A stretch of 64,000 nucleotides of DNA from the NCBI GenBank assembly GCA_018015315.1, contig GCA_018015315.1_3629.1, one strand, 5' to 3'. Positions within the stretch are counted from its first letter, which is position 1; every line of letters starts with the position of its first letter. The notes beneath the pieces were generated by a model. The model was given only the letters and a program-made list of their open reading frames with translations, was not told the origin of the DNA and ran no database searches. The stretch comes from a phage. The position numbers and the translations under genes are program-made. This document shows, one piece after another, positions 1 through 64,000 of this stretch.

Positions 1-38
1 AAAAAAATTTTTAAGCGCCCTGGAGGCTGTTGTAACGC

Positions 39-70
39 CAAAATAATAAAGGCTATGCAATCGCATAGCC
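39..70 (-). terminator. intrinsic terminator (minus-strand)
   Basis: 8-bp stem GGCUAUGC/GCAUAGCC, 4-nt loop, then UUUAUUAUUUU in transcript sense. Confidence 0.6.
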
Positions 71-108
71 AATAGGTGATTATGTTGCTGTAGGCCCTGC
101 CAGGGGCC

Positions 109-459
109 TTATTTTGCATTCTTGCCTGTATTGCCGCCACGGTACCAGCGTTTACGGTGAAAATGGTAATAATCTCCATCAGCATTGAACATCAGATGAT
201 TTTCAATAACCAGTTTACGAAGGTGGGCCGGATCTTGTTCCATTCTTGCCAGATTCCGGCGGCTGTTACGTAAGCGGATAAACTCCATATTCAGGCCGTT
301 GATCGCAGTATGGATGTCAAAGTAACCACCTTTAAGACGTTCACGCATGGCGTTAAGTTCGGAACTGTATACAGATTTTTCACAAATCAGGGCATTAGCC
401 AGGGCGCGGACCTTGGCAAGGGGGTTAAGCTCATTAAGGTAATATAGTTTAACTTTCAT
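109..459 (-). CDS. hypothetical early protein (116 aa)
   Basis: ORF track; first gene of compact minus-strand chain; terminator hairpin downstream at 39-70. Confidence 0.5.
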   Translation of the reverse strand: MKVKLYYLNELNPLAKVRALANALICEKSVYSSELNAMRERLKGGYFDIHTAINGLNMEFIRLRNSRRNLARMEQDPAHLRKLVIENHLMFNADGDYYHFHRKRWYRGGNTGKNAK

Positions 460-476
460 AAAATCACCTGCTGAAA

Positions 477-782
477 TTAGTTTGAGAAAACATCGTTCAC
501 AATAGCTATAACAATGCCGTTCACCTTGTCACGGTCAACAATACACAAATCACCATAAATCATGTGGTAGTCTGGATGATCTTTGACAGAGTAGTCAATC
601 AATGTTTTCTTATCGTCCAGCTTTTTAACTTCCATGGTCATTGTGATGAATTGCTCGTTAAAAGCGCTATTGCGGAAGACCATCACTTGACCGCCTTGAC
701 ATCCAGTGATCTCCACTTCCACGCCGTCTACGATCTGACCATCAAAGAAATAAAGATTATTGGCAGGTATAAACATAATCAT
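477..782 (-). CDS. hypothetical protein (101 aa)
   Basis: ORF track; fits minus-strand chain; no recognisable motif. Confidence 0.5.
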   Translation of the reverse strand: MIMFIPANNLYFFDGQIVDGVEVEITGCQGGQVMVFRNSAFNEQFITMTMEVKKLDDKKTLIDYSVKDHPDYHMIYGDLCIVDRDKVNGIVIAIVNDVFSN

Positions 783-819
783 TGCTCCTTTCGGTACTGA
801 TTATTTAACAGGGTTTAAA

Positions 820-863
820 TTTACTTTATTGATGGCCCTGGTGTCAAGGCCATCTAAAAATAA
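820..863. repeat. 44-bp palindromic intercistronic element, copy 1
   Basis: tttactttattGATGGCCctggtgtcaaGGCCATCtaaaaataa; identical to copy 2 over about 44 bp; abuts stop codon of gene 866..1066. Confidence 0.8.
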
Positions 864-865
864 AT

Positions 866-1066
866 TTATAAGCCTACAATCTCTTTGATTCGTCTAACTG
901 CTGCCTCAGCGCCTTGAGGATAGAAATTATGGTAACCAATCACGCGAGTGATACTAATAGCCGCTTGATGATCTTCATAATCGCCTTTGAAGATTTCTTG
1001 ACCATCAACCAGAACAGCCAGTTTTTCATCTTTTTTGAAGTTGATAACGCGGATATTCTTGCTCAT
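866..1066 (-). CDS. hypothetical small protein (about 66 aa, start MSKNIRV)
   Basis: ORF 866..1135 trimmed to internal ATG at 1066 preceded by AAGGAG; 44-bp palindromic element abuts stop codon. Confidence 0.45.
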   Translation of the reverse strand: MSKNIRVINFKKDEKLAVLVDGQEIFKGDYEDHQAAISITRVIGYHNFYPQGAEAAVRRIKEIVGL

Positions 1067-1165
1067 TTTTCTTTCTCCTTTCCAGGTCTTTGTTTGTGTA
1101 GTGGGGATGTCTCCCCGTTGATTGTTATTATCCACATTGCGGACCGGATTGCAACATCCTGGAAG

Positions 1166-1204
1166 AAAAATTTTTGAAAAAGTTAAGCCCCCATGATCGG
1201 GGGC
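1166..1204 (-). terminator. intrinsic terminator (minus-strand)
   Basis: Stem GCCCCC/GGGGGC with 6-nt loop, followed by U-rich run. Confidence 0.55.
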
Positions 1205-1209
1205 CGTTA

Positions 1210-1320
1210 TCAGTTACTTACAGCTATAAAGTACATTCCCACGCCTAGCAATATTTCAAGGGCGATGATCTCCAGCCATACTATAACATGTTGCACCTTG
1301 CCGCCAGGCTTAGGCTTATC
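1210..1320 (-). CDS. small hydrophobic peptide (about 36 aa)
   Basis: Hand-translated minus ORF MTTKDKPKPGGKVQHVIVWLEIIALEILLGVGMYFIAVSN; SD AAGGGGGAG; terminator 1166-1204 follows. Confidence 0.3.
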   Translation of the reverse strand, partial: DKPKPGGKVQHVIVWLEIIALEILLGVGMYFIAVSN

Positions 1321-1441
1321 CTTGGTTGTCATCGTCTCCCCCTTTCATTTTGTTGGTGATGACGTGATTTGCAATGGCCCCCAGGAGGCCTATCACTACG
1401 CACATTGCGAGAAAAATTATTTCTACCGTTGTTCGATCCAT
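1316..1441 (-). CDS. small membrane protein (about 41 aa)
   Basis: Internal start MDRTTVEIIFLAMCVVIGLLGAIA of ORF 1316..1501, SD GAGGAA; single predicted TM segment. Confidence 0.35.
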   Translation of the reverse strand: MDRTTVEIIFLAMCVVIGLLGAIANHVITNKMKGGDDDNQG

Positions 1442-1563
1442 TGTTATAAAATTCCTCAAGGTCAGGTTTGAAAATAAACTCTTCGGTGTCGAATCCATCA
1501 CGCCAGGCGGCTGGCTTCAGATCTTTACTAAAGGGATTAATTAGCGCGGCATTGTTGAGACGG

Positions 1564-1923
1564 TTAGCCCACATATTTTCTATTTCTCTCAAATAAGCGA
1601 TCCGCTTCAGTTAAACATATTTCATGGGCCTGATCTCTGGTTTTAGCCTCATCAAAAACTTGTTGTGCCAGGCTGCAGCGCAAGGAGACTGGAAGATCGC
1701 TATAATAGGCATTAACAAAAGTTTGTGCGTCATACAAGTCTGAAAATACTTTACCCTTTCTATTATTGCCCTTGTCAACAATTGCAAGGATGACCAGTAT
1801 AATAGTTGCAACCACTCCCAGGAAAATAGATATAACAAACCATAAGAAAGCTGACCTATCTATCTTGCCAGCGATCCAGGCGTTAAACAAGGCAACTAAT
1901 ACAGCTAAAATAATAAATTCCAT
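1564..1923 (-). CDS. membrane protein, two predicted TM helices (about 119 aa)
   Basis: ORF 1564..1956 with likely start MEFIILAVLV (SD GAGAGG); hydrophobic stretches EFIILAVLVALFNAWIAG and FLWFVISIFLGVVATIILVILAIV. Confidence 0.5.
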   Translation of the reverse strand: MEFIILAVLVALFNAWIAGKIDRSAFLWFVISIFLGVVATIILVILAIVDKGNNRKGKVFSDLYDAQTFVNAYYSDLPVSLRCSLAQQVFDEAKTRDQAHEICLTEADRLFERNRKYVG

Positions 1924-1987
1924 TCTATGTACCTCTCTTACATTTCTACTTAACAATAAGGCGGCAAATATGCCGCCTGTTACCTGG

Positions 1988-2368
1988 TTAAAAGTTATCG
2001 CCGTAAATTTTACCGCTTTCTACCCATACCACAACACGCGGCATATTATCCCATACATCTTGTTTTAGATTGAGGGCGTGCAATTCTTCGGTGGTGCTCA
2101 TACCTGGCACGGGTTGATTGTATACTGCAAAACGACCGCCTGCATAATCATAAGCCAGAGTTAAATCACACTGGATCATCTTTTTGATCATGGCGTTAAG
2201 CATAGCGGTAGCCGCATGCTGGTCACGTTTTAAAGGTAACGCTTTAATCAGTTTGCGATAGTTTTCGATATGGTCGCACACTGTTTCACGTGGAAGATCT
2301 TTCATATCTTCACGGAAGGTAACCAGGTTAAACATAACAGTGTCAATAGCTTTCGTGGTGTTTTTCAT
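1988..2368 (-). CDS. hypothetical protein (126 aa)
   Basis: ORF track; no recognisable motif. Confidence 0.5.
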   Translation of the reverse strand: MKNTTKAIDTVMFNLVTFREDMKDLPRETVCDHIENYRKLIKALPLKRDQHAATAMLNAMIKKMIQCDLTLAYDYAGGRFAVYNQPVPGMSTTEELHALNLKQDVWDNMPRVVVWVESGKIYGDNF

Positions 2369-2458
2369 AATGTTATCCTCTTCGTTTTGTGTGGGGGCAA
2401 ACGTCTTGCCCCCTTGAGTTTTAATATAGCACGTTTTTAGATTATTGCAACACTTTAC

Positions 2459-3082
2459 TTATGAAAAACTCATCTCGCCAGATTCATCGACATCAAACCG
2501 CCAGTCGTTGGCCTGGATGAGGCCGATCAAGTTCTCTGCCGTGAACTGTTCAAGATATGCCTCTTCAAGGCTTGCGTAAACCTTGCAAGATAGCTCCCGC
2601 ACCGTCTCGGTGATCAACTCTTCCAGCTCTTCCACTTTGTCTTCTTGTTTGGCGGTCAGATCCAGCCAGGTAGCATCAATATACCCGTTGATAGTATTTT
2701 CGTGACTATAGCGGCTGTATGCGTCACGTTCAACACTGGCTGATAGCTCGCCATCATGCATTGTTCCGAACAAGTGACGGATTGAGCGGAACTTAGTCAG
2801 CGCCTTGACTTTACGCAGGAATTTTTCCAGATCTACATTTTCAGCGCTAATTGATGCACCGTCGCCCTGACACCAAAAGCCGGACCAATGTACTTCAGTA
2901 TCTTCAAGGCCATACTCTGGAAAAACATATTCTTTATAGTATTCAATTACACTTTCTGCGAAAAAGTTATCACCGCTATTTTCTTCCCTTTCGCGGACCA
3001 TTTCAACGGCTTTTTCTTTTTGTTCGTCGGTCAGCACGTCGAAAGATAAATTGTAACCTGCAGTAATGTTAACGGTAGTCAT
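2459..3082 (-). CDS. hypothetical acidic protein (207 aa)
   Basis: ORF track; downstream of promoter 3142-3169 and a 5' stem-loop; motif FWCQGDGA not assigned to a family. Confidence 0.6.
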   Translation of the reverse strand: MTTVNITAGYNLSFDVLTDEQKEKAVEMVREREENSGDNFFAESVIEYYKEYVFPEYGLEDTEVHWSGFWCQGDGASISAENVDLEKFLRKVKALTKFRSIRHLFGTMHDGELSASVERDAYSRYSHENTINGYIDATWLDLTAKQEDKVEELEELITETVRELSCKVYASLEEAYLEQFTAENLIGLIQANDWRFDVDESGEMSFS

Positions 3083-3141
3083 GATATTTTCTCCTGTTTT
3101 CTTTTAAGTGGTGGCGGGAATTGTTCCCGCCTATGTGGTTA

Positions 3142-3169
3142 AGTATACTTGTTTAATCTTACTTGTCAA
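3142..3169 (-). promoter_or_regulatory. sigma70-type early promoter
   Basis: -35 TTGACA, 16-nt spacer, -10 TATACT; A/T-rich upstream; 5' stem-loop GGCGGGAA-ttg-TTCCCGCC at 3113-3131. Confidence 0.6.
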
Positions 3170-3419
3170 CACTATTTTTTAAATTATTGTGGCGTAAAAA
3201 GTTCAAGATCTCTTCAACATTGTCAACACGGCGGCAATTTTTGAACGCTACCAATTGCCCCAGGATTTTAATCACCGGGCGGCCCTGGCAGTAGCCTTGA
3301 AGAAAGCGCGCCTTAACTTTATCGGTGGAACTATCACGCCACCAAACCGCTTTATTGTTGCAGTAGTAAAAATTATTCAGGACTACATCAACTTTATCAA
3401 AATTTTTTAATTTACGCAT
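3159..3419 (-). CDS. hypothetical protein (86 aa)
   Basis: ORF track; promoter 3453-3480 upstream. Confidence 0.5.
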   Translation of the reverse strand: MRKLKNFDKVDVVLNNFYYCNNKAVWWRDSSTDKVKARFLQGYCQGRPVIKILGQLVAFKNCRRVDNVEEILNFLRHNNLKNSVDK

Positions 3420-3452
3420 GGTGTTTACTCCTTCTCTCGTTTAGATGCGGTT

Positions 3453-3480
3453 AGTATACCCTAGCTATTCCAGATGTCAA
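3453..3480 (-). promoter_or_regulatory. sigma70-type early promoter
   Basis: -35 TTGACA, 16-nt spacer, -10 TATACT. Confidence 0.55.
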
Positions 3481-3483
3481 GCC

Positions 3484-3654
3484 TTAAATTAAATCACTGT
3501 CAAAATAAACTGCTTCATTTTCATCAATGATCTCAATCTTTTTCTTTCCTAGCTCTAGGACCATGTACCAGGCTTGATCCTGAGCGGCGTCGAGATTATC
3601 ATACCATGCAATATTAACGCCTTTTTCTGTTACGTAAAACATTTTATTTTCCAT
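3484..3654 (-). CDS. hypothetical small protein (56 aa)
   Basis: Hand-translated MENKMFYVTEKGVNIAWYDNLDAAQDQAWYMVLELGKKKIEIIDENEAVYFDSDLI; SD AAGGGGAA; below ORF-track size cutoff. Confidence 0.35.
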   Translation of the reverse strand: MENKMFYVTEKGVNIAWYDNLDAAQDQAWYMVLELGKKKIEIIDENEAVYFDSDLI

Positions 3655-3665
3655 GATGTTTCCCC

Positions 3666-3764
3666 TTATTTGGAATTGCTAATGATAAAGCCTGCAAGCA
3701 AACAACCTATAACAAAACATAGGCCGCACATTATTAGTGGATTTTTAATCAGCTCGGTTAGCAT
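3666..3764 (-). CDS. small hydrophobic peptide (32 aa)
   Basis: Hand-translated MLTELIKNPLIMCGLCFVIGCLLAGFIISNSK with SD GGAGG; stop overlaps SD of next gene. Confidence 0.25.
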   Translation of the reverse strand: MLTELIKNPLIMCGLCFVIGCLLAGFIISNSK

Positions 3765-3769
3765 TTTAT

Positions 3770-3982
3770 TTACGCCTCCAATGTCATGATCTCGAACCTG
3801 GCTATAATAATCCCTACATCCACAAAGCATACAGGATCAACCATCTGGTTACATATAACCAGATGATCATCTTCCTCGTCGATGTACCAGTCATTATTGG
3901 CCTGTATTTCGTCCAGGTCATAGTAATGGCCTGCTTTGTATTTGCATTGTGCCTTGTAGTTAGAAAAATCGCAATAGACCAT
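3770..3982 (-). CDS. hypothetical protein (about 70 aa)
   Basis: ORF 3770..4000 with likely start MVYCDFSNYK after SD AGGAGA. Confidence 0.45.
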   Translation of the reverse strand: MVYCDFSNYKAQCKYKAGHYYDLDEIQANNDWYIDEEDDHLVICNQMVDPVCFVDVGIIIARFEIMTLEA

Positions 3983-4167
3983 GTTTTTTGTCTCCTGCAC
4001 CTTTCCCTTTCTTTAAATGCATCATGCTATAAAGTGTTATCCTTGTCAATGATATTTTTAACGCCATAAAACGGCCCTAGACGATGTTTTCAGGTTAAGG
4101 AAGGTGATTGCATAGGTGGGGGCGTTTATGGCTGTTGTAGGGCCAACCAGGGGCGCTATTTGAGGAT

Positions 4168-4198
4168 AGAAATAAAAAGCCCCGCCATTGTGCGGGGC
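4168..4198 (-). terminator. intrinsic terminator (minus-strand)
   Basis: Stem AGCCCCGC/GCGGGGCU then UUUUAUUUC. Confidence 0.6.
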
Positions 4199-4206
4199 TA
4201 TGGTTG

Positions 4207-4404
4207 TTATTCTTCTTTGTGTCGGTATCTTTCTGCCTGGCGTTCACGTTCAAGAAGCAAACCAGGTAACTTACGGTCGTAATGGTTGCGCCATAGCTTG
4301 CCAAATCTTTTTGGTTTGTTTAGCTTGTTGTTACGCTGGCGGCGTTCCGGCAACTCTTCGGAATCATGGGAACGCTTTACAATTTTTTCGAAATTAATTT
4401 TCAT
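4207..4404 (-). CDS. small highly basic protein (about 65 aa), possible nucleic-acid binder
   Basis: ORF 4207..4446 trimmed to MKINFEK start with SD AAGGGGGAA; Lys/Arg-rich; terminator 4168-4198 follows. Confidence 0.5.
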   Translation of the reverse strand: MKINFEKIVKRSHDSEELPERRQRNNKLNKPKRFGKLWRNHYDRKLPGLLLERERQAERYRHKEE

Positions 4405-4744
4405 AAATTCCCCCTTTGCTAACCTCAATATTTGCCTGAATTGCACGAATACGGCGCTTTATAGCTTCCTGGTTTGTGTGATCGTATCCCCAAAAGTCTA
4501 CAATTTTAGCGCCTCCAGCCTCCAGGCGATATAGTGTTTCTTGCATTTTGTAAGCGGGGATCGGTCGCGGTGTTACCTGGTCGCCTTTTTCATTCTTATA
4601 CTTGATAATATAATCTTCGTTGTCGTTGAATACCCAAAAAGGGTACGCCTCAGGAGTACTGTCTGTTTTATTTTTAGATTGGATCTTGTTTACAATTAAA
4701 GCCGTAGCAATAGCGCCGATGATAAAACTTGCCCCGCTGATCAT
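4394..4744 (-). CDS. membrane-anchored protein (116 aa)
   Basis: ORF track; N-terminal hydrophobic segment ASFIIGAIATALIV. Confidence 0.5.
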   Translation of the reverse strand: MISGASFIIGAIATALIVNKIQSKNKTDSTPEAYPFWVFNDNEDYIIKYKNEKGDQVTPRPIPAYKMQETLYRLEAGGAKIVDFWGYDHTNQEAIKRRIRAIQANIEVSKGGIYEN

Positions 4745-4818
4745 ATACTTTCTCCTTTCATGGTGTTGATAAACTATCTTTATAGATGGCCCTGTTCCAG
4801 GACCACCGAAAAAACAAT

Positions 4819-5064
4819 TTATTTCACAATCCCCACAAAACAGATCCCACCTTCACCAACATAAGCAATATCGGTAACTTTGTAATTGGTTAAGATTTGT
4901 TTATTCAGCTCATTAATAAAATCATTCATAGCTGCGGTGTAGTTGTCTTCCATATCCAAGGCATAATCCCAGGTATAAACCTTTTTACGTCCGAACCCTT
5001 TTACCATGATGCGGGCGCTTTTGGTGTTGGTCGGTGCATAGTATTTGGTGATTAATGCTGCCAT
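4819..5064 (-). CDS. hypothetical protein (81 aa)
   Basis: ORF track. Confidence 0.5.
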   Translation of the reverse strand: MAALITKYYAPTNTKSARIMVKGFGRKKVYTWDYALDMEDNYTAAMNDFINELNKQILTNYKVTDIAYVGEGGICFVGIVK

Positions 5065-5101
5065 GATTTTAACTCCTCTGTAAGTGTTAACAGTTTTTTA
5101 G

Positions 5102-5145
5102 TTTACTTTATTGATGGCCCTGGTGTCAAGGCCATCTAAAAATAA
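5102..5145. repeat. 44-bp palindromic intercistronic element, copy 2
   Basis: Same sequence as copy 1; abuts stop codon of gene 5148..5498. Confidence 0.8.
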
Positions 5146-5147
5146 GC

Positions 5148-5498
5148 TTACTCGTTTTCTTCCAGCTCTGTAAGCTCTTCTTTCACTTCTTCAAGCTCTG
5201 CCTGCAATTCTTGATAGTCTTCATCGTCTTCAATATCCAAGCTATCAATATAATCGCTAAAGCCGCAGCGATAAGCGATAGGATCCAGCTCTCTGAGGAT
5301 ACGTGAAGGAAGGAAAGAGATACAGCCGATCATAATTTCACCGTGGATCTCATCCAACCATTCATCATATTTTTCGTCGTATTTGTCCTCGTCGATCTCG
5401 AAATTATCGATCTTGTCTTCAAGTTCTGCGATCTGTTTTTTCAGAGCAGCGATCTGCATAGCTTTTTCTGCGTCAGTCATAGTGATCGTGGTATTCAT
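5148..5498 (-). CDS. acidic coiled-coil protein (116 aa)
   Basis: ORF track; Glu/Asp-rich heptad-like sequence; promoter 5551-5578 upstream; 44-bp palindrome abuts stop. Confidence 0.55.
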   Translation of the reverse strand: MNTTITMTDAEKAMQIAALKKQIAELEDKIDNFEIDEDKYDEKYDEWLDEIHGEIMIGCISFLPSRILRELDPIAYRCGFSDYIDSLDIEDDEDYQELQAELEEVKEELTELEENE

Positions 5499-5550
5499 AA
5501 TGTTTTCTCCTTTTATGTGCTCTGGGATGTACTCCCGTTTACGTGTTTAA

Positions 5551-5578
5551 GTATACTGATTTAAGTTAGCTTGTCAAT
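5551..5578 (-). promoter_or_regulatory. sigma70-type early promoter
   Basis: -35 TTGACA, 16-nt spacer, -10 TATACT; short 5' hairpin 5525-5537. Confidence 0.6.
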
Positions 5579-5694
5579 TAAAAGTTTAAGAAAAATTTTG
5601 CAAAACTGTTAGCACTACTCATCAACATTCCCGCCAGGATATAACTAACAATGCAAGCAATTACAGTTATTTTTGTATAACTATGTTTACTCAT
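5579..5694 (-). CDS. small membrane peptide (37 aa)
   Basis: Hand-translated MSKHSYTKITVIACIVSYILAGMLMSSANSFAKFFLNF with SD AAGGGGAG. Confidence 0.3.
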
Positions 5695-5734
5695 CTTATA
5701 TACTCCCCTTTTTGTAGTATTCTCTATATCTAAT

Positions 5735-5779
5735 TTATTTTATTTGATGGCCCTGGTTATCAAGGCCATCTAAAAATAA
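5735..5779. repeat. 44-bp palindromic intercistronic element, copy 3 (variant loop)
   Basis: GATGGCCctggttatcaaGGCCATCtaaaaataa; abuts stop codon of gene 5782..6168. Confidence 0.75.
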
Positions 5780-5781
5780 AC

Positions 5782-6168
5782 TCAGTAATTTTTCAACACT
5801 TTCCCGTCCAGTCTGTCAAGCTGGATCTCAATAGCTGCGGAGAATCTATTGTACACCACGTCGCCCATGGAGTCCAACCAATCTATAATATTATATACTT
5901 GCTCCTTGTTCTTGCAAGTACGTATCCGTTTCATAACGTATGCCGGATCAATATTGTTACTTCCGTGTTTATGGTCTTGCGCCAGGCTTGCAATAGCTTT
6001 CACCACCACTTGAAAGGGCTTCAAGGTGCCTTTTGCGTTCATCTCACGCGCTTTTGCGGCGCGGTTGTTATAGGTTACGATACGGCGGCAAATATTGACT
6101 AAATGCATGTCAATAATTTTTTCATCGTTTGCCAGCTCATTCATGATGCGACGGATATTTTTGTTCAT
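5782..6168 (-). CDS. hypothetical protein (128 aa)
   Basis: ORF track; promoter 6220-6247 plus 5' stem-loop upstream; 44-bp palindrome abuts stop. Confidence 0.55.
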   Translation of the reverse strand: MNKNIRRIMNELANDEKIIDMHLVNICRRIVTYNNRAAKAREMNAKGTLKPFQVVVKAIASLAQDHKHGSNNIDPAYVMKRIRTCKNKEQVYNIIDWLDSMGDVVYNRFSAAIEIQLDRLDGKVLKNY

Positions 6169-6219
6169 AGTGTTTTCTCCTAGTTGTGTTGGCGGGAATG
6201 TTTCCCGCCTTTGATATCT

Positions 6220-6247
6220 AGTCTACTTAAATTTTGCGGCGTGTCAA
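6220..6247 (-). promoter_or_regulatory. sigma70-type early promoter
   Basis: -35 TTGACA, 16-nt spacer, -10 TAGACT; 5' stem-loop GGCGGGAA-tgt-TTCCCGCC at 6191-6209. Confidence 0.55.
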
Positions 6248-6255
6248 ACTATTTT

Positions 6256-6654
6256 TTATTCGTGGGCGCATGTCACAATGTGCTTTTTATACCCCAGGTG
6301 GGCAGCAAGTGCTGACAAAAATTCTTCCTCATAGATCCAGCCGTTGGCAGTGATCCCCATAGCATTTAATGCGCTTTCAAGTGCTGCGTTGGCCTTATCA
6401 TAACCGTGTCCGCTGGCCTTGCCGCCAGTATAACCGTACTTATTGTTCTTGCTGTCGTGCATCCAAAAGACGCAATAATGAGTGTTACCGCTAGAGGCGG
6501 CATAATACCGGATCTCGGCTACTTCGTGTAAATTATTATCATCGTCCAGGCCAACCAGATTATAAGCCTTGTAAAATCCACGATCACGGCGGCAGTTCTT
6601 GACATCAGAAAAAGAGAAGTCGGCATTGTCAAAATTAAAGGTTGTGGTTTTCAT
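6256..6654 (-). CDS. hypothetical protein (132 aa)
   Basis: ORF track; promoter 6688-6715 upstream. Confidence 0.55.
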   Translation of the reverse strand: MKTTTFNFDNADFSFSDVKNCRRDRGFYKAYNLVGLDDDNNLHEVAEIRYYAASSGNTHYCVFWMHDSKNNKYGYTGGKASGHGYDKANAALESALNAMGITANGWIYEEEFLSALAAHLGYKKHIVTCAHE

Positions 6655-6687
6655 GATTTTATCCTCTTAGTGTCTTTTGTGATTTCA

Positions 6688-6715
6688 GTATATTTTGTGT
6701 CGGGGAGTATGTCAA
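6688..6715 (-). promoter_or_regulatory. sigma70-type early promoter
   Basis: -35 TTGACA, 16-nt spacer, -10 TATACT. Confidence 0.55.
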
Positions 6716-6718
6716 TAC

Positions 6719-6916
6719 TTATTTTTTATTAAACCAGTGATTGATCTGACCTTTTGTCAGGGCGCAACGATTAAGCTGTTGCAGGGTATAGCTATGACCG
6801 CGACGAAATTTATAAAGGCCTTGCCCGTTGTTGATGGTTACGTCTACCTGGCAAACCATTTGATCGGTGACCACCTGGCGAGCGTTGCGACGTGCTTTGA
6901 TTCCGTATACGTTCAT
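6719..6916 (-). CDS. hypothetical basic protein (about 65 aa)
   Basis: ORF 6719..6994 trimmed to MNVYGIKARR start after SD AGAGGAAA. Confidence 0.45.
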   Translation of the reverse strand: MNVYGIKARRNARQVVTDQMVCQVDVTINNGQGLYKFRRGHSYTLQQLNRCALTKGQINHWFNKK

Positions 6917-6997
6917 AATGTTTTCCTCTTTGCTAGTTAGTGCGGCGTTGTTCACCTTGTAGGGAAAGAATACCAGGATTAACCAGGTTGTCAATAA

Positions 6998-7168
6998 CTA
7001 TTTCAAATTATTTTTAGGGTAGAATTCACCAGCGGCGGCCCCTGCAGCCTCAACCATCATTTTTTCATAGTCCAACCAGTTGACCAGGGCATCACGCGCC
7101 GCTTTCTCACGTCTTGCATCGATATCTTTACTGTTCACTACGATATCTTTTTTATCTTTACCTTTCAT
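6998..7168 (-). CDS. hypothetical small protein (56 aa)
   Basis: Hand-translated MKGKDKKDIVVNSKDIDARREKAARDALVNWLDYEKMMVEAAGAAAGEFYPKNNLK, SD GGAGG; last minus gene before non-coding island. Confidence 0.4.
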   Translation of the reverse strand: MKGKDKKDIVVNSKDIDARREKAARDALVNWLDYEKMMVEAAGAAAGEFYPKNNLK

Positions 7169-7350
7169 TTTATTTTCCTCCCCTTGTTGGGTATCTCGGT
7201 ATCTCTTCTTCCTGATTCTTTTATACTACTCCCCAGGGCCTGGCGCAACCATTTTATAACTTTCCTCCCTGGTCCGGTCGGACATACCGGGCTGGCCCCG
7301 CCAGGCTGCAGCGGTTGGCGCACCGGGTTAGAAAATTTTTTGAAAAAGTG

Positions 7351-7379
7351 TTGACAGCGGCCCCGCCAGGTGGCATAAT
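7351..7379 (+). promoter_or_regulatory. strong sigma70-type promoter on plus strand inside minus-strand early region
   Basis: A/T-rich UP-like tract, -35 TTGACA, 17-nt spacer with TG at -15/-14, -10 CATAAT; reads into non-coding island. Confidence 0.55.
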
Positions 7380-7404
7380 GCACTCATCGAAAGGACGGCA
7401 GGCA

Positions 7405-7470
7405 CCGGTGACGGGGGAGACAACCACCGGGGATGGGCGCTATATAAAATGAGAACGGTTATCATTATCG
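7405..7470 (+). repeat. GC-hairpin module A (core GAGACAACCACCGGG plus GAGAACGGTTATCATTATC)
   Basis: GC-rich palindrome CACCGGTG...CACCGG around conserved 15-nt core at 7427-7441; about 25 nt downstream of plus promoter. Confidence 0.5.
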
Positions 7471-7529
7471 TCTAAAAATTTATGCGAAAAATCCTTGCTT
7501 TCTTTGTCCTGCGTGATACTATAATAACA

Positions 7530-7603
7530 AGCCGGGGCAACAGGGGCCGGGAGACAACCACCGGGCCTGCCCGTTATTTAGCAAACGAGAATGATTATCA
7601 TCC
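7530..7603 (+). repeat. GC-hairpin module B (core GAGACAACCACCGGG plus GAGAATGATTATCATCC)
   Basis: Same 15-nt core at 7551-7565 flanked by GGCCGGG/CCGGGCC; preceded by TATAAT-like hexamer 7520-7525. Confidence 0.5.
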
Positions 7604-7714
7604 AAAATTCTAAATGAGAACTCCTCGCATTTACTAAATTTAATTAGCATGCTAATTACCTACCGTGACAATTCTACATAAAATAATACTCCATAAAATA
7701 TTTCCATATAGAAA

Positions 7715-8166
7715 TTTTGAAAATCCATTTCCGAAAACGAAAAATCGATTTCGTTCCCAAAAATTTCAGATCGATCGCCAGACCAATTTCCAGAAAATCC
7801 GATTCAGAAAACGAAAAACAGATCGAGTACTGAGAAATTTATCGAGAAAAATTTTCAGAAAATCCAAGCCCTGAAATGAAAAGTAGATCGAGTACCTGGA
7901 AAGCTGCACCGCAACTTCAAGATAGTGGTTAGATTGTTACCATAGAAGGTCAAGGGTAAGTGGAGGAAGTTCTAGTAGAGAGAGGTTAGCATGTGTGGGA
8001 AATCTATAATGGTGGCCTGGAATATGGTGCAAACGATAGGATGAGTTATTCAGCTTGTCGCGCCTACTCTGAAAAATCCATTTTAGTTTTCGATCCATTT
8101 TCTGATTTTCTAAGAATTTTAAAATATCCGGCCCGGTGAAATATCAAAAGGAGGAAATCCATTTTA
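7715..8166 (+). repeat. array of degenerate direct repeats with core GAAAATCC(A)
   Basis: Core at about 7719, 7793, 7858, 8072, 8153; three units share ...GAAAAnnGATCGAGTAC; two distal units share GAAATCCATTTTAG; no convincing ORF. Confidence 0.6.
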
Positions 8167-8207
8167 GAAATCCCCCTTATACTTGATATGCCAGGAATTT
8201 TCAAGTA

Positions 8208-8537
8208 TCAGCTGTCTTTGTTTTTAGGTTTGTACATGCGCAGAGGTATGGTCTTTGTAACATTCCATTTCCTCAACCCTTCCCAGCTCCAGTTGTGGGC
8301 GTGATACCCGGTTATGCATGCACTGCTGGCGTGATCATAAGCATAAGAGAACGCTATGTGCACCAGGTGGGGCCAGTCCTTCCACGGCTGTGGACCGTAA
8401 GCCTTTCTCCAACACCGACACAAACTAATTGTCTCAAGAATAGGGAGAATAACAATTCCATATACCACCACCAGAATGGTCAGTGCAATGATTGTCAGGA
8501 ACACATACCCTGCAGTTGAAATGATGATCTCTGTCAT
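8208..8537 (-). CDS. integral membrane protein (109 aa)
   Basis: ORF track; hydrophobic stretch YVFLTIIALTILVVVYGIVILPIL. Confidence 0.5.
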   Translation of the reverse strand: MTEIIISTAGYVFLTIIALTILVVVYGIVILPILETISLCRCWRKAYGPQPWKDWPHLVHIAFSYAYDHASSACITGYHAHNWSWEGLRKWNVTKTIPLRMYKPKNKDS

Positions 8538-8737
8538 TTGTCGTCCCCTTTCTTACGAATATAGATGTGAGAGCCTGCCTGTATATAAATTTCTCGACCA
8601 TCCTCTGCAAAGATATGAAATACACGATCACCTTCGTACTCGATACTAGATATCTTCATAATGGTCTTTCCACCTGGGATACGGATCTCGTCCCCCACAG
8701 CGATGTTCCATGCAGATTTAAGCTTAAACATCTGCAC
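8534..8737 (-). CDS. hypothetical protein (67 aa)
   Basis: ORF track; 4-nt overlap with next gene. Confidence 0.45.
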   Translation of the reverse strand: MQMFKLKSAWNIAVGDEIRIPGGKTIMKISSIEYEGDRVFHIFAEDGREIYIQAGSHIYIRKKGDDK

Positions 8738-8969
8738 CCTCCTTTGGGAACTTGAATTCTGGCATAGCCGTATACGCTACAACAGGGTTGTGATCAAAGT
8801 AGAACTGACCGTTAATTATCCCGGTTTTGTCCACATAGTTACCAGATCCTGCAAGAACAACCTCGCAAGCTCCGAAATCCACATTGCCATTCTCATCTGC
8901 CATGGCTACAATATACTTTCCTAGAGGCATGTTTTTAACGCCGTCTACAAATGTCCACCCTTTGTTCAT
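8724..8969 (-). CDS. hypothetical protein (81 aa)
   Basis: ORF track. Confidence 0.5.
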   Translation of the reverse strand: MNKGWTFVDGVKNMPLGKYIVAMADENGNVDFGACEVVLAGSGNYVDKTGIINGQFYFDHNPVVAYTAMPEFKFPKEGADV

Positions 8970-8990
8970 AACTTTATCTCCTGGACTTTC

Positions 8991-9323
8991 TTAAGGTAAC
9001 CAGTAAACAATTTCGCCTTTCAGTTCCATGTCGTTACCGACATAGATTTTCCAGCCATCCATTTTAGCCACTGCAGGAGTGAAGTCCGAAGAACCACTAA
9101 CCTCTTTCCAAGTCCCGTAGTCAGGTTGCCAGATATAGAATCCACCTTCCTTGTCCCATGCTCCATATACCACATCGAGCAGGTTGCCCATTGCAACAAT
9201 AGTAGGCCGTGGGAACAATGCATCTACAGATGCGCCACAATATCTAGTATCTTTTAAATTGCACTCCCAAAAGATGTCTGCCAGTGTGGCGGCGATAGCT
9301 TTACGTCTTTCTAATGTTACCAT
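8991..9323 (-). CDS. hypothetical protein (110 aa)
   Basis: ORF track. Confidence 0.5.
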   Translation of the reverse strand: MVTLERRKAIAATLADIFWECNLKDTRYCGASVDALFPRPTIVAMGNLLDVVYGAWDKEGGFYIWQPDYGTWKEVSGSSDFTPAVAKMDGWKIYVGNDMELKGEIVYWLP

Positions 9324-9330
9324 ATCATAC

Positions 9331-9522
9331 TCACTTGTTGTTAATAAGTTCTAAAACTTTCTGTCTTACTTTGTCAAGGTCTGTGGATTCAAAAACTGTA
9401 CGATATCCCCAACTTTGCCCATAGGAGTGACTGCAATCCCCGTAGCACCATTGCTCAATTTGATAGTATTCAAGGAACGGGTGCTGTCTAACTATGATAC
9501 CATCCCGGTTAAAAATTACCAT
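9331..9522 (-). CDS. hypothetical protein (63 aa)
   Basis: ORF track; promoter 9554-9581 upstream. Confidence 0.45.
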   Translation of the reverse strand: MVIFNRDGIIVRQHPFLEYYQIEQWCYGDCSHSYGQSWGYRTVFESTDLDKVRQKVLELINNK

Positions 9523-9553
9523 AATACATCACTCTCTGTTAGTTTATGCATAT

Positions 9554-9581
9554 ATTATACACTGCAGTTTTCAGATGTCAA
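9554..9581 (-). promoter_or_regulatory. sigma70-type promoter
   Basis: -35 TTGACA, 16-nt spacer, -10 TATAAT. Confidence 0.55.
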
Positions 9582-9585
9582 TCTT

Positions 9586-9779
9586 TTACAGGTTACTCCA
9601 GTATAATCGGCATTTACATTTTGGGCAATAAGGTTCTTTTATGTAATAACCATCAGTCTTTGGAACACTTTTTGGTGCAGTTTTAAGATTGTACCTAGTA
9701 AAACATCGGAAGCAGGTTACCTCTCCCACCTGTTGATCGTTGATCCACTCACCAGAGTAAAGCTCTTTCTTGTTTCTCA
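9586..9779 (-). CDS. zinc-ribbon-like small protein (about 64 aa)
   Basis: ORF 9586..9837 trimmed to MRNKKELYSG (SD GGGAGAG); Cys pairs CFRC and CPKCKC. Confidence 0.45.
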
Positions 9780-9806
9780 TAATTCTCTCCCAAATCCTCT
9801 GCAATC

Positions 9807-9977
9807 TTATACCAAAATCTCCAGCCAGAAAGCACACGGGAACACTTTGAGGATTGAATCTTTACTTGGCTCGGAAGTTCTTTTTCCGTATGGTAGGTAG
9901 AAATACCCTCCTGCAGATTCTAACACAGCCCCTTCGGTTGTATCTATCACAGCCAGAATTAAGATTTTAGTCTCCAT
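9807..9977 (-). CDS. hypothetical small protein (56 aa)
   Basis: Hand-translated METKILILAVIDTTEGAVLESAGGYFYLPYGKRTSEPSKDSILKVFPCAFWLEILV; SD GAGGGAG; promoter 10006-10034 upstream. Confidence 0.3.
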   Translation of the reverse strand: METKILILAVIDTTEGAVLESAGGYFYLPYGKRTSEPSKDSILKVFPCAFWLEILV

Positions 9978-10005
9978 AGTGCTCCCTCTCTCAATAGTTG
10001 TGGTG

Positions 10006-10034
10006 ACTATACCATCTCAAAAACCAGCTGTCAA
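10006..10034 (-). promoter_or_regulatory. sigma70-type promoter
   Basis: -35 TTGACA, 17-nt spacer, -10 TATAGT. Confidence 0.5.
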
Positions 10035-10588
10035 CACTTTTTGTACTCCACCACGATAATATCTATATCAAAAGTGGCAAGGTTAATAACGTCCTCTACG
10101 TGCTCCCACTTCAAACCGCCTATGCCGCACCCGATCTTAGGGATGTAGAATGGTAAAGTCGATCCACTGAATACCTCATTGACTAGCTCAAAGCCTTTCA
10201 GGATTGAGAAATATTCAGCATTAGGTCCTGGGTAGAACTGAGTATACAGATTGATTCCGTAGACAATACCTCTCGGAGATAAGTGCTCCCATCGGGAGAA
10301 CGCACCCAGTTTACTTAGGCAACCATGTCTGGTCTCTTTGTCAGCTGCCAATGCTTGAGGGAACTCACGGGCAATCTGTTTTGCTATCCCCTTGCCCATT
10401 GTGTGGAAGCAGTTACAACCGTGGATCAGGTGACCAGCACCACTCTTAAAAAGGGAGATTAAATCTCCCTCTACAGTATCAATAATCACGGTATGCCAGC
10501 TCCTCTTCCACAATTTCAAAAAACTCATCCCAACCTTGTGGCATATTTGAGTTTCCGAAGTGGCTTTCATAGTAAAGGTTCTCACCAC
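10031..10588 (-). CDS. macro-domain protein, Poa1p-like (ADP-ribose processing family)
   Basis: Motif HLIHGCNCFHTMGKGIAKQIAREFP matches recalled Poa1p-type macro signature H-x-CNC...G-x-GIA...P; C-terminal PKIGCGIGGLKWEHVEDV; true start probably internal because 5' end overlaps upstream ORF. Confidence 0.7.
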   Translation of the reverse strand: MVRTFTMKATSETQICHKVGMSFLKLWKRSWHTVIIDTVEGDLISLFKSGAGHLIHGCNCFHTMGKGIAKQIAREFPQALAADKETRHGCLSKLGAFSRWEHLSPRGIVYGINLYTQFYPGPNAEYFSILKGFELVNEVFSGSTLPFYIPKIGCGIGGLKWEHVEDVINLATFDIDIIVVEYKKC

Positions 10589-10904
10589 TTGGGAGATAGA
10601 AATCTGTTACCTCGTAGAGTCCACAATCGTCGCACTCACCTTCTTCGAACTTGGCCTCAACCTTAATACCTAGGAAGGTGAAAAGTTTATGGATATCTTC
10701 AGTTTCGAACTCCCAGCAGATATTGTTTTCCGCATCGGTGTAGAACTGGATCAGCAGACCATTATCCAGTTTACCAAAATATTCTGTGAAGTAACTACCT
10801 TCCCAGAAATCTTTATGACAAATAATATCCATGCGCTTGCCCATGATAAAGGTGTGGGCGTTTTGGGCATCGTCACGAATCAGTTTTGGCATTTCATAGA
10901 TCAT
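10479..10904 (-). CDS. hypothetical protein (141 aa)
   Basis: ORF track. Confidence 0.5.
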   Translation of the reverse strand: MIYEMPKLIRDDAQNAHTFIMGKRMDIICHKDFWEGSYFTEYFGKLDNGLLIQFYTDAENNICWEFETEDIHKLFTFLGIKVEAKFEEGECDDCGLYEVTDFYLPSGENLYYESHFGNSNMPQGWDEFFEIVEEELAYRDY

Positions 10905-10972
10905 CTTAGTTCTCCGGGTTCAACAGGTGGTGGTGCTACAGGAAGATCATAAAACATAGCTATCACAGTCTC

Positions 10973-11170
10973 TTACACAGGAATTGCTTCAAACAGGCCG
11001 TTATCTATACCGTCCTTCAGATAGAGATTATATTCTATGTCGGTATCTGTATAAAGGGCAGCATCCAGCATTCTATCTGTGAGTCCATCCATTGGGTGGA
11101 GAAACCACCACCCACGCCAGTCAAAGTAACAGCCTGGTGCATCTTCTCTTACACGGATTCGATAAATCAT
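10973..11170 (-). CDS. hypothetical protein (65 aa)
   Basis: ORF track. Confidence 0.45.
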   Translation of the reverse strand: MIYRIRVREDAPGCYFDWRGWWFLHPMDGLTDRMLDAALYTDTDIEYNLYLKDGIDNGLFEAIPV

Positions 11171-11266
11171 GGGCAGTGGCCTCCTGTTAGTTATACATCC
11201 CAGTTTTCTTCGTTCATCACGTCCTCCCGTTCTATGAAGTTATAATTGCACACCTTTCCACCTGTG

Positions 11267-11683
11267 TCAACAGAAAACTTCAACAAACTCTTCCACAGTT
11301 TTAATGTCGTGGGAAAAAGGTTTACGGCTATAACGGGCAATAGCACTATCAACCACCGCCCGGTACTCCAAATCTTCAGAATATTTCATGAAGCATTGCA
11401 GCGTCTCTGGGCAGATAGCTAAATAGCTCCACCACCCTTCTTCAGATTGGTAGTCGAATCCCATACTTTCCAACCATGAAGCATATACTCCTGCACCCTC
11501 AAGCCAGTGAGTATTTTCATCCAGAAACTTGTTAATAGACATGTGAGCTTCTAAGCATTTATCCAGCTCTTTTCCGTTAACCAGCCACGCACTGACCGTG
11601 GCGCATCCAAGGTCTACAGATTGAGTTGACAGGTTGTATTGGTCATAGTTCTCAGGTTTAACAATGATATCTTCTAATGTCAT
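11267..11683 (-). CDS. hypothetical protein (138 aa)
   Basis: ORF track; follows terminator 11702-11731. Confidence 0.55.
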   Translation of the reverse strand: MTLEDIIVKPENYDQYNLSTQSVDLGCATVSAWLVNGKELDKCLEAHMSINKFLDENTHWLEGAGVYASWLESMGFDYQSEEGWWSYLAICPETLQCFMKYSEDLEYRAVVDSAIARYSRKPFSHDIKTVEEFVEVFC

Positions 11684-11701
11684 TTTTTAGATCTCCTTAT
11701 A

Positions 11702-11731
11702 CAAAAATGCCCCACCCTTTCAGGCAGGGCT
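11702..11731 (-). terminator. intrinsic terminator after SSB-like gene
   Basis: GCCCUGCC-UGAAA-GGGUGGGGC (G-U wobbles) then AUUUUUG; near-identical to terminator at 21848-21877. Confidence 0.6.
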
Positions 11732-11745
11732 ATGTTAACTAAATG

Positions 11746-12972
11746 TTAAAATGGGATGTCATCATCAAAGACGTACTGTGCTGGATTCTGATCCATCGGG
11801 TCATCTTCCTCATCATTTACAGGAGGGGCGTCTACAGTGTTTTGCTGTGGAGCGGCTTCCTGTTTGGCAGCTTGAGGTTCTTGATGGTCAGTGGACTCAG
11901 CACCGTTCTTGATCCAATCGTACAACGGCTCAGCCAGATTAGTCAAGACATCTTTTGCTTCTGCAGTAATTGCCACTGCAAAATCATCAACTTTCGTTTT
12001 CTTGTCAATACGGCGACAAGCGTTCAACACCGCATTACCGACACTGGCACCTACTTCATCTTCAGTTCGGTTGGTGGCTTGAGCATACTCTTTCTTAAGC
12101 TCAATAGTGACTACGTGTAGTGTTTTAGCCACTCCTAGCGGGTCGTCTACCTTAAACCCGCGATCCAGGATGATTTGCAACGCATTGATGCTATGCCCCG
12201 TTTCCACACCGATAGGGTCGTAAGAGGATTTACGCTTGCCACCAGAGCCTTGAGTGCCGTTCTCTGCCTTAGGAGGATAGGCCTTGAAACCACTGATAAT
12301 GTTTCCGGTGTCTTTGTCAACAATGGCTGCAACACGACCACCTACCACCAGGTCTTTAAGCTGCTCATCAGTTACAACCATAGCACCTTCGCCAATCTTG
12401 TGGTCATTAACAGTAACCACGTTGCCAACAATCTGGGTCACATCACCATAGATGCGTAAAACGTCCTGATTGGCATTCTGCTGAGGTTTCTGCTTCTGGC
12501 CTTGTGATTGTGCACCTTGTTGCTGTTTTTGCTGCTGAGTCGCTGCTGGAGCCTCTCCTGCACCCAGCTTAACCATCTTAGCCAGTGAGCCCTTGTAATA
12601 GGTCTTACCGTTATGCTCGTTTGCCTTCAAAGGGATATTTACGATCCATCCTGGCGTTACGGTTTCCCACTTGTCATCAATCTTAACAGAGACAGAGTCT
12701 TGATGACCTGGTTTAAGCAGCTTATCACCCATGCTGATCCAGACTTCTTCACCAGCTTGAAGCAGGTTATCAGAGGAATCCAGTTCAGAAATCAGTAAAG
12801 AGATGGTGTGGCTGGATTCAATTTTCTTACCTTGCCACACAGTGGTTTTAATACCTGTTGTAGGATCAGCACCTTTGATAGGCTTGATGCTGACACGTTT
12901 AATCATGCCGTGAGCTAGTAAAACAGTTTCACGCGGATTCATCGGGTTAGCGAATTGTTGAATAACGCTCAT
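11746..12972 (-). CDS. putative ssDNA-binding protein with SSB-type acidic tip DDDIPF
   Basis: C-terminus ...YVFDDDIPF identical to E. coli SSB tip; Gln/Gly-rich linker QQQKQQQGAQSQGQKQKPQQ; SD AAGGAG; N-terminal fold not recognised. Confidence 0.6.
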   Translation of the reverse strand: MSVIQQFANPMNPRETVLLAHGMIKRVSIKPIKGADPTTGIKTTVWQGKKIESSHTISLLISELDSSDNLLQAGEEVWISMGDKLLKPGHQDSVSVKIDDKWETVTPGWIVNIPLKANEHNGKTYYKGSLAKMVKLGAGEAPAATQQQKQQQGAQSQGQKQKPQQNANQDVLRIYGDVTQIVGNVVTVNDHKIGEGAMVVTDEQLKDLVVGGRVAAIVDKDTGNIISGFKAYPPKAENGTQGSGGKRKSSYDPIGVETGHSINALQIILDRGFKVDDPLGVAKTLHVVTIELKKEYAQATNRTEDEVGASVGNAVLNACRRIDKKTKVDDFAVAITAEAKDVLTNLAEPLYDWIKNGAESTDHQEPQAAKQEAAPQQNTVDAPPVNDEEDDPMDQNPAQYVFDDDIPF

Positions 12973-13337
12973 TATTTATCTCCTTGTTCTTCGTTAGTGT
13001 TTGCCGTGTGTGCAAACCCTGCTTGAATTAATTTGTCCTGAACTTGAGCCAACAGGCCCATTGCAAAACTTGTAGTCCCAGAGAGGGCCATCAGCATATC
13101 TCGTTGTTGAGCTACCCAACCTAAGGCATAGTCCAAACGACGATATTTTTCTTCTTCACGCAGAGCCTGGAATAATTGTTCAGCCTCTGGCTGTTGTGTA
13201 AGCTCCTGAAGTCTTCCCATGAAAGAAGAAAGCACTAGCAGAAGAGACACTTGATCTTTACTTAACCCTAAGAAAAATTCTTGAGGTTGTTCTTGCTCGT
13301 TCATCGCAACCGACGTTTGATCGTTCATTTGTTCCAT
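12972..13337 (-). CDS. hypothetical protein (121 aa)
   Basis: ORF track; stop overlaps SSB start (TAATG). Confidence 0.5.
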   Translation of the reverse strand: MEQMNDQTSVAMNEQEQPQEFFLGLSKDQVSLLLVLSSFMGRLQELTQQPEAEQLFQALREEEKYRRLDYALGWVAQQRDMLMALSGTTSFAMGLLAQVQDKLIQAGFAHTANTNEEQGDK

Positions 13338-13420
13338 TATGGAATCTCCGATTTTATTTGAACAACATAGAAGGAGACACTATTTTAGCATCCCCTTCTG
13401 TAAATTACAACAGGTATTTG

Positions 13421-13666
13421 TTAGCCAATCACTTCGAAAGTTCCCCAATTCCCGTCCAGCAGGCAGGTGATCGGATCCCCATCGTCGTCAAAGATTTCAA
13501 AGTTTTCAGCATCCAGGATGTGGCCCTCGAACACAATACTTTCGTCGCCACCACCAGAAATAACAGCGTATTCCTTACCTTGAGTCAAGTTTTGACACCC
13601 TTTGCCACCAAAACCTACTTCAACACAACGTACTTTCTGTCCTGCGCGAGCAACTGCTTCAGCCAT
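13421..13666 (-). CDS. hypothetical protein (81 aa)
   Basis: ORF track. Confidence 0.45.
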   Translation of the reverse strand: MAEAVARAGQKVRCVEVGFGGKGCQNLTQGKEYAVISGGGDESIVFEGHILDAENFEIFDDDGDPITCLLDGNWGTFEVIG

Positions 13667-13683
13667 CTTAAGGTCTCCTGATA

Positions 13684-14004
13684 TTAATCGTTAAGTTCAA
13701 AATAGATTTTAACAGCTTCATCGAAGATTGGAATCCCGATGTTGTTGATAAGCTGCCAAACTACCATATCTTTACCTGGATCTGGGAGAATGTCAACCTT
13801 TCTCCATGCGCTGTATACCCAGTTCGGACCGCCTTCTGCACTAACTGGCAGATTTTCACCAGCTTCCTGTAGATACTTATACAGCAAAAGATATTCTGGA
13901 TACTCTAGAACACTGTCCTCTGTAGTATATAGCAGTTCACGGTATACTTTTAAGAACCCTGCTGGGGTAATGTTTTCAGTCTTCATTTGCCGCTTCTCCT
14001 GCAT
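13684..14004 (-). CDS. hypothetical protein (106 aa)
   Basis: ORF track. Confidence 0.5.
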   Translation of the reverse strand: MQEKRQMKTENITPAGFLKVYRELLYTTEDSVLEYPEYLLLYKYLQEAGENLPVSAEGGPNWVYSAWRKVDILPDPGKDMVVWQLINNIGIPIFDEAVKIYFELND

Positions 14005-14368
14005 TCATCAGATCTGCCATAGCGTCACCAACGAAGAGGACAACCACATCGTTGACAGCGTCAGCATCATCTTTGTTGACGTTGCTGAATTTAGGACACA
14101 CAGCAATGATCATGTAAACACCATTACCAACCTGAACTGTCCGTGTGGTGCACATCATGGCGGTATTTGTACCTTCTTTGAAAGCGAAGCCTTGAAGACG
14201 CTCCTCCAAAGTGTTACCGGTAGATTTCAGAAGCGCCAGCTCGTCCAAGGCATAGATAATATCTCCGGAAGTTAGTGTTGCCTTGCCATCAGACACCATA
14301 ATCACTCCATCAGCGCCATCAAGCTTAGAGGCTTCAAAGATATCAATATCCCAAATATTTTTCATCAC
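13976..14368 (-). CDS. hypothetical protein (130 aa)
   Basis: ORF track; overlaps neighbours by a few codons. Confidence 0.5.
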   Translation of the reverse strand: MMKNIWDIDIFEASKLDGADGVIMVSDGKATLTSGDIIYALDELALLKSTGNTLEERLQGFAFKEGTNTAMMCTTRTVQVGNGVYMIIAVCPKFSNVNKDDADAVNDVVVLFVGDAMADLMNAGEAANED

Positions 14369-14637
14369 GCTTCCTCATCATCTAAGTAATCATCAAGAGA
14401 GGTGAAGATTTCACCGAAGTATTCTAAGATTTCTAGCTCACGTGTGGTGCAGCAAACATAATCGCCTTGGTCGTCCTTAATAGTGGCCTCTTTACCCAGA
14501 ATATCTACTTCAAGTTCATCGTTCAACAGGACGGCCCCTGTGTAAACTTTGTCAGCTGTACAGTCACGAAAAGCAGAGTCCTTCTCCAGATAGTCTGGCT
14601 TAACCTTGGCTTTAATTCGTTGGTATTGTTTGGTCAT
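14365..14637 (-). CDS. small paralog A of tandem pair (about 90 aa)
   Basis: ORF 14365..14697 trimmed to MTKQYQRIKAK (SD AAAGGGGA); shares AFRDCT...KDDQGDYVCCT pattern with 14701..14955. Confidence 0.5.
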   Translation of the reverse strand: MTKQYQRIKAKVKPDYLEKDSAFRDCTADKVYTGAVLLNDELEVDILGKEATIKDDQGDYVCCTTRELEILEYFGEIFTSLDDYLDDEEA

Positions 14638-14668
14638 TGCTGTGGTCCCCTTTCGTTTTGATAGGACC

Positions 14669-14697
14669 ATTGTATTAGGTCCTATCACTGTTGTCAA
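14669..14697 (-). promoter_or_regulatory. sigma70-type promoter
   Basis: -35 TTGACA, 17-nt spacer, -10 TACAAT. Confidence 0.5.
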
Positions 14698-14700
14698 GTA

Positions 14701-14955
14701 TTAATGTTCAGTTTTTACAAAAACTACTTCGTTAACAGTGCACCAGACAGAGTCTCCTTCATCATCTTTAAAGGTAAGGCACTGTGCTGAGTTTTCCAGC
14801 TCATCAAGCTCTTCTTGTGATAGAGGGGCCCCTTCTTCCAAAAGGGCTTTTACCAAAGGGTTATCACAAAACTCTGCTTCATAAATAGCGCCAAGTGTGC
14901 AATCTTTAAAAGCTCGGTCGTTTGCAACGCATTCTGGTTTCAACATGATTTTCAT
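14701..14955 (-). CDS. small paralog B of tandem pair (84 aa)
   Basis: ORF track; AFKDCT...KDDEGDSVWCT pattern; promoter 15007-15035 upstream. Confidence 0.5.
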   Translation of the reverse strand: MKIMLKPECVANDRAFKDCTLGAIYEAEFCDNPLVKALLEEGAPLSQEELDELENSAQCLTFKDDEGDSVWCTVNEVVFVKTEH

Positions 14956-15006
14956 CTTGGAGGTCTCCTTAATTATTTAACAATCAATGCTCTGTTTGTG
15001 GGAAGT

Positions 15007-15035
15007 ATCTTACATCTAACCTTACTTCTTGTCAA
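15007..15035 (-). promoter_or_regulatory. sigma70-type promoter
   Basis: -35 TTGACA, 17-nt spacer, -10 TAAGAT. Confidence 0.45.
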
Positions 15036-15430
15036 CGACTATTTTCAATCATCCACCAAGGATCAAGGTAGGTTTGTTGACTTTTTGCCCACTGGCAAAC
15101 ATCTTCGTACATCTGAACTTCGTTTTCAGTCAGTTCGCGAATAGGCTCATCTATACCCTCATTTTTGTGGTAATCCCAGCTGGCATCGATTTCCCATAGC
15201 CACGGTTTGTTATTTCCACGTTTACGCACACAGAAGTCACCAGGACGGCCTGCCAATGCATTTAAGAACTCGTTCTCCGCTCGCTCCTGAAGAATACTAA
15301 GGAGCAAAACGTTGGAGCATGACCGTAAAATATGCTTCAGCTCGCAGTCATCAATCTCAACTTCAATACGTTGTTTGACTGTGTGGGTACCTTTTACTAA
15401 CATCCTACCTCCTCTAAACGAACTCTGCAA
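15032..15430 (-). CDS. hypothetical protein (132 aa)
   Basis: ORF track. Confidence 0.5.
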   Translation of the reverse strand: MQSSFRGGRMLVKGTHTVKQRIEVEIDDCELKHILRSCSNVLLLSILQERAENEFLNALAGRPGDFCVRKRGNNKPWLWEIDASWDYHKNEGIDEPIRELTENEVQMYEDVCQWAKSQQTYLDPWWMIENSR

Positions 15431-15608
15431 GAGTTGTGTTGTTCACTGCACCGCAGTAAATGGAGTATCCCAGCCCATTAGAGTGCAGAAACCACGGCGT
15501 GCCGAAATTATCTTTCACGTAGACATCGCCGTTGTTTGTAAAGGGCCAATATTCTTCACCAAGGGTAAAATACCTATTCATACCTTCAGCAAGATACTTT
15601 ACTTTCAT
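15414..15608 (-). CDS. hypothetical protein (64 aa)
   Basis: ORF track. Confidence 0.4.
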   Translation of the reverse strand: MKVKYLAEGMNRYFTLGEEYWPFTNNGDVYVKDNFGTPWFLHSNGLGYSIYCGAVNNTTLAEFV

Positions 15609-15832
15609 AGGTCCTCTTCGACAGCTACAAACTTGGCAAGCAAAGTGGTTCCGTAGATATGATACTCACCGTTTGCCAGGTGAGAGATATACCAGGCAAC
15701 CCCTTCCTCGTCTTTAATCATTTTGTTTGCACGAGCTTTATCGTAATAAACCTCGTAGGTCTTTCCTTCTTTAAAGAATGACAGGTCTGTCATCTTTTCT
15801 TCTACAAAGGTAGCTTTAACCAAAGTCGTCAT
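15605..15832 (-). CDS. hypothetical protein (75 aa)
   Basis: ORF track. Confidence 0.45.
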   Translation of the reverse strand: MTTLVKATFVEEKMTDLSFFKEGKTYEVYYDKARANKMIKDEEGVAWYISHLANGEYHIYGTTLLAKFVAVEEDL

Positions 15833-16113
15833 TGATCGGTCTCCTTCTTGTTAAGTCTGAATACTGCAATAATAGCATTCCCAAGGTGCAGTGTCAAGTC
15901 ATTTCCAAGATACCACAGCATCCCACGGTCATCTTTAATGAAAGGGTAACAATCTGGTGCCTTCCAGACATTGTACACTTTCCCAACCTGAAAGAAATCA
16001 GGCCCTGTTGGGATTTTGGTGCCAGGCCACACTTGAGATACCTGAACACACTCCACCTGCATAATAACAGGAATAGTCATGGATGTAAATGTTTTTGTTG
16101 GTTCTACTACCAT
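15829..16113 (-). CDS. hypothetical protein (about 94 aa)
   Basis: ORF 15829..16203 trimmed to MVVEPTKTF after SD AGAGGAGA, avoiding overlap with polymerase 3' end. Confidence 0.5.
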   Translation of the reverse strand: MVVEPTKTFTSMTIPVIMQVECVQVSQVWPGTKIPTGPDFFQVGKVYNVWKAPDCYPFIKDDRGMLWYLGNDLTLHLGNAIIAVFRLNKKETDQ

Positions 16114-16162
16114 AAAAGTCTCCTCTTTGCTTAACAGCACCTCCCTGTGCTGATAGTTTACA

Positions 16163-18940
16163 TTAGTGACAATCACCCCAGTTACGACCACACAAGTATT
16201 CACCTGTGATCTGGAACGGGACTCCCATCATTTTAGAAGCTTGCCAGAAGCAATGCACCACCATTTCACCCACAGGGCTCCAGATAAGTTCAAGCTTTCC
16301 GTCATCGTTCAGGATAGGATCGTACACCGTGTTTCCGTCTCTGTCAACCACTTCGTTTCCGTTTTCATCCTTGCGTGCCTTTTTGTACTTATGACCGTCA
16401 AACACATGAAGTTTGGACTCCTGCTCTGCCTTAAATGCTTCCAATTCTTCAATTGTGTCGAAGGTGTACACAGTCTTATACTTAGGCGTGTCAGGGACCT
16501 GAAGTTGGTACTCATCATGGTAATAAATAATACGACGAACACCTTCATCGTACCACCCACGCTTCACCATTTGGTGGTGCATGAGTATCCCAACTAAGTC
16601 ACACAACGATGCACCACCATTTTGTTGGTATGCATTAAGTAAAGAGTGTTTAGATCGGGTCCAGATAGCATGACCATCAAAAGAGTAGATAAACTTCTTA
16701 CCCGTTGCTTCCCAGAATTTCTCCAGATCCTCTTTACGCCCTTTAAGACCAGGGTTGGCATCCCAAAGCGCATCGATTACCCTTTGCCCCAACTCTGGGG
16801 AGATATCCAGCATGTCTGCAACTTTATCTTTTTGTGCCCCATACATAACCCCGTACGTGATAGGTTTACCGTCGTTACGAGACACCTCTCTACCTGCTAC
16901 TTTCGTATATGCCTCAGCATTGTTTTGGTGGGCATCCCCGTTACTTACAACATCGTAATACAGGCCGTTGTCGAACTCAAAGGCACCCCAAGCCCCGATA
17001 AGCTGCTCTAAGTTGGACCCGTCAATACCGATCTCAAAGTATCCTGGAGGAACACCCCACAGACTGCGCATCTCTTTACCCATAACCACTTTAGGAGATG
17101 GTTTAGGCATGTTTGCACAAATACTGTGTTTCTGTCGGGAAGTGTTTGTTAATCCAGAACTTTTAGCAGGGAGCTTATGGTCAATCTTCAAACGTGGGTG
17201 ATTAAGAAGACCAGTATCAACCTTATCCTCCTTGATTGGATCAAGGACCGATCTGCGATTTCGCAATGATAACCACAAGACGATATCTTTAGCCATCTCT
17301 CCGTTCAATTTTTCAAGATTTGGGCATAGGTGTCCAAACGTATCTTTCAGCTGCGGAGAAGTAATAAGTGCTCTGGCTTTTCTACGTATTTTCCCGAATA
17401 CTTCCTTTTTAATCCTTTCGGAGTTAGGAAAGCTTCGGAACTTGTGCACTGTTGTCTGAAACTTAGCATCAGTTTTGTTCCAGAAGTTGATAATTAGATC
17501 ACAATACTCTGACTCTAAAAGCTCGTCCATGTATGCATATACTCGTGCATCAACATCTGCATCAGGTAGAGCTTTCTTCTTGCTGTCTTTAGTTACATCC
17601 TTAGTTCTCCACATTGTCGGAAGCCAACCAGCACTGATCAGGTATCGCTTAATGTCGTCCTGATTGCTGATTTTCATAGGTATCTTGCAGTCCGGCATTC
17701 GCTTCTGCTGTAGATCACTTATTGCCTGATCCATCAGCTCTTTAGGTAAAGGTTGTGGTGTGGAAGTGCCCTTAATATAGCCTCTCAAGAAATCAGCCAT
17801 CTTATCAAGGTCTTTGCAGCCCATCTCTTCACACCATTTTATCCCCATCTTGCTGACATCTCCTGTGGAGGTAAATGCTCGCTTAGGCGGGGCTTTGAAC
17901 TCTAAAGCACTCATGTCCACAGGATAGCCAAGCTTATCTTTTAACCATTTCCAACCATTGTTGGAGATTGTCCCATCTTGGTTAAACGGCTTTTCAGGGA
18001 ACTTGGGCCGCTGAGACATTGACAGCTCTTTTAAAGGAAGTTGAGGTTCAACACGATCAGCGATTTCTTTCATCCACGCATCGCAACGGTCACGTAAAGC
18101 AATAGCTCCATCTATGTCGAAGTATACACCCTGACGGGCCTGCAGCTCCATCAGGAAGTGCTGCAGCATGCCTCGACGTAGTGCGTTCTTCCAGGTGATC
18201 TTCTTGAACCCTTTCGGCTTCTCTTTGGCTGGATCGTACATAAAGTTCTGCATGTCAGATTTGCCGTAGAATACACCTTTTGATTCCGCTACCAGCTCTT
18301 TCCAGAGCAGCTCCTGGATGATAACGTCCTCGAATACACGATCCACATACTTCCACAACGGAAGATCGCGCCAGTCATCAATTTGAACTTTCTGGTTACC
18401 AAGGGCGTAGCCCCATGCCATAAGGCCGTGAGGACCAACAGGCTGCATTTTCTTAGTAACCGGGTTGAATACAGAGTCCGGACAACCTTTTGGTAAAGGG
18501 CGATCAGGCCACAAGATTCGGCTCATCGCCAACGTATCAAACAGGTTAACCTGGTGGTCGTTGATAGTCCCCATACATTTAGGATCACGGAACATATCAA
18601 AATGAATACCGGATAATCTCTCCATCAGCATAAAGTCATAACTGTAGCAGTTATGGCAGTTCAAAGCTGTTGGTGACCAGTCGGAATTGCCTGTAAGCCA
18701 ACCCTCCAACTCTGAAAAATCTGCTATGCGAACTTCAAAATCCTTATAAAGAGTTTTCTTTGCCAGAATAAAGTTCTTAGCCTTCTCTATATCCTCCTCG
18801 GAGTAGTGTGTGCGGTCATTCAGAGGAAGGAACAGCATAAAACGGTTCTTATTCAACGCTTTAAACAGGCCGCAGTGATAATAAAGGTCTGGATCTTCCA
18901 AAAGCCCAGAGGCCTCAAAATCGAAGCTATACATACTCAT
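16163..18940 (-). CDS. DNA polymerase, family A, with 3'-5' exonuclease domain
   Basis: Exo I FDFEASGL; Pol A motif B RNDGKPITYGVMYG; motif C YYHDEYQLQV; 925 aa; SD AAGGAG 8 nt before ATG. Confidence 0.9.
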   Translation of the reverse strand: MSMYSFDFEASGLLEDPDLYYHCGLFKALNKNRFMLFLPLNDRTHYSEEDIEKAKNFILAKKTLYKDFEVRIADFSELEGWLTGNSDWSPTALNCHNCYSYDFMLMERLSGIHFDMFRDPKCMGTINDHQVNLFDTLAMSRILWPDRPLPKGCPDSVFNPVTKKMQPVGPHGLMAWGYALGNQKVQIDDWRDLPLWKYVDRVFEDVIIQELLWKELVAESKGVFYGKSDMQNFMYDPAKEKPKGFKKITWKNALRRGMLQHFLMELQARQGVYFDIDGAIALRDRCDAWMKEIADRVEPQLPLKELSMSQRPKFPEKPFNQDGTISNNGWKWLKDKLGYPVDMSALEFKAPPKRAFTSTGDVSKMGIKWCEEMGCKDLDKMADFLRGYIKGTSTPQPLPKELMDQAISDLQQKRMPDCKIPMKISNQDDIKRYLISAGWLPTMWRTKDVTKDSKKKALPDADVDARVYAYMDELLESEYCDLIINFWNKTDAKFQTTVHKFRSFPNSERIKKEVFGKIRRKARALITSPQLKDTFGHLCPNLEKLNGEMAKDIVLWLSLRNRRSVLDPIKEDKVDTGLLNHPRLKIDHKLPAKSSGLTNTSRQKHSICANMPKPSPKVVMGKEMRSLWGVPPGYFEIGIDGSNLEQLIGAWGAFEFDNGLYYDVVSNGDAHQNNAEAYTKVAGREVSRNDGKPITYGVMYGAQKDKVADMLDISPELGQRVIDALWDANPGLKGRKEDLEKFWEATGKKFIYSFDGHAIWTRSKHSLLNAYQQNGGASLCDLVGILMHHQMVKRGWYDEGVRRIIYYHDEYQLQVPDTPKYKTVYTFDTIEELEAFKAEQESKLHVFDGHKYKKARKDENGNEVVDRDGNTVYDPILNDDGKLELIWSPVGEMVVHCFWQASKMMGVPFQITGEYLCGRNWGDCH

Positions 18941-18950
18941 AGAGTGTTCT

Positions 18951-18986
18951 CCTTAAAGGGGAGGCGGTTGTACTACCCCTCCCACT
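18951..18986 (-). terminator. possible attenuator hairpin between primase-helicase and polymerase genes
   Basis: GGGAGG/CCUCCC stem followed by CUUUAAGGAG (contains polymerase SD); weak U-tract. Confidence 0.3.
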
Positions 18987-18998
18987 CTTGGTTAAACA

Positions 18999-21077
18999 TT
19001 AAAAAGGTGTTTCATCGTCTTCAAAACCAGGGACCGGATCAGAGGATGGATCATCGTATTGGAGGTCTTCCTGCGTGTCAATAGGCTTGACAGTGGGTGT
19101 TACAACCTTATCAGCCACAACCTTGCCCATAGGTGTTTCTACAACTGCATGCTCTTGATCCTCAAACATAGCCTGAGGTCTCCAAACAACCTCCCCACCT
19201 TCTCCGTCTGTAAACATTTGCATTTCTTTGTCCCAGTACCAATTACTGGCATCATGGAACTTACCTGTGTGCGGGTCCATAACTAAAGTGTCAGCAATAC
19301 CTAAAGTTTTTGCTGGACGGTTCTTAAGACCTACCAGACGGACACGTCCACGAGAACGATCCACCATTTCTTCGGCCTCAACACCTATGACTACCCAACT
19401 CAACTGTTCAAGCCCAGCCGATCCTCGCAAATTCTCTTTTCGCACAGGATACCAGAAAGGTAACGGGTTACCATTTTTGTCCTTAGGAGGCACAATCTCT
19501 GTACGTTTGAGGTGAGCGATCACCAAGATAAACACGTTAAACTGCTTACAAAACGCAGCCAGTTGGGTCATAGCCATGTCCAGTTCTTTTCGCTCATCCT
19601 TAACATTAAGCCCTGAAATTACCATGGACAGGTGATCCAGCACAATATAACGACAATGGTACAGGCAAACCATTTGCTTAAGCTTGGTAATCAACTCGTC
19701 CACCGGAATAGACCCGAAATGTTTGAACACTTTGATTTTTCCAGCTTTTGCCCATGATTGGTGAATCTCTGCGTGTTCTTGATCAGTTAAAAACTGGCTA
19801 GGATCTTCAACAAACTCTTTAACATCAAACCCTAACTGGTTTGCATACAAGGAGTTAATTGCTTCCTCTGGATCCTCCTCAAGATGGATCATGCATAGAC
19901 GATCATCCTCTTCATAGTCATCGGCCTTCGGGCATGTCGGGTCCATTAGGTATCTTGCAATACAGTGTTCCAGTTTTTTAGCCACGGTTGTTTTACCGCC
20001 GCCTGATGGACCTGTAAGCATTATGAGTGTCCCTTTGTGCAAGCCTTTTAGCATTTTTTGCAGTTTTGGGAACTCTGCACTGATATCTACCCCGTTGGAA
20101 GTCTTTTTCCGCAAAGACTCGATAGAGAAGTCTTCTAAATCCGACACAGCATCAGGCACATATTTAACAGGGTGCCGGAACATGTTGACAATATCTTCCA
20201 GCTTTTTAGCCTTCAGCATGTCTCGGATATCTTTTACACCGTCAGGGTCATTTACTTCACCAGGGTATTCTACGTGGTAAACGTTATCAGCCATCAAAAA
20301 TGCTGCGATATTGTGCGTGGCCTCAACACCTTTAATGACGTGTTTTTGCTTCTCTACCTCGTTAGCTGCATCGTTATCCATTGCCAGCACAACTGTTCCA
20401 TAGCTACGGATAAACTTCTCATTGTTTGCAAAAGTATCTACTGCGTTTGCACATCCACAGTTAATTCCAACAAAAGGCAGGCAGGGTTTTCCTGCCAGAT
20501 CACCACCGTTGATAACTGCGTCGATCCCGTCCTGGACCTCTTTAGCCCACTGCTTCACCTTTGCCGGGGCTTTAGCGTTGGTGAGAATCCCTTTTACTTG
20601 TATCTGATATGCAGCCTGCCATGCTGCAATAACATCACCTTCTCCCTCACAAACGTTAATCTGCTTACGGTTGTTGGAAGATGCACACAGCTTTTGACCA
20701 AACATCTGAGAGTTGGCCTTTACGATGCCAACAACGGAGAAATGGCCCCTTTGCTCTTTAGGAATAGTCCAGTCACGCTTTTTGAAACCGGACAGATTCC
20801 CGTAGCGGTCGTAATATGGGAAATATGTTGCAGTAACTGTCACACCGTCTTCTTGGGACAATGCTGATCGCACACCAAAATATTGTGCAGCCATCAGACC
20901 GATATTTTGTTGTGGGACAGGGACGATTTTAGTATTTTCTAAAACAGTCTCTACAGTTTCAACCTCTTTTTCATCACGATAGTCTCGTTTCACACTTCCC
21001 CCACTTTTATACTTAGTTGCTTTCGGGTTTGGCTCACCGAAACGGTTGTATGCAGATGCCATAAATTTACTTCCCAT
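18999..21077 (-). CDS. bifunctional primase-helicase (Toprim + DnaB/gp4-like helicase)
   Basis: Toprim CEGEGD and LAMDNDAAN; Walker A GPSGGGKTT; Walker B IVLDH; ends in acidic tail EDDETPF; SD AAGGAG. Confidence 0.85.
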   Translation of the reverse strand: MGSKFMASAYNRFGEPNPKATKYKSGGSVKRDYRDEKEVETVETVLENTKIVPVPQQNIGLMAAQYFGVRSALSQEDGVTVTATYFPYYDRYGNLSGFKKRDWTIPKEQRGHFSVVGIVKANSQMFGQKLCASSNNRKQINVCEGEGDVIAAWQAAYQIQVKGILTNAKAPAKVKQWAKEVQDGIDAVINGGDLAGKPCLPFVGINCGCANAVDTFANNEKFIRSYGTVVLAMDNDAANEVEKQKHVIKGVEATHNIAAFLMADNVYHVEYPGEVNDPDGVKDIRDMLKAKKLEDIVNMFRHPVKYVPDAVSDLEDFSIESLRKKTSNGVDISAEFPKLQKMLKGLHKGTLIMLTGPSGGGKTTVAKKLEHCIARYLMDPTCPKADDYEEDDRLCMIHLEEDPEEAINSLYANQLGFDVKEFVEDPSQFLTDQEHAEIHQSWAKAGKIKVFKHFGSIPVDELITKLKQMVCLYHCRYIVLDHLSMVISGLNVKDERKELDMAMTQLAAFCKQFNVFILVIAHLKRTEIVPPKDKNGNPLPFWYPVRKENLRGSAGLEQLSWVVIGVEAEEMVDRSRGRVRLVGLKNRPAKTLGIADTLVMDPHTGKFHDASNWYWDKEMQMFTDGEGGEVVWRPQAMFEDQEHAVVETPMGKVVADKVVTPTVKPIDTQEDLQYDDPSSDPVPGFEDDETPF

Positions 21078-21831
21078 TAATTCTGCTCCTTACTACAGGC
21101 TCGTTTGCTAAGAATACAGCTTTTGCCCAGCCACGTGGTGTGAGGCTTCGGATCATCTTCGTTCTTGCACTCTTTCCACCCAGCTTAGCGTGTTGCATGG
21201 AGTACCCACTAACCGCGTCAACTATTTGCGGGACAGGTTTTGTGTCCGGGATTATAAATCCATTACCTATCCAGCCGCAAGTTATTTTTGGATAGGCATC
21301 ACGTGGAGCTATAAATTCAGGAAACCAGGGGTTTACATCATCCTCCGGTAAATACCCGCCATAGTCAGAAGGGTGAAAACGGTAATCAGGTTTGCGCCAC
21401 AGTGTGGACATAACACCCACAGGATTCTCTACATGCCACGGGCAATCGTAAATCTCTCCCAACTCTTCTGCAACCCGAGCATCCTTTACAGCATTGATCT
21501 GGATCAGCGGGTCCTTAGCCAGCTTCTTCTTAAAGTGTGCAGCACCTGACACCGCTAAGTGGGTGCACGGAGGAAATGCAAGAACAAAGTCCGGAGCTGG
21601 GTACATGCAGAAAGTTTCCTGAGGGAACCATGGATCAATCCAATAATCTACATAGTGAATATTTGGATGATCGGTGATCACCTCTGCATAACTGCCGTGG
21701 TCAGCACCTTCTGCGTTAAAGCACAGGCACAGATATCCAGCTTTTGCCCAGTCAATGACTGCACCGCCAGATCCGTCAAATAGACTCCACACAACACCTT
21801 TGTGGTAGTGTTCTTTATAGATAAATTTCAA
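21067..21831 (-). CDS. C5-cytosine methyltransferase-fold protein with atypical motifs
   Basis: Motif I SLFDGSGG, motif IV FPPCT (PCQ expected), motif VI HVENP (ENV expected); only about 254 aa; probable TTG start at 21831 after SD AGGAGA (track GTG start lies inside terminator hairpin). Confidence 0.6.
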   Translation of the reverse strand: MKFIYKEHYHKGVVWSLFDGSGGAVIDWAKAGYLCLCFNAEGADHGSYAEVITDHPNIHYVDYWIDPWFPQETFCMYPAPDFVLAFPPCTHLAVSGAAHFKKKLAKDPLIQINAVKDARVAEELGEIYDCPWHVENPVGVMSTLWRKPDYRFHPSDYGGYLPEDDVNPWFPEFIAPRDAYPKITCGWIGNGFIIPDTKPVPQIVDAVSGYSMQHAKLGGKSARTKMIRSLTPRGWAKAVFLANEPVVRSRINGK

Positions 21832-21847
21832 TTTGCTGTCTCCTAAT

Positions 21848-21877
21848 GCAAAAAGCCCCACCCTTTCGGGCAGGGCC
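21848..21877 (-). terminator. intrinsic terminator upstream of MTase-like gene
   Basis: GGCCCUGCC-CGAAA-GGGUGGGGC then UUUUUG. Confidence 0.6.
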
Positions 21878-21882
21878 TAGTG

Positions 21883-22365
21883 TTAAACCCGGATACCTAT
21901 TGTATACTCGGTGGATACCAATGTCAAATCTAAATTTAAAATTTCTTGCATCTCATAGTATGCATCCAGGGTGAGATACATTTCCCCATCCTTTTCTACA
22001 TACTTGTCCAAGTGCTTGAGGCATTTCGGATAACTATTAAGGGCAGCCTTTAGGCACTCAAACTCTGTGCTGTTGATGAATCCTTCCATCTTGGCTACCC
22101 GTTCTGGGGTAACGATAGCACTGTAGTGAGATTTAGCTTCCTGAATGCAATGGGTCCAAGCATCAACTTTCTCTTCGAAAAGTCCGAAGAACTTCTTTTT
22201 GGTGAGCTTCAGATTCTTTAAGTGCTTAAGCACTCGGTTGCCGATCACAGATACATCACGAAACTTAAAGATCACTTTGTCAATATCCTCGCGGCCTATT
22301 TTTACAAAGCAAGCCTCGCACATTTCAGGAGAGGCATAACCTACTTTCCACATAAAATCTGACAT
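21883..22365 (-). CDS. hypothetical protein (160 aa)
   Basis: ORF track. Confidence 0.55.
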   Translation of the reverse strand: MSDFMWKVGYASPEMCEACFVKIGREDIDKVIFKFRDVSVIGNRVLKHLKNLKLTKKKFFGLFEEKVDAWTHCIQEAKSHYSAIVTPERVAKMEGFINSTEFECLKAALNSYPKCLKHLDKYVEKDGEMYLTLDAYYEMQEILNLDLTLVSTEYTIGIRV

Positions 22366-22377
22366 AACACTCTCTCC

Positions 22378-22773
22378 TTATTCCTGAAAAGCAACGATAT
22401 CATATGCACTTACCAATGATTCCGGTGAAGAATGACTCCAGTCCAGGTTATCAGAGTATCCAGCGTGCTGTGCACCGCTACGTAGTTTGTATTTTACCCA
22501 CTTACCTGGTGCAGGGTTTTCACCACCTTCCCATGCTTCCCAGTCTTCTGACAGGCCGTCCTGAGAGCAGTCATCCACTTCACTGATAATCTTAGGGTTT
22601 GGCACCAAGATCCCTGCAGGCTCCTCCTTCCGGATAAGTGTCCACACAGCGTAGGTGTCTGAGCAGGCGCATGATAGCAAAGTATATCCACTATTTAGAA
22701 CTTCTGCAAGCTCTTTTTCAGCATCTTCCAATTTGGTTAAGTGGTATTGGATAATCTTCACACCTGTAATCAT
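22378..22773 (-). CDS. hypothetical protein (131 aa)
   Basis: ORF track. Confidence 0.5.
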   Translation of the reverse strand: MITGVKIIQYHLTKLEDAEKELAEVLNSGYTLLSCACSDTYAVWTLIRKEEPAGILVPNPKIISEVDDCSQDGLSEDWEAWEGGENPAPGKWVKYKLRSGAQHAGYSDNLDWSHSSPESLVSAYDIVAFQE

Positions 22774-23075
22774 CAGAAACCTCCCACTTCTTCAGCAAAT
22801 GCAGCTGCTGTCGTCGCTGCATCCAGATAGGACTCTAGTTCACGGGCTGCACGTTTGTAAATTGAGTGGCGCACATCGTTTGGCAATTGGTGGAAGTCCA
22901 CCTCTTCACCGTTGTGGTAAACATGCACATCGGTAATTTGTCTAAATCCGTAATAGTCAACATCAGAATCACGACACTCTGGGTCTGGCAACTGGACAAC
23001 TGCCTGAGCTTCCACAGTGAACATATCGTCAAGTTCGAAATCGATTTCAAAAGTGTATGGTTTATAACGTTTCAT
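22773..23075 (-). CDS. hypothetical protein (100 aa)
   Basis: ORF track. Confidence 0.5.
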   Translation of the reverse strand: MKRYKPYTFEIDFELDDMFTVEAQAVVQLPDPECRDSDVDYYGFRQITDVHVYHNGEEVDFHQLPNDVRHSIYKRAARELESYLDAATTAAAFAEEVGGF

Positions 23076-23135
23076 CGTTTAGTGCTTCCTTAGTTTTTGT
23101 GGGGAGGAGTGCCTCCCCTTTAGACTAACATCTTA

Positions 23136-23477
23136 CTACTGAAGGTCTTCAGAGTCAAGCTCAAAAAGAATCAAACTGTGCATGCTTGCAGAGAGATCAA
23201 CGCACCCTGCAATAATAAGGGTCTGATAGTAAGGTTCAGCACCCTCAATGTCTTCGTTAAAATCTACAACAAGATAGTCACCTTTGTTAAAGATGTATTT
23301 GTCCGATGTAAACGCAAAACCTGCCCAGTCCCCTACTGCAGGATCTTTATCAGTCACCTTTGTTAGCAGTAGGTCTTTTTCACGAGATCTTTTAGTAAAA
23401 TCGTGAATCACAACATCCTTCTCTTCAGGAGTTGGACTACCACACACGTAGTTAACTATATTTCTCCACAAACTCAT
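23136..23477 (-). CDS. hypothetical protein (113 aa)
   Basis: ORF track; 4-nt overlap with helicase gene. Confidence 0.5.
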   Translation of the reverse strand: MSLWRNIVNYVCGSPTPEEKDVVIHDFTKRSREKDLLLTKVTDKDPAVGDWAGFAFTSDKYIFNKGDYLVVDFNEDIEGAEPYYQTLIIAGCVDLSASMHSLILFELDSEDLQ

Positions 23478-24844
23478 ACGTCCCCCTCTTCTGCTCTGGT
23501 TTCAAAATCTTTCCTGACAATTTTGTCTAAGTCAGGGAATGTTGTATTGTAAAACTCTACGACTCGCGGGTCAACAATAATATCAACTTCTCTTAGTGGA
23601 CGCAACAAGTTTATCCCTTGTATTGTCTTAACTCGACTCAAAGCAACATACGTCATCCCAGGAGAGAAAGCTCCGTTCTTTCCAAGGTCTAGGTTGTAAC
23701 AATCTAGCGTAAGTCCTTGACTTTTATGAGATGTTACGGCGTACCCAGATTTTAGAGGAAGTTGCTTGTATGACCCAATCACCACCCTCTCTATAAACTT
23801 CTCCATCTTCCTTTCTGCAATGTTGTATCTTTGAGATGGCTTATACTCGTTATTCTCCCACAACCTTTGCTCTATGTCAACCTGTGTTCCATCTTCAAGC
23901 TCCACCACCACCGCCTTGTTCTTAAATTTAACAATTGTGGCACGTGTTCCGTTAACATAATAAGGTACTTTGTGCGTCGGGTCAACATCGTTGGCGGTTA
24001 TCATAACCTTCATGCCAATTTTCAACTTCATCTCCTGCTCAACTGGCAGGGTGGAGGGAAACTTACCTTTCATTTCACCAGTGTATACCTTTTCTGGGGC
24101 GTTGATGGCATCATAGAACCTTCTGTTCACTTCCTCCGCTTGTTTGTTGGTGGCGCAAATTGTGAGAGCGTCTGTTGGTACACCGCCTTTGTAACAACGA
24201 GCATTAAGTTCTGCTACAACCTCTTTTATGCGACGACCCTCACGAACACAGTTGAGCATTGTGGCAAATCGAATAGACTCCTGTCGGAACTGATCTACTA
24301 GGGCTATGTTGTGGAGGTCAAGCTCTTTCCAAGATTCGGTATAGCAACACAGGTCCGTATGGTAGAAGTTGAAGTAGGCTTCCTTCTCCATAGAAGATAC
24401 AACAGGAGGTGCTTGGTAAAAATCGCCAAACAATATGACCTGTATGCCTCCGAAAGGTTTGTCATTTTTTCGAAGGAAGCGGAGTTTCCTATCCATCTCT
24501 ATAAACTTATCAGCACGGATCATAGAGATTTCATCGATAATTAGGATGGTAAATGCCTTGCTTTTCAAAGGCTTTGCTGTTTTTGCCCTTATTGCAGTCC
24601 AGTCCGACTCCATGCTCACACCTGCTGCAAGATCGAATGTTCGGTGTGCTGTTGCTCCATTAACGTTTAATGCGGCTACCCCTGTCGGGGCAACCGTTAT
24701 GCAAGAGTCTCCATACATGGACTGGATCATGTTGATGAGGTATGTCTTCCCACAACCTGCGGGTCCTGAAACGAAGACATTCTCACCGCTCATGATTGCA
24801 ATGAGGGCAGCATCTGTGCCTACGTCATACTGCCCTTTTTCCAT
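23474..24844 (-). CDS. PIF1/Dda-like superfamily 1 DNA helicase
   Basis: Walker A GPAGCGKT; ITVAPTGVAA; ILIIDEISM; GDFYQAPPV; C-terminal ALSRVKT. Confidence 0.85.
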   Translation of the reverse strand: MEKGQYDVGTDAALIAIMSGENVFVSGPAGCGKTYLINMIQSMYGDSCITVAPTGVAALNVNGATAHRTFDLAAGVSMESDWTAIRAKTAKPLKSKAFTILIIDEISMIRADKFIEMDRKLRFLRKNDKPFGGIQVILFGDFYQAPPVVSSMEKEAYFNFYHTDLCCYTESWKELDLHNIALVDQFRQESIRFATMLNCVREGRRIKEVVAELNARCYKGGVPTDALTICATNKQAEEVNRRFYDAINAPEKVYTGEMKGKFPSTLPVEQEMKLKIGMKVMITANDVDPTHKVPYYVNGTRATIVKFKNKAVVVELEDGTQVDIEQRLWENNEYKPSQRYNIAERKMEKFIERVVIGSYKQLPLKSGYAVTSHKSQGLTLDCYNLDLGKNGAFSPGMTYVALSRVKTIQGINLLRPLREVDIIVDPRVVEFYNTTFPDLDKIVRKDFETRAEEGDV

Positions 24845-26049
24845 TACGCCTCCTCGTAGATAATGTCGATGATGTTACCATCACGGTCAACTACGTATTC
24901 AATCGGATCGCCATCTTTGCGTGATTCCGGTGCTGCTACGATTTCGTAGCGGCATGCACGGCACTTAGCACTGTTGTGTTGGTATGGCACACTAACCACA
25001 TCCGCAGGGTCAACCATAACCATCATTACGGTGCCATAGCCAGCTGCATACTCTTTGCTGGCGCAGTGCAGGCCATAAGAACACGCAGCTTCCGGATCAT
25101 CTTCTACAAAGTTACGAGGCATGGATACAAAAGCACCCTGGTATTGTGGAACTTTACCGCTGTGCCAATCCACCCACTTGCCTCCGTTAAACTGAACCCC
25201 TTTATAGCAAATGATTCGACCATCTTCTGCAACCTGGATGTCATTAGCCTGCATGAAATCGTAGAGCATGTTCACAGATTTTGCAGACGGGTTGCGTAGC
25301 AGACGGACAAGGAATTTAACATATCGGTCGTCCAGTGTTCCATCTACATAATCTTCCTCAATTTTCTTTGCAATGGTAGATTGCATCTCTACACCGTAGT
25401 AATAGAGCTTACCATCTTTCATAATCAGGTTGTCTGCAAGTGTAGTGAACTCATTCTTGCGTTCCAACCAGACAAGGATTTCACCAATTGCCTCGTCATA
25501 TTTCTGAACAGAGATATGGTCGAAGACTTTCTGGTAAACTTCTTCACTTTCACTGCGGCGAATTTCAAAAATACCTTCGTTACAGGTGATCTGGAGGAGT
25601 TCCCCGCAAATAACTACCAAAGGCTCGATGCTTCGAGTCTGTTGCTGAGACACACTGCTCACCACCTCCAGCACCGGATCTTTGACTTCTACTAAAGGTT
25701 CTTCTGACTTGATTGCCACCCCAGTGAACCCCACACCGTGAACAACGCACAGTGGGTATACCACACTCCAACGTTTAACGGAACCTTCTCCTGAATCTAA
25801 GATCATGGCGTACTTACCGTTGTCTTCCAGTCCGTAGCGGAATAAACGGGCCTCTTCGCGGGTTTCAAAATCCTCACGGGTATAGCAGACACTATCTCGG
25901 TCAGGATCAAACAGCTCTGGGGCACCCACTGCCAGTGTCCATGTTGTAGTACCTTTCTCAATAGCACATGTGAAACCCTTCTTCTCAAGTTCTGCACGGC
26001 GGTCGCGTGCTTCTTTACGAGTTTTGAAATGTTCGTAGATGAAAATCAT
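24844..26049 (-). CDS. rIIB: rIIB-like protein
   Basis: C-terminal GLHCASKEY, VDPADVVSVP, AKCRACRYEIV match recalled T4 rIIB; start set to MIFIYEHF with SD AAGGAGA just after rIIA stop. Confidence 0.75.
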   Translation of the reverse strand: MIFIYEHFKTRKEARDRRAELEKKGFTCAIEKGTTTWTLAVGAPELFDPDRDSVCYTREDFETREEARLFRYGLEDNGKYAMILDSGEGSVKRWSVVYPLCVVHGVGFTGVAIKSEEPLVEVKDPVLEVVSSVSQQQTRSIEPLVVICGELLQITCNEGIFEIRRSESEEVYQKVFDHISVQKYDEAIGEILVWLERKNEFTTLADNLIMKDGKLYYYGVEMQSTIAKKIEEDYVDGTLDDRYVKFLVRLLRNPSAKSVNMLYDFMQANDIQVAEDGRIICYKGVQFNGGKWVDWHSGKVPQYQGAFVSMPRNFVEDDPEAACSYGLHCASKEYAAGYGTVMMVMVDPADVVSVPYQHNSAKCRACRYEIVAAPESRKDGDPIEYVVDRDGNIIDIIYEEA

Positions 26050-26059
26050 AGCTGTCTCC

Positions 26060-28042
26060 TTATTTGGTGTTATTCTTTGCATCGATCAGTTCACGGTATT
26101 CAATCATAGCAGGAGTGTCCCAGTATTTCAAGCCTACATGCTTCAAAAGTGGGTATTTCTTTTCCAATCTTGCAATATAGGCCTTCCCGCACTTGACTCG
26201 GTTGGCGATTAAGATTTTGGCACGATGATTTAGCTCACTGTGCTTCCACGTGGTGTTACCTTCCCACTTGTGGAAATGTGGCCGATAATTTCCAAAATCT
26301 TGCATGGGAATAATTTTCCCTAATTGTCTATACAGGCTGTCATAAGAAGTCTCATTTGCTGCACGGGTCAGTAAGAATTTCCAAGCATCCTCTTTCAACA
26401 GGTGCTCCACATTCTTCTCTGTAACATACTGGCAATCAGGATCAGTCCAAAGCAGACGAGATTCAGATACCAGGTACAGATCTTCACCTTCAGGAATCTG
26501 AAGTGCCGCACGCACACGGTCATAATCTTGCTGGTAGATGTTACTCATCTGCCCCAGCCAACAACTTCCACGTTGGATATCACCCTCATAAGGGATGCAG
26601 TGTTTAATCTTCCGGAACTCTGCCTTAGTAATACGCTCACGGCGGAAGTAACCATCCTTCTCAAGTTTTTTAACCCAATAGCCTGGCTCATAACGAGTTT
26701 TTGTTTCACATTTCTTGACAGGTCGGCGAGGGAGCTCTGATAACAATTTGACCGTATCTGCAAAGAACGGGTGGTGTGCCGCTTCTTTAAACTCTTCCAC
26801 CAGATCCGTGTTCCGGCAATAGAAAACGTTGCGTCCGGTGATCTCGCTTAAGTAGTTACACTTATTTCGGTTATATTTGCCGTCTCCGTCGTTAAATACA
26901 AGGTATACACCTCGTAAGAACTCCGACTTTCCGTAACGAGCATAGCCTATGCGGCCTTTATTTAAGCCGCCAGCGAAAATTTCACAATCACCTAAGTCGC
27001 CAAGCCCTGTTTCTTCCCAACGGTTCCACATAAAGTTTTTGCCGAAGATGTGTCCGAACACCCCACTATTCTTCATCATTTCACGTGCTTCTGCGGAGGT
27101 TTTTGCCGTCTCCAGTTCTGCAACAACTTCTGCCCCGCGAAGACGTATACCTTCTTTGACAAAGGCCTCCAGGCGATCCTGGAATCCACCGTCGTCATGG
27201 CCCTCTATGGTCCATTCACGCCCAGGGTTAATATTACAATCCCCAATAGGAATTTCCACGCAGATTGCAGGGTAATCGGTCAATGTCTCCAGGAACTTAG
27301 AGCGGTAAGGTTGGTGACCCATCACAACACGGCTCTCATCAGAACTGGTATAACCTTTCAGGATGGTCATTTTCCAGCCATCCTTCTCGTAATGATACTG
27401 TGCCTCAACCTTATCACCTTCTAACATCTTACTGGTCATGGGATCGGTGACGGTGAACGGAAACTTCGCATAGCGTAAGCACGATGCAATAGCAGTGCGA
27501 TATTTCAGGACATGCTCTTTCTTAACATGGAACTGAACTTTTACCCCGTTGTGCTCTTCAGTCTTCCGCTCGCGGATCTTGGTAACGTTTGGGATACCCT
27601 GATCCAAGAACAATAGATATGTGCTTTCAACACCATTATGCACACTGATCACATCGAAAGTGTCCACCATGCTGAACGGAGCCTTTGAACCAACACCTTT
27701 ATTACCTACCAGAGCGTTGCTGTTGCGCTTGGTTGACTCCCCGAGGTTCATGAAAGTGTTGCGGACCATCTCTTCTGACATGCCTAATCCGACGTCCTGC
27801 ACAAAGAAGTATGGTTCAAGGTCTGTAGGAGAGTGAATAATGATCGGTACATCACCCCGTCCAGACTCAACATGGGAGTCCACGGCGTTGAAGATTGGTT
27901 CACGGCAGCTTGCCAGCACCTTATCTTCGTAAATCCCTTTAATGATTAGCCCAAAAGTCTCTTTGTTCAGAGAAATTGAGCCCCTGGTGACCTCCATATT
28001 CCCGGTTAGTACCGCTTTAGTTTCATTACTGTTTACGATCAT
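26060..28042 (-). CDS. rIIA: rIIA-like protein (N-terminal GHKL-type ATPase fold)
   Basis: N-box REPIFNAVDSH, D/G-box VQDVGLGMS, G2 GNKGVGSKAPFS, aligning with recalled T4 rIIA N-terminus; ATGA overlap with upstream hydrolase gene. Confidence 0.8.
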   Translation of the reverse strand: MIVNSNETKAVLTGNMEVTRGSISLNKETFGLIIKGIYEDKVLASCREPIFNAVDSHVESGRGDVPIIIHSPTDLEPYFFVQDVGLGMSEEMVRNTFMNLGESTKRNSNALVGNKGVGSKAPFSMVDTFDVISVHNGVESTYLLFLDQGIPNVTKIRERKTEEHNGVKVQFHVKKEHVLKYRTAIASCLRYAKFPFTVTDPMTSKMLEGDKVEAQYHYEKDGWKMTILKGYTSSDESRVVMGHQPYRSKFLETLTDYPAICVEIPIGDCNINPGREWTIEGHDDGGFQDRLEAFVKEGIRLRGAEVVAELETAKTSAEAREMMKNSGVFGHIFGKNFMWNRWEETGLGDLGDCEIFAGGLNKGRIGYARYGKSEFLRGVYLVFNDGDGKYNRNKCNYLSEITGRNVFYCRNTDLVEEFKEAAHHPFFADTVKLLSELPRRPVKKCETKTRYEPGYWVKKLEKDGYFRRERITKAEFRKIKHCIPYEGDIQRGSCWLGQMSNIYQQDYDRVRAALQIPEGEDLYLVSESRLLWTDPDCQYVTEKNVEHLLKEDAWKFLLTRAANETSYDSLYRQLGKIIPMQDFGNYRPHFHKWEGNTTWKHSELNHRAKILIANRVKCGKAYIARLEKKYPLLKHVGLKYWDTPAMIEYRELIDAKNNTK

Positions 28043-28539
28043 TTATTGCGCTCCTTGTAGTAGATATGGCTCCCGAATTGAGCTGTCCTCTGCATCTTTT
28101 TTGCCCATTTCGGTCGTACTTTGGTTGTATGGTAGTGTGTTGCTCCACCTGTTATATCCATAGCCATGTATGCAACATGGTTGTTATTATAGACTTTTAG
28201 AAGCATCTTTGCAAGACTTTTAGCGTGATCCCATGAATCTTTTTCTGTCACCTTAAAAGTTTTGCCGTGGTTTGTCCACGAAAACTGGTTAGGTTGGTAG
28301 ACAATCTTTCTTATAGTGTCTGGGTATTTGGGGTGAGATTTCCTGTTTAGGGTGGCAAACCCAGATGCCAGCATACCCATCGTGCCATCCCCTCTAGCTT
28401 CCCTGTAGATATTGCATGCTAGAATGTTTTCCTTAGTATCTGATGGCTTGCAAGTATGGTATACTTTTTGTTTTGGTGCTGCAACAACAGGCAGCGATAA
28501 AAATGCGCTCAAAATAATAGCAAAGATCTTAATTTTCAC
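28039..28539 (-). CDS. secreted cell-wall hydrolase, SleB-like domain with signal peptide
   Basis: N-terminal MKIKIFAIILSAFLSLPVVAAP; motif NIYREARGDG typical of SleB/Hydrolase_2; GTG start with GGAG SD; co-directional with rIIA/rIIB. Confidence 0.7.
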   Translation of the reverse strand: MKIKIFAIILSAFLSLPVVAAPKQKVYHTCKPSDTKENILACNIYREARGDGTMGMLASGFATLNRKSHPKYPDTIRKIVYQPNQFSWTNHGKTFKVTEKDSWDHAKSLAKMLLKVYNNNHVAYMAMDITGGATHYHTTKVRPKWAKKMQRTAQFGSHIYYKERNK

Positions 28540-28540
28540 A

Positions 28541-28566
28541 ATAACTCCAAATAGAAAATCCCCGCC
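28541..28566 (-). terminator. intrinsic terminator, UUCG-loop family
   Basis: CCCCGC-UUCG-GCGGGG then AUUUUCUAUUU. Confidence 0.55.
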
Positions 28567-28587
28567 GAAGCGGGGTGGTCTTAGAAA

Positions 28588-28968
28588 TTAATCGTAGTGT
28601 GCCAAAATCTCTCCATCGTTGCAAGTTCCCTCTACAAAGTTATGAAGATTCATGCACTCATCTTGATAGAAGAATTTACCGCTTTTCAGCCGTAAGCCAA
28701 ACAACTCCGCATCTCCACGATGGCAAGCCTCTACAAGTTCATAGATTTCATACGGCAACTCTCCGTCGTCATGGAAGAACCCAGCCTTATCGTTGACATA
28801 GATGAAGAAATAATCACTGCTATCGCAAGCGTCCAATATTTTAAACCAGATTTCATCTACATCTTTTTCTCGGATATCGATCACGCAAGTGGAGCTGCAT
28901 TCGTACTCCTTCTCCGGCTCCTCGGTCAATACCACCAGGTAGTTTCCCCGCTTACCTACTTTAGCCAT
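28588..28968 (-). CDS. hypothetical protein (126 aa)
   Basis: ORF track; terminator 28541-28566 follows. Confidence 0.5.
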   Translation of the reverse strand: MAKVGKRGNYLVVLTEEPEKEYECSSTCVIDIREKDVDEIWFKILDACDSSDYFFIYVNDKAGFFHDDGELPYEIYELVEACHRGDAELFGLRLKSGKFFYQDECMNLHNFVEGTCNDGEILAHYD

Positions 28969-28977
28969 ACAACCTCC

Positions 28978-30162
28978 TTAAGCTTTAGCCAAAATGGCGC
29001 TAAACTCTTCACCAAACTCTTTTACAATCTTCATCAGGTTTGGGTATGCTTTGATCAGCTGAGCAACAATCTTGTCACGACCTTTACCGATAAGCAAGGC
29101 ATTTCCTAAGGCATTAGGTTTCATCATCGCCATAAAGACTGAGAATACAAAATCTCGGTTCTCGTCCTTGAAGTTTTCCCAAAGGAAATCGAGGAAGTTT
29201 GCCACGCAGCTGACAAGATCTTCGTCTGAGATACTTGCATTTTCCATCATATTACGAATAGCGATACAACCTTCAGATCCAAGAATCCACAAGATGTCTG
29301 GCTGTTTAGGACCTACGTATTCTTTGCAACCTCCTGCCATAATCCGACCGATTTCCGGTAAGTTGCGTTTCTTGGTGTGGTAAGTCCAGATCTCTACCGC
29401 TGCAGTGTGACCAATAGCGCCTTGCAGAAGAACACGGGCCATAGCGTCAGAAATAATACCACTGTCAAAATCGTGCAAAATATCAGATGCAGCAACCCAA
29501 GATCGCGGTGTGGCAAAAGATGGACAATTAATCTCAGCCATGGCCTCATAATTATCGATAGCTGATGGAACTCTTTTCAGATATCCAATTACAGAGGAGT
29601 GCACCCCATTAAGGAATGCGTAGTCCTCAATAAACACCTCTGCATTGCTTGTAACTTCTACAATGATAAAACGGTTAGCCAGAGGGGCTTCGAGCGCCGA
29701 AAGAACCGCACCATCTGTAGAACGGTTACCAGCAGCCACAAAAACAGAGCCTTTAGGGAATGCATAGGTGCCGCACTTGTGGTCGAGCATAATTTGCATT
29801 GCAACCTTTTGCAGGTAGTTATCTGCATGAGTGAGCTCATCAAGAAAGATAATTCCGCTCCAGTCAGGATCCGCAGGCCAAAATTCTGGAATTGCAAACA
29901 CTGTACGTGTAGTTCCATCCGCTTCTACAGGGATAGGTAGCCCAGATAAGTCGGCAGGATCTTTATCTGACAGCCGCACGTCAACCAGGTTGTCATCTCG
30001 CTCACCGAACATATTGTCGGCGATCTGCTTCATCACCTGGCTCTTTCCCACGCCCATTGGTCCTAAAATCAGGACAGATCGGTTATGACGCTGGGCAAAC
30101 TGAATGATAGCTGGCAACTCACGGACAGTGATTTGACCACTTTCAAATACGTTTCTTGACAT
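28978..30162 (-). CDS. MoxR/CbbQ-like AAA+ ATPase
   Basis: Walker A GPMGVGKS; Walker B IIFLDELTHAD; 394 aa. Confidence 0.75.
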   Translation of the reverse strand: MSRNVFESGQITVRELPAIIQFAQRHNRSVLILGPMGVGKSQVMKQIADNMFGERDDNLVDVRLSDKDPADLSGLPIPVEADGTTRTVFAIPEFWPADPDWSGIIFLDELTHADNYLQKVAMQIMLDHKCGTYAFPKGSVFVAAGNRSTDGAVLSALEAPLANRFIIVEVTSNAEVFIEDYAFLNGVHSSVIGYLKRVPSAIDNYEAMAEINCPSFATPRSWVAASDILHDFDSGIISDAMARVLLQGAIGHTAAVEIWTYHTKKRNLPEIGRIMAGGCKEYVGPKQPDILWILGSEGCIAIRNMMENASISDEDLVSCVANFLDFLWENFKDENRDFVFSVFMAMMKPNALGNALLIGKGRDKIVAQLIKAYPNLMKIVKEFGEEFSAILAKA

Positions 30163-30431
30163 TAGTAAAAGTCCTCTACTTGTGTGTAAGTGTTTTCAAA
30201 GTTTTCCAAAACAGATATCACATCGGATATGTCAATATCATACGTGACTCTCCAGTTGTACGCAACCCTTTCTGCTGTTGCCTCTTCTGGCGCTAGTCGT
30301 CTGCTGGCATAAAAGAGTGTTGGAGTACACTTTCTTGCTTGCCCTCTAACTTTCCCATAATAATATCTGTGGATATCTTTGTCAAAATTTAACTCTTTTT
30401 CTGCACGAAGTTCATATTGCTGGTATAACAT
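30162..30431 (-). CDS. hypothetical protein (89 aa)
   Basis: ORF track. Confidence 0.45.
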   Translation of the reverse strand: MLYQQYELRAEKELNFDKDIHRYYYGKVRGQARKCTPTLFYASRRLAPEEATAERVAYNWRVTYDIDISDVISVLENFENTYTQVEDFY

Positions 30432-30475
30432 CTCTACTACTCCTTAAGCAGCATCCTTGCCGCCATTCCTGCCCA

Positions 30476-30856
30476 CTAAAATGCAGTCCGAATCCAGACA
30501 AGGTTCTTATCTGCCCAATCATAGAGGCAAGTCATTGCACTATTGAATTGCTCACACGGAGGATAATCTTCTTCCATCTGGCGCATAGCAGAGCCTTGTG
30601 GGTAAAGCTCCCGTGCTGCAAACCACGCATCGTAGTCATCCACGGTATCGAAGTAGTATACAACATCCTCCAACTCAGGATCGAACTTTGAATTATCAGG
30701 ATCCAGTTGTTCAGGGAACTTGGAGCGTAACTTGCCAGCCACAATGCTTGCCAACTCGCTAACATGCTTATTGTCCCACTCCGCTAGTTTCCCGTCTTCA
30801 GTGATGCGTCCTAACCACTGATCATGCAGGTCAATTGTTGTCTTCCACCGGGCCAT
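30476..30856 (-). CDS. hypothetical protein (126 aa)
   Basis: ORF track. Confidence 0.5.
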   Translation of the reverse strand: MARWKTTIDLHDQWLGRITEDGKLAEWDNKHVSELASIVAGKLRSKFPEQLDPDNSKFDPELEDVVYYFDTVDDYDAWFAARELYPQGSAMRQMEEDYPPCEQFNSAMTCLYDWADKNLVWIRTAF

Positions 30857-30858
30857 TA

Positions 30859-31116
30859 TCAGTCCACCTCTTCTTCTCGTTGTAGTTCAAGATACCCGTA
30901 GGTCTGGACATCTTGAAGGGTGTGGAACTCTCCATCTGCCGCTAAGGCACGAACAACTTGGCACAAAACCTTATGAGGAACTTCATCCAGACCCAGATTC
31001 AGTGCAGGAAACACCTTATCTAAGTCAACAAAATAAACAAACTGTAGCTCACCAGCTTCAAAAGGTGTATCTTCAATAAACATCTTCTCGGCATTAGTCA
31101 AGATCTGCACTTTCAT
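30859..31116 (-). CDS. hypothetical protein (85 aa)
   Basis: ORF track. Confidence 0.45.
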   Translation of the reverse strand: MKVQILTNAEKMFIEDTPFEAGELQFVYFVDLDKVFPALNLGLDEVPHKVLCQVVRALAADGEFHTLQDVQTYGYLELQREEEVD

Positions 31117-31472
31117 TATTCTACCTCCTCTTCTTTTTCTTCGGCATTAGTTTCAGTGCTACCCCACTCTGGAGTTTCCACCTCGATAGTAAACTCACGT
31201 ACTACACGGTAATTGCCCATGAAGCGCTCCACTTCGTCAAGGCTTACGGAGAAGCCATTGGCAACCAGGTCTGCAGCACCCTCTTCTACCAGGTAGTCCA
31301 GATTGGCTTCCAAAGCTTCAGGCTCAAACCCTGTTAATGCAATCAGATAACCTTCCCCTTCATCAGGGAGGACAATACATCCCAACTGATTTTCTTTGAA
31401 AAGGCAGTGACCATCATTATTGATTGGGTGTTCATTGCAGTAAATAGCTGCACGATAAGTAACTTTAGACAT
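31116..31472 (-). CDS. hypothetical protein starting MSKVTYRA (about 118 aa)
   Basis: ORF 31116..31493 trimmed to ATG at 31472 with SD AAGGAG 8 nt upstream; start region lies in the 29-bp inverted repeat. Confidence 0.5.
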   Translation of the reverse strand: MSKVTYRAAIYCNEHPINNDGHCLFKENQLGCIVLPDEGEGYLIALTGFEPEALEANLDYLVEEGAADLVANGFSVSLDEVERFMGNYRVVREFTIEVETPEWGSTETNAEEKEEEVE

Positions 31473-31477
31473 CGGTA
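31449..31477. repeat. 29-bp perfect inverted repeat, left copy
   Basis: Reverse complement equals TACCGATGTCTAAAGTTACTTATCGTGCA; spans start codon and first 8 codons of gene 31116..31472. Confidence 0.85.
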
Positions 31478-31485
31478 AGGTCTCC

Positions 31486-31764
31486 TTAGGCAATTGTCAT
31501 TTTACATTCTTGAAATTTTAACACAAGACGGTGATTGTGTCTAGTGTCTAAAAAGATTTTTTCAACCATCAGGCACACGGTATAACCGTCCATCTTGTTG
31601 ACAACAAAATCTCCAGGATGAGGGAGGATGTCTCCCGGATTGGGGAAACATAGTCCACTCAGAAAGGCATCGTCAGTGGTGGACTTAATAGATTTCCACA
31701 CACTGTCTGCCTGAACATGTTCACCGACGTAATATACATTACCACATGCCTTCATCATAGTCAA
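31486..31764 (-). CDS. hypothetical protein (92 aa)
   Basis: ORF track. Confidence 0.45.
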   Translation of the reverse strand: MTMMKACGNVYYVGEHVQADSVWKSIKSTTDDAFLSGLCFPNPGDILPHPGDFVVNKMDGYTVCLMVEKIFLDTRHNHRLVLKFQECKMTIA

Positions 31765-32660
31765 ACCCTCGCATAAATTAAACTTGTATCAGTATACTTC
31801 TTTAATGGGTAAATATCCTGTCCATAGATGCAATCATTAAACACCTCATCTACCCAAAGGCTACACTTATATCCCATCATTTCTAAAACACCCATCTCTT
31901 CTTCGGTAAACTTATCACCGCTCTTGCAAGATGTCAATACCTCATTCTGAACTCTTGCTACCTCGAAGCGGTTATTGGAAATATCGCTATTGGCGATCAA
32001 ATACTCACCTAGAGGGTGTGCGGCATTAAAGATGCACAGTGGACGGCTGACGTAATAGTCTCCGGGTGTATAAAAATTGTTGAGGTCTTTCACTAGAACA
32101 TTCTTATCAGTCACTTCATTTATAACATCATGCATATCGCACATCTTTATATGTTTGAGGATTCCATCCCCCGTCACAAAATAAAAACTTGCTGAGACAC
32201 TTTCGGCATAGATCTTACTAGATCCGTTGTAGTTGTATTTTACTCGGATGCTAACGGGGGTTTTTCCTGTCGCGTTAGCCATCATCCAAAGAAATGGCAG
32301 CTCATACTTCTCCTCTGAGGAAACAAAAGGTGAGGTAGCCAGAGATCGAAAACCTCCAGAGAAGTTGAAAGTTACAGAACCGCTCCGGCGGTATGATACC
32401 GCGTATTCTACTTTTATATCGACGTACCCATTGGAATAGGTGTGTCCTTCATTATCTAAATATGTCCACTTATCAGACCCAGATACCAATCTACGCTCAA
32501 TAACCTTCATCACTACAGGAATTAGTGGGTTGGTACAAACCGCTTTTGAAGTAGCTTTATCATCTAAAGCCTCGTAAATTGCAGAAAGGATGTCCCCAGC
32601 TGAAAGATTGGTTGTTATGTCCTGTTTCCACCGCGTACTAAAACTGTTAAGATTTGCCAT
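31761..32660 (-). CDS. hypothetical protein (299 aa)
   Basis: ORF track; driven by minus promoter 32701-32729; SD AGGAG. Confidence 0.6.
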   Translation of the reverse strand: MANLNSFSTRWKQDITTNLSAGDILSAIYEALDDKATSKAVCTNPLIPVVMKVIERRLVSGSDKWTYLDNEGHTYSNGYVDIKVEYAVSYRRSGSVTFNFSGGFRSLATSPFVSSEEKYELPFLWMMANATGKTPVSIRVKYNYNGSSKIYAESVSASFYFVTGDGILKHIKMCDMHDVINEVTDKNVLVKDLNNFYTPGDYYVSRPLCIFNAAHPLGEYLIANSDISNNRFEVARVQNEVLTSCKSGDKFTEEEMGVLEMMGYKCSLWVDEVFNDCIYGQDIYPLKKYTDTSLIYARV

Positions 32661-32700
32661 GAGGGAGTGCTCCTATGTTAGTTTTATTTCTAATGGGTGC

Positions 32701-32729
32701 ACTATATCGGAGATTTAGAGTAAAGTCAA
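32701..32729 (-). promoter_or_regulatory. sigma70-type promoter, leftward arm of divergent pair
   Basis: -35 TTGACT, 17-nt spacer, -10 TATAGT; reads into gene 31761..32660. Confidence 0.5.
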
Positions 32730-32742
32730 CACGTTTTTGATG

Positions 32743-32771
32743 TTGACATCTATTGAAACAATTGATACGAT
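32743..32771 (+). promoter_or_regulatory. sigma70-type promoter, rightward arm of divergent pair
   Basis: -35 TTGACA, 17-nt spacer, -10 TACGAT; reads into HNH-like gene. Confidence 0.5.
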
Positions 32772-32802
32772 TTCTTCACTTACAGAGCACGAGAGACAAC
32801 TC

Positions 32803-33780
32803 ATGAATCTTGAAAAATATTATACACCAGAAGAGTTAGAGCGCCTGCTCAAAAAATATAGACGCAAACAGAATAATGCACGGAAACGAGATATAGAGTT
32901 CGACCTGTCATGGGAAGAATACCTCCTATTTGGTAAAAAACTTTTAGGAGATGGAGTATGCGACTATACCCTTATACCTTTTGACATGCACACAGATGAA
33001 AACGGGCTGGGAAATCCTTTCTACCCATCTCTGGAGCGGATAGATGATGAAGGTCCTTATGCGGTTGATAACTGTTGTGTAGTGGGATTGAGATGCAACT
33101 CTCTAAAGGACTGTCTGGTAGATAAAAAGACTGCAGTCTTGATTAAAGACGAAACTGATCGAAAAATTGTCCAGCAGATGATGCTCCACCTGAGCGAAGA
33201 GCGTATGGAGAAATTGAAAGGTGATTATACTTTTGAAGATTTCATCTTGCAATATGGAACGGAAGAGGATAAACTAGCACTCTTTGACGAAGAAGAGGAG
33301 GAAGATATGCTACCGATGTCTAAAGTTACTTATCGTGCACCCAAGAAGCACATTTCCGACATTGTAAACGAGCCTATCACAGAAGAGATTGAAGAAATGA
33401 CGCAACAGGTGCATGAAGAGGAAAAAGAGACTCAGGAGGTCGAAGAGGAGCTTACAGAAGAGGTTCCTGCACTACCTGATGATGTTGAGATTGCCAAAGC
33501 TTACACTTTCTATTGTCAAACGTTCTACGATGTAGGTATGAAAGTTGATCTGTCGTTCAGCCAATTTAAGAGTTCGTATATTCGCAAATGCTGTGCTTTA
33601 ACTGGTGAACGTCTTGGAGCTGGACTTAAACCCCTGTTGGTGACCGACTGGAATAAAGGTTTCACTAAAGGAAACTTTATGGTAGTATCTCCAATTATGG
33701 AGAAAGCTATGACAGATCTTATGAAGACCACCCGCATGACAATGACCGAGTTGGCAGGTATTTTCAAACACGTTAAATAA
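32803..33780 (+). CDS. HNH-endonuclease-like protein with two tandem degenerate HNH-type domains
   Basis: SLERIDDEGPYAVDNCCVVGLRCNSLK and weaker repeat VTDWNKGFTKGNFMVVSPIMEK; acidic linker carries internal SD+ATG (MSKVTYRA) inside the 29-bp inverted repeat; start set to MNLEKYY because track start overlaps promoter. Confidence 0.55.
   Translation: MNLEKYYTPEELERLLKKYRRKQNNARKRDIEFDLSWEEYLLFGKKLLGDGVCDYTLIPFDMHTDENGLGNPFYPSLERIDDEGPYAVDNCCVVGLRCNSLKDCLVDKKTAVLIKDETDRKIVQQMMLHLSEERMEKLKGDYTFEDFILQYGTEEDKLALFDEEEEEDMLPMSKVTYRAPKKHISDIVNEPITEEIEEMTQQVHEEEKETQEVEEELTEEVPALPDDVEIAKAYTFYCQTFYDVGMKVDLSFSQFKSSYIRKCCALTGERLGAGLKPLLVTDWNKGFTKGNFMVVSPIMEKAMTDLMKTTRMTMTELAGIFKHVK
33311..33339. repeat. 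29-bp perfect inverted repeat, right copy
   Basis: TACCGATGTCTAAAGTTACTTATCGTGCA inside HNH-like ORF, encoding LPMSKVTYRA after SD-like GAGGAGGAAGA. Confidence 0.85.
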
Positions 33781-33813
33781 TGACAGGGGCCAATGGCCCC
33801 TTCTGGAGTTTTA

Positions 33814-35274
33814 ATGGATATCAGAAGTTCAGAAATCATTGCCTCACAAAAAGATGATGCCCTGAGAATGTTGCAGGCTGCACGTATGTATCTCCTTGAA
33901 AAGCTGCCGTTTTATGGCACACTGCTGTCAGGATTGCAGTTCGTAGAAAACCATACATGGTGCTCCACCATGGCAACCGACCATAAACGCATCTATTACA
34001 GTCCTGAGTTCATTATGGGGTTGGCTGATGAACGTAAGGCTATTCTTAAGGCTTCTCTAACTGACGAGCAGTTTGAGATGGCTGAGGTTTTCTATTCCCC
34101 CAAATCTGTGAAAGAGGTGGCCTTTCTTCTGTCGCATGAGGTGGGGCATATTATCTGTGATCACCTGGTCCGTGGTAAAAGCTTTGAGCCGGAACTGTTC
34201 AATATTGCTTGTGATCACGTTATCAACACAGGACTTGTGGTTGACTTTAGCAAGCCTCCTTGTGTTTTCTTCCCGAAGGGGAAAAGCACTACGTTCGTGA
34301 AAGGTAAGCCTTTTGGCTTCTTAGCCAGCTGCTACTGCGATATGAAGTTTCATGGATGGATTGCTGAGAACGTTTATGCAGTTCTTGATAAGCAAAGAGA
34401 TCAGAATAACGGTAAAAGTAAGAACGGTAAAGGTGAGAACTCTCAAGGTGATAAGCGACAAACAGATGATCACATGAGTGGGAACGGTGGCACCAGTGAT
34501 GATCTTGGAAAAGCTATAGGGTATGATCAGCCACAACCTGTAATCAGCCAATCTGATAAAGATCAGGCCATGCAGGACTCTGGTGATATGCTGGAGGCAG
34601 CAATGCAAGCGTCCGGAGGCCGTTGCCCCGAGGCGGTGCGTGAGTTTGTCAAGAACAGAGGTAAGCCTGTAATCAACTATATAGACATCATTAAGCAACG
34701 CATGTTGTCTAAACGAAAGGCTGAACTGACCTACAGAAAACCTGGTCGCCGATCTGGGTCTTTGACCAGCACAATGCGAAAAGTTGGGGCTATAAACAAG
34801 AACCAGCACGTTATTGTTCCTGGTCGTAATCCGGAAAACACTATAGATATTGTGGTGGCTTTAGACGTTTCTGGCTCGATCTCTCAAAGAACTTTAAAGA
34901 AAATGTTCAATGAAATCACCGGATTGTGCAATCTGTATAAAGAGTTTAAGGTTACAATGTTCTGTTGGTCAACTGAGGTTGGAGAGGTTAAAGTATACAC
35001 TCGCGGCAACATAGACGAGATGATTAACTATGAGGTCCACTCAACATGGGGCACAACAGCTGCTTGCGTGTTCGAGTATCTGGATGCCAACATACCGAAT
35101 GCAAAAGATGTCATCGTCCTGACCGACCTATACTTTGAGCATAACTTTGAACAAAAGGTTGTTGACAACAAGTGGAAAAAGTACGATACTTTATGGGTTC
35201 TAACCGAAGGGTATAATAAAAATTATATCCCGAGCTTTGGGAAAACTGTGGAATTAATCGAGTACGCTAAGTAA
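33814..35274 (+). CDS. metallopeptidase-like + von Willebrand factor A domain protein
   Basis: HExxH motif LSHEVGHIICDH; MIDAS motif VVALDVSGSIS; start MDIRSSEII with GGAG SD. Confidence 0.75.
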   Translation: MDIRSSEIIASQKDDALRMLQAARMYLLEKLPFYGTLLSGLQFVENHTWCSTMATDHKRIYYSPEFIMGLADERKAILKASLTDEQFEMAEVFYSPKSVKEVAFLLSHEVGHIICDHLVRGKSFEPELFNIACDHVINTGLVVDFSKPPCVFFPKGKSTTFVKGKPFGFLASCYCDMKFHGWIAENVYAVLDKQRDQNNGKSKNGKGENSQGDKRQTDDHMSGNGGTSDDLGKAIGYDQPQPVISQSDKDQAMQDSGDMLEAAMQASGGRCPEAVREFVKNRGKPVINYIDIIKQRMLSKRKAELTYRKPGRRSGSLTSTMRKVGAINKNQHVIVPGRNPENTIDIVVALDVSGSISQRTLKKMFNEITGLCNLYKEFKVTMFCWSTEVGEVKVYTRGNIDEMINYEVHSTWGTTAACVFEYLDANIPNAKDVIVLTDLYFEHNFEQKVVDNKWKKYDTLWVLTEGYNKNYIPSFGKTVELIEYAK

Positions 35275-35289
35275 GAGAGGAGGTTATTT

Positions 35290-35553
35290 ATGGCAACAGA
35301 GTTAAAATTTGCATCAAACCGTAAAACTAAGAAGTATCTGTCCTCAGTAGCTCCAGGCACTGTGGTGATGTTTGTTGATGAACTTGGGGATGTGAATACA
35401 GCACTTGTTGTAAAATCACATCCTGCAAACATATATGTTGGGGTATTTGACCTGTTCAGAAAGGTGTTTGTAGAACTACCTCACAGTTTGGTTGTTACAG
35501 AAATGGATGCCTGCATAGAAATTCTTGGCGAAGTTATGGTGGAGGAACAATAA
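35290..35553 (+). CDS. paralog 1 of tandem small-gene array (87 aa)
   Basis: Shares GTVV...FDL...LP...VTE.D..I.ILGE pattern with next three genes; SD GAGGAGG. Confidence 0.55.
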   Translation: MATELKFASNRKTKKYLSSVAPGTVVMFVDELGDVNTALVVKSHPANIYVGVFDLFRKVFVELPHSLVVTEMDACIEILGEVMVEEQ

Positions 35554-35819
35554 TGGCTACTAGCATTGTATTCAATTCTAAGGTGAAGAACAAAAAGCGT
35601 GCAGACAGTTTTCCGTGTGGGACCGTGGTAAGTTGCGACGGAGACGGCATTCAAAACATAGTTATGATTGTCAAAACAGGAGAACATTGTGTGTGGGGGT
35701 TCGATTTAGAAAATAATGAGTTGTACGATCTGCCGCCAAACATGAAAGTTACAGAGCTTGACACCAAAATTACCATCCTTGGAGAGGCAAGCTATTCAAA
35801 AGAAGGAGGAGAACAATGA
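35553..35819 (+). CDS. paralog 2 of tandem small-gene array (88 aa)
   Basis: Pattern as paralog 1; start overlaps previous stop. Confidence 0.55.
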   Translation: MATSIVFNSKVKNKKRADSFPCGTVVSCDGDGIQNIVMIVKTGEHCVWGFDLENNELYDLPPNMKVTELDTKITILGEASYSKEGGEQ

Positions 35820-36079
35820 CCACAAAAATCACTATCGCAGAACCGAAAGCTAACACTCAACCTATCGAAAAGTTTAAGTGCGGTGAGGTGGTAACATTCA
35901 CACCAGATAATGAAGATGCTAAGATTTTCGCAATGGTCACAGCTGAGTGGATGTGTGACAACACCACACAGGTTCTGCGTTTTGACACCTATCTTACCGA
36001 CGAAATCAGGAACGACAAGATCGTGACTGGTGTGGATACTGAGATTGTTTTCTACAAGAGCTTTTTAGAGGGTTTCTGA
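35816..36079 (+). CDS. paralog 3 of tandem small-gene array (87 aa)
   Basis: Pattern as paralog 1; 4-nt overlap. Confidence 0.55.
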   Translation: MTTKITIAEPKANTQPIEKFKCGEVVTFTPDNEDAKIFAMVTAEWMCDNTTQVLRFDTYLTDEIRNDKIVTGVDTEIVFYKSFLEGF

Positions 36080-36080
36080 T

Positions 36081-36314
36081 ATGGCAAAAATTCGTAAATT
36101 ATCCAGCAATCAGGTTGTGAAAGACTTTGAATCTGGAGAGATTCTGTATGTTCGTGATGCAGATGACGAATGTGAAGATCTTGTTATGTTGGTGGGGCAC
36201 GCTGAGGACGGATGCATCCAAGCTGTTTTTCTTGAAACAGCTATGGTGCACTGGATAGAGCTGGACCTGAAAGCACGAAAACCTAAAGCAGAAATCCTGA
36301 TTTACGAAGATTAA
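36081..36314 (+). CDS. paralog 4 of tandem small-gene array (77 aa, more divergent)
   Basis: Weaker match to the paralog pattern. Confidence 0.5.
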   Translation: MAKIRKLSSNQVVKDFESGEILYVRDADDECEDLVMLVGHAEDGCIQAVFLETAMVHWIELDLKARKPKAEILIYED

Positions 36315-36330
36315 CAAAAAGGAGAGAGCC

Positions 36331-36780
36331 GTGTTGAGCAAACGTGAATGCGACAGCATTAGCCTGAATTCTTATAAGAAACAATGGTTTGGAGTGGAAG
36401 TTTGCCGACTGCGGCTAGGCTCCTACCTGAACTTCGTTTATTATGAAAGCGATAGTCGTATCGTTTCTTATGAAGTGTTCTACACTAAGAACACCTTCGA
36501 ACTGCGCCGTAAAGTGGATGGTGGGAGAACTACCCCCCAGAATAATTGGGAAACTATCCTACCTACAGATGTTATAGGAAGTCCACTGAATGTATCTGAA
36601 GATGAAAATCTTATGGTTCATGCTATGATGGGACTTGACAGCTTAGAGCTGGCGATCTATGATATGTCCATCGAAGCAGTTAAGCTGGACTACATCGAAA
36701 ACACTTTAGAGGAAGGTATCAAGAAGTTTCTCAGTGAGAAATTAAAAGACCACTTTCATAAGGAGCTATACCTGTTATGA
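36331..36780 (+). CDS. hypothetical protein (149 aa)
   Basis: ORF track; non-ATG start likely. Confidence 0.5.
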   Translation: MLSKRECDSISLNSYKKQWFGVEVCRLRLGSYLNFVYYESDSRIVSYEVFYTKNTFELRRKVDGGRTTPQNNWETILPTDVIGSPLNVSEDENLMVHAMMGLDSLELAIYDMSIEAVKLDYIENTLEEGIKKFLSEKLKDHFHKELYLL

Positions 36781-37022
36781 AGACCCGTAAAGAACGTAAC
36801 AAAATTTTACCTGGAGCTCTAGAACACCTGATGAAGTGCAGATCTATTTGGCACTCTGCCAAGGAAGGGCAGAAGGTGGTTGTGGTTAGTGACAATACCA
36901 ACCCGTTTGGAGATTATACCACTATGATGGCCCCGTATGTCCGTGATGGTGTTGTGGAAGTGGTCCCTTACAACGGTCTGCATGAACGGCACTTTGAAAG
37001 CACTTTGCTAGTGGAGCTATAG
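36777..37022 (+). CDS. hypothetical protein (81 aa)
   Basis: ORF track; 4-nt overlap. Confidence 0.45.
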   Translation: MKTRKERNKILPGALEHLMKCRSIWHSAKEGQKVVVVSDNTNPFGDYTTMMAPYVRDGVVEVVPYNGLHERHFESTLLVEL

Positions 37023-37024
37023 TC

Positions 37025-37591
37025 ATGGCGGTCAATGTGGCTTACAACACAGGAAAGCTTGACAGAGACATTGGGTGTCTTGTCCTTTCAGATACAGAAG
37101 AGTATTGGGGTTATGGGTTGCTGTCAGACCCACACCCGAGCAACCTTGTATCAACAGTGCTATACCGCTACGACCCTGTGCCAACGGTACACGACAAAGA
37201 CATTCACGACCTCCGGATCAAGTGTCTGGAAGATCTGCTGAACAATGGTTGCAACGATCTGCGGGTAGCCAAAGAGAAGCTTACAAACATTCACAAAGAG
37301 GAAGTGATGAGCACCCTCAGTAAGAGATCAGTGCACAAAAAGATGATGCTGAACTTTGCAATGGGTATCTACATGGACGGGTATAAGGGAGGTGATCCGA
37401 TTCTCAAGCTTCGCTGCCCAACACTGTGGGAAAGAGTGGTTGACAGTAAGGACGGTACTGCCCTGCTTGAGCTACACACTGCAGGTTGGATTTGGAGGTA
37501 TGTGGACGGATACCCTCTGTGGGCATGTGGACCTGGGGAATTTGTTGACAGACCTAGCGCGGTGGTGGACTTACTATTGCAGTTTGAATAA
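37025..37591 (+). CDS. hypothetical protein (188 aa)
   Basis: ORF track. Confidence 0.55.
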   Translation: MAVNVAYNTGKLDRDIGCLVLSDTEEYWGYGLLSDPHPSNLVSTVLYRYDPVPTVHDKDIHDLRIKCLEDLLNNGCNDLRVAKEKLTNIHKEEVMSTLSKRSVHKKMMLNFAMGIYMDGYKGGDPILKLRCPTLWERVVDSKDGTALLELHTAGWIWRYVDGYPLWACGPGEFVDRPSAVVDLLLQFE

Positions 37592-37648
37592 AAAGGTGAG
37601 TTATAAGGTATTCATACACCTACCAACAATACAACAGGAGAGACTGAG

Positions 37649-37924
37649 ATGACGAAAGAAGAGGCCGACGTATTAGATTTTGCACTAGAGGCTACGCAGG
37701 AGGCTTTGGTGTTAGCTTGGAAAATGAACCAGCGTGCTGCAGAATGCAACCGCCGCATCAATGAGATTCTGGGCATGTCCATGTATGATTTCACTATGCA
37801 TGCTGGAGAGATTCCTGAATTAACTGCAGAGATGAATGATCTTGACAATAAGATTAATATCATTCTGAAGACAGCAGAAACAACTCACCAAACCGCCCGT
37901 AAATTTATCAACGAGAAGGTGTGA
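37649..37924 (+). CDS. hypothetical protein (91 aa)
   Basis: ORF track. Confidence 0.45.
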   Translation: MTKEEADVLDFALEATQEALVLAWKMNQRAAECNRRINEILGMSMYDFTMHAGEIPELTAEMNDLDNKINIILKTAETTHQTARKFINEKV

Positions 37925-38400
37925 ATATGGACTACAGCTACTGCGGGGAAGAAGTTCCTTTTAACTACAGCAATCTTACCACGAGCAATCCATATGAGAC
38001 TCGCCACGGCACACACATCATTGCCATTGACTTTGATGGAACGTTTAATGCGAGCCCTTTCATCTTCTCCCGCCTGATCAGGGATCTGAAGAAGGAGAGG
38101 TGGACAGTCTACCTTGTGACTTCTCGGTTCATCACTCAAGACAACGTGGACATTGAATATTGGCGCAAGGAGCTTGATGTTGGGGTGTTTTATACTGGCG
38201 GTGTTCAGAAGGCAGCCTACCTGGCGCAGTTTGATATCTACCCAGATATCTGGATTGATGATTCTCCGGCATGTATTCCGGCTAAAAATCAGTTAGAGTT
38301 TGCAATGAAGGAGATTGAGTACAAGTCTGATGCTAAGCGGAACGGATGGCCCTTTATTATTGAAGATTACCCAGACCCTGAGCCGGAGAAAGAGCCATGA
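37921..38400 (+). CDS. HAD-superfamily phosphatase, possible nucleotidase
   Basis: HAD motif I IAIDFDGTF, motif II YLVTSR, motif IV WIDDSP. Confidence 0.6.
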   Translation: MNMDYSYCGEEVPFNYSNLTTSNPYETRHGTHIIAIDFDGTFNASPFIFSRLIRDLKKERWTVYLVTSRFITQDNVDIEYWRKELDVGVFYTGGVQKAAYLAQFDIYPDIWIDDSPACIPAKNQLEFAMKEIEYKSDAKRNGWPFIIEDYPDPEPEKEP

Positions 38401-38570
38401 AACGAAGATATCATTACCTGATGTGGAAGTTATATCATGGTGCTGCTAAAGCTTACCGCACCGTGTTTAGCAATGACAATCACTGCATTATGTTACACCT
38501 TACCGCCATTAAACATCACAATGAGTGGATTCGTGCAATCGTGATAGGTGACAAAGACTTTAAGTAAGGT
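38397..38570 (+). CDS. hypothetical small protein (57 aa)
   Basis: Hand-translated MKRRYHYLMWKLYHGAAKAYRTVFSNDNHCIMLHLTAIKHHNEWIRAIVIGDKDFK; ATGA overlap with HAD gene stop. Confidence 0.35.
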
Positions 38571-38618
38571 ATGCCTCAAAAACGTAATAGTGTGGCTTTC
38601 TAGATGGAGACTGACTAA

Positions 38619-38999
38619 ATGTGCAAGTGTAAATCATATAATTGGAAAGTGAAAGGTGCCAAGCATCCAAATGTTATCGTTGATGTGCCTAAAAAGCTCC
38701 GTGACGGCAAAAAACGTGTGTGCCTTGATAAGTGCATGGCTAAACCTATCATGAGTCTATGGGCGGCAGGATTGAAAACTCTAAACTGCTGCTGTGGTCA
38801 TAACAAAGATGTTCCAAGCATCATTATCCCAGAAGATGCAGATCCTAAAGCTTATGCCAAAATACTGACCCGCTATCCCAGCACCTTCCTGATCGGAAAA
38901 TGGTGTCACGATGAACTTCAATGGTGGATAGCCTATGGTAGTATAGGCACTACTTTTGGCTTCCCAGCTTTGTCAGAGCGCTATGTCAAAGTGTCATAA
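38619..38999 (+). CDS. Cys-rich protein (126 aa)
   Basis: ORF track; Cys clusters CKCKS, CLDKC, NCCCGH. Confidence 0.5.
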   Translation: MCKCKSYNWKVKGAKHPNVIVDVPKKLRDGKKRVCLDKCMAKPIMSLWAAGLKTLNCCCGHNKDVPSIIIPEDADPKAYAKILTRYPSTFLIGKWCHDELQWWIAYGSIGTTFGFPALSERYVKVS

Positions 39000-39103
39000 T
39001 AGAATTTAAGGCCTCAAACGAGGCCTGTGCCTTCATAAATTGCCCCACCCTATGTGATTGCCTTCCTGAAACAAACACCCTCTTAAATCGCTTAAAATTA
39101 AGC

Positions 39104-39132
39104 TTGACATCAACGCAGAATTTTTATATGAT
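39104..39132 (+). promoter_or_regulatory. sigma70-type promoter
   Basis: -35 TTGACA, 17-nt spacer, -10 TATGAT; SD GAGGAG and ATG 39163 downstream. Confidence 0.5.
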
Positions 39133-39162
39133 TATCCCACCAACCAAGCAGAGGAGACTGTC

Positions 39163-39570
39163 ATGGATAATCTTACAAATATAAAAGTCGAAATTGTTAA
39201 GCTAAAATTCTTAGGCTTTCGAGACCCCAGCTCTATAACAGCTATAATCATGGATACCCATTTTACAGCAGGCAAGGAATACACTGCCGTCCGTTATACT
39301 TGCGGGGATCATAAATCTGCCTACAGTGTTAATACAAACCTCGGTGAGGGATATTTTATCCGTGATATTACGGATCATTTGTGGGGAATGTGGGAGTTGG
39401 TGAAGGAAGAGGGTAACTCACTCCCCAAAGAGATTTGGGTGCATACCTTCCACACAGGTAAGTTTGGAGGCACGGAACATAAATCTATTCACTACGATGA
39501 AGAAAGCGCCCTCAAGCAACAAGCTGTTCTTGGCGGGTCTGTAGAAAAATTTATTAAATGCGAGGACTGA
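39163..39570 (+). CDS. hypothetical protein (135 aa)
   Basis: ORF track; promoter 39104-39132 and SD GAGGAG upstream. Confidence 0.55.
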   Translation: MDNLTNIKVEIVKLKFLGFRDPSSITAIIMDTHFTAGKEYTAVRYTCGDHKSAYSVNTNLGEGYFIRDITDHLWGMWELVKEEGNSLPKEIWVHTFHTGKFGGTEHKSIHYDEESALKQQAVLGGSVEKFIKCED

Positions 39571-39573
39571 TAA

Positions 39574-39774
39574 ATGGCTGATTTTTGTAAAGACTGTTCT
39601 GAAGAGTTGTTTGGTCACGATTGCGGAGATCTGGAAGGACTAATCACAGAAGATCAGTGGAAGGAAGGTTATGCAGCACCTGTTATCTGCGAAGGTTGCG
39701 GCTATATCTACGTTGACCACAAAGGTAAACGCGTCCAGCCGTCTGAAGATGGGTCGTGTTGGGAATATTATTAA
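39574..39774 (+). CDS. zinc-ribbon-like small protein (66 aa)
   Basis: CKDC...CEGC Cys pairs; followed by bidirectional terminator. Confidence 0.45.
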   Translation: MADFCKDCSEELFGHDCGDLEGLITEDQWKEGYAAPVICEGCGYIYVDHKGKRVQPSEDGSCWEYY

Positions 39775-39775
39775 T

Positions 39776-39812
39776 TATAAAAAGAAAGGGGCCGTTTGGC
39801 CCCTTTTTATTT
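39776..39812. terminator. bidirectional terminator between convergent blocks
   Basis: Stem GGGGCC/GGCCCC with GTTT loop, A-run before and TTTTTATTT after; between plus gene end 39774 and minus gene end 39821. Confidence 0.65.
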
Positions 39813-39820
39813 ACCCTCCG

Positions 39821-42800
39821 TTAACGAGAGAAAGTTGCATAAGCTTCAAGATCATACTGCTGATCACCAGGAAGCATGGCACCTATGGAGCCAAACCCCA
39901 TGACCCTGCCTTCTACTGCCAACTGCAGTCTGAACCCTACCCATCCGGAACTTCTTGCAGCCTCGATGTTATCGCTATACCCGAAAGTAGCAAGCTCGTC
40001 AACTCCAGATCCGAACAGCAACTGGATCTGATTTCTCGGAAGCCCTATAATTTCAGGAATATATGCTCCGAAGTACACCATTTGCCCTACTTTAGGACCG
40101 CTGCCATACTCCATCGGTCTGCTTGCAGAGAAAGTCTTCATTCCTGAAGTCCCTGCCGGATTTGGGTATGCCCCGTTTGTTGCTCTGCCTATCCACATTC
40201 TCCACTGTGGTGTCATCTGTTTGACAGTGAAAGATGTTGAAGACGTCTTGCGGCCTGCATCATCCGTAACTACAAACGTTATGTTGACATTACCGGGCGC
40301 TTTAAATGTTACCAGTCCTGTGTTAGCATCAACAGTTGCTATGCCAGTATTACTACTTTCCCAAGTCTTTCTGATCCCTGTTACGTTGGAAGGGGTGATA
40401 GAGGGTTCCTGCATCTGCAGTTTACCGCCAACAATACCTATGCCATTGCCAGGGTTATACAACACCCCAACCTCATCTACAATATTCCCAGCCTTGAGGC
40501 TGTATTTTCTTGAGAAGTTGTAGGTTCCGTTATAAGTATGTGTCCCTGAGAATGTGACATCGGCCTTGCCGTGGGAGATGCAAACCAAAGCATACTTCCT
40601 GTCAGGCAATGTAGCCCCGGTCTCTGGGTGAGTTTTACCCACTTGGAACACGCCAGGATCGGTAGAGTCGTGGCTATCCCTGATAGAGCTTGGACCACCC
40701 ATTAACTGAGACAAGCAATCCCTTACCCACGTCCAGTTATTATCACTGGAGAAGTCAACAGTCAAATCAAACACAACCCACTCGTTAGGCTTCCAAACAG
40801 GTGTTGTAATAGACTTGCCTACGCCACCACCCTGAAGGGTAGATGACTGCTCAGTGATCAATGCTGCATAAGCCAAAGTCCCTAAACGCAAGGTCTGGCT
40901 TGCGGTTCTCACCACCTTAGAATCGGCATCTGTGAAGTTGTTGATAACCTGGAAGGTGCCATAAGTGTTTTTACAGGTGATTCTTGCATTCAGTGTGTCA
41001 ATCTTTCTCACATCTGCCATGGCAGTGTTAGACACAGAGAAGTCAGAAGCTTTGGCTGAGTTTGCTGCAACAACCGGAACAACGTTAAGAGTTGCGTTGA
41101 ACTGGCAAGCAGGAGTAACCAGCAGCCTGTTATCACCTATTTGCTTCCATGAAACACTTTGAACAGGTAGATTCCATTTGATACCTGAGAAAACTTTAGC
41201 AACCCTTGGTCCCAGAGCTCCAGTCCTGTTGTCTTTACAACACATAGACATGGTGATCGTTGACGGAGTGGCCTGACCAAACAATTGCTGTGCTTTTGCA
41301 GAAGACATGGTGTAGAAATTGTCCTTAACAAACTCATCAGCTGCTAACGATCCGTCAGATTTCCACCACTGCACCTGATACCCTGTCTTATCCCAGCCCC
41401 CAACCTGCTTCAAGTCTTCCCAAGAGATTTCCAGATCTCCCGTGGTAGGATTGATTGCAGCAGTCCCTGGTGTGCCGGATGACCACAATGGAATATCGAA
41501 CCACGCTGGTTTAACAGATTGCACTGCGTTAGGACCTATTGCAGCAGCAAGTTGTTGGCCCATCAATACGCGAGCATCTTTTACCAGACCCCACTCAATC
41601 ATGGATCCAGAGTAACCTTCTTTCTTGTAGGCCGAGGATCCGTTTAAGTGGATAAGTCTGCTTGTGCCGAAGTTATACGCTCCACCACCGTTGTCGTCTG
41701 CAAAGTTGTACACAATTCTATCCCTGGTGTCTTTCCACGCTCTACCACCTATTTCATAGTTGTGGTCATAGCAACGTTGCAGTGTTGTCCAGCAAATGAT
41801 AGCCATCCTTCTGCCATTGCTGAAGCCGAAGGCATTATCGTTAAGCTCTCTCCACAAATAGCAGTTGGTAGTCCACATGGCTCTGTGGATGTTAAACCAG
41901 TTGACAGATCTTGCAGCATTGTTGTAGTCGGTTCCCTCTAGAGTAGGCCACACTGCATTAACCAGCATGTCTTCTGTCCCCGCATCCATCAGGAATCCTC
42001 TTACCTTTTTACCCATTCCTACTCTGTCTTTAGCAATCCAGCTGCCAAACAGTCTCAGTTTGGGGCCAATAACAGTTTCCTCCGGATGCTCAAGAGAAAC
42101 ATATTTCAAGTGTACTGTAGGATCACCATAGGTGCCATCGCAGACACTTTTGTGCATGTTTTCACCAAGGTCCAGACGAATACCTGTAAGAGTTTTTGTG
42201 TTGTCTGTGAGTTTGTCTGTCAAGTCAAACTCATACCACCACCATCCAGCACCTAACAATACCTTCTTACAACGCTGTGCATCTGTATCAGATATTCTCT
42301 TATCCCCTGCAAAAGGCGAATCTGCAAATTGGTAGTGCAGAGCAATTTCAAACGGGTGTGTTGATGTTCCGTTTTCAGCAGGAACTTGCTTACCTATCAG
42401 GTCGCACTTAATGATCATCACGACACGTCTGTATCCATTGGCTACCGGAACGTCGAACGGATACTTCTCTCCGTTCATATTTGCATGGACAGACGAGAAG
42501 ACTATATACGGGTCAACAGCATTACCCAGGGTTTCAGGACCAGGGATCATTTTGTATTTCTTGACTTGCCCCATAATATAGTCGCTGCCATAGGTTGCAG
42601 CCTCGAAGCAAGATCCCCCGTTAGGTAGTTCCCCCGGACCCCAGAAAAATGCGCCATAACAGTTATAAAACCACTTGTTAGGGTCGTATTTGTTCTTGAA
42701 GGTCTGAACCTCGTTGGCCTGTTTTGTCAAGAAAACCTGCGTATCTGTGAAGATTGCAGGGTTTACTCTCGCCTGACGCGGAGGGTAACCTGTAGTCTGG

Positions 42801-45457
42801 TTAAACCACTGATTACAAGAGATATCTCTCATATAGTCATAATCGGAATATTTGTTTGCATCTTCGTTCCAACACAGGTTCAGGTTGGTGCCGCCCATGC
42901 ACACAATATATTCTGTGACATATTTATCACTTCTGGTTGGGATTCCTATGAACCATCTGTTAACAGGCTCGTCCCAAGCTGTCCGCTCATCTTTAACGCA
43001 GATAGCGATCCAGTCATGTGTTCCTGTTTTCTTGCACACATCGCGCTTCATACCATAATAAAACTCTTTAGTATTTGGCTCAGGTGCATTTATCAGGTAA
43101 CTCCACGCCTGATTTGCATAGGTTCCATTGGTGCGAGGATCATGGTCAAAGGCATACATGATGATCCTTTCTCCACCAAGATGTTCACCGAGGGTAACTT
43201 TGATGTTTACATCACCGTAACCGTTACGAACTATATCCATATTGTCAATAGAGATGCCTCTAGGGGTGTAGGCAATTTTCAGAGAACTATCTTCACTGGT
43301 ACCACCCAGAGTAATACCTATATTGTTTGTTGTTCCATCAACATATTTTACTGTAGCTTCCCAACGTATCCCGAAATACCCTGCGTTGTGGCTAACAACT
43401 TTCAGTGTGCGAGCACCTGGGTGAGGCTTACCAGGATCAGGCCATGGATCAGCATGCTCGTGCACTGTTAACGATGTTCCGTTCTGCTCGTTAACCTGCA
43501 GCATCTTCCCGCCTTTGCCGTTAGGGTTGAACTCCCACAAGGCTTGTGTTTTCACAAGATTGTCATAGATACTGCGTCTCTGGTCGTAGATCTCCTGGGT
43601 CACATCATACGTGGTAGATCCGGCATCTTGCCTGTGAAGCCTAACCATATATGCTGTATCGCTTTCTGGAGCAGGCTGAGAGCCGTTAAGCCCAAAGTAT
43701 ACAGTATCGTTTACATGGAACTGTTTCTTCCTGCCAACAGTGTGCCATTTGCCGTCTGACGGATATGCAGGAACTATAATGTTCCAGTTTAAGTTTCGTG
43801 TGGTGTGGGTTCTTCCAGCGCCATGTTTATCATGATAGGTGATCTTGACAGAATACAGACCGCGTCTGTTGATGTTACGGTTATGCTGGGTAACCACAAT
43901 CTCGTTAGCACCGCCATGGTTCCAGTTAGTAGAGAACTGATAGTTTGCATCTGTAACAACAGTACCTGCAGCGTTCACGAGCTCAATCTTGTCAATAATG
44001 AACGTAGCACCCTCCGGTTGAGGTTTCAACTTCATTTTGACAGTGTCGCCAATGTATATATTGCTAACACTGCTTACACCATTGACATCAAAGATGTCTT
44101 CGATACTCCAGCTATCTACCGGAACATTTTTATACCAATTCTCAGGAATCTCTGTGAACCCTTGGCTGTTAAGTCTGCCGCCGAACAGGTTATTAGATCC
44201 TGAAAAACTACCACGTGGTATTCCTGACCACCAAAGCTTTCCATTTACCACACAGAATGTGCCTAAGAAACCTTCCCTGTGGATCCCTTGAAAATAAACG
44301 CTTTCTGTCCAGCTTACTGGCTCTGTCTGTTCAACAAACTTAGCTGTTGCCAGCGCTCTGTAATGAATAAAATTGGCCCTAGGATTATTATTAGCAGATT
44401 GAGCACCAATATCGTTACACAGGTTTCTGGAGAAACCACGGTACTGTTTTGTACCATTATTGAAGAAAATTCCACTAGTCCCGTACCCGCGAGCCATAAT
44501 TACTTCATGGGTATAGGTGATGTTAAGGCTTCTCCACGTGTCGTCACCCCAAACATCCTGACCATAAAACACATTAACAAGTTGTTGGTCATCAGGTTTG
44601 TGCATCCTTTCTGTGGCTATAATTGCCCCGTTAGGACCACACATAAACCCTTTCCACTCCTCATCTGCAGGAATGCCTCTCAAATCGTTACGAGTAATCT
44701 GCACAGGAGGCCAAACAAGGTCGTTTCTATTGTTATTTCTCAGAAAGTCGTATCCAGCAATCCAGAAACCTCTAGGACCACCGAAAATAACAGAGTTGTC
44801 ATGCACCTCGCAGTTGATGCTTGGGTTTTTCCAAGGTCCTGTTTCAGGATTTTCCGATGTCTCACCAATCTTTACAGGGGTTGCATGCTGATTTTTATCT
44901 ACATGCAAAGATCCGTAGGTGTTGTTACCAGATCCATATAGGTTAAGTATGCCAGTGCCTTCTGCCTCTGCAATAACCCAGACAGTGTTGTTAATACCAC
45001 CCATCACCTCAATAAGGCGCTCTGGGTGGGTGTCAAGGTGCAACCCTTTAACAATCTGTTCCGGAAGAGGTGTCCACTCGTTTACGCAAACATCATTACC
45101 GCCTGCCGCAGTGGATCCGATAAGACCTGCAGTGCAGCCGATGTAGAAAAACTGGTTATCAAAAGTCCGGATCACAAACGCACGGTCTGCTCTCCACACA
45201 TGATCAACATTCCAGGCTGTTTCGCTTGGGTAGTTTATAGGGTTACGATCCCCAGTGCGACACTCCCCGAACTTGTTATAGCCCGTAATATTAAGCTGAC
45301 CATCATCAAAAAGTATAGCTAAGCTATTTACATAGGATACTGTGTTGCTTGTACCATCACTGTTGTCTATTGGGTATGACAGAACAGCAAGTTCCTTAAT
45401 TCCACCCCTCTTATCGAGGAAATGACGACCAAGTTTTAGCAAAGGGATTGGAAGCAT
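39821..45457 (-). CDS. giant tail fibre / adhesin-like structural protein (1878 aa) with Ig-like Big_2-type domain
   Basis: Uninterrupted 5.6-kb ORF; Gly/Asn/Thr/Ser-rich fibre composition; segment ESSNTGIATVDANTGLVTFKAPGNVNITFVVTDDAGRK resembles Big_2. Confidence 0.8.
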   Translation of the reverse strand: MLPIPLLKLGRHFLDKRGGIKELAVLSYPIDNSDGTSNTVSYVNSLAILFDDGQLNITGYNKFGECRTGDRNPINYPSETAWNVDHVWRADRAFVIRTFDNQFFYIGCTAGLIGSTAAGGNDVCVNEWTPLPEQIVKGLHLDTHPERLIEVMGGINNTVWVIAEAEGTGILNLYGSGNNTYGSLHVDKNQHATPVKIGETSENPETGPWKNPSINCEVHDNSVIFGGPRGFWIAGYDFLRNNNRNDLVWPPVQITRNDLRGIPADEEWKGFMCGPNGAIIATERMHKPDDQQLVNVFYGQDVWGDDTWRSLNITYTHEVIMARGYGTSGIFFNNGTKQYRGFSRNLCNDIGAQSANNNPRANFIHYRALATAKFVEQTEPVSWTESVYFQGIHREGFLGTFCVVNGKLWWSGIPRGSFSGSNNLFGGRLNSQGFTEIPENWYKNVPVDSWSIEDIFDVNGVSSVSNIYIGDTVKMKLKPQPEGATFIIDKIELVNAAGTVVTDANYQFSTNWNHGGANEIVVTQHNRNINRRGLYSVKITYHDKHGAGRTHTTRNLNWNIIVPAYPSDGKWHTVGRKKQFHVNDTVYFGLNGSQPAPESDTAYMVRLHRQDAGSTTYDVTQEIYDQRRSIYDNLVKTQALWEFNPNGKGGKMLQVNEQNGTSLTVHEHADPWPDPGKPHPGARTLKVVSHNAGYFGIRWEATVKYVDGTTNNIGITLGGTSEDSSLKIAYTPRGISIDNMDIVRNGYGDVNIKVTLGEHLGGERIIMYAFDHDPRTNGTYANQAWSYLINAPEPNTKEFYYGMKRDVCKKTGTHDWIAICVKDERTAWDEPVNRWFIGIPTRSDKYVTEYIVCMGGTNLNLCWNEDANKYSDYDYMRDISCNQWFNQTTGYPPRQARVNPAIFTDTQVFLTKQANEVQTFKNKYDPNKWFYNCYGAFFWGPGELPNGGSCFEAATYGSDYIMGQVKKYKMIPGPETLGNAVDPYIVFSSVHANMNGEKYPFDVPVANGYRRVVMIIKCDLIGKQVPAENGTSTHPFEIALHYQFADSPFAGDKRISDTDAQRCKKVLLGAGWWWYEFDLTDKLTDNTKTLTGIRLDLGENMHKSVCDGTYGDPTVHLKYVSLEHPEETVIGPKLRLFGSWIAKDRVGMGKKVRGFLMDAGTEDMLVNAVWPTLEGTDYNNAARSVNWFNIHRAMWTTNCYLWRELNDNAFGFSNGRRMAIICWTTLQRCYDHNYEIGGRAWKDTRDRIVYNFADDNGGGAYNFGTSRLIHLNGSSAYKKEGYSGSMIEWGLVKDARVLMGQQLAAAIGPNAVQSVKPAWFDIPLWSSGTPGTAAINPTTGDLEISWEDLKQVGGWDKTGYQVQWWKSDGSLAADEFVKDNFYTMSSAKAQQLFGQATPSTITMSMCCKDNRTGALGPRVAKVFSGIKWNLPVQSVSWKQIGDNRLLVTPACQFNATLNVVPVVAANSAKASDFSVSNTAMADVRKIDTLNARITCKNTYGTFQVINNFTDADSKVVRTASQTLRLGTLAYAALITEQSSTLQGGGVGKSITTPVWKPNEWVVFDLTVDFSSDNNWTWVRDCLSQLMGGPSSIRDSHDSTDPGVFQVGKTHPETGATLPDRKYALVCISHGKADVTFSGTHTYNGTYNFSRKYSLKAGNIVDEVGVLYNPGNGIGIVGGKLQMQEPSITPSNVTGIRKTWESSNTGIATVDANTGLVTFKAPGNVNITFVVTDDAGRKTSSTSFTVKQMTPQWRMWIGRATNGAYPNPAGTSGMKTFSASRPMEYGSGPKVGQMVYFGAYIPEIIGLPRNQIQLLFGSGVDELATFGYSDNIEAARSSGWVGFRLQLAVEGRVMGFGSIGAMLPGDQQYDLEAYATFSR

Positions 45458-45465
45458 TGTGTTCT

Positions 45466-45498
45466 CCAGATAAGAAAACCGCCCCGTCAGGAGCGGTT
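45466..45498 (-). terminator. possible terminator/attenuator between fibre genes
   Basis: Stem AACCGC/GCGGUU with 10-nt loop then UUCUUAUC. Confidence 0.4.
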
Positions 45499-45505
45499 AG
45501 ATATA

Positions 45506-47251
45506 TTAACGTTGTGCAATTACTACGTCTACAATATCACCAACACCACAATACGTTAATTGCAGCAAGGTAACACTGTTAGCCTTGTTGTTAATAACAG
45601 GTGTTGCCGACAGGATAGCATACTTATCGTGCAAAGTCACGTTGTGACCTACAGCATCCTGAATGACATAGATAACTGCAGTGAATGGATAAGGTTTATC
45701 TTCCGCTGATGTCCCAGGCCACTGACCTATTGTAAAATCCCCTTTAGCGTGGACAACATACATACTGGCCTGCCCGTTAGGTGTCCATGTCCCACTGGAC
45801 GCGTCAACCTCCTCTAAATCAAAATCTACCTTTCCTGCGTGGAAAGTAGGGGCAGTAATGGTTTTACCCGCCTCAATTTCTTGAGAGGTGGTTATCTTAC
45901 CGCTGGAGTTAATGCCATTACAAACAAAGTTGACATTAGAGAAGTCTGGCAGCCACCCAGTCACTGTGCCGGATATTTCAAGGTTGTGAAGGTAGGTGGT
46001 TCCCGTACCTGCTGCGTTTAAACTAACATCTCCATTTACCTGCAAGTTTCGGGTAACGTTGCAGTTTTCAGAGTTTGCAGTTGTTGCAGTTAAAGTGGTG
46101 GTTGTCAGCTCGGTAATTGTACCTTTATTAGCTGTAAGCCCTTCTCCTTCAAAAGTTGCACGCTCATTAACTCTTAAGGTATTCAGAGCTATGTTTTGGA
46201 TAGAGGCCGTACCTCGAATAACTACAGACCCGCCAACCTCCAAATCGCCATTTATCAATGCATCACCAGTGCTTTCAATATAGCTAGGGTAGATCATGGT
46301 GCCATCGACAGAGTATGTTATCCCTGTAACGGTACCTGTCACCTCAAGGTTCTTAACCCTGGTGGTCCCATCGACCTGCAATGTCGGTTCGGTTGCTGCC
46401 TTCATGGCATTACCACGAATGTACACGTAGTCAAAAAAGTTATTACCCAGACCATCAAAATGCACATCGTTATTATTAGCCACTGGTTTCCCAGAAGTTA
46501 TAGTGTCAGCTATAACCCTGTGGGTGGACACTTCATGAGGTTGCAGCTCTGTACTTCTCCAGTCTGCATGCTTAGGATCGCTCCACGCAAAAGTAAGTGT
46601 AGAAGTATTTGCCGTGAGGATTAGATTCCTAAAGCGTGCAGTAGAATCTGCCCCATTAACAGGTCCATGTAAGGTAAGGGTGCCACCAACTATGGTGTTA
46701 GCAAGTTCTGTAAGACCTTTTACCACCAAAGACCCTACAGTAACCTTCATCCCCTCCATAGCTTCAAATATGCTATCTACATAGTCAACAACAAACTCTG
46801 TGTTTGCTATAGACTCAGACTTATCGTCCATTGGAGGCGTAGGTACTCGCGGGTCACCTTCGAACCTTGGGCTGTTAAGTTTTGCGTAGTATTTTGCCAT
46901 TACTGCAGAGTCGGTATATAATCTCCAGTTTGGAGATTGTGAAGGATCTGCTGGCATTCTAACCGGGTTAGATTTTGATGCTGCGGGAGCGTACCACCAC
47001 TGAGGGCCTGTGTCCCCTTTAAACTCATATAGCTGGTTAAAAACTGTTGTGGATGCACCATACGCCCAAGGGATCGGCGGCGTTTTAAAATAAAGGGTGT
47101 CAAGCATGGCTTTTCGTACCGTAGGGATGGTGGTCCCATCCTCTACGACAACTTCATCCACAGCGTTACCGTTGACAATCAGGTGCAAACGTTCAGAATC
47201 AACAATTACTTGATCTACCGCCTGCTCAAAGCTTGTCATGTCTTGCGCCAT
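45506..47251 (-). CDS. tail fibre / tailspike-like protein (581 aa)
   Basis: Repetitive Gly/Thr/Asn-rich beta-type sequence; sits in fibre cluster. Confidence 0.65.
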   Translation of the reverse strand: MAQDMTSFEQAVDQVIVDSERLHLIVNGNAVDEVVVEDGTTIPTVRKAMLDTLYFKTPPIPWAYGASTTVFNQLYEFKGDTGPQWWYAPAASKSNPVRMPADPSQSPNWRLYTDSAVMAKYYAKLNSPRFEGDPRVPTPPMDDKSESIANTEFVVDYVDSIFEAMEGMKVTVGSLVVKGLTELANTIVGGTLTLHGPVNGADSTARFRNLILTANTSTLTFAWSDPKHADWRSTELQPHEVSTHRVIADTITSGKPVANNNDVHFDGLGNNFFDYVYIRGNAMKAATEPTLQVDGTTRVKNLEVTGTVTGITYSVDGTMIYPSYIESTGDALINGDLEVGGSVVIRGTASIQNIALNTLRVNERATFEGEGLTANKGTITELTTTTLTATTANSENCNVTRNLQVNGDVSLNAAGTGTTYLHNLEISGTVTGWLPDFSNVNFVCNGINSSGKITTSQEIEAGKTITAPTFHAGKVDFDLEEVDASSGTWTPNGQASMYVVHAKGDFTIGQWPGTSAEDKPYPFTAVIYVIQDAVGHNVTLHDKYAILSATPVINNKANSVTLLQLTYCGVGDIVDVVIAQR

Positions 47252-47260
47252 GATTTCTCC

Positions 47261-47527
47261 TTAAGCTTTTTGCTCTTCGTTTTTAACGTGGTCAGGGTGC
47301 TGGCAACCCCACCGGAGCGAGATGAATTTGCTAATAAGCTGGGGGCAGGCTACTGAAGGTGCATATATCCACGCATACCATTCAGGAAGCGTATCATTAT
47401 ACCCCATATGAATAAACACCCCAGTCATCACCGCCATGCCTATGTTCGACCATAGCTTAGATTGGGATACTTTCGTAGGGTCATCAGATGCCGCAACCAG
47501 TCCCCATAAAAACTGAGTTAGTTTCAT
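47261..47527 (-). CDS. hypothetical protein with one hydrophobic segment (88 aa)
   Basis: ORF track; hydrophobic NIGMAVMTGVFIHMG. Confidence 0.4.
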   Translation of the reverse strand: MKLTQFLWGLVAASDDPTKVSQSKLWSNIGMAVMTGVFIHMGYNDTLPEWYAWIYAPSVACPQLISKFISLRWGCQHPDHVKNEEQKA

Positions 47528-47538
47528 TTACCCTCTTT

Positions 47539-48585
47539 TTAAGCATAAGATATAGTGATCCATTGACCATTTACAAGTTTTTGGATAGCACCTGTCCAGT
47601 AGTCACCTTGATAAGGGTGTTTATAAGCGTAGTTACCAGAGCACATCACATGTCCAGGGTAGACTCTTGACTCTCTGTAGGTGGTTTTGAAACGGTTTGC
47701 TATCCTTACATCATCAACCCCTCTGCTAGGCATAGGAATAGTAAGGTTACCACTACTGTCTGCGCCGTTACCATTTACCCTGCGGACCACGTTTCTTCCA
47801 CCAACTGTTGCATATTGGCCCCTGACGGTTTCATCGTTACAATCAACTCTTCCACCTATTTGAGCGCTTCCGCAGGATTGTTGTCCATTAACAGTGGCTC
47901 TTGGTATAGTAACTGCATTGGCATTTGCAGAGGAACTTTTTGCATCGTTGCATTCAAGATTTCCTTGGATAGCCAGTCTTGCACGGTTGGCAGTTATAGC
48001 ATTGAGCTTCATAGCCGAAAACACAGGATGCCCACCAGAAGGTTGAAATCTCCAACGGAACCCGTCTATTTGGTGAGAAGGATCATCAAGGTCTGTGCCG
48101 TCAGCACCGCCGATGTTGTCCATAATCCAGAAGTCCATAGTCGTCTTGTCTGGAGTTATGGTGGTATATATTGCCGCATTGTCTGTTGACGCAGATGCAA
48201 ACTCGATTCTTTGAAGACCTAAAGTTTGAGTCTGAGTCATTATGTCTCCAGACTTGTCAACATACAGATCGTCCATTTCTTCAGGCGAGTATACATTGAG
48301 AACTTGACGTGCAGCAGCTTTGTCTGGAACGTCTGCTAGATTATTAGTGACCCTTAAGAATCTATTGTCCCATCCTGGGACAACATCCTCTGTTAAATGC
48401 TTTAACCACGCAGAAAGCATGTGAAGTTCAAAGTTAACAACTTCACATGCCACTCTTTGTGTCATATCCCAACCTTTCAATCTCTCTTCTTTTTTTGGTT
48501 GAGATTTATTCAACTCTCCCGTATTTTCAAGCACAACATCCTGATTGGCCCAAATATCAAGAGGGATAACTGGTTTAGTCATCAC
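47539..48585 (-). CDS. tail fibre protein, paralog A (348 aa)
   Basis: Conserved N-terminus and C-terminal tip IQKLVNGQWITISYA shared with 49597..50637; tip resembles recalled P2 gpH C-terminus. Confidence 0.65.
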   Translation of the reverse strand: MMTKPVIPLDIWANQDVVLENTGELNKSQPKKEERLKGWDMTQRVACEVVNFELHMLSAWLKHLTEDVVPGWDNRFLRVTNNLADVPDKAAARQVLNVYSPEEMDDLYVDKSGDIMTQTQTLGLQRIEFASASTDNAAIYTTITPDKTTMDFWIMDNIGGADGTDLDDPSHQIDGFRWRFQPSGGHPVFSAMKLNAITANRARLAIQGNLECNDAKSSSANANAVTIPRATVNGQQSCGSAQIGGRVDCNDETVRGQYATVGGRNVVRRVNGNGADSSGNLTIPMPSRGVDDVRIANRFKTTYRESRVYPGHVMCSGNYAYKHPYQGDYWTGAIQKLVNGQWITISYA

Positions 48586-48671
48586 GTTCTCCTGAGAAAA
48601 TTCCTTAGGACTATTTTAACACTTTAGGGAACAAAATGCAAGAACGGAGTCCTTTCCGTCCTGACCTTTGT

Positions 48672-48986
48672 TTACCTTTTACTATGCTCTACAAGCATGT
48701 GCAAAATCTTTTGTACATCAGCTCTGATGCCGGAGACATCTGTCCTAACATCCTGCTTAAGGTCGTTAATATCGGCCTCTAGCTTGCTTAACCGAGTCTC
48801 GATAATAGAATCAAGTTTATCTTTTGTAACCATACTGTTTTTCACTAAGATGAGGTCTTTCTCCAGTTCATCCAACCTCTTGGAAATGCCTTTCCATTTG
48901 GTGTGCCACTGGTTGAAAGCCCATACACAGATCGGGACAACGGTACCCATGCAGATACCGTACAATGCCGCCAAATCCAACTCCAC
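48672..48986 (-). CDS. membrane-anchored coiled-coil protein (104 aa)
   Basis: N-terminal hydrophobic segment then charged heptad region. Confidence 0.45.
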   Translation of the reverse strand: MELDLAALYGICMGTVVPICVWAFNQWHTKWKGISKRLDELEKDLILVKNSMVTKDKLDSIIETRLSKLEADINDLKQDVRTDVSGIRADVQKILHMLVEHSKR

Positions 48987-48997
48987 AACACCTCCTC

Positions 48998-49582
48998 TTA
49001 GAGGGTAGGTCGCTCCGGGAAGAAAATGTCAGGGGCTTTAGATGTATCTATTTCAAGAAGTTTTACCCTGTACATTTTCAAATCTCTGATGTTACGTTTC
49101 TGGTCATCAGTAAGATCATATTCAAGGTCAATCATGTCTTGATAGGCACCAATTCTAGCAGTAGCCCAAGCAAGTTCTGTCTCTATGACACCCTCTGCCT
49201 GTTGAACAAAGAATTCATTGTCTGTGACAAATTCATCACCAACTAAACGCAAAGCGTCGTGGTGAAGCATAATGTTTTCTGGTACCTCTTCTTTTTTGGC
49301 GATAACCACACGAAGACCTGGAGCAGGCCATAGGGCATCAGGTTCTTCTGTAGATGTCTTAAGAATTCCCTTCTCGTCAACAAGTAGGAAGATACAACCA
49401 GGATTTTCTTGTCGTAATGTTCGTGACTGCACATACCAATCGCCATCATCATTACGTAAAAAATACCCAGTGTATGCGGTGTAATCCTCAACCTCTTGAG
49501 GGGTCAGCTCCTTGGTTCCCTTGTTGGGGAGGTATTCGCCAGATCCCGGTTGGTAAAGTTTAAACTCTTGAAGTATTTTCAT
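48998..49582 (-). CDS. tail fibre assembly chaperone (Tfa-like)
   Basis: C-terminal RNIRDLKMYRVKLLEIDTSKAPDIFFPERP matches recalled Tfa signature; directly follows a fibre gene. Confidence 0.7.
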   Translation of the reverse strand: MKILQEFKLYQPGSGEYLPNKGTKELTPQEVEDYTAYTGYFLRNDDGDWYVQSRTLRQENPGCIFLLVDEKGILKTSTEEPDALWPAPGLRVVIAKKEEVPENIMLHHDALRLVGDEFVTDNEFFVQQAEGVIETELAWATARIGAYQDMIDLEYDLTDDQKRNIRDLKMYRVKLLEIDTSKAPDIFFPERPTL

Positions 49583-49596
49583 GCTAGTCCTCCGAT

Positions 49597-50637
49597 CTAT
49601 GCATAATTAACAGTGATCCATTGACCATTTACAAGTTTTTGTAAAGGTCCTGCCCAGTAGGTTGAACCACGCATCTCTTTTTTGTCACCGAAATGCCAAC
49701 CTGTGACAACGTAGCCGTTGCGAATTGGAGATTCGGAAACGCCGTCAACAAGTCTTGCACCGATTCTGATGTCTTGCACACCTGTCTGCGGGATAGTGAT
49801 CGTTACATCACCGTTGCCGTTAGCTGTCACTCCATTCACGGAGCGCACCACATTTCTGTTACCGACAACACAGTGCTGGCTTCTTACAACCATACTGTCA
49901 CAACTTGCACCACCATTAATATATACTGACCCAGCCGTCAACTGACTAGCCACATTACAGTTGGTGAATGTTGCTGTATTGCTGATAGTAAGGTTATTGC
50001 ACCTCATGTTATCGACAACTTCAACATTGCCTACCACTTTCAACAGCGCACGGTTAGCCGTGATCGCGTTAAGGTACATCAAAGTGAACTCTGGATTAAT
50101 ATCCGGCTGAGTTGGCTGGAATCTCCAACGAAACGCATCTACTGTAGATGTACCACCATCATCAAACGACCCAATATTATCACTTAACCCGAAGTCGAGA
50201 GTTGTCTTATCTGGGCCAATAGTTGTCTCTATCCAAGCCTTATCTGTCTCGGCAGCTTTAAAGTTGATACGTTGCAAACCCAATGGGCCTGTCATTGTAT
50301 CACCTGTAACTTTTACATACCTGGCGTCTGCCTCTTCCTTAGTAATAATCCCAAGGTTTCTACGGGCAACAGGAATGTTCAAAAGATCACTCAAGTTATT
50401 ATCACGTACCAGATAACGGCCTTCTTGAGCGGGGATCTGCTCGTCAGCAATGTATTTTGCCCAAGTTCCGAGCATATTGAAAATATAGTTAAGTTCTTCA
50501 CATGAGGGCTTTTGACCAAGATCCCAACCTTTTCTCCACAAATCATCAATCGGGCGTAGCCTGTTCTGTCTGTGGGTGTTAGGCAGAACCTGATCCTCCT
50601 CTGCCCAAATCTCTAATGGAAAACTAGGTTTTGACAT
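49597..50637 (-). CDS. tail fibre protein, paralog B (346 aa)
   Basis: N-terminus MSKPSFPLEIWAEEDQVLPNT and tip LQKLVNGQWITVNYA shared with paralog A; central region divergent. Confidence 0.7.
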   Translation of the reverse strand: MSKPSFPLEIWAEEDQVLPNTHRQNRLRPIDDLWRKGWDLGQKPSCEELNYIFNMLGTWAKYIADEQIPAQEGRYLVRDNNLSDLLNIPVARRNLGIITKEEADARYVKVTGDTMTGPLGLQRINFKAAETDKAWIETTIGPDKTTLDFGLSDNIGSFDDGGTSTVDAFRWRFQPTQPDINPEFTLMYLNAITANRALLKVVGNVEVVDNMRCNNLTISNTATFTNCNVASQLTAGSVYINGGASCDSMVVRSQHCVVGNRNVVRSVNGVTANGNGDVTITIPQTGVQDIRIGARLVDGVSESPIRNGYVVTGWHFGDKKEMRGSTYWAGPLQKLVNGQWITVNYA

Positions 50638-50649
50638 TTTATCTCCTGA

Positions 50650-52722
50650 TTATGAGAAGTCTGGCGGGACAACATCCTCTACATACCCTTTCAGAGCAAC
50701 CTGCCCCATATGAAGCACGGTAGAATCTCTAGCGGTAACAGTGATGCTGTCAGACATTACTTGCGGATATGCCCACACATACTGTTTTACCTCAGGGTAT
50801 CTATACTCTATAGTTGCCATGTTTCCGCAAATACATCTCCATAAAAATTCTTGGTAATTCCTGGTTGGGTCGTAGCCATATACCGGAGCAAGCTCTTTAC
50901 TAGGAACGAACCCTGCAAGGTATTGTATTTCAGACGGTTGCCAACCTAACTTAACGATAGGTATGTTTACAGACTCTTTTGCCTTTTCAATACCTCCCTG
51001 CATCACCCAATCGTAGCACTCAGTGCAGAAGAAATCAAGAGCACCTGCTTCCTTTTTATATTGGTCAGCAAGGTTCAGCTTTTGCGTAAGCTCGGTTTCC
51101 ATAATGGTTGGGAAAAACAGCAAAGCTGTCATCTGAGCTGATGCAGCGTGTGCTTTTATTGCCTTTGAAATAGCAGCAATACGAGCGCCAAGCTTACCAC
51201 GACAAAATGCTACATACTTGTCGTAAACACCGCCAGTTTTAGGATCGTCAATAGTCCCAATATCTAAGGCATACTCTCCTGTCTCATCATAAAACGCCTG
51301 TTTTGTAGGGTAATCATAAATACAAGGTCTACGAGTATCGGTATTGTACCACCACCACGGTTCACCAACCTGCATAATCACTGGCAGGTTGTTTCTCATA
51401 GCGACTGATGCAAAATTCTTAAATACTGCAGTAAGGAAATTCATACCCTCTTCAATGGTTGGAGACAGGAGGTAGCTACAAGGTGTATATCCTGTTTTAG
51501 CGTAGTTATCATTCCAGTCTCTTTGGGTCCATTCCAACGGGCAGGCATCGCTGTAAAGCTCAAAACTTACAGACTGCATAACGTCGAAGTTATGTCGTTT
51601 GGCATTGTACATAAAATCATCATGCCATTTATAAGCTGCAGCGTTTAGCGCCCCTGTTCTGTTTATAGACCATTGGGTTCCTGACCATGTGTAGTCATAA
51701 TAATGACTCATACCAACATAATGGTTTATGGTTCCGGTATAGCCCAGACGCTTGATATTGTTCAACACCCTTAAAGGAGATACGTTCCACATATCGTCAT
51801 ATGCGGTGCAGATCCCAACGTCGTGCTCTTTAACCTGAATATTGTTAAGTTGCATCATTTTCCAGCCCGTGTCTGGCTGAAGCAGATCTAGGCGCAACTC
51901 ACACTCTACATTTTCCGTTCTCGGGTCTGTGCTATTACTTACCCAGTCTTTAGGCATGAGCGGTATTAAAATTCTTCTCACCTGTCGAGGATCAACACCC
52001 ATCATGTTGTTGTTCTGATCCATCCCGACGCAGTCCTCGAAATCAATATGAATCTCTGCAACATTCTTATCCTCTGAGATGCTGACAGCATATTGAGCTA
52101 AAGGAACATAGATGATTGTACCATCAACAAGGTCTACAGTCATAATCATCTTTTCAGGAGTGGAGAAGTTGCTGGCATTGGTTATTGACATTCTGAACCA
52201 AAGCTTGGTGTTTCTCATCTCATAGTGATCATCAAACCCAATACCGAAATGGTCATACTTGTCAACTGTTTCCCAAATGCACCCAGCCATACCTCCATAT
52301 GTTCTTGACACTAAACGGTTAATACAACAGTTGTCATCTGCAACAATACAGGTACTTTCAGTCTGCTGAGTGGTTGTAACCCAATATCTTGGGTGAAACA
52401 TTCTCTCCTCGACAGTATCCCAAGATATTCTGTCAAGATTCTCATCTGAAACTATTGTACATTTCGCCCTTTGTGTCCCAATCATCACCCCTTGAGATTT
52501 TGATGAAAACTCCATAAAGAAGCTTCTTGGTAACCTGTTGGGTAATTTGTCAACAATTTCCACTGGGATTTCAATACTGGTTGCCCCAACTGGGATAGTT
52601 ATATCGCCCTCAACATGATCATAATCCCTACCAGGAACGGCAGTATCCTGAACTGTGCGGTAATGAAACCGTGCAGCCATTGTAGAGTAATCACGGTAAG
52701 GTTTAAAAACAGCTGTTGCCAT
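50650..52722 (-). CDS. large structural (tail/baseplate-associated) protein, function unresolved (690 aa)
   Basis: ORF track; sits between baseplate-like genes and fibre genes. Confidence 0.6.
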   Translation of the reverse strand: MATAVFKPYRDYSTMAARFHYRTVQDTAVPGRDYDHVEGDITIPVGATSIEIPVEIVDKLPNRLPRSFFMEFSSKSQGVMIGTQRAKCTIVSDENLDRISWDTVEERMFHPRYWVTTTQQTESTCIVADDNCCINRLVSRTYGGMAGCIWETVDKYDHFGIGFDDHYEMRNTKLWFRMSITNASNFSTPEKMIMTVDLVDGTIIYVPLAQYAVSISEDKNVAEIHIDFEDCVGMDQNNNMMGVDPRQVRRILIPLMPKDWVSNSTDPRTENVECELRLDLLQPDTGWKMMQLNNIQVKEHDVGICTAYDDMWNVSPLRVLNNIKRLGYTGTINHYVGMSHYYDYTWSGTQWSINRTGALNAAAYKWHDDFMYNAKRHNFDVMQSVSFELYSDACPLEWTQRDWNDNYAKTGYTPCSYLLSPTIEEGMNFLTAVFKNFASVAMRNNLPVIMQVGEPWWWYNTDTRRPCIYDYPTKQAFYDETGEYALDIGTIDDPKTGGVYDKYVAFCRGKLGARIAAISKAIKAHAASAQMTALLFFPTIMETELTQKLNLADQYKKEAGALDFFCTECYDWVMQGGIEKAKESVNIPIVKLGWQPSEIQYLAGFVPSKELAPVYGYDPTRNYQEFLWRCICGNMATIEYRYPEVKQYVWAYPQVMSDSITVTARDSTVLHMGQVALKGYVEDVVPPDFS

Positions 52723-53408
52723 TAACCCTCCTGTCTAGTTGCGTTTACTGTAATACTTTCACAATAAATGGTTGTGGTGTCCCAATCAGGTCTTACGTCA
52801 GGAACATACAGCAAAGTAGCCAGCCCACCAACTCCGAATTGGTTTTCTTCCCACACTGATCCGAAGCCAAGAGCTGCAGAGTCACCTTCAAAACCAAAAG
52901 CTTGCCCTTGCGATTCTGTAAGACGCAAATGACAAGGCAGTGGTAGCATGTCTAAGATCTGATCAATAGACTGCAATATGTCAAAGCAAGTTTTTCTAAT
53001 ATTTATGTCAAACCTGAAGTTGTCTCCTTTCCACGTATCGAAATTGTTTCTTCCGAACAATTGTCGCAAGGTGGAGATGACATCTTCGCGAGTCCCGCCC
53101 CTTGATGCTGCGGCCTGCTGAATAATTAGTGTGGCACGAAAATCAGCATCTGAAAGTCCATTCCTAAGAATACCGAGTTGATTACCAACTTCGTCAAGGT
53201 ATCTTCCGCTGGCATTATTAAGCAATCTTCCTTCAGCCAAACCTACCAGCATCTTATCAACATCCTCCAACCTTTTAAGGTACACGGTTAAGAATGTGAC
53301 TAAATTAACCTTCTCAGCCAGAAAATCTCCAGGCAGGTAGTCAAGACCTCCCTGAACAAAATCTGGCAGAGTGTGGATGTGGTTAACATCCGACTTAATC
53401 TCTGCCAT
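52722..53408 (-). CDS. baseplate-associated protein, possibly P2 gpI-like (228 aa)
   Basis: Position immediately after baseplate-J-like gene as in P2/Mu; weak sequence recall only. Confidence 0.45.
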   Translation of the reverse strand: MAEIKSDVNHIHTLPDFVQGGLDYLPGDFLAEKVNLVTFLTVYLKRLEDVDKMLVGLAEGRLLNNASGRYLDEVGNQLGILRNGLSDADFRATLIIQQAAASRGGTREDVISTLRQLFGRNNFDTWKGDNFRFDINIRKTCFDILQSIDQILDMLPLPCHLRLTESQGQAFGFEGDSAALGFGSVWEENQFGVGGLATLLYVPDVRPDWDTTTIYCESITVNATRQEG

Positions 53409-53419
53409 ATCTCGCCGCC

Positions 53420-54910
53420 TTAAATAGTTTGTTGGAAAGTTATATTACTTTCATCGAGGTCAAACACCTCGGTCATGTTTGCAACAATATCGTTTGCAGT
53501 GTAAGCTTCATCAGAAGCCCCCACAGGTTTAACTTGAATTACCAGTCTATTAAATCTACCTATCGACACAGCAGCAGATGCAGCACCAACCAATTGGATA
53601 TTGTACAACGTATCTGCAACATCCAGTCCGTTAACAACCTGCAAAAGAGCCTCTACAATGGCATCTTTTTCGGTTGTGGAAAGCGCAGCACCGGAGTAGG
53701 TAATTCTTACATCCAGGCGGTAGGTATTTGCCTTGGAATAATAAATTCTTTCAGTTTGACCGTCAGATGTAGTTACATCGTAGAAAATATTACCATAAGT
53801 TCTGTTCGTACAGGCTATAGTTTGGTAAAGTGCTTGGCAAATGTCCTCCGTTGCACCACCAAACACAACCACTTGGAACTTGTAAGGAGGTATACCTTTA
53901 GCATCAGTTTTATCGGTGTTGTTGGAGAACACTCTCACTTTCTCAACACCTTTCACCTCGCTTACCGCGCTAAGGATTGCAGGACGGGTAGCCTTCGATG
54001 TTAACTGTTTAGTGCTGGAAGCTCTTAAGCGATACTCGGAATCTTTCTCAACATCCCTGCCCTCGTTGAATCTTTCGCGGTTGGTAAGCTTGATAAATCC
54101 ACTGGGAGTAGGTGACATTGTTGTCACGGTTTCTGCCTCTCTTGACAGCTCACCAGCCTCGTTAGCGATAACATCCAAGGTGATGGTTCTTTCCCCTACA
54201 ATCGGGGATACTCTGAAATCTACCCTACTATTAAGTCCAACTTGATCAAGATTCGAATTGTACCCTATCCACAACGTTCCTGTCAACATATCGATCTGAA
54301 TCAAATCGTCGTTCAACAGGGTTGTATTATCGACAATGAATTGCTTAATCTCTCCGTAAAAGCTTGGCAGATCAGAAGAGTCCAGAGCCTTATCTGTTAA
54401 AACCAAACTTTTTGTTTTGATACTTCCATCTGTCTGGTTGGTAATTTGAAAGTTGTATTTACCAATCCTTAGGTCTGGAGCATTTATTCTGTGGGCAATA
54501 AGATTCCCTGCCACTTGCACATCATTACTAAGAACAAAGTTGCCACTATCCAGCGTATAAGTTTTGGAATCATAAATCATATTGTACGGCACAGTTGTGT
54601 TGATCGTCAACTGGCAGGTACCTGATGATTTAGAACGGCCTCTTCGGTAAATACCTTGTCTTCCAAGAAGTTCGTCTAGGTAAATACCTTCTGCCCCATA
54701 CAGCGTCTGTGATGCGTATACAGATGCTGCCATAAGAATAAGTTGATACTCTCGCTCGTTGAAGATAGTGGTCAGCTTATCTGCAACGGAGTTACTCTGT
54801 ACGTTGAAGTTTTCGCCAAAAGCACGGATCAGGCTTTGCTTAGTTTCAACGATTAGGTCATTTAGGGTTGGTATAACGAAACCAGCCTCTGTCAATCCAT
54901 ACTTAGCCAC
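53420..54910 (-). CDS. baseplate J-like protein
   Basis: N-terminal IPTLNDLIVETKQSLIRAFG resembles Baseplate_J (Mu gp47/P2 J) N-terminus; GTG start with SD GGAGGAG. Confidence 0.55.
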   Translation of the reverse strand: MAKYGLTEAGFVIPTLNDLIVETKQSLIRAFGENFNVQSNSVADKLTTIFNEREYQLILMAASVYASQTLYGAEGIYLDELLGRQGIYRRGRSKSSGTCQLTINTTVPYNMIYDSKTYTLDSGNFVLSNDVQVAGNLIAHRINAPDLRIGKYNFQITNQTDGSIKTKSLVLTDKALDSSDLPSFYGEIKQFIVDNTTLLNDDLIQIDMLTGTLWIGYNSNLDQVGLNSRVDFRVSPIVGERTITLDVIANEAGELSREAETVTTMSPTPSGFIKLTNRERFNEGRDVEKDSEYRLRASSTKQLTSKATRPAILSAVSEVKGVEKVRVFSNNTDKTDAKGIPPYKFQVVVFGGATEDICQALYQTIACTNRTYGNIFYDVTTSDGQTERIYYSKANTYRLDVRITYSGAALSTTEKDAIVEALLQVVNGLDVADTLYNIQLVGAASAAVSIGRFNRLVIQVKPVGASDEAYTANDIVANMTEVFDLDESNITFQQTI

Positions 54911-54978
54911 GTCACTCCTCCGGTATGAAAATCTCTACAAGGTATTTTACCAAATTTTGTAACAATAGTCAATCTGAG

Positions 54979-55006
54979 CATAAAAATAAACCCCGCCGAA
55001 GCGGGG
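54979..55006 (-). terminator. intrinsic terminator, UUCG-loop family
   Basis: AGCCCCGC-UUCG-GCGGGG then UUUAUUUUUAUG. Confidence 0.7.
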
Positions 55007-55015
55007 CTTTAAAGG

Positions 55016-58000
55016 TTAGTCGTGAGACTCGTTCCAAGGTCCCTGGAAGCTGGAGTTAGAACGACTAACAACCACAGTAGGACAGGATATTGTAATACCT
55101 GTCACGTTTGACGTTGACCACGGGGTGTAGATTTCAATAATAATGTCTATAGTCTGTTCACCTAGACCTGTTATCCCAACTGCACACATGCCATCGTTGT
55201 CGTTTCCGTACTTCTTGCCAGCAAGGAGTTGATGACCAGCTATCCACGCATTTAGTTGGGAGTTGGCACGAGTACCGTTCAGTTTAAAGAAGAATGTTAC
55301 GTTCTTACCTTGACCTGAAACGTTATCTACGTATCTCCACCTCCAACGGCAAACCCTCTGCTGGGAGTTATATACTGGAGCACAATCTCCGTAAGTCCTG
55401 TGTGCAACAATTGCACCTTCAAACTGGTTAGCACGAATAACAGAAGCTTCTACACGACCACGGAATGTACCTCCGGTTGCATCTATGGTGCCTCTAAAGC
55501 TACCATTATTGGCATAAACATCTCCACGGAAGGTACCACTAGTGGCGTTAACTGCCCCTGTGAAGTTACCAGAACTGGCGTTAATGTTGCCTTTCACCCA
55601 CACATCCATAAATTGGGCATGCCCGTTCTTGTTAATATACCAACCGTATTTATGGTACCCGTTGCCATCGTAGTTGTTTGACGAAATTTCTTGTGCAATC
55701 TTGGCAGAGGAGATCGTGCCATTCTCTATAAAAGCGTCTTTCAAGAACGCTTGGTTGTTCTTGATTGCGAAAGCAAGGGTTGCTGTTCCGTTTCCGGGGT
55801 TGTATACCGCAAAGTTGTTTGCACTAACCATGAAGTATGATTGAACTTGTCCCCCAGACCCCTCCATGCCCAGCTGGATACCTGCAACATACTTATTCCC
55901 TGCGGAGTCTACCTGTATCTTTGTTCCCCATTGAGCATTTACTTTGCCCTCTAAGTCGGTTACAGCCTTAGATGTTGTAGCTACTGCAGCTCTAAGCTCA
56001 GATACATCACCAACATCATCAATTATTTCCTGTTTAGCAACCGCAAGTTCTTGGCGAATAGCTGACGCGGTACCGTTAATAAGATCCACAGTGGCTTTAT
56101 TAGTATCAGAAATTGTAGCATCAAGTGCTGTTTTTGTGGAGGTAAGTTTCCCATCCAAGTCCTTAATTGCCTGCTTGTTGGTAGAGATCTCTCCACGGGC
56201 AGAAGTTATCTGCTCTGACAGTGCAGATGTTTTCTGATTCAATAAATCTGTGGTGGCCTTATTGGTATTAGCGATCAAAGTATTGAGATCAGTTTTTGCA
56301 GTGGTTATCTTACCATCTAACGTGGTATAGTTCTTAGATACCGTCACATTTGTCTGACTGATCTTTTGATCCAGGGTTTCAGAGGTCTTGTTCAAAAGAT
56401 CCACTGTTGCCTTGTTGGTGCTTAGGATACTTGCATCAAGCTCTGTTCTCTGAGTATTGATCTTGCCATCTAGAGTTTTATCTCCAGCAAGGTATCCGCT
56501 CTCAACACCCCCTATTTGCTCTACCAGCTCACCCTTGGCGGCAACCAATTTTTCATCTAAAGCCTCTGTCTTTTTGTTCAAAAGATCAGTAGTTGCTTTA
56601 TTGGTTGTCTCGATCAGGGATGCCAGTCTACCACTTTCAGTGTTCAGGTCGTTAGTAAACTTATTTTGTGCAGCAACAAGTTTCTTATCCAGTGCTGTAA
56701 TGTTACCATTGACATCCTCAAACTTCTGAGTTGTCTCTGTAACTACCGCGCCTATCCTATCCCCGAGTTGCTGGAATGCTTCATCTACCCTACCATCCAT
56801 GTATTTATTGAGCTCTGTGACCCGATTTTCAACCTCTTCGATAGAGGAATCTAAAGTGCTCATCAACTCTTTATAAGTTTCTGTCTTTTTAAATTCAGCA
56901 TCTATCTGAGGCATCAGATCTTCAATGGATGTATAGCAGCGTGCAGCGCATTCTACAAACTGAGAACTACCAAAAGCGTTTGTGGTTCTAATGTACCAAT
57001 AATAAATCTTATCGTTCTGCAGACCTTCAGATGTCCAAGTTGAACCAACACCCATACGCGTGGCTTTTGAAGTAACGGTTGCATCACTGGTATCTGGCAA
57101 TCTTGTCATCCCAGATGTCCAAAAGTCGTACTGGGTGCTTACACTAGCCAAGTCTCTGCTGTGCGGGATCAGGGTAATAGCAAAGTATCCCTGTTTAACC
57201 TCCACAGAAACAGGAGCTTCAGGTGCCTGAATGTTGAACTCACAATATGCTTCCGGAGATACACCACCTTTATAAGATGTTGCAACAACAGTGGCTGTGT
57301 AGAATCCTTTAGTCAGACCCTCAACACGGACAAACTGCTCAACTGTCTGTGCTGTCCAAACAATCTCTCCGTTCTTTCTTACCTGCACAATATTTTGAGC
57401 GTATGTCCCAACGTTGTCCCAAGCCAAAACACCGTGAGTTACTTCTCCAGCTTGGAGAACGGAATATCTGAAGTTTTGCGGTTGAGCTACACCAGATGGA
57501 GATATTGGAATATCTACATCGCCAGAATCCGGAAGTTGCCCTGTGGCATCATTCCACTCTTTAGCATCTTGACGAAGTTTTACCTTGACACCGCCCTTTT
57601 TAGTAAACTCCCATTCAAGAACTCTCATTTCTTGGCCCACTATACCAATACTTGGGAGGTCCATTGTAACGTAACGACCAGGTTTAAATTTGAAACCTCG
57701 CATATTGCAGGTGACTTCAATAATCCTGCCAGCTCTGGCACGTCTTAGGAAGATTGCAGAAACACGCTGAGCTTGATAAGGACTGGTAACAAAGCGATAG
57801 TCTATATCGATTATCTTTCTTTCTCCATCCTTCTCTATCCACTCTGGGACAAACACTGATGGAAAATCTGTTTCAGAATACCCTTTGGTCGGACTAGTGA
57901 ATCTGCCAGTTATTGTGTTGGATCTTTTGTCAAATGAGGCTTCCGGATAGATCTTAACCTCACCACAGACACAGTCCTCACTCAATGTCATTGTTGCCGG

Positions 58001-58855
58001 ACCATAGTATGCACCAACCAGCAAACCATACTTACCAGCAACATAACTAAGGTCTGCACCGCAAGCTTTCAGCATTTCTGCCATAATACTTGCTGGGGCC
58101 TCATCCATGTCAAACTCACCGTTAATGGTGTAACGTCGCTCACTGGTTCCGTCAGCGTTTTTTACTGCCTCGTCGCATATGTTGGCAGCCTCCTTAAAGG
58201 ACTCCCAGTTGATGGTTTCGTCAGGACATTTAAGGTACGTTCTTAAATAGTCTAGGATCACCAAGGCAGCGTTATTGGTATACACCTCTTTACTGATACG
58301 AGGATCATAGCATTTTTTACCAACCTTGACAAGTGTAACGTTTGGCAACCCAAAAGGAAACTTGTTAGGGTCAAACCTGAAGCTGGCACGTAGCCAACTG
58401 ATCCCTCTACCTATCATGTCTGGTGACCATGATGGGCAGTGTGTACCCATGAAAGGATCAGATGTTTTTCTGTCGTTATGTAGCTCCCACGATACCAGAT
58501 CTCCATACGAGGAAATAGGATTACCGTCGATAAGTATATCTTCTATACCTTCCAGAGGGTGATTGGCAAGAACAATAGCACAATGGAGGGTTCTGTCGCT
58601 ATCCTGCTCCAAAAACGCAAGCAATCCGGATGTGCGTGTCTTCCCATACACTACAGAGCAGGGTGCAGCAGAAGATCTGAGAAGCTTTTGTCTATCTTGC
58701 TGACTTCTGTAAGATTTGTTGCCCTCAAAAATCTTATCCAGAGTTCTGGTGGTAACAGTGTTCAGGCTGTCAGCCAGAGCTGCCTTGGATGCGTTCCAGT
58801 CATAACTTGAAGATCTTGCAGAAGCAACGATGTTATCAATCATTGCAATTGGCAT
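55016..58855 (-). CDS. large tail/baseplate protein with internal coiled-coil tandem repeats (1279 aa)
   Basis: Repeats such as TNKATTDLLNKKTEALDEKL and TNKATVDLLNKTSETLDQKI; SD GGAGG; strong terminator after stop; lambda-J-like assignment is uncertain. Confidence 0.7.
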   Translation of the reverse strand: MPIAMIDNIVASARSSSYDWNASKAALADSLNTVTTRTLDKIFEGNKSYRSQQDRQKLLRSSAAPCSVVYGKTRTSGLLAFLEQDSDRTLHCAIVLANHPLEGIEDILIDGNPISSYGDLVSWELHNDRKTSDPFMGTHCPSWSPDMIGRGISWLRASFRFDPNKFPFGLPNVTLVKVGKKCYDPRISKEVYTNNAALVILDYLRTYLKCPDETINWESFKEAANICDEAVKNADGTSERRYTINGEFDMDEAPASIMAEMLKACGADLSYVAGKYGLLVGAYYGPATMTLSEDCVCGEVKIYPEASFDKRSNTITGRFTSPTKGYSETDFPSVFVPEWIEKDGERKIIDIDYRFVTSPYQAQRVSAIFLRRARAGRIIEVTCNMRGFKFKPGRYVTMDLPSIGIVGQEMRVLEWEFTKKGGVKVKLRQDAKEWNDATGQLPDSGDVDIPISPSGVAQPQNFRYSVLQAGEVTHGVLAWDNVGTYAQNIVQVRKNGEIVWTAQTVEQFVRVEGLTKGFYTATVVATSYKGGVSPEAYCEFNIQAPEAPVSVEVKQGYFAITLIPHSRDLASVSTQYDFWTSGMTRLPDTSDATVTSKATRMGVGSTWTSEGLQNDKIYYWYIRTTNAFGSSQFVECAARCYTSIEDLMPQIDAEFKKTETYKELMSTLDSSIEEVENRVTELNKYMDGRVDEAFQQLGDRIGAVVTETTQKFEDVNGNITALDKKLVAAQNKFTNDLNTESGRLASLIETTNKATTDLLNKKTEALDEKLVAAKGELVEQIGGVESGYLAGDKTLDGKINTQRTELDASILSTNKATVDLLNKTSETLDQKISQTNVTVSKNYTTLDGKITTAKTDLNTLIANTNKATTDLLNQKTSALSEQITSARGEISTNKQAIKDLDGKLTSTKTALDATISDTNKATVDLINGTASAIRQELAVAKQEIIDDVGDVSELRAAVATTSKAVTDLEGKVNAQWGTKIQVDSAGNKYVAGIQLGMEGSGGQVQSYFMVSANNFAVYNPGNGTATLAFAIKNNQAFLKDAFIENGTISSAKIAQEISSNNYDGNGYHKYGWYINKNGHAQFMDVWVKGNINASSGNFTGAVNATSGTFRGDVYANNGSFRGTIDATGGTFRGRVEASVIRANQFEGAIVAHRTYGDCAPVYNSQQRVCRWRWRYVDNVSGQGKNVTFFFKLNGTRANSQLNAWIAGHQLLAGKKYGNDNDGMCAVGITGLGEQTIDIIIEIYTPWSTSNVTGITISCPTVVVSRSNSSFQGPWNESHD

Positions 58856-59292
58856 TAATACCTCCAGACATCAACAACGATAGAATCTTTCATGTCGAAC
58901 ATAAAGACCCCTTTATCACCTTTCGCCCAAATCTGGTTGTTCCAGAACACACCAGCGGTGAGCCCGTTCAGACCTTCGAAAATGACAATATCTCCACGCT
59001 GAACCTGTTTAGGAGTATCCAGCCGAGTCATAAAGAGATCAAAAATAGTAGGCAGGTGTGTGGTTTTGAAACGGAGCATGCACCATCTTTTGCTTTCCAA
59101 CTCTGTTTTATACGTTCCTTCGAAGTTAGAAAGAAAATCTGTTCCGTACTGGGCATCAACACACTTAGCTGCAAAGGTGCAACAATCGTGGAATCCCCAT
59201 TCAAAAGGTATGGTGGCCTCTTCGTCAAACACTTTCCACAATCTTTCTTGCCAATCCACTAAACGAGGGTGTGTGCTCATTAAACCTCCCAA
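58855..59292 (-). CDS. hypothetical tail-module protein, possible NlpC/P60-like peptidase (145 aa)
   Basis: FEWGFHDCCTFAAKCV and GDIVIF motifs; weak. Confidence 0.45.
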   Translation of the reverse strand: MGGLMSTHPRLVDWQERLWKVFDEEATIPFEWGFHDCCTFAAKCVDAQYGTDFLSNFEGTYKTELESKRWCMLRFKTTHLPTIFDLFMTRLDTPKQVQRGDIVIFEGLNGLTAGVFWNNQIWAKGDKGVFMFDMKDSIVVDVWRY

Positions 59293-59846
59293 ATGATCGG
59301 GCGGCTCGCCACCTGATCCACATATTTAAAAAATCTGTCATTATCGTTTCTTGAGCTGTGGCTTTCCTCCGTGTACCTATAAGGAAAACCTCTTAACCAA
59401 CTGTTGAAGATGGAAGAGATGGATATGGACAAAGCACTATTCTCACCTGTCTGAATAGCCATATCTGTTATAAGGCCGTCAAACAAGCCATTAGTTGTAA
59501 CAGGCAGACCATTCTCCATAGCGGTAATGTACAACGTGGCACGACAACCAGAATACTCCGTCTTCAGCAGATCACCAACATACTTAGGATCAAACCCGTT
59601 CAATGTTGCTACCACAGATCCGAAGTTGGTGGCATCTTTCTCAGACACAGCAGTTAATGTTGCTGATCCACCTATCCCTATAAAATGTTGCCCCTCAATT
59701 ACTACAACACCAGTGCCTGAGCACACCCTGACAGTTCCTGTCGGTAGCTCCAGCTTTGCAGCAATTAAGATCTCAACACCATCAAGCTCCAGCTTTTCAA
59801 GAAATAAATTATCTAATGGCGCTCTGATCATCTTAGAAATCCTCAA
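59280..59846 (-). CDS. hypothetical tail-module protein (188 aa)
   Basis: ORF track. Confidence 0.5.
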   Translation of the reverse strand: MRISKMIRAPLDNLFLEKLELDGVEILIAAKLELPTGTVRVCSGTGVVVIEGQHFIGIGGSATLTAVSEKDATNFGSVVATLNGFDPKYVGDLLKTEYSGCRATLYITAMENGLPVTTNGLFDGLITDMAIQTGENSALSISISSIFNSWLRGFPYRYTEESHSSRNDNDRFFKYVDQVASRPIIWEV

Positions 59847-60423
59847 AGAAGTTGATAACTATATTATCACCTTTTTGCATAGCATCGACTTTTTGCTTAA
59901 TTTTATAAATATCTCTGATATGAAACCTACCCTTTGGGGATTGAGTTATTATCTTCATAGTATCCCCTGCGGCAATAGGTTTCCTAAGTCTTGGAGATAT
60001 GCTTATAACAGCAGCCCCAACACCATCGCTGCGTACTGGAGCTGTTACTACTTTCAACTCATCGTTCACAGATATTTTATCACCAGCTCTGGCTATGTCT
60101 CTGTTTGGCTCCCACCCGACCGTCTTCAAAAAATCGTCGTTACCAGTAGGCCCAAGAGCGATTGGCTCATTAGCTGTTACCGAGTGACCGTAAGTTTTAA
60201 TGAGAAATATGTTCCCATCTTTATATACCTGATCAACAAAGCTCTTAAGCTCTAACAACTGTGACTCGCTGATATTGGAAACCGTCAAAGTGCCTTTCCA
60301 GTTAGGTGTGGCATAGGTTACTTTTTGCGTTTTACCTGTAAACGGACTTTTAAACGTAACAATATCTGCTAGCAGCTCCAATCTAATATCTGGAAGGTAT
60401 CTAGGCCTTTCCCATAAAAACAT
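59833..60423 (-). CDS. hypothetical tail-module protein (196 aa)
   Basis: ORF track. Confidence 0.5.
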   Translation of the reverse strand: MFLWERPRYLPDIRLELLADIVTFKSPFTGKTQKVTYATPNWKGTLTVSNISESQLLELKSFVDQVYKDGNIFLIKTYGHSVTANEPIALGPTGNDDFLKTVGWEPNRDIARAGDKISVNDELKVVTAPVRSDGVGAAVISISPRLRKPIAAGDTMKIITQSPKGRFHIRDIYKIKQKVDAMQKGDNIVINFFEDF

Positions 60424-60482
60424 TGTGCCTCCAGGTTAAACAATCATGATAGTTATTTTACCAGATTTTAAGTTAATACGCA

Positions 60483-60515
60483 ATATAAACAAAAAGCCCC
60501 CGCCGAAGCGAGGGC
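60483..60515 (-). terminator. intrinsic terminator, UUCG-loop family
   Basis: GCCCUCGC-UUCG-GCGGGGGC then UUUUUGUUUAU. Confidence 0.6.
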
Positions 60516-60520
60516 AATAC

Positions 60521-60853
60521 TTAAAATACTTCCAAGGTAGACGCTGGAGGGTCGAACATGTTCAATTTCATCGACTCTACAACTTTTCCGCTTTTTGAGA
60601 TAATGTTTTCTGCACCTTCGTCCAGAGTTAAAACATTAACATAAAACAATTCGCTTTTCTCACAAACAGGATAGACAACCATGTTGCCAAACTCATCTTC
60701 TGCCTCATAGGTATCTCCCGTCTCTGTGTAAACAAAGCCAGCAACCTCTACAAGAAGTGTGTTTTGCAACACCTCATTTTCGTAAAAGCCGATTTCATCC
60801 ATGAAACCGTTAAAGTCCTCCCTGTCAGTGAACCCGAGGGTAAAGGTATTCAT
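60521..60853 (-). CDS. hypothetical tail-module protein (110 aa)
   Basis: ORF track; terminator 60483-60515 follows. Confidence 0.5.
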   Translation of the reverse strand: MNTFTLGFTDREDFNGFMDEIGFYENEVLQNTLLVEVAGFVYTETGDTYEAEDEFGNMVVYPVCEKSELFYVNVLTLDEGAENIISKSGKVVESMKLNMFDPPASTLEVF

Positions 60854-63800
60854 TATTCAACACTCTCCATCATAAGTTGGGTATCTGTCAGCGCAGAGTT
60901 CCAAACTCTTATGTCCTTAATATGACCAAACAAATGTCTTTCTCCTGTTGCCGTTTGACCACCGATACGGATGAAAGCTCCTCCTGCCAGGAACTCCCAA
61001 GAAGACTGTGTTTCAGTGCTCACCAGTCCGTTAGCAAAAGAGCAAGTTTTACCGTCTTCTTTTATCCTGAACCCCATCTTCAGTTTACGCGCTTTAGCCA
61101 TCTCGTAGACACGTCTGTTTGACCCTCCAATATCGCAGTATGGATACCCATCCTCTGCAATATTTGTTGCAGAACCAAACCCGAGAATAAAAGCTGCGCT
61201 CGTCTGGTGTCCTTCTGTGTCTATAACCCTAGGGGCTGCGTTAGGAGCTTTGCCCCAACCTCTCCAGTTAGCATCCACAGTAGCGGCGATAGTGAACGGT
61301 CTAGGTGCTAAGTTATCCGTCATCGGGAATTTGCAAAGGTCTGCCGCTCTAGTTACAGGTGAAGATCCTGTGGGAATAAACGAGGACTCGCAAGAACCTA
61401 ACTCAAATTGAGGTATTGCAACATCAACCCAATCCCCTACAACATGCTGAGCACCTTCAGGTGGAGAAATCTGGAACTGGCACCCGATATTCTTGTCAGA
61501 GGCCACTGCCTCAAACGTAGCGGCAATCCTTACCCAAGCAGGTCCGGCTGTTTGCCATCTCTCAGCTTTTACTTTAATTCTCCCAGCTGCACCACCTGTT
61601 GTTTTAACTTCAAGTGTTGACAGGTTAACATAAGCGTCACCTTGGAATACTGTGGTGGATCCGTCATACATGTCGAATCTTACACGTAATCTCTGGTTCG
61701 CTTTACCTCCCCTTGCAATAATAGACCCAGTACAGAATTTCTCAGCACCTGTCACATCGGCACCTCTGGTGGCTGGAACTGTAGCAAGGTTTAACGCTGT
61801 TGTTTCCACACCGGATGCAGTGTTTACTGTAAATCTTGCACCTTTTGTGCCGTTGGTGTTTGTTACAGTACCACCAACAGTAATCTGTTGACTGGCTCCC
61901 CACTTGCTAGGATCTTCACTGTTGAGCATCAGGTTTGTCCTTTGCCCTTCAATGAGCAAACCATCTCTTTCGAAACGAGGTTGGTTAGCCTGTGCAACAA
62001 CCATAACACCACGTTTAGTGAAATAGGTCGCTGTAGACGGTCTGGAGAACACCATCTCACCTTCACCTAATACAGGTTTCAGGTTAGAAGTCAAAGGCAA
62101 CCACAAGTCAGGCATCACCGGAGCAGTTGTGCTTTCTGGGAAGCTTGTTCTCTTCCACTGGCTCCAAGCCATTCCGTTTCCAATGTTATTGTAATACCTT
62201 TCCCATGTTCCGCCAAGATACATCTTGTAGATCTGGATACAACCAGTGCCTTCGTTAGCAGAGTTTCTCAGCACGATCAGTGTGCCAGCCATCTGCTGTC
62301 CCGGCGGGTAGTTTCTTTCCGCTGTGGCGTTGGCATTTGCCTCTTGATGGTAAATACCTTCACGATCTGCCTTGTAATCGTTAAGGTTGTTAGTTCCCAA
62401 TCCTTGACCACGGTGCTGAATAACCTTGTTCCACGCTCTGTGGTTTCCCTGCTCTATGGAACGGGTATACAACTGGTCTAAACGACCTGCGATCTGGAAG
62501 GCATAGTTTCCAGAGAATGCCACAGACAACCCACCAACAACCATCGAACCTTCAGGTCCGTTGACATTGCCAGCCATTATTTTGGACGGGTTATTGTTGC
62601 CGAACTGGTTGTTCCAGTCAGCCCCTGTGTGGCATACAAAACCACCAGGTGCAGAGAAAGTGCCGTCTTTGTTGAAGTTATAGAATCTATGAGCAGAACC
62701 TACAACATCACGAACAATAACTTGACCCGCTTCTGGAGTAGATCTAAACTCCGCTTGACCTTTGAGATCAGCACCATTACCACATTTAGAGGTAAACGTA
62801 CCGTTAGTTAGATCCTCTGTTCCATCCGATGCACACTGGAATCCTGCATTAGAGAATAACGCCTTTCTAGGACTTCCGTAGCACAGATAGTCAATACCGT
62901 CTGCCCAGAGCTCAACTTTAGGCATGTTCATTTTGCTCATCACCGCATAGCGTTCAGCTGAGCCTATATAGTGCCACTGTGTGCCACCACCAGTGTAGAA
63001 TCCAGAGGTACCTTTGAAGTCAACAATAGGTCTGGTGTTGGTATTGTTATCTCCAAGAACAGCAAGATTCAAATCTGCCGACTGGAGAGGTGCAACAAAC
63101 TTAACCCCGTCCTGATTGTTTGTTACAGAACCAACCTGGTAGTCTTGTTCTTTGGTAAACACCTCTAAAACATTTCTACTTGCGTATATGCTGACAGGGA
63201 AAGCACGCGCCTCTGCATAGAAAGCAACATATTCTTGTTTACCCCTTGTTGGAGCAACCATCCCAAGAATTGCTTTTTCATTCTGGTAGAAATTTACTAC
63301 TCCGTAGAAAGAGTCCCCTCTATCTGTCCACCCACCAGTTCTATAATGACACTGTAAGGTAGCACAGTTCATGGGGTCACCACCAGATGACGACCTAGTA
63401 ACTATGGTAATATCGGTGCCAGTAGCTGGAGCATAATACGGATCTGTTCTAACTATAATTGGGTAGTATTTCCCATCTTCCATCCCTGCGGTTCTTGGCA
63501 GCGTTAAGAAATCTTTTACGCCTGCAGCTATAGGAACTCTAAACAGATTCTGAGCCTCTGCCAAAGTTGTAGCCCCAGTACCACCTGCGGCTTGCGGTAA
63601 AGGTTCCCACTTGGCCTTCCGGTTGTTATAAACACCCCATTCCAGAGTGCCGTTACCGGATTCATCCATCCCGCCATCCCAGATGACCATCTTGGCGGCT
63701 TTCTTGGATCCCCAGAAGCCTCTTTCTGCTCCTGAACTACGGATCCACTCTCCGAGTCCCCAGTTTGTCAGCTGACCAGTAAGATCCCCAACCTGCATGT

Positions 63801-64000
63801 ATTTAGGGCAGTCTAGCACGCCGTCTTCGCGGAAACCTAAATATCTATGGGTTTCAGATCCTTTTGCACCTTTGTGCAGGTGGATTGTCAACCAAGCCTT
63901 ATTGTCGTTTCTTACCTCAGAATAGATCCTATAACCATGCTCAAGAACACCATCAGTATTATATTTATCTCCATGGAGAATACCTGAGGCAGATTTAACA
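60853..64000 (-). CDS. large fibre/receptor-binding-like protein, N-terminus truncated by window edge (over 1049 aa)
   Basis: Reading frame stays open upstream of the track start (TTG at 63891) to position 64000; C-terminal GERHLFGHIKDIRVWNSALTDTQL suggests concanavalin/LamG-like lectin domain. Confidence 0.7.
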   Translation of the reverse strand, partial: VKSASGILHGDKYNTDGVLEHGYRIYSEVRNDNKAWLTIHLHKGAKGSETHRYLGFREDGVLDCPKYMQVGDLTGQLTNWGLGEWIRSSGAERGFWGSKKAAKMVIWDGGMDESGNGTLEWGVYNNRKAKWEPLPQAAGGTGATTLAEAQNLFRVPIAAGVKDFLTLPRTAGMEDGKYYPIIVRTDPYYAPATGTDITIVTRSSSGGDPMNCATLQCHYRTGGWTDRGDSFYGVVNFYQNEKAILGMVAPTRGKQEYVAFYAEARAFPVSIYASRNVLEVFTKEQDYQVGSVTNNQDGVKFVAPLQSADLNLAVLGDNNTNTRPIVDFKGTSGFYTGGGTQWHYIGSAERYAVMSKMNMPKVELWADGIDYLCYGSPRKALFSNAGFQCASDGTEDLTNGTFTSKCGNGADLKGQAEFRSTPEAGQVIVRDVVGSAHRFYNFNKDGTFSAPGGFVCHTGADWNNQFGNNNPSKIMAGNVNGPEGSMVVGGLSVAFSGNYAFQIAGRLDQLYTRSIEQGNHRAWNKVIQHRGQGLGTNNLNDYKADREGIYHQEANANATAERNYPPGQQMAGTLIVLRNSANEGTGCIQIYKMYLGGTWERYYNNIGNGMAWSQWKRTSFPESTTAPVMPDLWLPLTSNLKPVLGEGEMVFSRPSTATYFTKRGVMVVAQANQPRFERDGLLIEGQRTNLMLNSEDPSKWGASQQITVGGTVTNTNGTKGARFTVNTASGVETTALNLATVPATRGADVTGAEKFCTGSIIARGGKANQRLRVRFDMYDGSTTVFQGDAYVNLSTLEVKTTGGAAGRIKVKAERWQTAGPAWVRIAATFEAVASDKNIGCQFQISPPEGAQHVVGDWVDVAIPQFELGSCESSFIPTGSSPVTRAADLCKFPMTDNLAPRPFTIAATVDANWRGWGKAPNAAPRVIDTEGHQTSAAFILGFGSATNIAEDGYPYCDIGGSNRRVYEMAKARKLKMGFRIKEDGKTCSFANGLVSTETQSSWEFLAGGAFIRIGGQTATGERHLFGHIKDIRVWNSALTDTQLMMESVE

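Follow-up and report, generated by a model that had tools for sequence, protein, structure and literature searches.

The 64,000-nt stretch of phage DNA analysed here (the window) belongs to Vequintavirus, the rV5-like coliphages, and is 95% identical to MiataMamis and approximately 87% identical to rV5 and FFH2. Four copies of a short element, roughly 65 bases long, lie between its minus-strand early ORFan genes: three main copies (c1, c2 and c3) and a diverged fourth (v4) (Table 1). A covariance model finds exactly these four in the window, all inside 5 kb; the other 73 kb of the closest genome gave no hit, leaving the remainder of the 137 kb empty of them. A degenerate hairpin pattern gave five strand-matches against 0.04 expected from shuffled sequence, and none of 100 shuffles reached five. 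The element occurs in 121 phage records, all of them rV5-like, usually at three BLAST-detectable places per record, and had no match among 5,426 E. coli genomes (20,395 records). The proteins encoded on either side of it match only PHROGs of unknown function.

Table 1. Copies of the element, their neighbours and predicted transcription signals in the window.
Feature	Position	Strand	Details
c1, full element	806..876	-	covariance-model hit, 85.6 bits
c1 lower stem, 5' arm	857-868	-	
c1 upper stem and loop (hairpin core)	831-854	-	
c1 lower stem, 3' arm	816-827	-	
c1 -35-like box	847-842	-	TTGACA; promoter scan 10/12 with the -10-like box
c1 -10-like box	823-818	-	TAAATT
c1, stop codon of upstream gene	866-868	-	66-aa gene; stop at the base of the lower stem
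c1, start of next gene	782	-	
c2, full element	5088..5158	-	covariance-model hit, 82 bits; hairpin core 5113-5136
c2 -35-like box	5129-5124	-	promoter scan 10/12 with the -10-like box
c2 -10-like box	5105-5100	-	TAAACT
c2, stop codon of upstream gene	5148-5150	-	
c2, start of next gene	5064	-	81 aa
c3, variant copy	5721..5792	-	covariance-model hit, 65.7 bits; core 5746-5770, 5-nt loop AUAAC
c3, stop codon of upstream gene	5782-5784	-	
c3, start of next gene	5694	-	38 aa
v4, diverged fourth copy	4761..4829	-	covariance-model hit, 67.5 bits; core 4785-4807, 13-bp lower stem
v4, stop codon of upstream gene	4819-4821	-	
v4, start of next gene	4744	-	116 aa
Two-gene cassette between c3 and c2	5146..5779	-	634 bp; genes 5578..5694 and 5148..5498
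Canonical early promoter	6220..6247	-	TTGACA-16-TAGACT; predicted transcript runs into c3
Canonical early promoter	5550..5577	-	TTGACA-16-TATACT; predicted transcript through c2 and v4 to terminator 4199-4178
Promoter-like site	1127..1154	-	TTGCAA-16-GATAAT, upstream of the 66-aa gene; predicted transcript through c1 to terminator 70-51

The original prediction, made from the letters of the sequence, described three copies, which are real and lie where it placed them; it missed v4, which is conserved in all relatives examined. As it stated, c1 and c2 are identical over 44 nt (820-863 and 5102-5145), and the repeat unit of this pair reaches 64 nt at 91% identity (805-868 against 5087-5150). No near-exact repeats in the region are longer than the three main copies. 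The third was said to differ only in its loop, but c3 departs in two respects: the loop, ATAAC, has one extra base, and the 3' flank on the coding strand is AAATAAAATAAATT rather than AATAAAGTAAAYT. The proposed GATGGCC/GGCCATC stem is indeed an invariant 7-bp repeat in the main copies, although on the coding strand the upper stem has 10 bp (GAUGGCCUUG/CAGGGCCAUC), one U.G pair included, and stands on a lower stem of A-U pairs. The coding strand of v4 reads GGTGGTCCTG-GAA-CAGGGCCATC, with a hairpin core given as GGUGGUCCUG-GAA-CAGGGCCAUC, and is without TTGACA. In all copies an AGGAG-type SD and an ATG follow 39-51 nt past the hairpin core.

The copies had also been said to begin within 3 nt of a stop codon. 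This holds for the A+T-rich arm alone, whose start is the upstream stop codon at each of the four loci; the G+C stem begins exactly 11 nt past the stop codon at these loci, and 10-12 nt past it in other phages. Such constancy, at four loci in all phages examined and behind upstream genes unrelated to one another, would suit a hairpin that tunes translation termination of the upstream ORF, as for REP: a REP sequence within about 15 nt of a stop codon was reportedly seen by Liang, Rudd and Deutscher in 2015 to cause ribosome stalling and tmRNA tagging. We consider this reading unlikely, however; a repeat unit that includes the A+T arm, with the stop codon as the point where cassettes join, would give the spacing automatically.

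The RNA of the coding strand has a common fold in all copies: an A-U lower stem of 7-13 bp carries a 2x3 internal loop, above which stands a 10-bp upper stem rich in G+C. The coding-strand folds have energies of -27.7 kcal/mol for c1 (z -5.7), -20.7 kcal/mol for c2 (z -4.6), -22.6 kcal/mol for c3 (z -5.7) and -27.4 kcal/mol for v4 (z -4.2), the last of which folds on this strand only (z -0.6 on the + strand). Across the four copies z ranges from -4.2 to -5.7 on the coding strand, against -0.6 to -3.3 on the other. The coding strand was the more stable in all 36 distinct sequences drawn from 14 phages, with mean energies, coding against other strand, of -24.3 and -18.3 kcal/mol in main copies and -26.9 and -12.8 kcal/mol in v4; it is the G.U pairs that make the fold specific to that strand. 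In an alignment of 30 sequences, pairing holds in 94.7% of cells and drops to 36-55% once partners are shifted by 1-3 columns; the shuffle control is not to be read as a probability. Five lower-stem pairs are altered on both sides (e.g. A-U/G-C/G.U, A-U/U-A, U-A/G.U), although this covariation comes mostly from the contrast of two paralogue classes and hence represents few independent events. The upper stems of main copies and v4 differ solely by one-sided transitions that keep the pairing (A-U to G.U, C-G to U.G, U.G to C-G). The 20 stem positions never vary in the main copies; the loop, hypervariable over the 14 phages, has 3-5 nt, and its last two positions take every base. Judged by these comparisons, the hairpin on the mRNA strand is the most clearly selected feature of the element, with its strand-specific G.U pairs, pairing-keeping substitutions, invariant stems and free loop, and such a hairpin is compatible with the suggestion, already made in the original prediction, of a 3'-end stabiliser or processing site.

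The invariance of the main-copy stems exceeds the needs of a generic hairpin, and may reflect gene conversion or a putative sequence-specific reader. Operator-like sites had also been put forward. In such a reading a dimeric protein of phage or host would bind the dyad-symmetric DNA where it overlaps the -35 box, and the perfect 7-bp GATGGCC/GGCCATC inverted repeat, invariant in the main copies of approximately 120 genomes, is more than the hairpin alone explains. Nonetheless, the operator reading fits poorly and we hold it to be very improbable: the half-site spacing shifts with the 3-5 nt loop; the half-sites of v4 differ (GGTGGTC against GATGGCC), so that the asymmetric dyad keeps only RNA pairing, by way of G.U; and the A-U lower stem covaries too. 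A DNA-binding domain was sought in the products of the flanking genes and none was found.

A scan placed terminators in these operons only at the two sites given in Table 1. The positions of promoters and terminators suggest that every copy is transcribed within a polycistronic early mRNA, c3 being placed inside an operon because of the promoter upstream of it; no Vequintavirus transcriptome study turned up in the literature searched. An intrinsic (Rho-independent) terminator is what the record of phage Murica proposes, labelling c1 and v4 'terminator', and the Alma and HdK5 records list a 'terminator' at some point within the 1.9-kb c3-v4 match. The hairpins are stable and G+C-rich, and PeSL stem-loops, which are considered below, cut reporter expression as strongly as rrnB T1 (PMC2839356). 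Several features nevertheless make this explanation improbable and uphold the earlier view that the copies are not canonical terminators. A U-tract after the hairpin is absent in all copies, where AAUAAAG follows it in the coding strand and UAAAAAU in the opposite one; on either strand the U-rich run comes 5' of the hairpin, opposite to the order in a bidirectional terminator. The terminator-like sites of the scan include none of the copies, and full termination at v4 would silence the genes downstream because they have no other promoter.

The conserved sequence can also be read as a promoter. Both c1 and c2 read TTGACA-18-TAAAYT, with one half of the -35-like TTGACn in the stem and the other in the loop. 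Among the main copies examined, only this window's c3 (TTGAT) departs from TTGAC, whose first T is kept as a U.G wobble at a pair where v4 has C-G, and in HMD-6 a 1-nt loop deletion is offset by a 1-nt flank insertion that keeps the 18-bp spacing. Upstream of c1, AAATTTATTTTT fits the distal UP-element consensus reported by Estrem in 1998. The -10 had been dismissed as poor, too quickly for c1 and c2 with their consensus score of 10/12, although the caution was sound in that the 18-bp spacer is long, the -10 box matches at 4/6, and the reading fails for v4 and for this window's c3, where TTGATA and TAAATT are 20 bp apart. The canonical early promoters nearby have a AAAAAATAGT motif upstream, a TATACT -10 box and a hairpin in the 5' UTR, all of which the promoter-like sequence of the element lacks. 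On balance, the main copies look like sigma-70 promoters, and we give roughly even chances to their being candidate sites of re-initiation for the downstream gene; in v4, as its sequence reads, the promoter is lost and the hairpin alone is kept. That the element is simply a sigma-70 early promoter, its palindrome incidental, is another proposal, and one that would account for the boxes, the UP-like T tract upstream and the SD and ATG about 30 nt downstream. We give it little credence, since a promoter needs neither the 5' arm upstream of the -35 nor an invariant spacer, yet both are invariant and complementary here. Moreover, v4 has no -35 and still keeps its hairpin, with pairing-preserving changes, in every phage; spacers reach 20 bp in this window's c3 and 19 bp in c1 of WM; and the fold is strand-specific through its G.U pairs.

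A more specific version of the RNA role would have the element processed by RNase III in the manner of the T7 early mRNA. Its hairpin of about 22 bp would be cut once in the asymmetric internal loop, separating the cistrons and leaving the upstream message protected at its 3' end by the upper stem as a hairpin. The helix that E. coli RNase III recognises is approximately 22 bp long, or two helical turns; internal loops limit cutting to one strand and create RNA-stabilising 3' hairpins; and the polycistronic early transcript of T7 carries five such signals (Nicholson review). The dimensions of c1 (22 bp) and v4 (23 bp) agree with this, each having stems of 10 and 12-13 bp round a 2x3 internal loop, and the copies are intercistronic in host-polymerase early operons. 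However, c2 and c3 have a lower stem of just 7-9 bp, for a total of 17-19 bp that is short for RNase III, and c1 of genome C7 retains its upper stem after losing the 3' lower arm. The fourth pair from the internal loop is G-C, which would block cleavage if it is position 4 of the proximal box. Rfam holds no family that matches the element, returning only two weak, unrelated sub-threshold hits in positions 1-9000. RNase III processing of this type is accordingly a tentative proposal, possible though doubtful.

Comparative genomics, the check proposed at the outset, bore out the expectation that copies flank differences in gene content. The c3-c2 interval is exactly missing from magaca/ime, phiWec189, ECP32 and an IMG/VR contig (L015), with one chimeric copy at the junction, and the closest genomes of each of these do have the interval; at least three lineages are without the segment. 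Between the window and MiataMamis identity is approximately 100% apart from imported patches; these end 40 nt from c2 (5190), in the v4 loop (4797) and on the 3' side of c3. Element-bounded indels were of one type, and this 7-kb region has two further large indels without the element at their borders. For the c3/c2 pair, then, the genomes show the copies marking sites of gene gain and loss and acting as substrates for homologous recombination.

We therefore favour, with moderate confidence in the explanation as a whole, a small family of regulatory cassettes, four to a genome, that lie between cistrons in the early ORFan region of Vequintavirus and are probably the rV5-family counterpart of the PeSL cassettes of T4-like phages, in the class where stem-loop and -35 box overlap. 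Each copy starts at the stop codon of the upstream gene, within an A+T-rich tract, and its bipartite hairpin in the sense RNA would punctuate the polycistronic message, either attenuating read-through or forming or protecting the 3' end of the upstream cistron, possibly once RNase III has cut the internal loop a single time, as happens at the early processing sites of T7. In the main copies, a T-rich UP-like tract, TTGACn, an 18-bp spacer and TAAAYT, with an SD and start codon about 30 nt on, would probably restart transcription for the downstream gene. Recombination between main copies would remove or add the genes lying between them.

Parts of this anatomy recur in other systems. REP elements shield upstream mRNA from 3' exonucleases. 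Like those of E. coli, the copies are repeated imperfect palindromes just past stop codons inside operons, with conserved stems and free loops, but they have no sequence similarity to REP, are absent from E. coli genomes, have no RAYT transposase and are phage-specific. The T7 early RNase III signals are likewise intercistronic hairpins in early transcripts of the host polymerase, with upper and lower stems of about two helical turns round an asymmetric internal loop and an expected product with a 3' hairpin on the upstream message; unlike the element, however, they do not double as promoters or recombination repeats, there is no sequence relationship, and two copies here have short lower stems. 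In promoter-coupled terminators (Fletcher et al. 2026 preprint, 10.64898/2026.08.19.745784) stem-loop DNA at the end of one unit also supplies the -35 of the next promoter, although there a T-tract lies between hairpin and -10, where the element has AATAAAG and carries its T-tract 5' of the hairpin.

The PeSL cassettes are known from the T4-like phages RB49/phi1, PST/T4 and nt-1/KVP40 (Arbiol et al. 2010, PMC2839356; Comeau et al. 2014, PMC4122927). In its published form (PMC2839356) the cassette opens with a stop codon in AT-rich sequence, has a stem-loop with G-T pairs that can extend over the -35, and closes at its 3' end with an SD and ATG; reporter fusions and inverse PCR served there to demonstrate promoter and attenuator activity and excised mini-circles. 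Here the phage is a Vequintavirus, not T4-like, the family is tiny, with four copies of one sequence type, and the promoter part is weaker: PeSL promoters are near-consensus with boxes about 17 bp apart, whereas c1 and c2 have TAAAYT and an 18-bp spacer, this window's c3 has 20 bp and v4 has no -35. The element further differs in its bipartite stem-loop of about 22 bp and clear evidence of selection on the sense-strand RNA. The comparison with PeSL recombination cassettes in the original prediction was sound as to anatomy, although this phage is rV5-like and not T4-type. In both systems intergenic repeats concentrated in a hyperplastic, ORFan-rich early region start at an upstream stop codon in an AT-rich tract, combine sigma-70-like -35 and -10 boxes (here in c1 and c2) with a stable stem-loop that may overlap the -35 and has G-T pairs in its stem, and end in the SD and ATG of the next gene; and in both, indels are flanked by copies, the segment between two of them being replaced in relatives by one chimeric copy.

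The first 8 kb of the window is 95% identical to Escherichia phage MiataMamis and approximately 87% identical to about 120 rV5-like phages (genus Vequintavirus), and the genes within positions 1-8000 are small minus-strand ORFs whose proteins have no matches other than to PHROG families of unknown function. This places the phage in the rV5-like group and not among the T4-type phages. Seventeen 'Campylobacter phage' records (MG0656xx) and an E. coli 'plasmid' of 137.5 kb (CP057073.1) are likewise rV5-like coliphage genomes by sequence, and are probably mislabelled or contaminant assemblies.

The repeats that had been reported between these early genes exist: two copies of the element, c1 and c2, are identical over 44 nt and share 91% identity across 64 nt. 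The third, c3, had been described as differing in its loop only; its 3' flank differs also, and a diverged fourth copy, v4, had been missed. A degenerate hairpin pattern yields 5 strand-matches in the window compared to 0.04 in shuffles, and a covariance model recovers exactly four copies (c1, c2, c3 and v4) in the 64-kb window; run with filters off, it found no further diverged copies there or in the remaining 73 kb of MiataMamis, the closest complete genome. Every locus has the stop codon of the upstream gene 11 nt ahead of the G+C stem, with the Shine-Dalgarno sequence (SD) and ATG of the next gene 39-51 nt past the hairpin core. Copy v4 shares the bipartite, G.U-containing hairpin of the others, lacks TTGACA and is kept in every relative examined. 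Positions are collected in the table.

Positions of element copies, canonical early promoters and early operon layouts in the window
Feature	Position	Loop	Strand	Remarks
c1	hairpin core 831-854	841-844	minus	
c2	hairpin core 5113-5136	5123-5126	minus	
c3	hairpin core 5746-5770	5756-5760	minus	loop one base longer, 3' flank different
v4 (diverged fourth copy)	element 4761-4829, hairpin core 4785-4807	4795-4797	minus	from direct-repeat table (family D2) and covariance model
Canonical early promoters	6994, 6715, 6247, 5577, 3480, 3169, 2450, 1154		minus	within window 1100-7000
Operon from P6247			minus	P6247 - gene - c3 - gene
Operon from P5577			minus	P5577 - gene - c2 - gene - v4 - gene - gene - terminator
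Operon from P1154			minus	P1154 - gene - c1 - gene - gene - terminator

The element is conserved across the genus. No copy was found in the E. coli genomes searched, and a host origin is rejected on this ground, the single 'plasmid' match being an rV5-like phage genome. An exact-pattern scan of IMG/VR returned two rV5-like contigs, the remaining matches being chance occurrences inside genes, while an Rfam search gave nothing relevant to the element. The paper on the rV5 genome is silent on it, and the rV5 record has no annotation at the element sites.

On the minus (sense) strand, all four copies are predicted to fold into one and the same bipartite RNA hairpin. Its upper stem comprises 10 bp, GAUGGCCUUG/CAGGGCCAUC, including one U.G pair, and is closed by a loop of 3-5 nt; an asymmetric internal loop (2x3, but 2x4 in c3) separates it from a lower A-U stem of 7-13 bp, in which the U-rich tract past the stop codon pairs with AAAGUAA... 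On the sense strand z-scores range from -4.2 to -5.7; folds of the opposite strand are weaker, v4 being unfolded there (z -0.6), because G.U pairs turn into C.A. In each of 36 distinct sequences from 14 phages, stability is greater on the sense strand.

For comparison, the element region was taken from 14 further genomes and one IMG/VR contig. Across this set, all 20 stem positions of the main copies are invariant. Relative to the main upper stem, v4 carries three transitions, all in one arm and all preserving pairing (A-U to G.U, C-G to U.G and U.G to C-G), and in the v4 of phita32 a U.G pair has reverted to C-G. Between the lower stems of the main and v4 classes, five pairs are changed on both sides. 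In an alignment of 30 sequences, 94.7% of cells pair, compared to 36-55% when partners are slid. Such events are not numerous, and most of them distinguish one paralogue class from the other, so the covariation is good but not overwhelming; together with the strand asymmetry, we take it to establish the sense-strand RNA hairpin as the conserved feature. The search for distant relatives with which to test covariation found no homologues of a flanking 101-aa gene outside the genus. The 81-aa gene between c2 and v4 (window 4822-5064) has homologues of 30-47% identity only in unrelated phages (CAjan-like siphoviruses, Pseudomonas myoviruses and Klebsiella podoviruses); these are not syntenic relatives and were ruled out as a source of element context, and the gene itself appears to be horizontally mobile.

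The loop occurs as ACAC, ACTC, ACTT, ACGC, ACCC, ACC or ATAAC, its final two positions taking all four bases. These positions are hypervariable both between phages and between copies, far beyond the divergence of flanking sequence, which could reflect unconstrained drift, a hot spot for mutation where the hairpin is extruded, or copies exchanging sequence. In Campylobacter phage C7 (UNVERIFIED record, L027 9979), c1 lacks about 12 nt of its 3' flank, and with them a lower-stem arm and the -10-like box, with the upper hairpin intact.

We then consider termination, which the original prediction had discounted. Downstream of the hairpin comes AAUAAAG, with the U-run on the 5' side; since this is true of both strands, the arrangement is the reverse of a bidirectional terminator. 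A scan for terminator-like sites detected terminators at 4199-4178 and 70-51 and listed no copy of the element, so the view that these are not canonical terminators holds. The GenBank record of Murica labels c1 and v4 'terminator'; such database annotations at element sites are probably wrong. In the late region, a CCCCGCCGAAGCGGGG hairpin family is repeated at 28548-28575, 54979-55006 and 60486-60513, and these look like ordinary terminators. None of the four copies lies at an operon end. Their placement inside the operon layouts leads us to expect that they are transcribed within polycistronic early RNAs; a literature search for a Vequintavirus transcriptome found nothing usable.

Canonical early promoters in this region have the motif AAAAAATAGT-TTGACA-N16/17-TATACT, with, in most cases, a G-run/loop/C-run hairpin following in the 5' UTR; they resemble the class of promoter-early stem-loop cassettes (PeSLs) whose stem-loop lies downstream of the -10. 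A promoter may also reside in the element itself. Copies c1 and c2 contain TTGACA-18 bp-TAAAYT (10/12 in the promoter scan), and TTGAC is kept in every main copy except the window c3 (TTGAT), the sixth position being free. The first T of this -35-like hexamer is kept as the U.G wobble, the corresponding pair in v4 being C-G, and AAATTTATTTTT upstream of c1 fits the distal UP-element consensus. Against a promoter, the spacer is long (18 bp, and 20 bp in the window c3), the -10 matches at only 4/6 positions and none of the extra features of the canonical promoters nearby is present in the copies. For c1, c2 and c3 we regard the predicted internal promoter as about equally likely to be real or not. 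It cannot be the sole function of the element; v4 lacks any -35, yet is conserved in all phages.

The proposed check was whether copies flank differences in gene content, and one such difference was found. Exactly the interval between c3 and c2 (634 bp, two genes) is missing from magaca, ime, phiWec189, ECP32 and one IMG/VR contig (L015), and each of these genomes has a single, hybrid element at the junction, with the upstream flank of c3 and the downstream flank of c2. Phages magaca and ime are 99-100% identical to each other. The nearest neighbours of these genomes on either side possess the interval (rV5 for phiWec189, 98.5%; V18 for ECP32, 96.7%; Murica for magaca, 96.6%), so the event was either recurrent or spread by recombination. 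Over 12 kb the window hardly differs from MiataMamis apart from imported patches, three ends of which fall at or next to elements: at 5190 (40 nt before the c2 stop), at 4797 (in the v4 loop) and on the 3' side of c3. The element acts as a recombination joint. Among 12 genomes this 7-kb stretch shows three large indels: one is bounded by elements, one by the TTGACA boxes of two ordinary promoters and one by neither.

Several observations accompany these comparisons. A segment of about 570 bp with three small ORFs (window 3470-4038) is present only in the window and MiataMamis among 12 genomes; with a TTGACA -35 box at both edges (...ATCATTGACA|AGG... and ...ATTTTGACA|GTG...), it looks like a cassette insertion at promoter motifs. 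An indel at 120-464, with no element at its bounds, leaves rV5, V18, phita32, HMD-6 and WM without the 116-aa gene (109..459). At 7719-7905, a 48-nt A-rich repeat (GAAAATCC...CGAAAA...) occurs three times at a spacing of 65-74 nt in an apparently non-coding stretch. Inter-copy recombination was rejected as the origin of the single copy in the experimentally evolved rV5_ev146, whose deletions begin and end elsewhere. An integron attC-like site, suggested by GTTRRRY-like motifs downstream of some copies (e.g. GTTAAAT, GTTAAGC), was dismissed, c2 having GTTAACA and there being no integrase; Chi and restriction-site explanations gave partial matches only.

We infer that the hairpin would serve the upstream cistron by attenuation, processing or 3'-end protection, and that transcription would re-initiate from the weak overlapping promoter in the three main copies. 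A more ambitious and rather unlikely reading is a dual-code module, in which the same 24 nt would serve in DNA as the -35 region of an internal promoter and in RNA as a stop-anchored, sequence-specific hairpin. The hairpin, 10-12 nt past the stop, would be read by RNase III or a putative phage or host factor, setting the ratio of upstream to downstream cistron, and its frozen sequence would provide a portable, PeSL-style recombination joint, possibly via mini-circles, by which ORFan cassettes could pass among rV5-like phages and between these and Krischvirus (RB49/phi1-type) phages.

Composite promoter/stem-loop cassettes have been proposed as joints with which T4-like phages shuffle small accessory genes, and the same architecture is now seen in an unrelated, therapeutically used group, the rV5-like Vequintavirus. 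Recurrence of a cassette-sized indel in several lineages, with clear RNA-level selection on the stem-loop, suggests that phages use this arrangement more generally to fit ORFan genes into early operons. The element also offers a concrete handle on the punctuation of early polycistronic messages in rV5-like phages.

Among known systems, the early RNase III sites of T7 are comparable to the hairpin alone, in size and in possessing an internal loop (Nicholson review). In promoter-coupled terminators, stem-loop DNA likewise provides the -35 of the next promoter, but these have a T-tract, which the element lacks. REP elements occupy a similar position past the stop codon, but the element has no host copies. 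PeSLs have a stop codon in an AT-rich tract, sigma-70 boxes, and an SD and ATG at the 3' end; in some classes the stem-loop overlaps the -35, and the stem contains G-T pairs (Arbiol et al. 2010, PMC2839356). They are concentrated in ORFan-rich regions, and an ORFan between two PeSLs in one phage can be replaced by a single chimeric PeSL in a relative (Arbiol et al. 2010, PMC2839356). In sequence, the element agrees with this description point by point except in the promoter, which is weaker and whose boxes are spaced at 18 bp in c1 and c2 and at 20 bp in the window c3, with no -35 in v4. Of the options in the original prediction, the PeSL likeness, non-terminator character and role in recombination are supported, in a phage that is not T4-type. 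In the literature searched, all reported PeSLs come from T4-like phages, and the element is a PeSL-type cassette in a lineage new for that type. The link may go beyond analogy: the early region of the window shares ORFs with phi1/RB49 (Krischvirus), and the motif after the -10 is alike in a phi1 PeSL (L035 2304-2373; TATAAT-AACCGCATCAAA) and a canonical promoter of the window (TATACT-AACCGCATCTAA).

Follow-up and report, generated by a model that had tools for sequence, protein, structure and literature searches.

The early region of this phage genome repeats a near-consensus promoter followed by a small GC-rich hairpin, which raises the questions of whether the repetition is real and what the hairpin does at the start of an early transcript. 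The window, i.e., the whole 64,000-nucleotide stretch of DNA that was analysed, comes from a Vequintavirus (an rV5-like coliphage), and about 119 Vequintavirus records match the region at 86-92% identity. Its early genes, like all of the cassette elements described here, lie on the minus strand; gene content is variable, the genes are small and of unknown function, and proteins flanking the cassettes retrieved PHROGs matches solely to entries of unknown function. The promoter-hairpin repetition in the early region was confirmed as real. On balance, we lean towards these units being promoter-early stem-loop (PeSL)-type cassettes, paralogous and exchanging sequence, in which a 5'-terminal hairpin most likely stabilises early mRNA.

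The original prediction held that at least three early promoters share near-identical hexamers with 16-nt spacing. Exact copies of TTGACA-N16-TATACT were found at 3142-3169, 3453-3480 and 5550-5577, where by our own estimate about 0.008 matches would be expected by chance over both strands of 64 kb. The promoter at 6220-6247 keeps the -35 hexamer and the spacing but reads TAGACT, not TATACT, which corrects the prediction at this site. With up to two mismatches allowed, 15 matches were present against 7.15 expected, a count that none of 100 shuffles reached. Across 21 genomes no -35 hexamer changes and the -10 hexamers hardly do, while there is variation in flanks and spacers, the spacers at 0.05-0.13 per site compared to 0.17-0.38 per site for the hairpin loops. 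This pattern of fixed hexamers beside varying spacers and loops supports the promoters being under selection, as judged from sequence comparison. Two of the sites are also marked as sigma-70 promoters (P192 and P186) in the rV5 GenBank record, in agreement with their description as early sigma-70 promoters.

Four cassettes in the window (c1 to c4, Table 1) share one layout, in which an A-rich stretch (AAAATAGT) and a near-consensus sigma-70 promoter are followed after 9-10 nt by a GC-rich hairpin of 7-9 bp, a leader, a Shine-Dalgarno (SD) sequence and an ATG. The leader between the hairpin and the strong SD is C/A-rich and unstructured. After the c1 hairpin comes ACCACUUAAAAG, which contains no U-tract, and after that of c3 come ACACAAAACGAAGAGG and the ATG (2366-2368) of a 126-aa gene at 1988-2368 (rV5 ORF184). 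In relatives, the c4 hairpin reads GGGAA-AAC-TTCCC, matching the inner stem core of c1 at an unchanged register.

Table 1. Positions of cassette elements and related features in the window
Feature	Position	Strand	Remarks
c1 -35 TTGACA	3164-3169	-	A-rich motif TTTAAAAAATAGTG just before, at 3170-3183; invariant in 21 genomes
c1 -10 TATACT	3142-3147	-	16-nt spacer; TATACT or TATAAT in relatives
c1 hairpin GGCGGGAA-CAA-TTCCCGCC	3113-3131	-	8 bp, -14.6 kcal/mol; 10 nt past -10
c1 SD AGGAG (3091-3095) and ATG (3080-3082)	3080-3095	-	207-aa gene 2459-3082 (rV5 ORF185)
c2 -35 TTGACA	6242-6247	-	ATAAAAAATAGT just before; invariant in 21 genomes
c2 -10 TAGACT	6220-6225	-	16-nt spacer; TAAACT in most relatives
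c2 hairpin GGCGGGAA-ACA-TTCCCGCC	6191-6209	-	10 nt past -10; then AACACAACU
c2 SD AGGAG (6177-6181) and ATG (6166-6168)	6166-6181	-	128-aa gene 5782-6168 (rV5 ORF194)
c3 promoter TTGCAA-N16-TATATT	2423-2450	-	both hexamers invariant in 21 genomes; beyond the span of the original prediction
c3 hairpin GGGGGCAA-GACGT-TTGCCCCC	2393-2413	-	-15.9 kcal/mol; 9 nt past -10
c4 promoter TTGACA-N16-TATACT (rV5 'P192')	5550-5577	-	
c4 decayed hairpin GGGA-GTACA-TCCC	5524-5536	-	5' of 116-aa gene 5148-5498
Hairpin-less promoter TTGACA-N16-TATACT (rV5 'P186')	3453-3480	-	5' of 86-aa gene 3159-3419
Second-family 10-bp hairpin GATGGCCTTG-ACAC-CAGGGCCATC	5113-5136	-	contains -35 TTGACA, then N18 and TAAACT
0.56-kb module, three small ORFs	3481-4043	-	bounded by TTGACA motifs 4044-4049 and 3498-3503

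The further claim that the same stem-loop follows two of the promoters was borne out, as GGCGGGAA-N3-TTCCCGCC occurs in the window only in c1 and c2, each time at the same distance from the -10 hexamer, with 0.09 matches expected. Among the exact TATACT promoters, a strong hairpin is present solely after 3142-3169, with a weak 4-bp one after 5550-5577 and none after 3453-3480, and of the roughly 15 early promoters in the window no more than 3-4 have a hairpin. When the 30 nt starting 7 nt past the -10 hexamer were folded, structure of -12 kcal/mol or below followed 3 of the 15 strong early-strand promoters compared to 1.3% of random positions (binomial P ~9e-4). Hairpin energies run from -14.6 to -15.9 kcal/mol (z -3.6 to -4.6). 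In leader folds the hairpin alone forms, leaving the SD and AUG free, and the SD of c1 is unpaired in the centroid fold as well. On the early strand no U-tract follows any of the three hairpins: the next 8 nt hold 0-2 U, and the tails (ACCACUUA, AACACAAC and ACACAAAA) lack the U-rich tract of an intrinsic terminator.

The hairpin begins 9-10 nt past the -10 hexamer in every cassette across 22-23 genomes, and likewise in two further cassettes of rV5. Transcription by E. coli RNA polymerase begins about 7-8 nt past the -10 hexamer, and with a start inferred there the geometry predicts 2-4 unpaired nt ahead of a hairpin running from +3 or +4. We found no transcription start sites, half-lives or RNA-seq for any Vequintavirus in the literature searched.

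Comparison among genomes separates the parts of the hairpin. The c1 loop is CAA, AAC, AAA or CAC (22-23 genomes), the c2 loop is ACA or the inverted TGT, and at least eight different loops occur over all genomes and cassettes. The c1 and c2 stems vary at 0.02-0.09 per site compared to 0.09-0.18 for their flanks, and their sequence is strongly conserved even across phage genera. Where stems do differ, pairing is often kept: c3 departs from the c1/c2 stem at two pairs, with compensation at each; the inner stem of MiataMamis c2 has been replaced to give GGCGGUUGA-UAC-UCAGCCGCC; c2 in three genomes has a 7-bp stem and a 4-nt loop; and one c3 clade reads CGAG-AUGA-CUUG, which brings in one G.U and one new G-C pair. 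Homologues of the 207-aa gene have an unrelated 10-bp hairpin in the leader (phiKp_21) or a short GGCG/CCGCC remnant (TH18). Stems are weakened to between -7.5 and -10 kcal/mol in several single genomes, and formal covariation is thin, with one pair showing two-sided change in RNAalifold. The survival of structure through stem replacement suggests that the hairpin as such is under selection.

The original suggestion of a duplicated regulatory cassette was not only upheld but extended, to four members in the window and six in rV5, of which two (c5 and c6) fall outside the window. Similarity lies far above that of shuffled sequences (c1-c2 z=11.7, c1-c3 z=6.8; copy-to-copy z 5-12), and c1 scores 31 against the c4 promoter (P5577), where unrelated promoter pairs score about 5-10. 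A second family (z=18.4), in which the hairpin overlaps the -35 hexamer, has further copies at 831-854 and 5746-5770 and a variant at 4785-4807. By their sequences, the copies appear to recombine, giving indels and module shuffling. The c1 of V18 resembles a c4/c1 chimera; the 0.56-kb module is present in the window and MiataMamis and absent from rV5, slur16, FV3, Aya, MaxTheCat and phiWec189; and phiWec189 has lost its ORF193-ORF192 module, with a single hybrid GATGGCC (second-family) cassette at the junction. The stereotyped repetition would therefore reflect paralogous cassettes that exchange sequence, with indels at promoter or cassette motifs.

Elements of this kind, PeSLs, are known in the T4-like phages RB49/phi1, PST/T4 and nt-1/KVP40 (Arbiol et al. 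2010, PMC2839356; Comeau et al. 2014, PMC4122927). As in PeSLs, the cassettes combine an A/T-rich stretch, a near-perfect sigma-70 promoter, a stable stem-loop of a G-run and a C-run, and an SD with ATG. The preceding gene has its stop codon in the A-rich stretch of c2 (6256-6258) and c3 and in the promoter spacer of c1 (3159-3161). Many copies sit among ORFans where gene content varies and coincide with indels, and stem-loops occur both downstream of the -10 and, in the second family, overlapping the -35. Specifically with the phi1 PeSLs, the cassettes have the TTTAAAAATAGTTGACA / AAAATAGT motif and the TATACT hexamer in common, and phi1 and the window share an 89%-identical ORFan; whole cassettes, by contrast, had no detectable homology to RB49/phi1 at the nucleotide level. 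Unlike known PeSLs, these are carried by a Vequintavirus rather than a T4-like phage, their promoters are predicted ones and their hairpins have no U-tract. One PeSL subclass also has its stem-loop past the -10 (PMC2839356), but is described as having it just before the start site, whereas the stems here, beginning 9-10 nt past the -10, should lie within the transcript. The match to T4-like PeSLs means that the finding is real yet of a kind already described, which the original prediction had overlooked. For rV5-like phages there is no earlier PeSL description.

Stem-loops that stabilise mRNA from its 5' end include hp1 of E. coli ompA, papA and the leader hairpin of phage T7 gene 10. Those of E. 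coli were reportedly characterised by Emory, Bouvet and Belasco in 1992 and by Bricker and Belasco in 1999. Since the early strand has no U-tract after the hairpins and the ribosome-binding site is free, such a stabilising role is the best-supported function for the hairpin here, and it would fit the geometry. Host RNA polymerase would read the near-consensus sigma-70 promoters of the cassettes and, because it starts so close downstream of the -10, the hairpin would form the extreme 5' end of its own mRNA, with about 2-4 unpaired nt ahead. Placed there, it would most likely hinder RppH and 5'-end-dependent attack by RNase E, and may thereby boost the output of selected early proteins, with the ribosome-binding site still open. 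A 5' hairpin is known to stabilise E. coli mRNA and impede RppH, and cases from that host are cited in the same work (PMC3997798). The cassettes resemble ompA, papA and T7 gene 10 in having a stable hairpin a few nt from the predicted 5' end, an unstructured leader next with the ribosome-binding site free, and a structure that seems to be conserved where the loop sequence is not. They differ in that the element belongs to a repeated, recombining promoter cassette and that the 5' end is a predicted one. The identity of the GGCGGGAA/TTCCCGCC stem in other genera hints at a sequence-specific constraint that a pure stabiliser would not need.

The alternative that survives best, although we consider it unlikely, is the published reading of PeSLs, in which the hairpins would serve above all to terminate or attenuate transcription from the preceding unit, or to insulate against it, and each small gene would be expressed from its own promoter and at its own level. 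The discoverers took PeSLs to be terminators or attenuators as well as recombination sites, favouring the attenuator role; the stem-loops were called effective terminators, and one lowered lacZ expression to the same extent as rrnB T1 (PMC2839356). In the vB_Eco_Alma record both GGCGGGAA hairpins carry a terminator annotation, an upstream stop codon lies about 30-65 nt or less from each hairpin, and the GC-rich 8-bp stem with its short loop is terminator-like, the identical stem being followed by a T-run in 121Q and at most of 116 IMG/VR sites. Yet the hairpins stand 3' of a promoter and not at a gene end, and none has an early-strand U-tract, unlike the genuine terminators nearby (4178-4199, 11709-11730 and 51-70), which argues against strong intrinsic termination. 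Efficient termination at a hairpin 3' of its own -10 would also abort the cassette's own transcripts at about +30, and an insulator could do without a constant distance of 9-10 nt from the -10.

It is improbable that the palindromes are kept chiefly because they belong to a mobile, recombining promoter cassette by which ORFan modules are moved and deleted, with little direct role in expression. The V18 chimera, the module inserted between TTGACA motifs and the module loss in phiWec189 would all fit such a cassette, as would the PeSL mini-circles documented in RB49/phi1 and the occurrence of the same promoter-coupled stem in two phages that are not Vequintaviruses (4MG and a Schickermooser-like phage), where the genes behind it are unrelated. 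Loops found in both orientations (minute inversions) show intrastrand pairing at the DNA level. However, the c1/c2 stems are more conserved than their flanks and hairpin structure is retained through stem replacement; mobility is in any case compatible with an mRNA-stabilising hairpin rather than exclusive of it.

Somewhat more doubtful still is GGCGGGAA/TTCCCGCC as a sequence-specific binding site, either a DNA operator for a dimeric repressor (+4 to +22, shutting a subset of early promoters) or a nut-like RNA hairpin for a phage factor. The 8-bp arms are identical in c1 and c2, their core is common to c4, and the same arms lie 9-12 nt past promoters in other genera whose flanks cannot be aligned. 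Nevertheless, three genomes have half-sites spaced at 18 rather than 19 nt, and MiataMamis c2 has a different inner half in each arm. Other stems occupy the same position in c3, c5 and c6, and five of the small proteins encoded around the cassettes showed no DNA-binding or other domain. Lambda boxB (nutL/nutR) depends on the conservation of its loop and is located tens of nt downstream of its promoter. The cassettes are similar in placing the same small hairpin shortly past two early promoters, but their highly variable loops, replaceable stems and closer position to the promoter make a nut/boxB-type antitermination hairpin unlikely.

Least credible are intrinsic terminators for the plus strand that stop antisense transcription short of the early promoters: T-rich runs (TTTGATATCT and TTGAGTTTTA) follow hairpins on that strand and a scan flagged those of c2 and c3 as terminator-like, but the T tract is only partly present, that of c1 (TATGTGGTTA) would make a poor U-tract, an A-rich initial transcribed region accounts for the T-richness as its complement, and there are no plus-strand genes or strong plus-strand promoters feeding these sites. 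Stem transitions as a whole do not favour the transcribed strand, which also counts against the mRNA-stabilising reading. About three singletons (Gotham c2, V18 c1 and A142 c2) are mismatched on the early strand and keep pairing, as wobble, only on the other; against these, wobble is kept on the early strand in about three lineages (L004 c1, MiataMamis c2 and the c3 clade), and the variants common to several genomes form G.U pairs workable only on the early strand.

Searches with window positions 2800-6600 retrieved about 119 phage records at 80-92% identity, nearly all of them from the rV5-like genus Vequintavirus. The small genes within 1-12 kb of the window lie on the minus strand, and all promoter and hairpin elements were therefore read on that strand. 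The original prediction held that several early promoters share near-identical hexamers with 16-nt spacing and that the same stem-loop follows two of them, and the listed promoters and both GGCGGGAA-N3-TTCCCGCC hairpins were confirmed at the positions collected in the table below. This motif occurs only at these two places in the window (0.09 expected), and both hairpins, in cassette c1 ahead of the gene for a 207-aa protein and in cassette c2 ahead of the gene for a 128-aa protein, start exactly 10 nt past the respective -10 hexamer. The idea of a repeated regulatory cassette was likewise right, with two further related cassettes, c3 and c4, in the window and two more in rV5 to the left of the region that the window covers; in each of these two a G-run hairpin starts 10 nt past the -10. 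In relatives, the place of the decayed c4 hairpin is taken by GGGAA-AAC-TTCCC, equal to the inner core of the c1 stem in unchanged register. Structures of -12 kcal/mol or below just after the start region were found at 3 of the 15 strong early-strand promoters in the window versus 1.3% of random positions (P about 9e-4). Rfam returned no family match, only one sub-threshold match over c3 (37.9 bits versus a gathering score of 94.4).

Promoter and hairpin features of the early region, in window coordinates
Feature	Motif	Position	Strand	Basis
c1 promoter	TTGACA-N16-TATACT, exact	3142-3169	-	pattern search
Promoter	TTGACA-N16-TATACT, exact	3453-3480	-	pattern search
c4 promoter	TTGACA-N16-TATACT, exact	5550-5577	-	pattern search
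c2 promoter	TTGACA-N16-TAGACT	6220-6247	-	pattern search
c1 hairpin	GGCGGGAA-N3-TTCCCGCC	3113-3131	-	
c2 hairpin	GGCGGGAA-N3-TTCCCGCC	6191-6209	-	
c3 promoter	TTGCAA-N16-TATATT	2423-2450	-	strong-hairpin scan, early strand
c3 hairpin, after 9 nt	GGGGGCAA-GACGT-TTGCCCCC	2393-2413	-	strong-hairpin scan, early strand
c4 hairpin, decayed	GGGA-GTACA-TCCC	5524-5536	-	
GATGGCC cassettes	GATGGCCTTG-ACAC-CAGGGCCATC	831-854, 5113-5136, 5746-5770	-	conserved in genus
GATGGCC cassette, variant		4785-4807	-	

The rV5 genome paper gives 33 sigma-70-type promoters and 20 terminators predicted from sequence alone, with start sites not mapped and hairpins at promoters not mentioned (PMC3606486), and our literature searches found no usable start-site or transcriptome data for Vequintavirus. 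In the rV5 record, the orthologues of 3453-3480 and 5550-5577 are annotated as sigma-70 promoters P186 and P192 and the two hairpin-bearing promoters, those of c1 and c2, carry no annotation; the Gotham record predicts all of these promoters, and the Alma record labels both the c1 and the c2 hairpin as a terminator. The annotation is corrected here on two counts, i.e., hairpins that at least one record calls terminators, and two promoters absent from the rV5 reference.

These cassettes belong to a described kind of element, the promoter-early stem-loop (PeSL) of T4-like phages, in which an A/T-rich stretch containing the stop codon of the upstream gene is followed by a consensus sigma-70 promoter, a G-run/C-run stem-loop that takes one of five positions, a Shine-Dalgarno (SD) sequence, and an ATG (PMC2839356). 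Two of these positions are "downstream of the -10" and "overlapping the -35" (PMC2839356), and PeSLs are repeated among ORFans, recombine, and shuffle modules (PMC2839356; PMC4122927). The window cassettes match this anatomy and include both types, and their TTTAAAAATAGTTGACA motif and TATACT hexamer recur in the PeSLs of phage phi1. A second repeat family, the GATGGCC cassettes, represents the "overlapping the -35" type, with the minus-strand consensus TTATTTTTA-GATGGCCTTGACnnCAGGGCCATC-AATAAAGTAAAyT; its 10-bp hairpin contains one U.G pair and holds the -35 hexamer. Three copies per genome are found across the genus, each right after an upstream stop codon, and no U-tract follows downstream on either side. 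The literature searched contained no report of PeSLs from rV5-like phages. PeSL-type mobile regulatory cassettes are thereby extended from T4-like to rV5-like phages, and apparently also to 4MG and a Schickermooser-like phage. They also offer compact natural expression parts, in which a UP-like tract and a consensus promoter are combined with a 5' hairpin, a leader rich in C and A, and a strong SD.

Cassette conservation was compared across 21-23 Vequintavirus genomes. The -35 hexamers are invariant and the -10 hexamers nearly so, and the hairpin starts 9-10 nt past the -10 in every case. For c1 and c2, differences per site amount to 0.02-0.09 in the stems, against 0.09-0.18 in the spacers, the initial transcribed regions, and the leaders past the hairpin, and are highest in the loops (0.17-0.38). 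Base pairing persists while the sequences change, with loops that differ or are inverted. The stem of c2 is 7 bp with a 4-nt loop in three genomes, and in MiataMamis its inner part is replaced, so that the stem has 9 bp, one of them a U.G pair; the c3 stem departs from that of c1 and c2 at two pairs, both compensated, and in a five-genome clade has one G.U pair plus a new G-C pair. A weakening mismatch is present in six single genomes. RNAalifold counted one two-sided change in c2, partly because MAFFT mis-registers the replaced MiataMamis stem. Selection for a hairpin at this position after the -10 is well supported. Stem transitions favour neither strand, with about three lineages fitting each, but the variants common to several genomes are all compatible with the early strand; selection on that strand at the RNA level is likely.

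Both loop orientations are found among the genomes, ACA/TGT in c2 (6199-6201) and GACGT/ACGTC in c3 (2401-2405), as compared between genomes L001, L014, L016, and L020 and these window positions. They are minute inversions of the type made by intrastrand template switching at palindromes. Scans of IMG/VR with short conserved anchors gave almost only chance matches, and the collection seems to hold just two Vequintavirus contigs. IMGVR_UViG_3300010279_000001 (L004/L029, 137 kb) is nearly identical to the window, and its c1 stem, GGTGGGAA, has a C-to-T change yielding a U.G wobble on the early strand. In O157 typing phage 4 (L022, 3685-3760), an apparent rearrangement past the c1 hairpin was rejected, as the break is an assembly gap; the sequence turns into a run of N directly past the hairpin, whose GC content may have disturbed sequencing or assembly.

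If transcription starts 7-8 nt past the -10, the mRNA would open with 2-4 unpaired nucleotides and then the hairpin, and Emory et al. in 1992 reportedly found a "2-4 nt" requirement for a stabilising 5' hairpin. In the predicted leaders the hairpin is the sole fold (z -3.6 to -4.6) and leaves both SD and AUG unpaired. E. coli mRNAs are known to be stabilised by a hairpin at the 5' end, which also hampers the removal of the 5' pyrophosphate by RppH (PMC3997798). Among homologues of the 207-aa gene, that of the jumbo phage phiKp_21 carries a strong, unrelated hairpin near the start of its leader and that of TH18 a short hairpin remnant, and no leader hairpin was found in those of 121Q and Munch. 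Given the geometry, the leader folds, the known effect of 5' hairpins, and the phiKp_21 hairpin, we infer that mRNA stabilisation is a plausible role and the best-supported function.

This reading departs from the published one, in which such a stem-loop is a terminator or attenuator. On the early strand the hairpins are followed by ACCACUUA, AACACAAC, or ACACAAAA, with no U-tract, whereas the real terminators of the same region carry one (4178-4199, 11709-11730, and 51-70), and a strong terminator downstream of a promoter's own -10 would abort that promoter's transcripts. The opposite-strand tails are T-rich, and no plus-strand genes or strong plus-strand promoters feeding into the hairpin sites are present in the window. 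The cassettes provide a clean test of "terminator" versus "5' stabiliser" for the PeSL subclass with the stem-loop downstream of the -10.

The exact GGCGGGAA/TTCCCGCC stem also lies 9-12 nt after sigma-70-like promoters in Vequintavirus, 4MG, the Schickermooser-like phage, and an unclassified 153-kb contig, where it precedes a gene homologous to that of c4, with 36% protein identity; its other occurrences in viral contigs are mostly ordinary terminators. That the stem is a sequence-specific element, rather than just any hairpin, strikes us as rather improbable. As such an element, it could serve as the site of recognition or crossover for a system of promoter-cassette exchange that would move ORFans between unrelated coliphage families, or it could be recognised by a conserved factor, of the phage or the host, that would control a subset of early transcripts. 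An operator or boxB-like protein site is argued against by variable half-site spacing and inner arms, by the different stems of other cassettes, and by the free loops. An RNase III site was rejected on general knowledge, the 8-bp stem being too short.

Recombination at the cassettes is visible by genome comparison. In phiWec189, the module between two GATGGCC cassettes is missing and one hybrid cassette is left; rV5 and five other genomes lack a 0.56-kb module of three ORFs (3481-4043) that lies exactly between TTGACA motifs; and the c1 of V18 resembles a chimera of c4 and c1. The ORFan turnover seen in the early regions of these phages thereby gains a concrete mechanism. Separately, a stretch of about 340 nt (120-462), containing most of a 116-aa ORF (109-459), is missing in rV5, FV3, and Aya and present in slur16 and MiataMamis, with its junction away from any promoter cassette.

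Gene duplication behind c1 and c2 was rejected, as the 207-aa and 128-aa downstream proteins have no similarity. These proteins gave no Pfam, PDB, or informative PHROG match and no assignable function. The 207-aa protein (2459-3082; phrog_5162; "YeeU-like antitoxin" in one record) has homologues that are 57-60% identical in TH18 and, among jumbo phages, in 121Q, G17, and PBECO4-like ones, and 32-45% identical in Munch, phiKp_21, GAP32, and CBB. In a comparison of window positions 9327-9526 with 2497-2696 of the Krischvirus Phi1 (L245), the phage in which PeSLs were defined, a 63-aa early ORFan has 89% protein and 84.5% DNA identity to Phi1 ORF260. The homology runs from 4 nt before the ATG to 4 nt after the stop, and upstream of Phi1 ORF260 are three tandem 27-nt repeats with TTGTTGAC in each.

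At about 21850-21927 on the minus strand, a strong U-tract terminator, GGCCCTGCCCGAAAGGGTGGGGCTTTTT, lies about 20 nt past a TTGACA-N17-TACAAT promoter, and its stem recurs nearly unchanged at 11709-11730. With this spacing the transcript would be only about 50 nt long and could therefore be an attenuator or a small RNA. Lastly, 17 "UNVERIFIED Campylobacter phage" records (MG0656xx) are genomes of Vequintavirus with 85-88% identity to this region of the coliphage, and their host label is probably wrong.

Follow-up and report, generated by a model that had tools for sequence, protein, structure and literature searches.

The family-A polymerase/helicase type of replisome of bacteriophage T7 uses transcript-primed origins. 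The Vequintavirus phage rV5 encodes a polymerase A and a helicase homologue, gp230, which is primase/helicase-like, and its origin could not be located from skew by its authors (PMC3606486). No replication origin of rV5-like phages has been reported in the literature searched, and the same searches returned nothing relevant on the rV5 origin, on Vequintavirus transcriptomes or on Fur boxes in phage genomes. The rV5-like phages are common, broad-host-range E. coli phages, and they are used in therapy and biocontrol. The early origin of phage ICP1 has been coarsely mapped (NAR 2019 paper). The consensus of the Fur box, the operator of the iron regulator Fur, is GATAATGATAATCATTATC, and functional boxes match it at only 11-13 of its 19 positions (PMC3145626). 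No description of Fur operators in lytic-phage control regions was found in the literature searched. Here, an island of about 1 kb at positions 7170-8207 of a 64 kb stretch of a Vequintavirus (rV5-like) E. coli phage genome (the window) is compared with these systems. The island may be a Fur-gated, transcription-activated replication origin, a reading to which we give a probability of about 0.4.

Conservation and coding status of the island

The island was found in 117 phage records. The replisome genes are 8 kb away from it, and the inferred left genome end about 11.3 kb (8%). This end is based on the numbering of EdH4 and bov10K2 and on the terminal repeat of the relative KPP-1, which falls in the homologous non-coding box between convergent units. 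The main alignment comprises 13 Vequintavirus genomes, namely the window and 12 relatives. Invariant blocks alternate with variable ones along the island in this alignment, and the near-invariant blocks are 60-200 nt long, as against 83-90% identity elsewhere in the same genomes. The variation shows no codon-like pattern. We read the island as a conserved control region that acts in cis on the phage chromosome and codes for no protein.

An earlier note on this DNA had called the stretch non-coding, and across genomes no ORF is in fact conserved within it. A K/R-rich ORF of 69 amino acids at 7665-7874 on the plus strand is full length in the window and in just one of the 12 relatives. The minus-strand ORF at 7323-7601, which is ORF198 of rV5, is open in 10 of the 13 genomes; a stop codon interrupts its frame in the window and in one relative (L001), and in another (L002), where it carries a 1-nt insertion, it is shortened to 79 amino acids. 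It is unannotated in GAP31, BIS47, UP17 and CB7, and several annotators leave about 1 kb without any CDS here. Annotators should therefore be aware that "hypothetical proteins" called in this region are probably not genes. The other features described in the earlier note are all present and above chance, with some of the numbers corrected below.

Searches for known RNAs and for known loci gave no identity. Rfam covariance models produced no match at E <= 1 in positions 6500-9000 of the window and only chance-level matches at six related loci, so that a known Rfam RNA family was rejected, and neither a tRNA nor a tmRNA was found. A genome terminus or pac site was also rejected: the 514-bp direct terminal repeat of KPP-1 (116,316-116,829) lies between convergent transcription units (PMC9862379), and its position corresponds to the ORF-less 2.6 kb box of rV5, which is separated from the island by about 11 kb. 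The published "non-coding" box of rV5 is this 2.6 kb terminal region and not the island. Pseudo-ToxI of phage phiTE was rejected as well, since it is a different locus (phiTE_202/203 versus phiTE_078/079) and has 36-nt ToxI-like repeats as opposed to units of 58-74 nt.

Promoter cassettes, Fur boxes, repeats and a candidate RNA domain

The island opens with a variable spacer (7170-7291) that adjoins the start of the leftward gene at 6998-7168, contains indels and is mostly deleted in four relatives. The GC-rich opening described earlier exists, with a GC content of 0.545 at 7200-7399 compared with about 0.42-0.45 around it, but about 7240-7290 is deleted in four relatives and is therefore dispensable. 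A conserved GC-rich block, GGCCCCGCCAGG, and then an A/T tract of variable length occupy 7292-7350 on the plus strand, directly 5' of promoter P1; the tract may be UP-element-like, and GGCCCCGCCAGG recurs at 7359-7375 (repeat family D7). P1 (7351-7379, plus strand; TTGACA-17-CATAAT with TG before the -10) has a predicted start at about 7386, matches the sigma70 consensus at 11 of 12 positions and is near-invariant across the 13 genomes. Its equivalent in the divergent relatives L137 and L104 is TTGACA-16-TATTAT, and P1-like plus-strand promoters are present in five other genera, which upholds the premise of a plus-strand promoter. P2 (7495-7525, plus strand; TTGCTT-19-TATAAT or TTGCTT-16-TACTAT with TG before the -10; predicted start about 7531) is almost invariant in the 13 genomes. 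It was read from the sequence and was not reported by a consensus promoter scan; its position is occupied in other genera by TTGCAA-17-TATATT or TTGATC-16-TATTAT. A weak minus-strand terminator-like site lies at 7368-7352, and a terminator scan found none on the plus strand.

Each promoter is followed by a plus-strand leader. The module 1 leader (7386-7447), near-invariant in the 13 genomes, carries the 15-mer at 7417-7431 and a possible stem of CCGGTG (7404-7409) with CACCGG (7426-7431). The module 2 leader (7531-7583) carries the 15-mer at 7551-7565 and a CCGG stem (7547-7550 with 7561-7564) with loop GAGACAACCA, followed by CCTGCCCG, and the segment 7556-7631 keeps 75-85% identity in distant genera. 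The 15-nt core of these twin modules, GAGACAACCACCGGG, indeed occurs at 7417 and 7551 only in the window, with a spacing of 134 nt and not the roughly 125 nt given before. The GC palindromes around it also exist, but their folding energy is no better than that of shuffled sequence (z of -0.95 to -1.26 for module 1 and -0.66 for module 2). Since the pairing registers differ between the copies and no clear compensatory change is seen in addition to this shuffle-level folding, the proposal that the modules are small structured RNAs was not sustained. The twin "GC hairpins" are better described as a putative promoter-leader-Fur-box cassette that is partly duplicated and sequence-invariant. Behind a strong promoter, sister genera have a conserved 'RNA1' on the plus strand that shows one compensatory pair, and the module 1 leader appears to be a remnant of this RNA1 that may have been overwritten by module 2 sequence.

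The second motif that the modules were said to share is present at 7451-7469 and 7587-7605, although the two copies agree over GAGAAYGRTTATCAT only. This motif is predicted to be an operator of the host Fur regulator, an identity that the earlier reading missed and that alters the mechanism. Fur box 1 (7448-7470), with GAGAACGGTTATCATTATC at 7451-7469, matches the consensus at 16 of 19 positions when read on the minus strand and is the sole site in the window with at least 15 of 19 (0.13 expected). Fur box 2 (7584-7605, in a block spanning 7584-7631) matches the 19-mer at 14 of 19 positions at both 7581 and 7587, and its CGAGAATgATTATCA fits the 7-1-7 motif TGATAATnATTATCA at 12 of 14. These 16/19 and 14/19 matches are the best in the window. 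A weaker palindromic box 3, AATGAGAACTCCTCGCATT, lies beside box 2 at 7613-7631. In the relatives, the 9-1-9 palindrome AATGAGAATnATTMTCATT scores 15-17 of 18. Of 120 exact bacterial matches to the 15-mer GAGAATGATTATCAT, 103 fall between genes, and in different bacterial phyla it stands upstream of iron-uptake genes. Ten neighbouring genes, picked by size, a choice favouring receptors, were tested, and eight of them serve iron uptake: six encode TonB-dependent receptors, one FeoB and one a regulator of the AraC type with a fused periplasmic binding domain. Among loci seeded by GAGAATGATTATCAT, at least three boxes within 600 nt occur at 16 of 120 viral loci compared with none of 120 bacterial loci. 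Both rV5 and KPP-1 have more Fur-like boxes in their terminal non-coding region, and Fur-box arrays of unrelated phages adjoin terminase genes. In the island, the boxes stand at about +55 to +100 relative to P1 and P2, downstream of both, or precede the next promoter by 60-80 bp, and they overlap no -35 or -10 element, which is atypical for Fur repression. No phage-encoded Fur was found in the window by tblastn with an E. coli Fur sequence as the query.

The most AT-rich stretch of the island (7632-7705; about 69% AT, with 69% measured over 7600-7800) contains a perfect palindrome, TAATTAGCATGCTAATTA, at 7641-7658 and may act as an unwinding element or as a weak promoter, P3. It is followed by three iteron-like units of 58 nt each on the plus strand (7706-7763, 7780-7837 and 7845-7902), with the form GAAAATCC ... 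GAAAACGAAAAA ... GATCGAGTAC and start-to-start distances of 74 and 65 bp. The units (7706-7902) are near-invariant in the 13 genomes, and their plus strand is purine-rich and unstructured. Direct repeats of GAAAATCC had been noted here in at least five copies; the repeats exist, but only three exact copies lie in the island (7719, 7793 and 7858), with one-off variants at 7486, 8071 (GAAAAATCC) and 8153 (GGAAATCC), and the whole window holds six exact copies against about 2.8 expected by chance. Copies of GAAAAATCC/GGAAATCC-CATTTTAG at 8071 and 8153 belong to a strongly conserved right-hand block (8066-8175) that also contains repeat families D4-D6 and AAATATC repeats at 8122 and 8139, and at least five classes of repeated motif are found inside 1 kb. 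The repeats are long composites of 58-74 nt and not classical iterons of 17-22 bp, and they are not spaced at exact multiples of the helical turn. The occurrence at '2 places per record' most likely reflects an internal repeat offset: when the window was searched against itself, the repeat region had no second copy, and the non-coding box of rV5 contains no GAAAATCC.

This architecture extends across genera. The same order of parts, consisting of one or more plus-strand sigma70 promoters, a GC-rich leader, two to four palindromic boxes, repeats and AAATATC, is seen in Seunavirus, Mydovirus, Certrevirus, Phapecoctavirus and an Aeromonas Plateaulakevirus. There are two to five repeats (about three units of 65-75 bp) ending in GATCGAGWMC, and this core with a spacing of 63-84 bp is shared by Seunavirus, Mydovirus, Certrevirus and an Aeromonas phage, in line with the earlier emphasis on the repeats; Phapecoctavirus has other repeats in place of the GATCGAG units. 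AAATATC occurs two to four times at the same island edge in Seunavirus, Mydovirus and Certrevirus; the Phapecoctavirus and Aeromonas loci lack it. In the sister genera, though not in Vequintavirus, the first promoter is followed by a genuine small ORF on the plus strand, and no homologue of these ORFs was found in the window.

Downstream of the repeats, and not in the modules where structured RNA had been proposed, lies a candidate structured RNA domain (7895-8045, plus strand), in which the sequence varies and the pairing is kept. It consists of a long-range helix of 7905-7910 with 8026-8031 and inner hairpins. RNAalifold gives -13.98 kcal/mol for the plus strand compared with -2.44 for the minus strand, and 94.7% of the alignment cells are paired, as against 33-48% when the partners are slid. 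Both partners change in eight of the pairs, and G-U is found in one third of the cells. A covariance model of the domain matches within Vequintavirus only, and the divergent Vequintavirus L139 retains the fold only partly. The plus strand, in a region whose genes otherwise lie on the minus strand, has a purine content of up to z = +3.8, which, together with the plus-strand-only structure, favours the plus strand as the sense strand, as was proposed before.

A possible transcription-activated origin and its rivals

The earlier note had left two options, a pair of structured RNAs followed by iterons or a transcription-activated origin; the premises shared by the two are supported, and the modules as RNAs are not. 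In the origin reading, host RNA polymerase would start rightward on the plus strand at the partly duplicated promoter-leader cassettes P1 and P2, and each leader would run into an operator for host Fur. Transcripts that pass the Fur boxes would cross the 69%-AT stretch and the three iteron-like units and then fold into the structured RNA domain at 7895-8045. Such transcription would open the phage replication origin, prime it, or both, and binding of Fe-Fur would make the origin step responsive to the iron status of the host. The architecture, its conservation across genera, the identity of the Fur boxes, the purine bias and the structure signal of the plus strand are observations; promoter activity, binding of Fur and initiation of replication at this site are inferred.

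In favour of an origin, the promoters would read into an AT-rich stretch with no conserved ORF, five or more classes of repeated motif are packed into 1 kb, and a predicted family-A DNA polymerase, a DnaB-like helicase and a PIF1 helicase are encoded at 16-25 kb. The DnaB_C and PIF1 matches are clear; the DNA_pol_A match, at 31.7 bits, is below the Pfam cut-off of 34.3, and no primase domain was detected here. Against an origin, the skew of rV5 follows transcription only (PMC3606486), no initiator gene adjoins the island, and the 45-75 kb region of ICP1 (30 kb), around its coarsely mapped early origin, has no comparable island or boxes, although the published coordinate may be that of another ICP1 isolate. 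The composite, imperfectly phased repeat units, the atypical placement of the Fur boxes and the different repeats of Phapecoctavirus also speak against it. The Fur boxes need not be tied to replication, because unrelated phages carry arrays beside terminase genes, and the conserved downstream RNA fold suggests that the RNA product itself may matter.

This last point leads to the main alternative, a tentative one, that the island is a gene or a pair of genes for a Fur-regulated non-coding RNA whose product is functional without involvement in replication. The RNA could act in trans, could be antisense to the minus-strand genes that converge on the island from 8208 on, or could sequester a protein as a sponge, and the repeats and the 7895-8045 fold would then be RNA-level features. 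The plus-strand-specific structure with its compensatory and G-U changes, the sense-like purine richness of that strand and the conservation in sister genera of the structured RNA1 behind a strong promoter all fit such an RNA, and Fur in bacteria typically controls small RNAs such as RyhB. There is also a precedent in the same subfamily, the phiTE pseudo-ToxI repeat RNA (PMC3475682). However, the plus strand has no detected terminator, Rfam gave no match, the leaders fold no better than shuffles, and the repeat region is unstructured as RNA and conserved across genera as short DNA motifs; the model of the one folded domain matches nothing outside Vequintavirus and fits L139 only in part. An improbable explanation is that the boxes are decoys that titrate Fur as genome copies rise, so that host iron uptake is derepressed and feeds iron-dependent enzymes of the phage, the rest of the island being ordinary promoter DNA. 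Multicopy Fur boxes do derepress Fur-regulated genes in FURTA (PMC3145626), and the dense viral arrays and the boxes in the terminal regions of rV5 and KPP-1 would suit titration. The island, however, holds just two or three boxes, they keep a constant place with respect to promoters and repeats in the different genera, which argues for a cis role, and titration leaves the iteron-like units and the RNA fold unexplained.

The dispensable 7170-7290, the weak terminator-like site at 7368-7352 and the small ORF present only in sister genera could instead mark an ordinary early-gene junction with leftover promoters, terminators and decayed small genes, where the Fur boxes tune neighbouring early genes. 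This is quite improbable, given near-invariant blocks of 60-200 nt in genomes otherwise 83-90% identical, a non-coding motif order kept across subfamilies and the RNA structure signal. T5 has an injection stop signal at about 8% of its genome, and promoters A1-A3 of T7 pull DNA in. A DNA-entry checkpoint or an inward promoter set of these kinds would agree with the distance between the island and the inferred left end (about 11.3 kb, 8%), with the many repeats and palindromes and with tandem strong host promoters, but two-step injection is not known for these phages and the Fur boxes and RNA fold are left unexplained, so that this is very improbable. Hardly any weight is given to small proteins or to a packaging site or terminal repeat: hypothetical ORFs are annotated here in many records, and a few records start or end near the island, but the ORFs are broken or absent in different genomes and show no codon-like variation, and the direct terminal repeat of KPP-1 maps to the other non-coding box.

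The Fur-gated origin reading makes the island a concrete candidate origin for the rV5-like phages. It is also possible, if on balance doubtful, that in lytic phages of many unrelated lineages the main non-coding control regions contain arrays of operators dedicated to host Fur, located in the island and the terminal non-coding box in Vequintavirinae and beside the terminase operon elsewhere, and that the Vequintavirinae module is fused to a transcript-primed origin making a structured non-coding RNA. If so, Fur would be a general host factor that couples phage replication or late expression to iron, or that is titrated so that iron uptake is derepressed. If Fur binds, the iron status of the host would feed into phage development by way of a regulator with a site conserved in many hosts, and phage efficacy in iron-poor infection sites could be affected.

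Comparison with known systems

The closest systems are the primary origin of T7 (tandem promoters phi1.1A/phi1.1B and an AT-rich region) and the related R-loop origins T4 oriF/oriG and ColE1 RNA II. The island resembles them in its tandem promoters, which would read into an AT-rich non-coding stretch, in the DnaB-like helicase and predicted family-A polymerase of its phage, and in a leader rich in G or purine, a composition that promotes hybrids of RNA and DNA; as with RNA II, a candidate folded RNA lies about 500-650 nt downstream of the predicted starts. Unlike in these origins, the promoters are of the host sigma70 type and not phage-polymerase or MotA-type, and Fur operators and long repeat units are interposed. 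No sequence similarity to these origins is claimed.

The iteron origins (ori-lambda, pSC101, R6K and the PLE origin with RepA iterons, PMC7145576) likewise have repeats beside an AT-rich region in a large ORF-less space, with host-factor sites beside the repeats, and the repeat classes of the island differ by lineage, as expected under co-evolution with a phage binding protein. The island differs from them in that its units are composites of 58-74 nt and strong promoters read into the array. The injection stop region of T5 is, like the island, non-coding, dense in repeats and palindromes and about 8% from one end. Pseudo-ToxI of Pectobacterium phage phiTE is also a non-coding, repeat-bearing, transcribed locus in Vequintavirinae (PMC3475682). 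The boxes of the island match bacterial Fur operators in sequence, for example those upstream of TonB-dependent receptor genes (16/19 and 14/19, with an identical 15-mer). The island boxes differ in lying downstream of promoters or 60-80 bp upstream of them and not over the -35/-10, in a lytic phage and with no iron-related gene after them, and such boxes form denser arrays in phages than in bacteria.

Architecture and conservation of the island

The island at 7170-8207 is a conserved, non-coding and motif-dense region with near-consensus rightward promoters. Matches at 83-97% identity occur in 117 phage records, almost all from Vequintavirus (rV5-like) E. coli phages. Over the island, 16-17 "Campylobacter phage" records (MG0656xx series) share 88-98% identity with E. 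coli Vequintavirus, suggesting a mislabelled host or contamination. No ORF is kept across the genomes compared, in agreement with the earlier note, which had seen no credible ORF here. A K/R-rich ORF on the plus strand keeps its full length only in the window and one of 12 relatives, and the minus-strand ORF198, annotated in rV5, stops after 7 codons in the window and the related locus L001 and is reduced to 79 aa in L002, with a 1-nt insertion inside. About 1 kb is left empty in three Vequintavirus annotations, and the corresponding stretch has no CDS in four sister-genus annotations (GAP31, BIS47, UP17 and CB7).

Alignment of 13 Vequintavirus genomes has revealed three near-invariant blocks: 7292-7660, comprising the upstream GC block, the first promoter, the module 1 leader, a box, the second promoter, the module 2 leader, two boxes and the palindrome TAATTAGCATGCTAATTA; 7700-7900, comprising three repeat units; and 8066-8175. 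The stretches 7170-7290 and 7900-8060 are variable. The GC-rich opening described earlier is real, but four relatives have lost roughly 7240-7290. The first promoter (7351-7379, plus strand) stands as proposed, with TTGACA-17-CATAAT matching at 11 of 12 positions and a TG ahead of the -10 element. The 15-mer GAGACAACCACCGGG has its sole copies in the 64 kb window at 7417 and 7551, a spacing of 134 nt and not the ~125 reported. Of the GAAAATCC direct repeats, put at five or more, three in the island are exact, lying in 58-nt units at 7706-7763, 7780-7837 and 7845-7902, and the others are three one-off variants; the whole window has six exact copies against about 2.8 expected by chance.

Modules 1 and 2, which carry the leaders behind the first and second (7495-7525, plus strand) promoters, share 100 identical positions in 172 aligned columns and are thus a partly duplicated promoter-leader-box cassette. 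In the metagenomic locus L137, module 1 copies module 2 even more closely. The 60-nt module 1 leader shows two single-base variants only among the 13 genomes, is better conserved than the flanking genes and varies without a codon-like pattern. The proposal that the twin GC-hairpin modules are structured RNAs is not supported, since they fold no better than shuffled sequences (z = -0.95 and -0.66). The pairing register of the 15-mer differs between the two copies, and every one of the four combinations of AC/GT and CC/GG variants is seen on the flanks of the module 2 hairpin, so that the module hairpins have no covariation support in the 13-genome alignment.

A plus-strand RNA structure signal is found farther downstream, beside the lineage-conserved repeat units. 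The plus strand of 7780-8000 has a purine content of 0.645 (z = +3.8), among the most purine-rich 200-nt windows of the 64 kb and equalled elsewhere in the window only by plus-strand coding genes. The repeat region has no structure as plus-strand RNA. The consensus fold of the variable 7895-8045 reaches -13.98 kcal/mol on the plus strand versus -2.44 on the minus strand. In the same 12 sequences that gave the structure, 94.7% of its cells are paired versus 33-48% with partners slid, 8 pairs are altered on both sides, and one third of paired cells are G-U, formable on the plus strand only. L139, a divergent Vequintavirus, retains this fold only in part, and a covariance model of the fold finds no matches outside Vequintavirus.

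Fur-type boxes

The second motif shared by the modules is, judged by its match, a Fur box, and the island holds bona fide Fur-operator sequences (7448-7470 and 7584-7605), with a weaker palindromic box at 7613-7631. The site at 7451-7469 agrees with the 19-bp Fur consensus GATAATGATAATCATTATC at 16/19 positions and those at 7581 and 7587 at 14/19; for E. coli Fur boxes that are proven, the agreement is only 11-13/19 (PMC3145626). The 7451 site alone reaches at least 15/19 in the 64 kb, against 0.13 expected. A Fur-like TGATAATAATTTACA at 6527-6546 (12/14 against the 7-1-7 motif, 14/19 against the 19-mer), within the minus-strand gene 6256-6654, is probably a chance match. When the window 15-mer GAGAATGATTATCAT was scanned against bacteria, one genome per species, 103 of the 120 matches listed were intergenic, with the palindrome extended by the flanks. 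Ten neighbour genes, picked by size and hence biased toward receptors, included six TonB-dependent receptors, one FeoB and one AraC-type regulator fused to a periplasmic binding domain. A search of the window for a Fur homologue found none, and host Fur would therefore be the protein that binds. The first box lies 60-80 bp upstream of the predicted start of the second promoter, and the other two follow this start at about +55 to +100. In GAP31 and BIS47 a third promoter lies about 20 bp beyond the end of the boxes.

In IMG/VR, GAGAATGATTATCAT matches many unrelated contigs. With this 15-mer as seed, at least three non-overlapping boxes within 600 nt are present in 16/120 viral versus 0/120 bacterial loci. 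Arrays of 3-7 Fur-like boxes are present in the non-coding DNA of unrelated viral contigs (L109:3310-3525, L056:4039-4270, L130:983-1130, L024:6969-7585, L032:7823-8255 and L018:14690-14800), and several of these arrays are within ~0.3-2 kb of a terminase large-subunit gene. Fur-like boxes (TGGGAATACTTCTCA, TGAGAATACCTATCA, TGAGAATAGTTATCA) are likewise seen in the terminal non-coding box of rV5 (L003:4985-5133, rV5 record ~104,984-105,132) and near the KPP-1 terminal repeat (L007:2714-3320), together with a separate TGTTTAC-type repeat family. The literature searched contains no description of Fur-box arrays in phages.

Counterparts in other genera

Distant genera retain part of module 2 (7556-7631) at 75-85% identity. 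Loci of Seunavirus (GAP31, EC152), Mydovirus (BIS47), Certrevirus (CB7, F5M1E), Phapecoctavirus (UP17, ZCKP1) and Aeromonas phage 2L372X share one plus-strand order of parts: a small ORF that varies and is present in most distant loci, a strong sigma70 promoter, a GC-rich RNA, a second promoter, a short CCGG hairpin whose loop resembles AGACAAnCA, 2-4 palindromic boxes, 2-5 units ending in GATCGAG(A/T)(A/C)C at a spacing of mostly 63-84 bp, and, at the right edge in Seunavirus, Mydovirus and Certrevirus, 2-4 AAATATC repeats. The small ORFs have no homologue in the window. Those of Phapecoctavirus and Certrevirus (L008:2035-2301, L009:1996-2284) share LGWQGGTVHQVA..TGL, a motif absent from the same-place Seunavirus and Mydovirus ORFs and from the window; their products may be DNA-binding proteins associated with the island. 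Phapecoctavirus and the metagenomic L104 and L137 have other repeat classes beside or replacing the GATCGAG units, as expected for sites co-evolving with a phage-encoded binding protein. An inserted extra class of about GGTGATTAATAGTTAC, in 4-8 copies, separates the Fur box from the conserved palindrome in L137 (reverse complement 1-1700) and L104 (reverse complement 1701-3370); L104 has only one promoter-leader-box module and L137 two, nearly identical.

The GC-rich RNA of the sister genera, RNA1 (L005:2307-2420, L006:2306-2420, L008:2333-2445, L009:2316-2430 and L012:2316-2430, plus strand), is strongly conserved behind a near-consensus promoter and reads ...CGCCACCCCACGGCGWAAAGGCGGGGCUAACRUACC...GGUYGGAAGGUKRAUCGCCGG... 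Its consensus fold contains one compensatory pair (G-C to A-U), and it has no Rfam match. The window's module 1 is similar in its 5' half to the central part of RNA1, so module 1 looks like an RNA1 remnant overwritten with module 2 sequence, and RNA1 appears to have been replaced by it. Just upstream of the second promoter's -35 element, the same five loci each carry exactly one GTAAA-N5-GTAAA (L005:2419, L006:2418, L008:2443, L009:2429, L012:2429), with no other in these 5 kb loci and none in the window; it may fit the CpxR-binding consensus.

Genome setting and possible function

Small early ORFs on the minus strand surround the island in a long series. The replisome genes lie 8 kb away on the same strand as these ORFs: a family-A DNA polymerase (16163-18940), a DnaB-like helicase (18999-21077) and a PIF1 helicase (23474-24844). 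Its rV5 counterpart, at ~116.7-117.7 kb, differs from the 2.6 kb ORF-less box described at 104-106.6 kb (PMC3606486). The 514-bp direct terminal repeat of the relative KPP-1 (PMC9862379) maps between convergent transcription units, at the position of that box, and the island was therefore rejected as a genome end. The island is ~11.3 kb in, in the EdH4 and bov10K2 records, which are apparently numbered from the terminus and whose starts would be the physical genome end.

We give a probability of about 0.4 to the island being a replication origin. This is favored by how many different classes of repeated site are present, by the AT-rich DNA that follows the promoters, by the predicted purine-rich transcript and by the T7-like replisome, as well as by the lack of another located origin in rV5. 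Against it, no neighboring gene encodes an initiator, the iterons are of an unusual type, none of the Fur boxes lies over a promoter, and the folded RNA may itself be the product. A Fur-regulated non-coding RNA is rated somewhat lower than the origin. Less likely still, in descending order, are Fur titration, an ordinary junction, an entry checkpoint and a coding region or terminus. We infer that the promoters fire, that Fur binds, and that rightward transcription opens or primes replication there, as at the T7 primary origin or the R-loop origins of T4 and ColE1.
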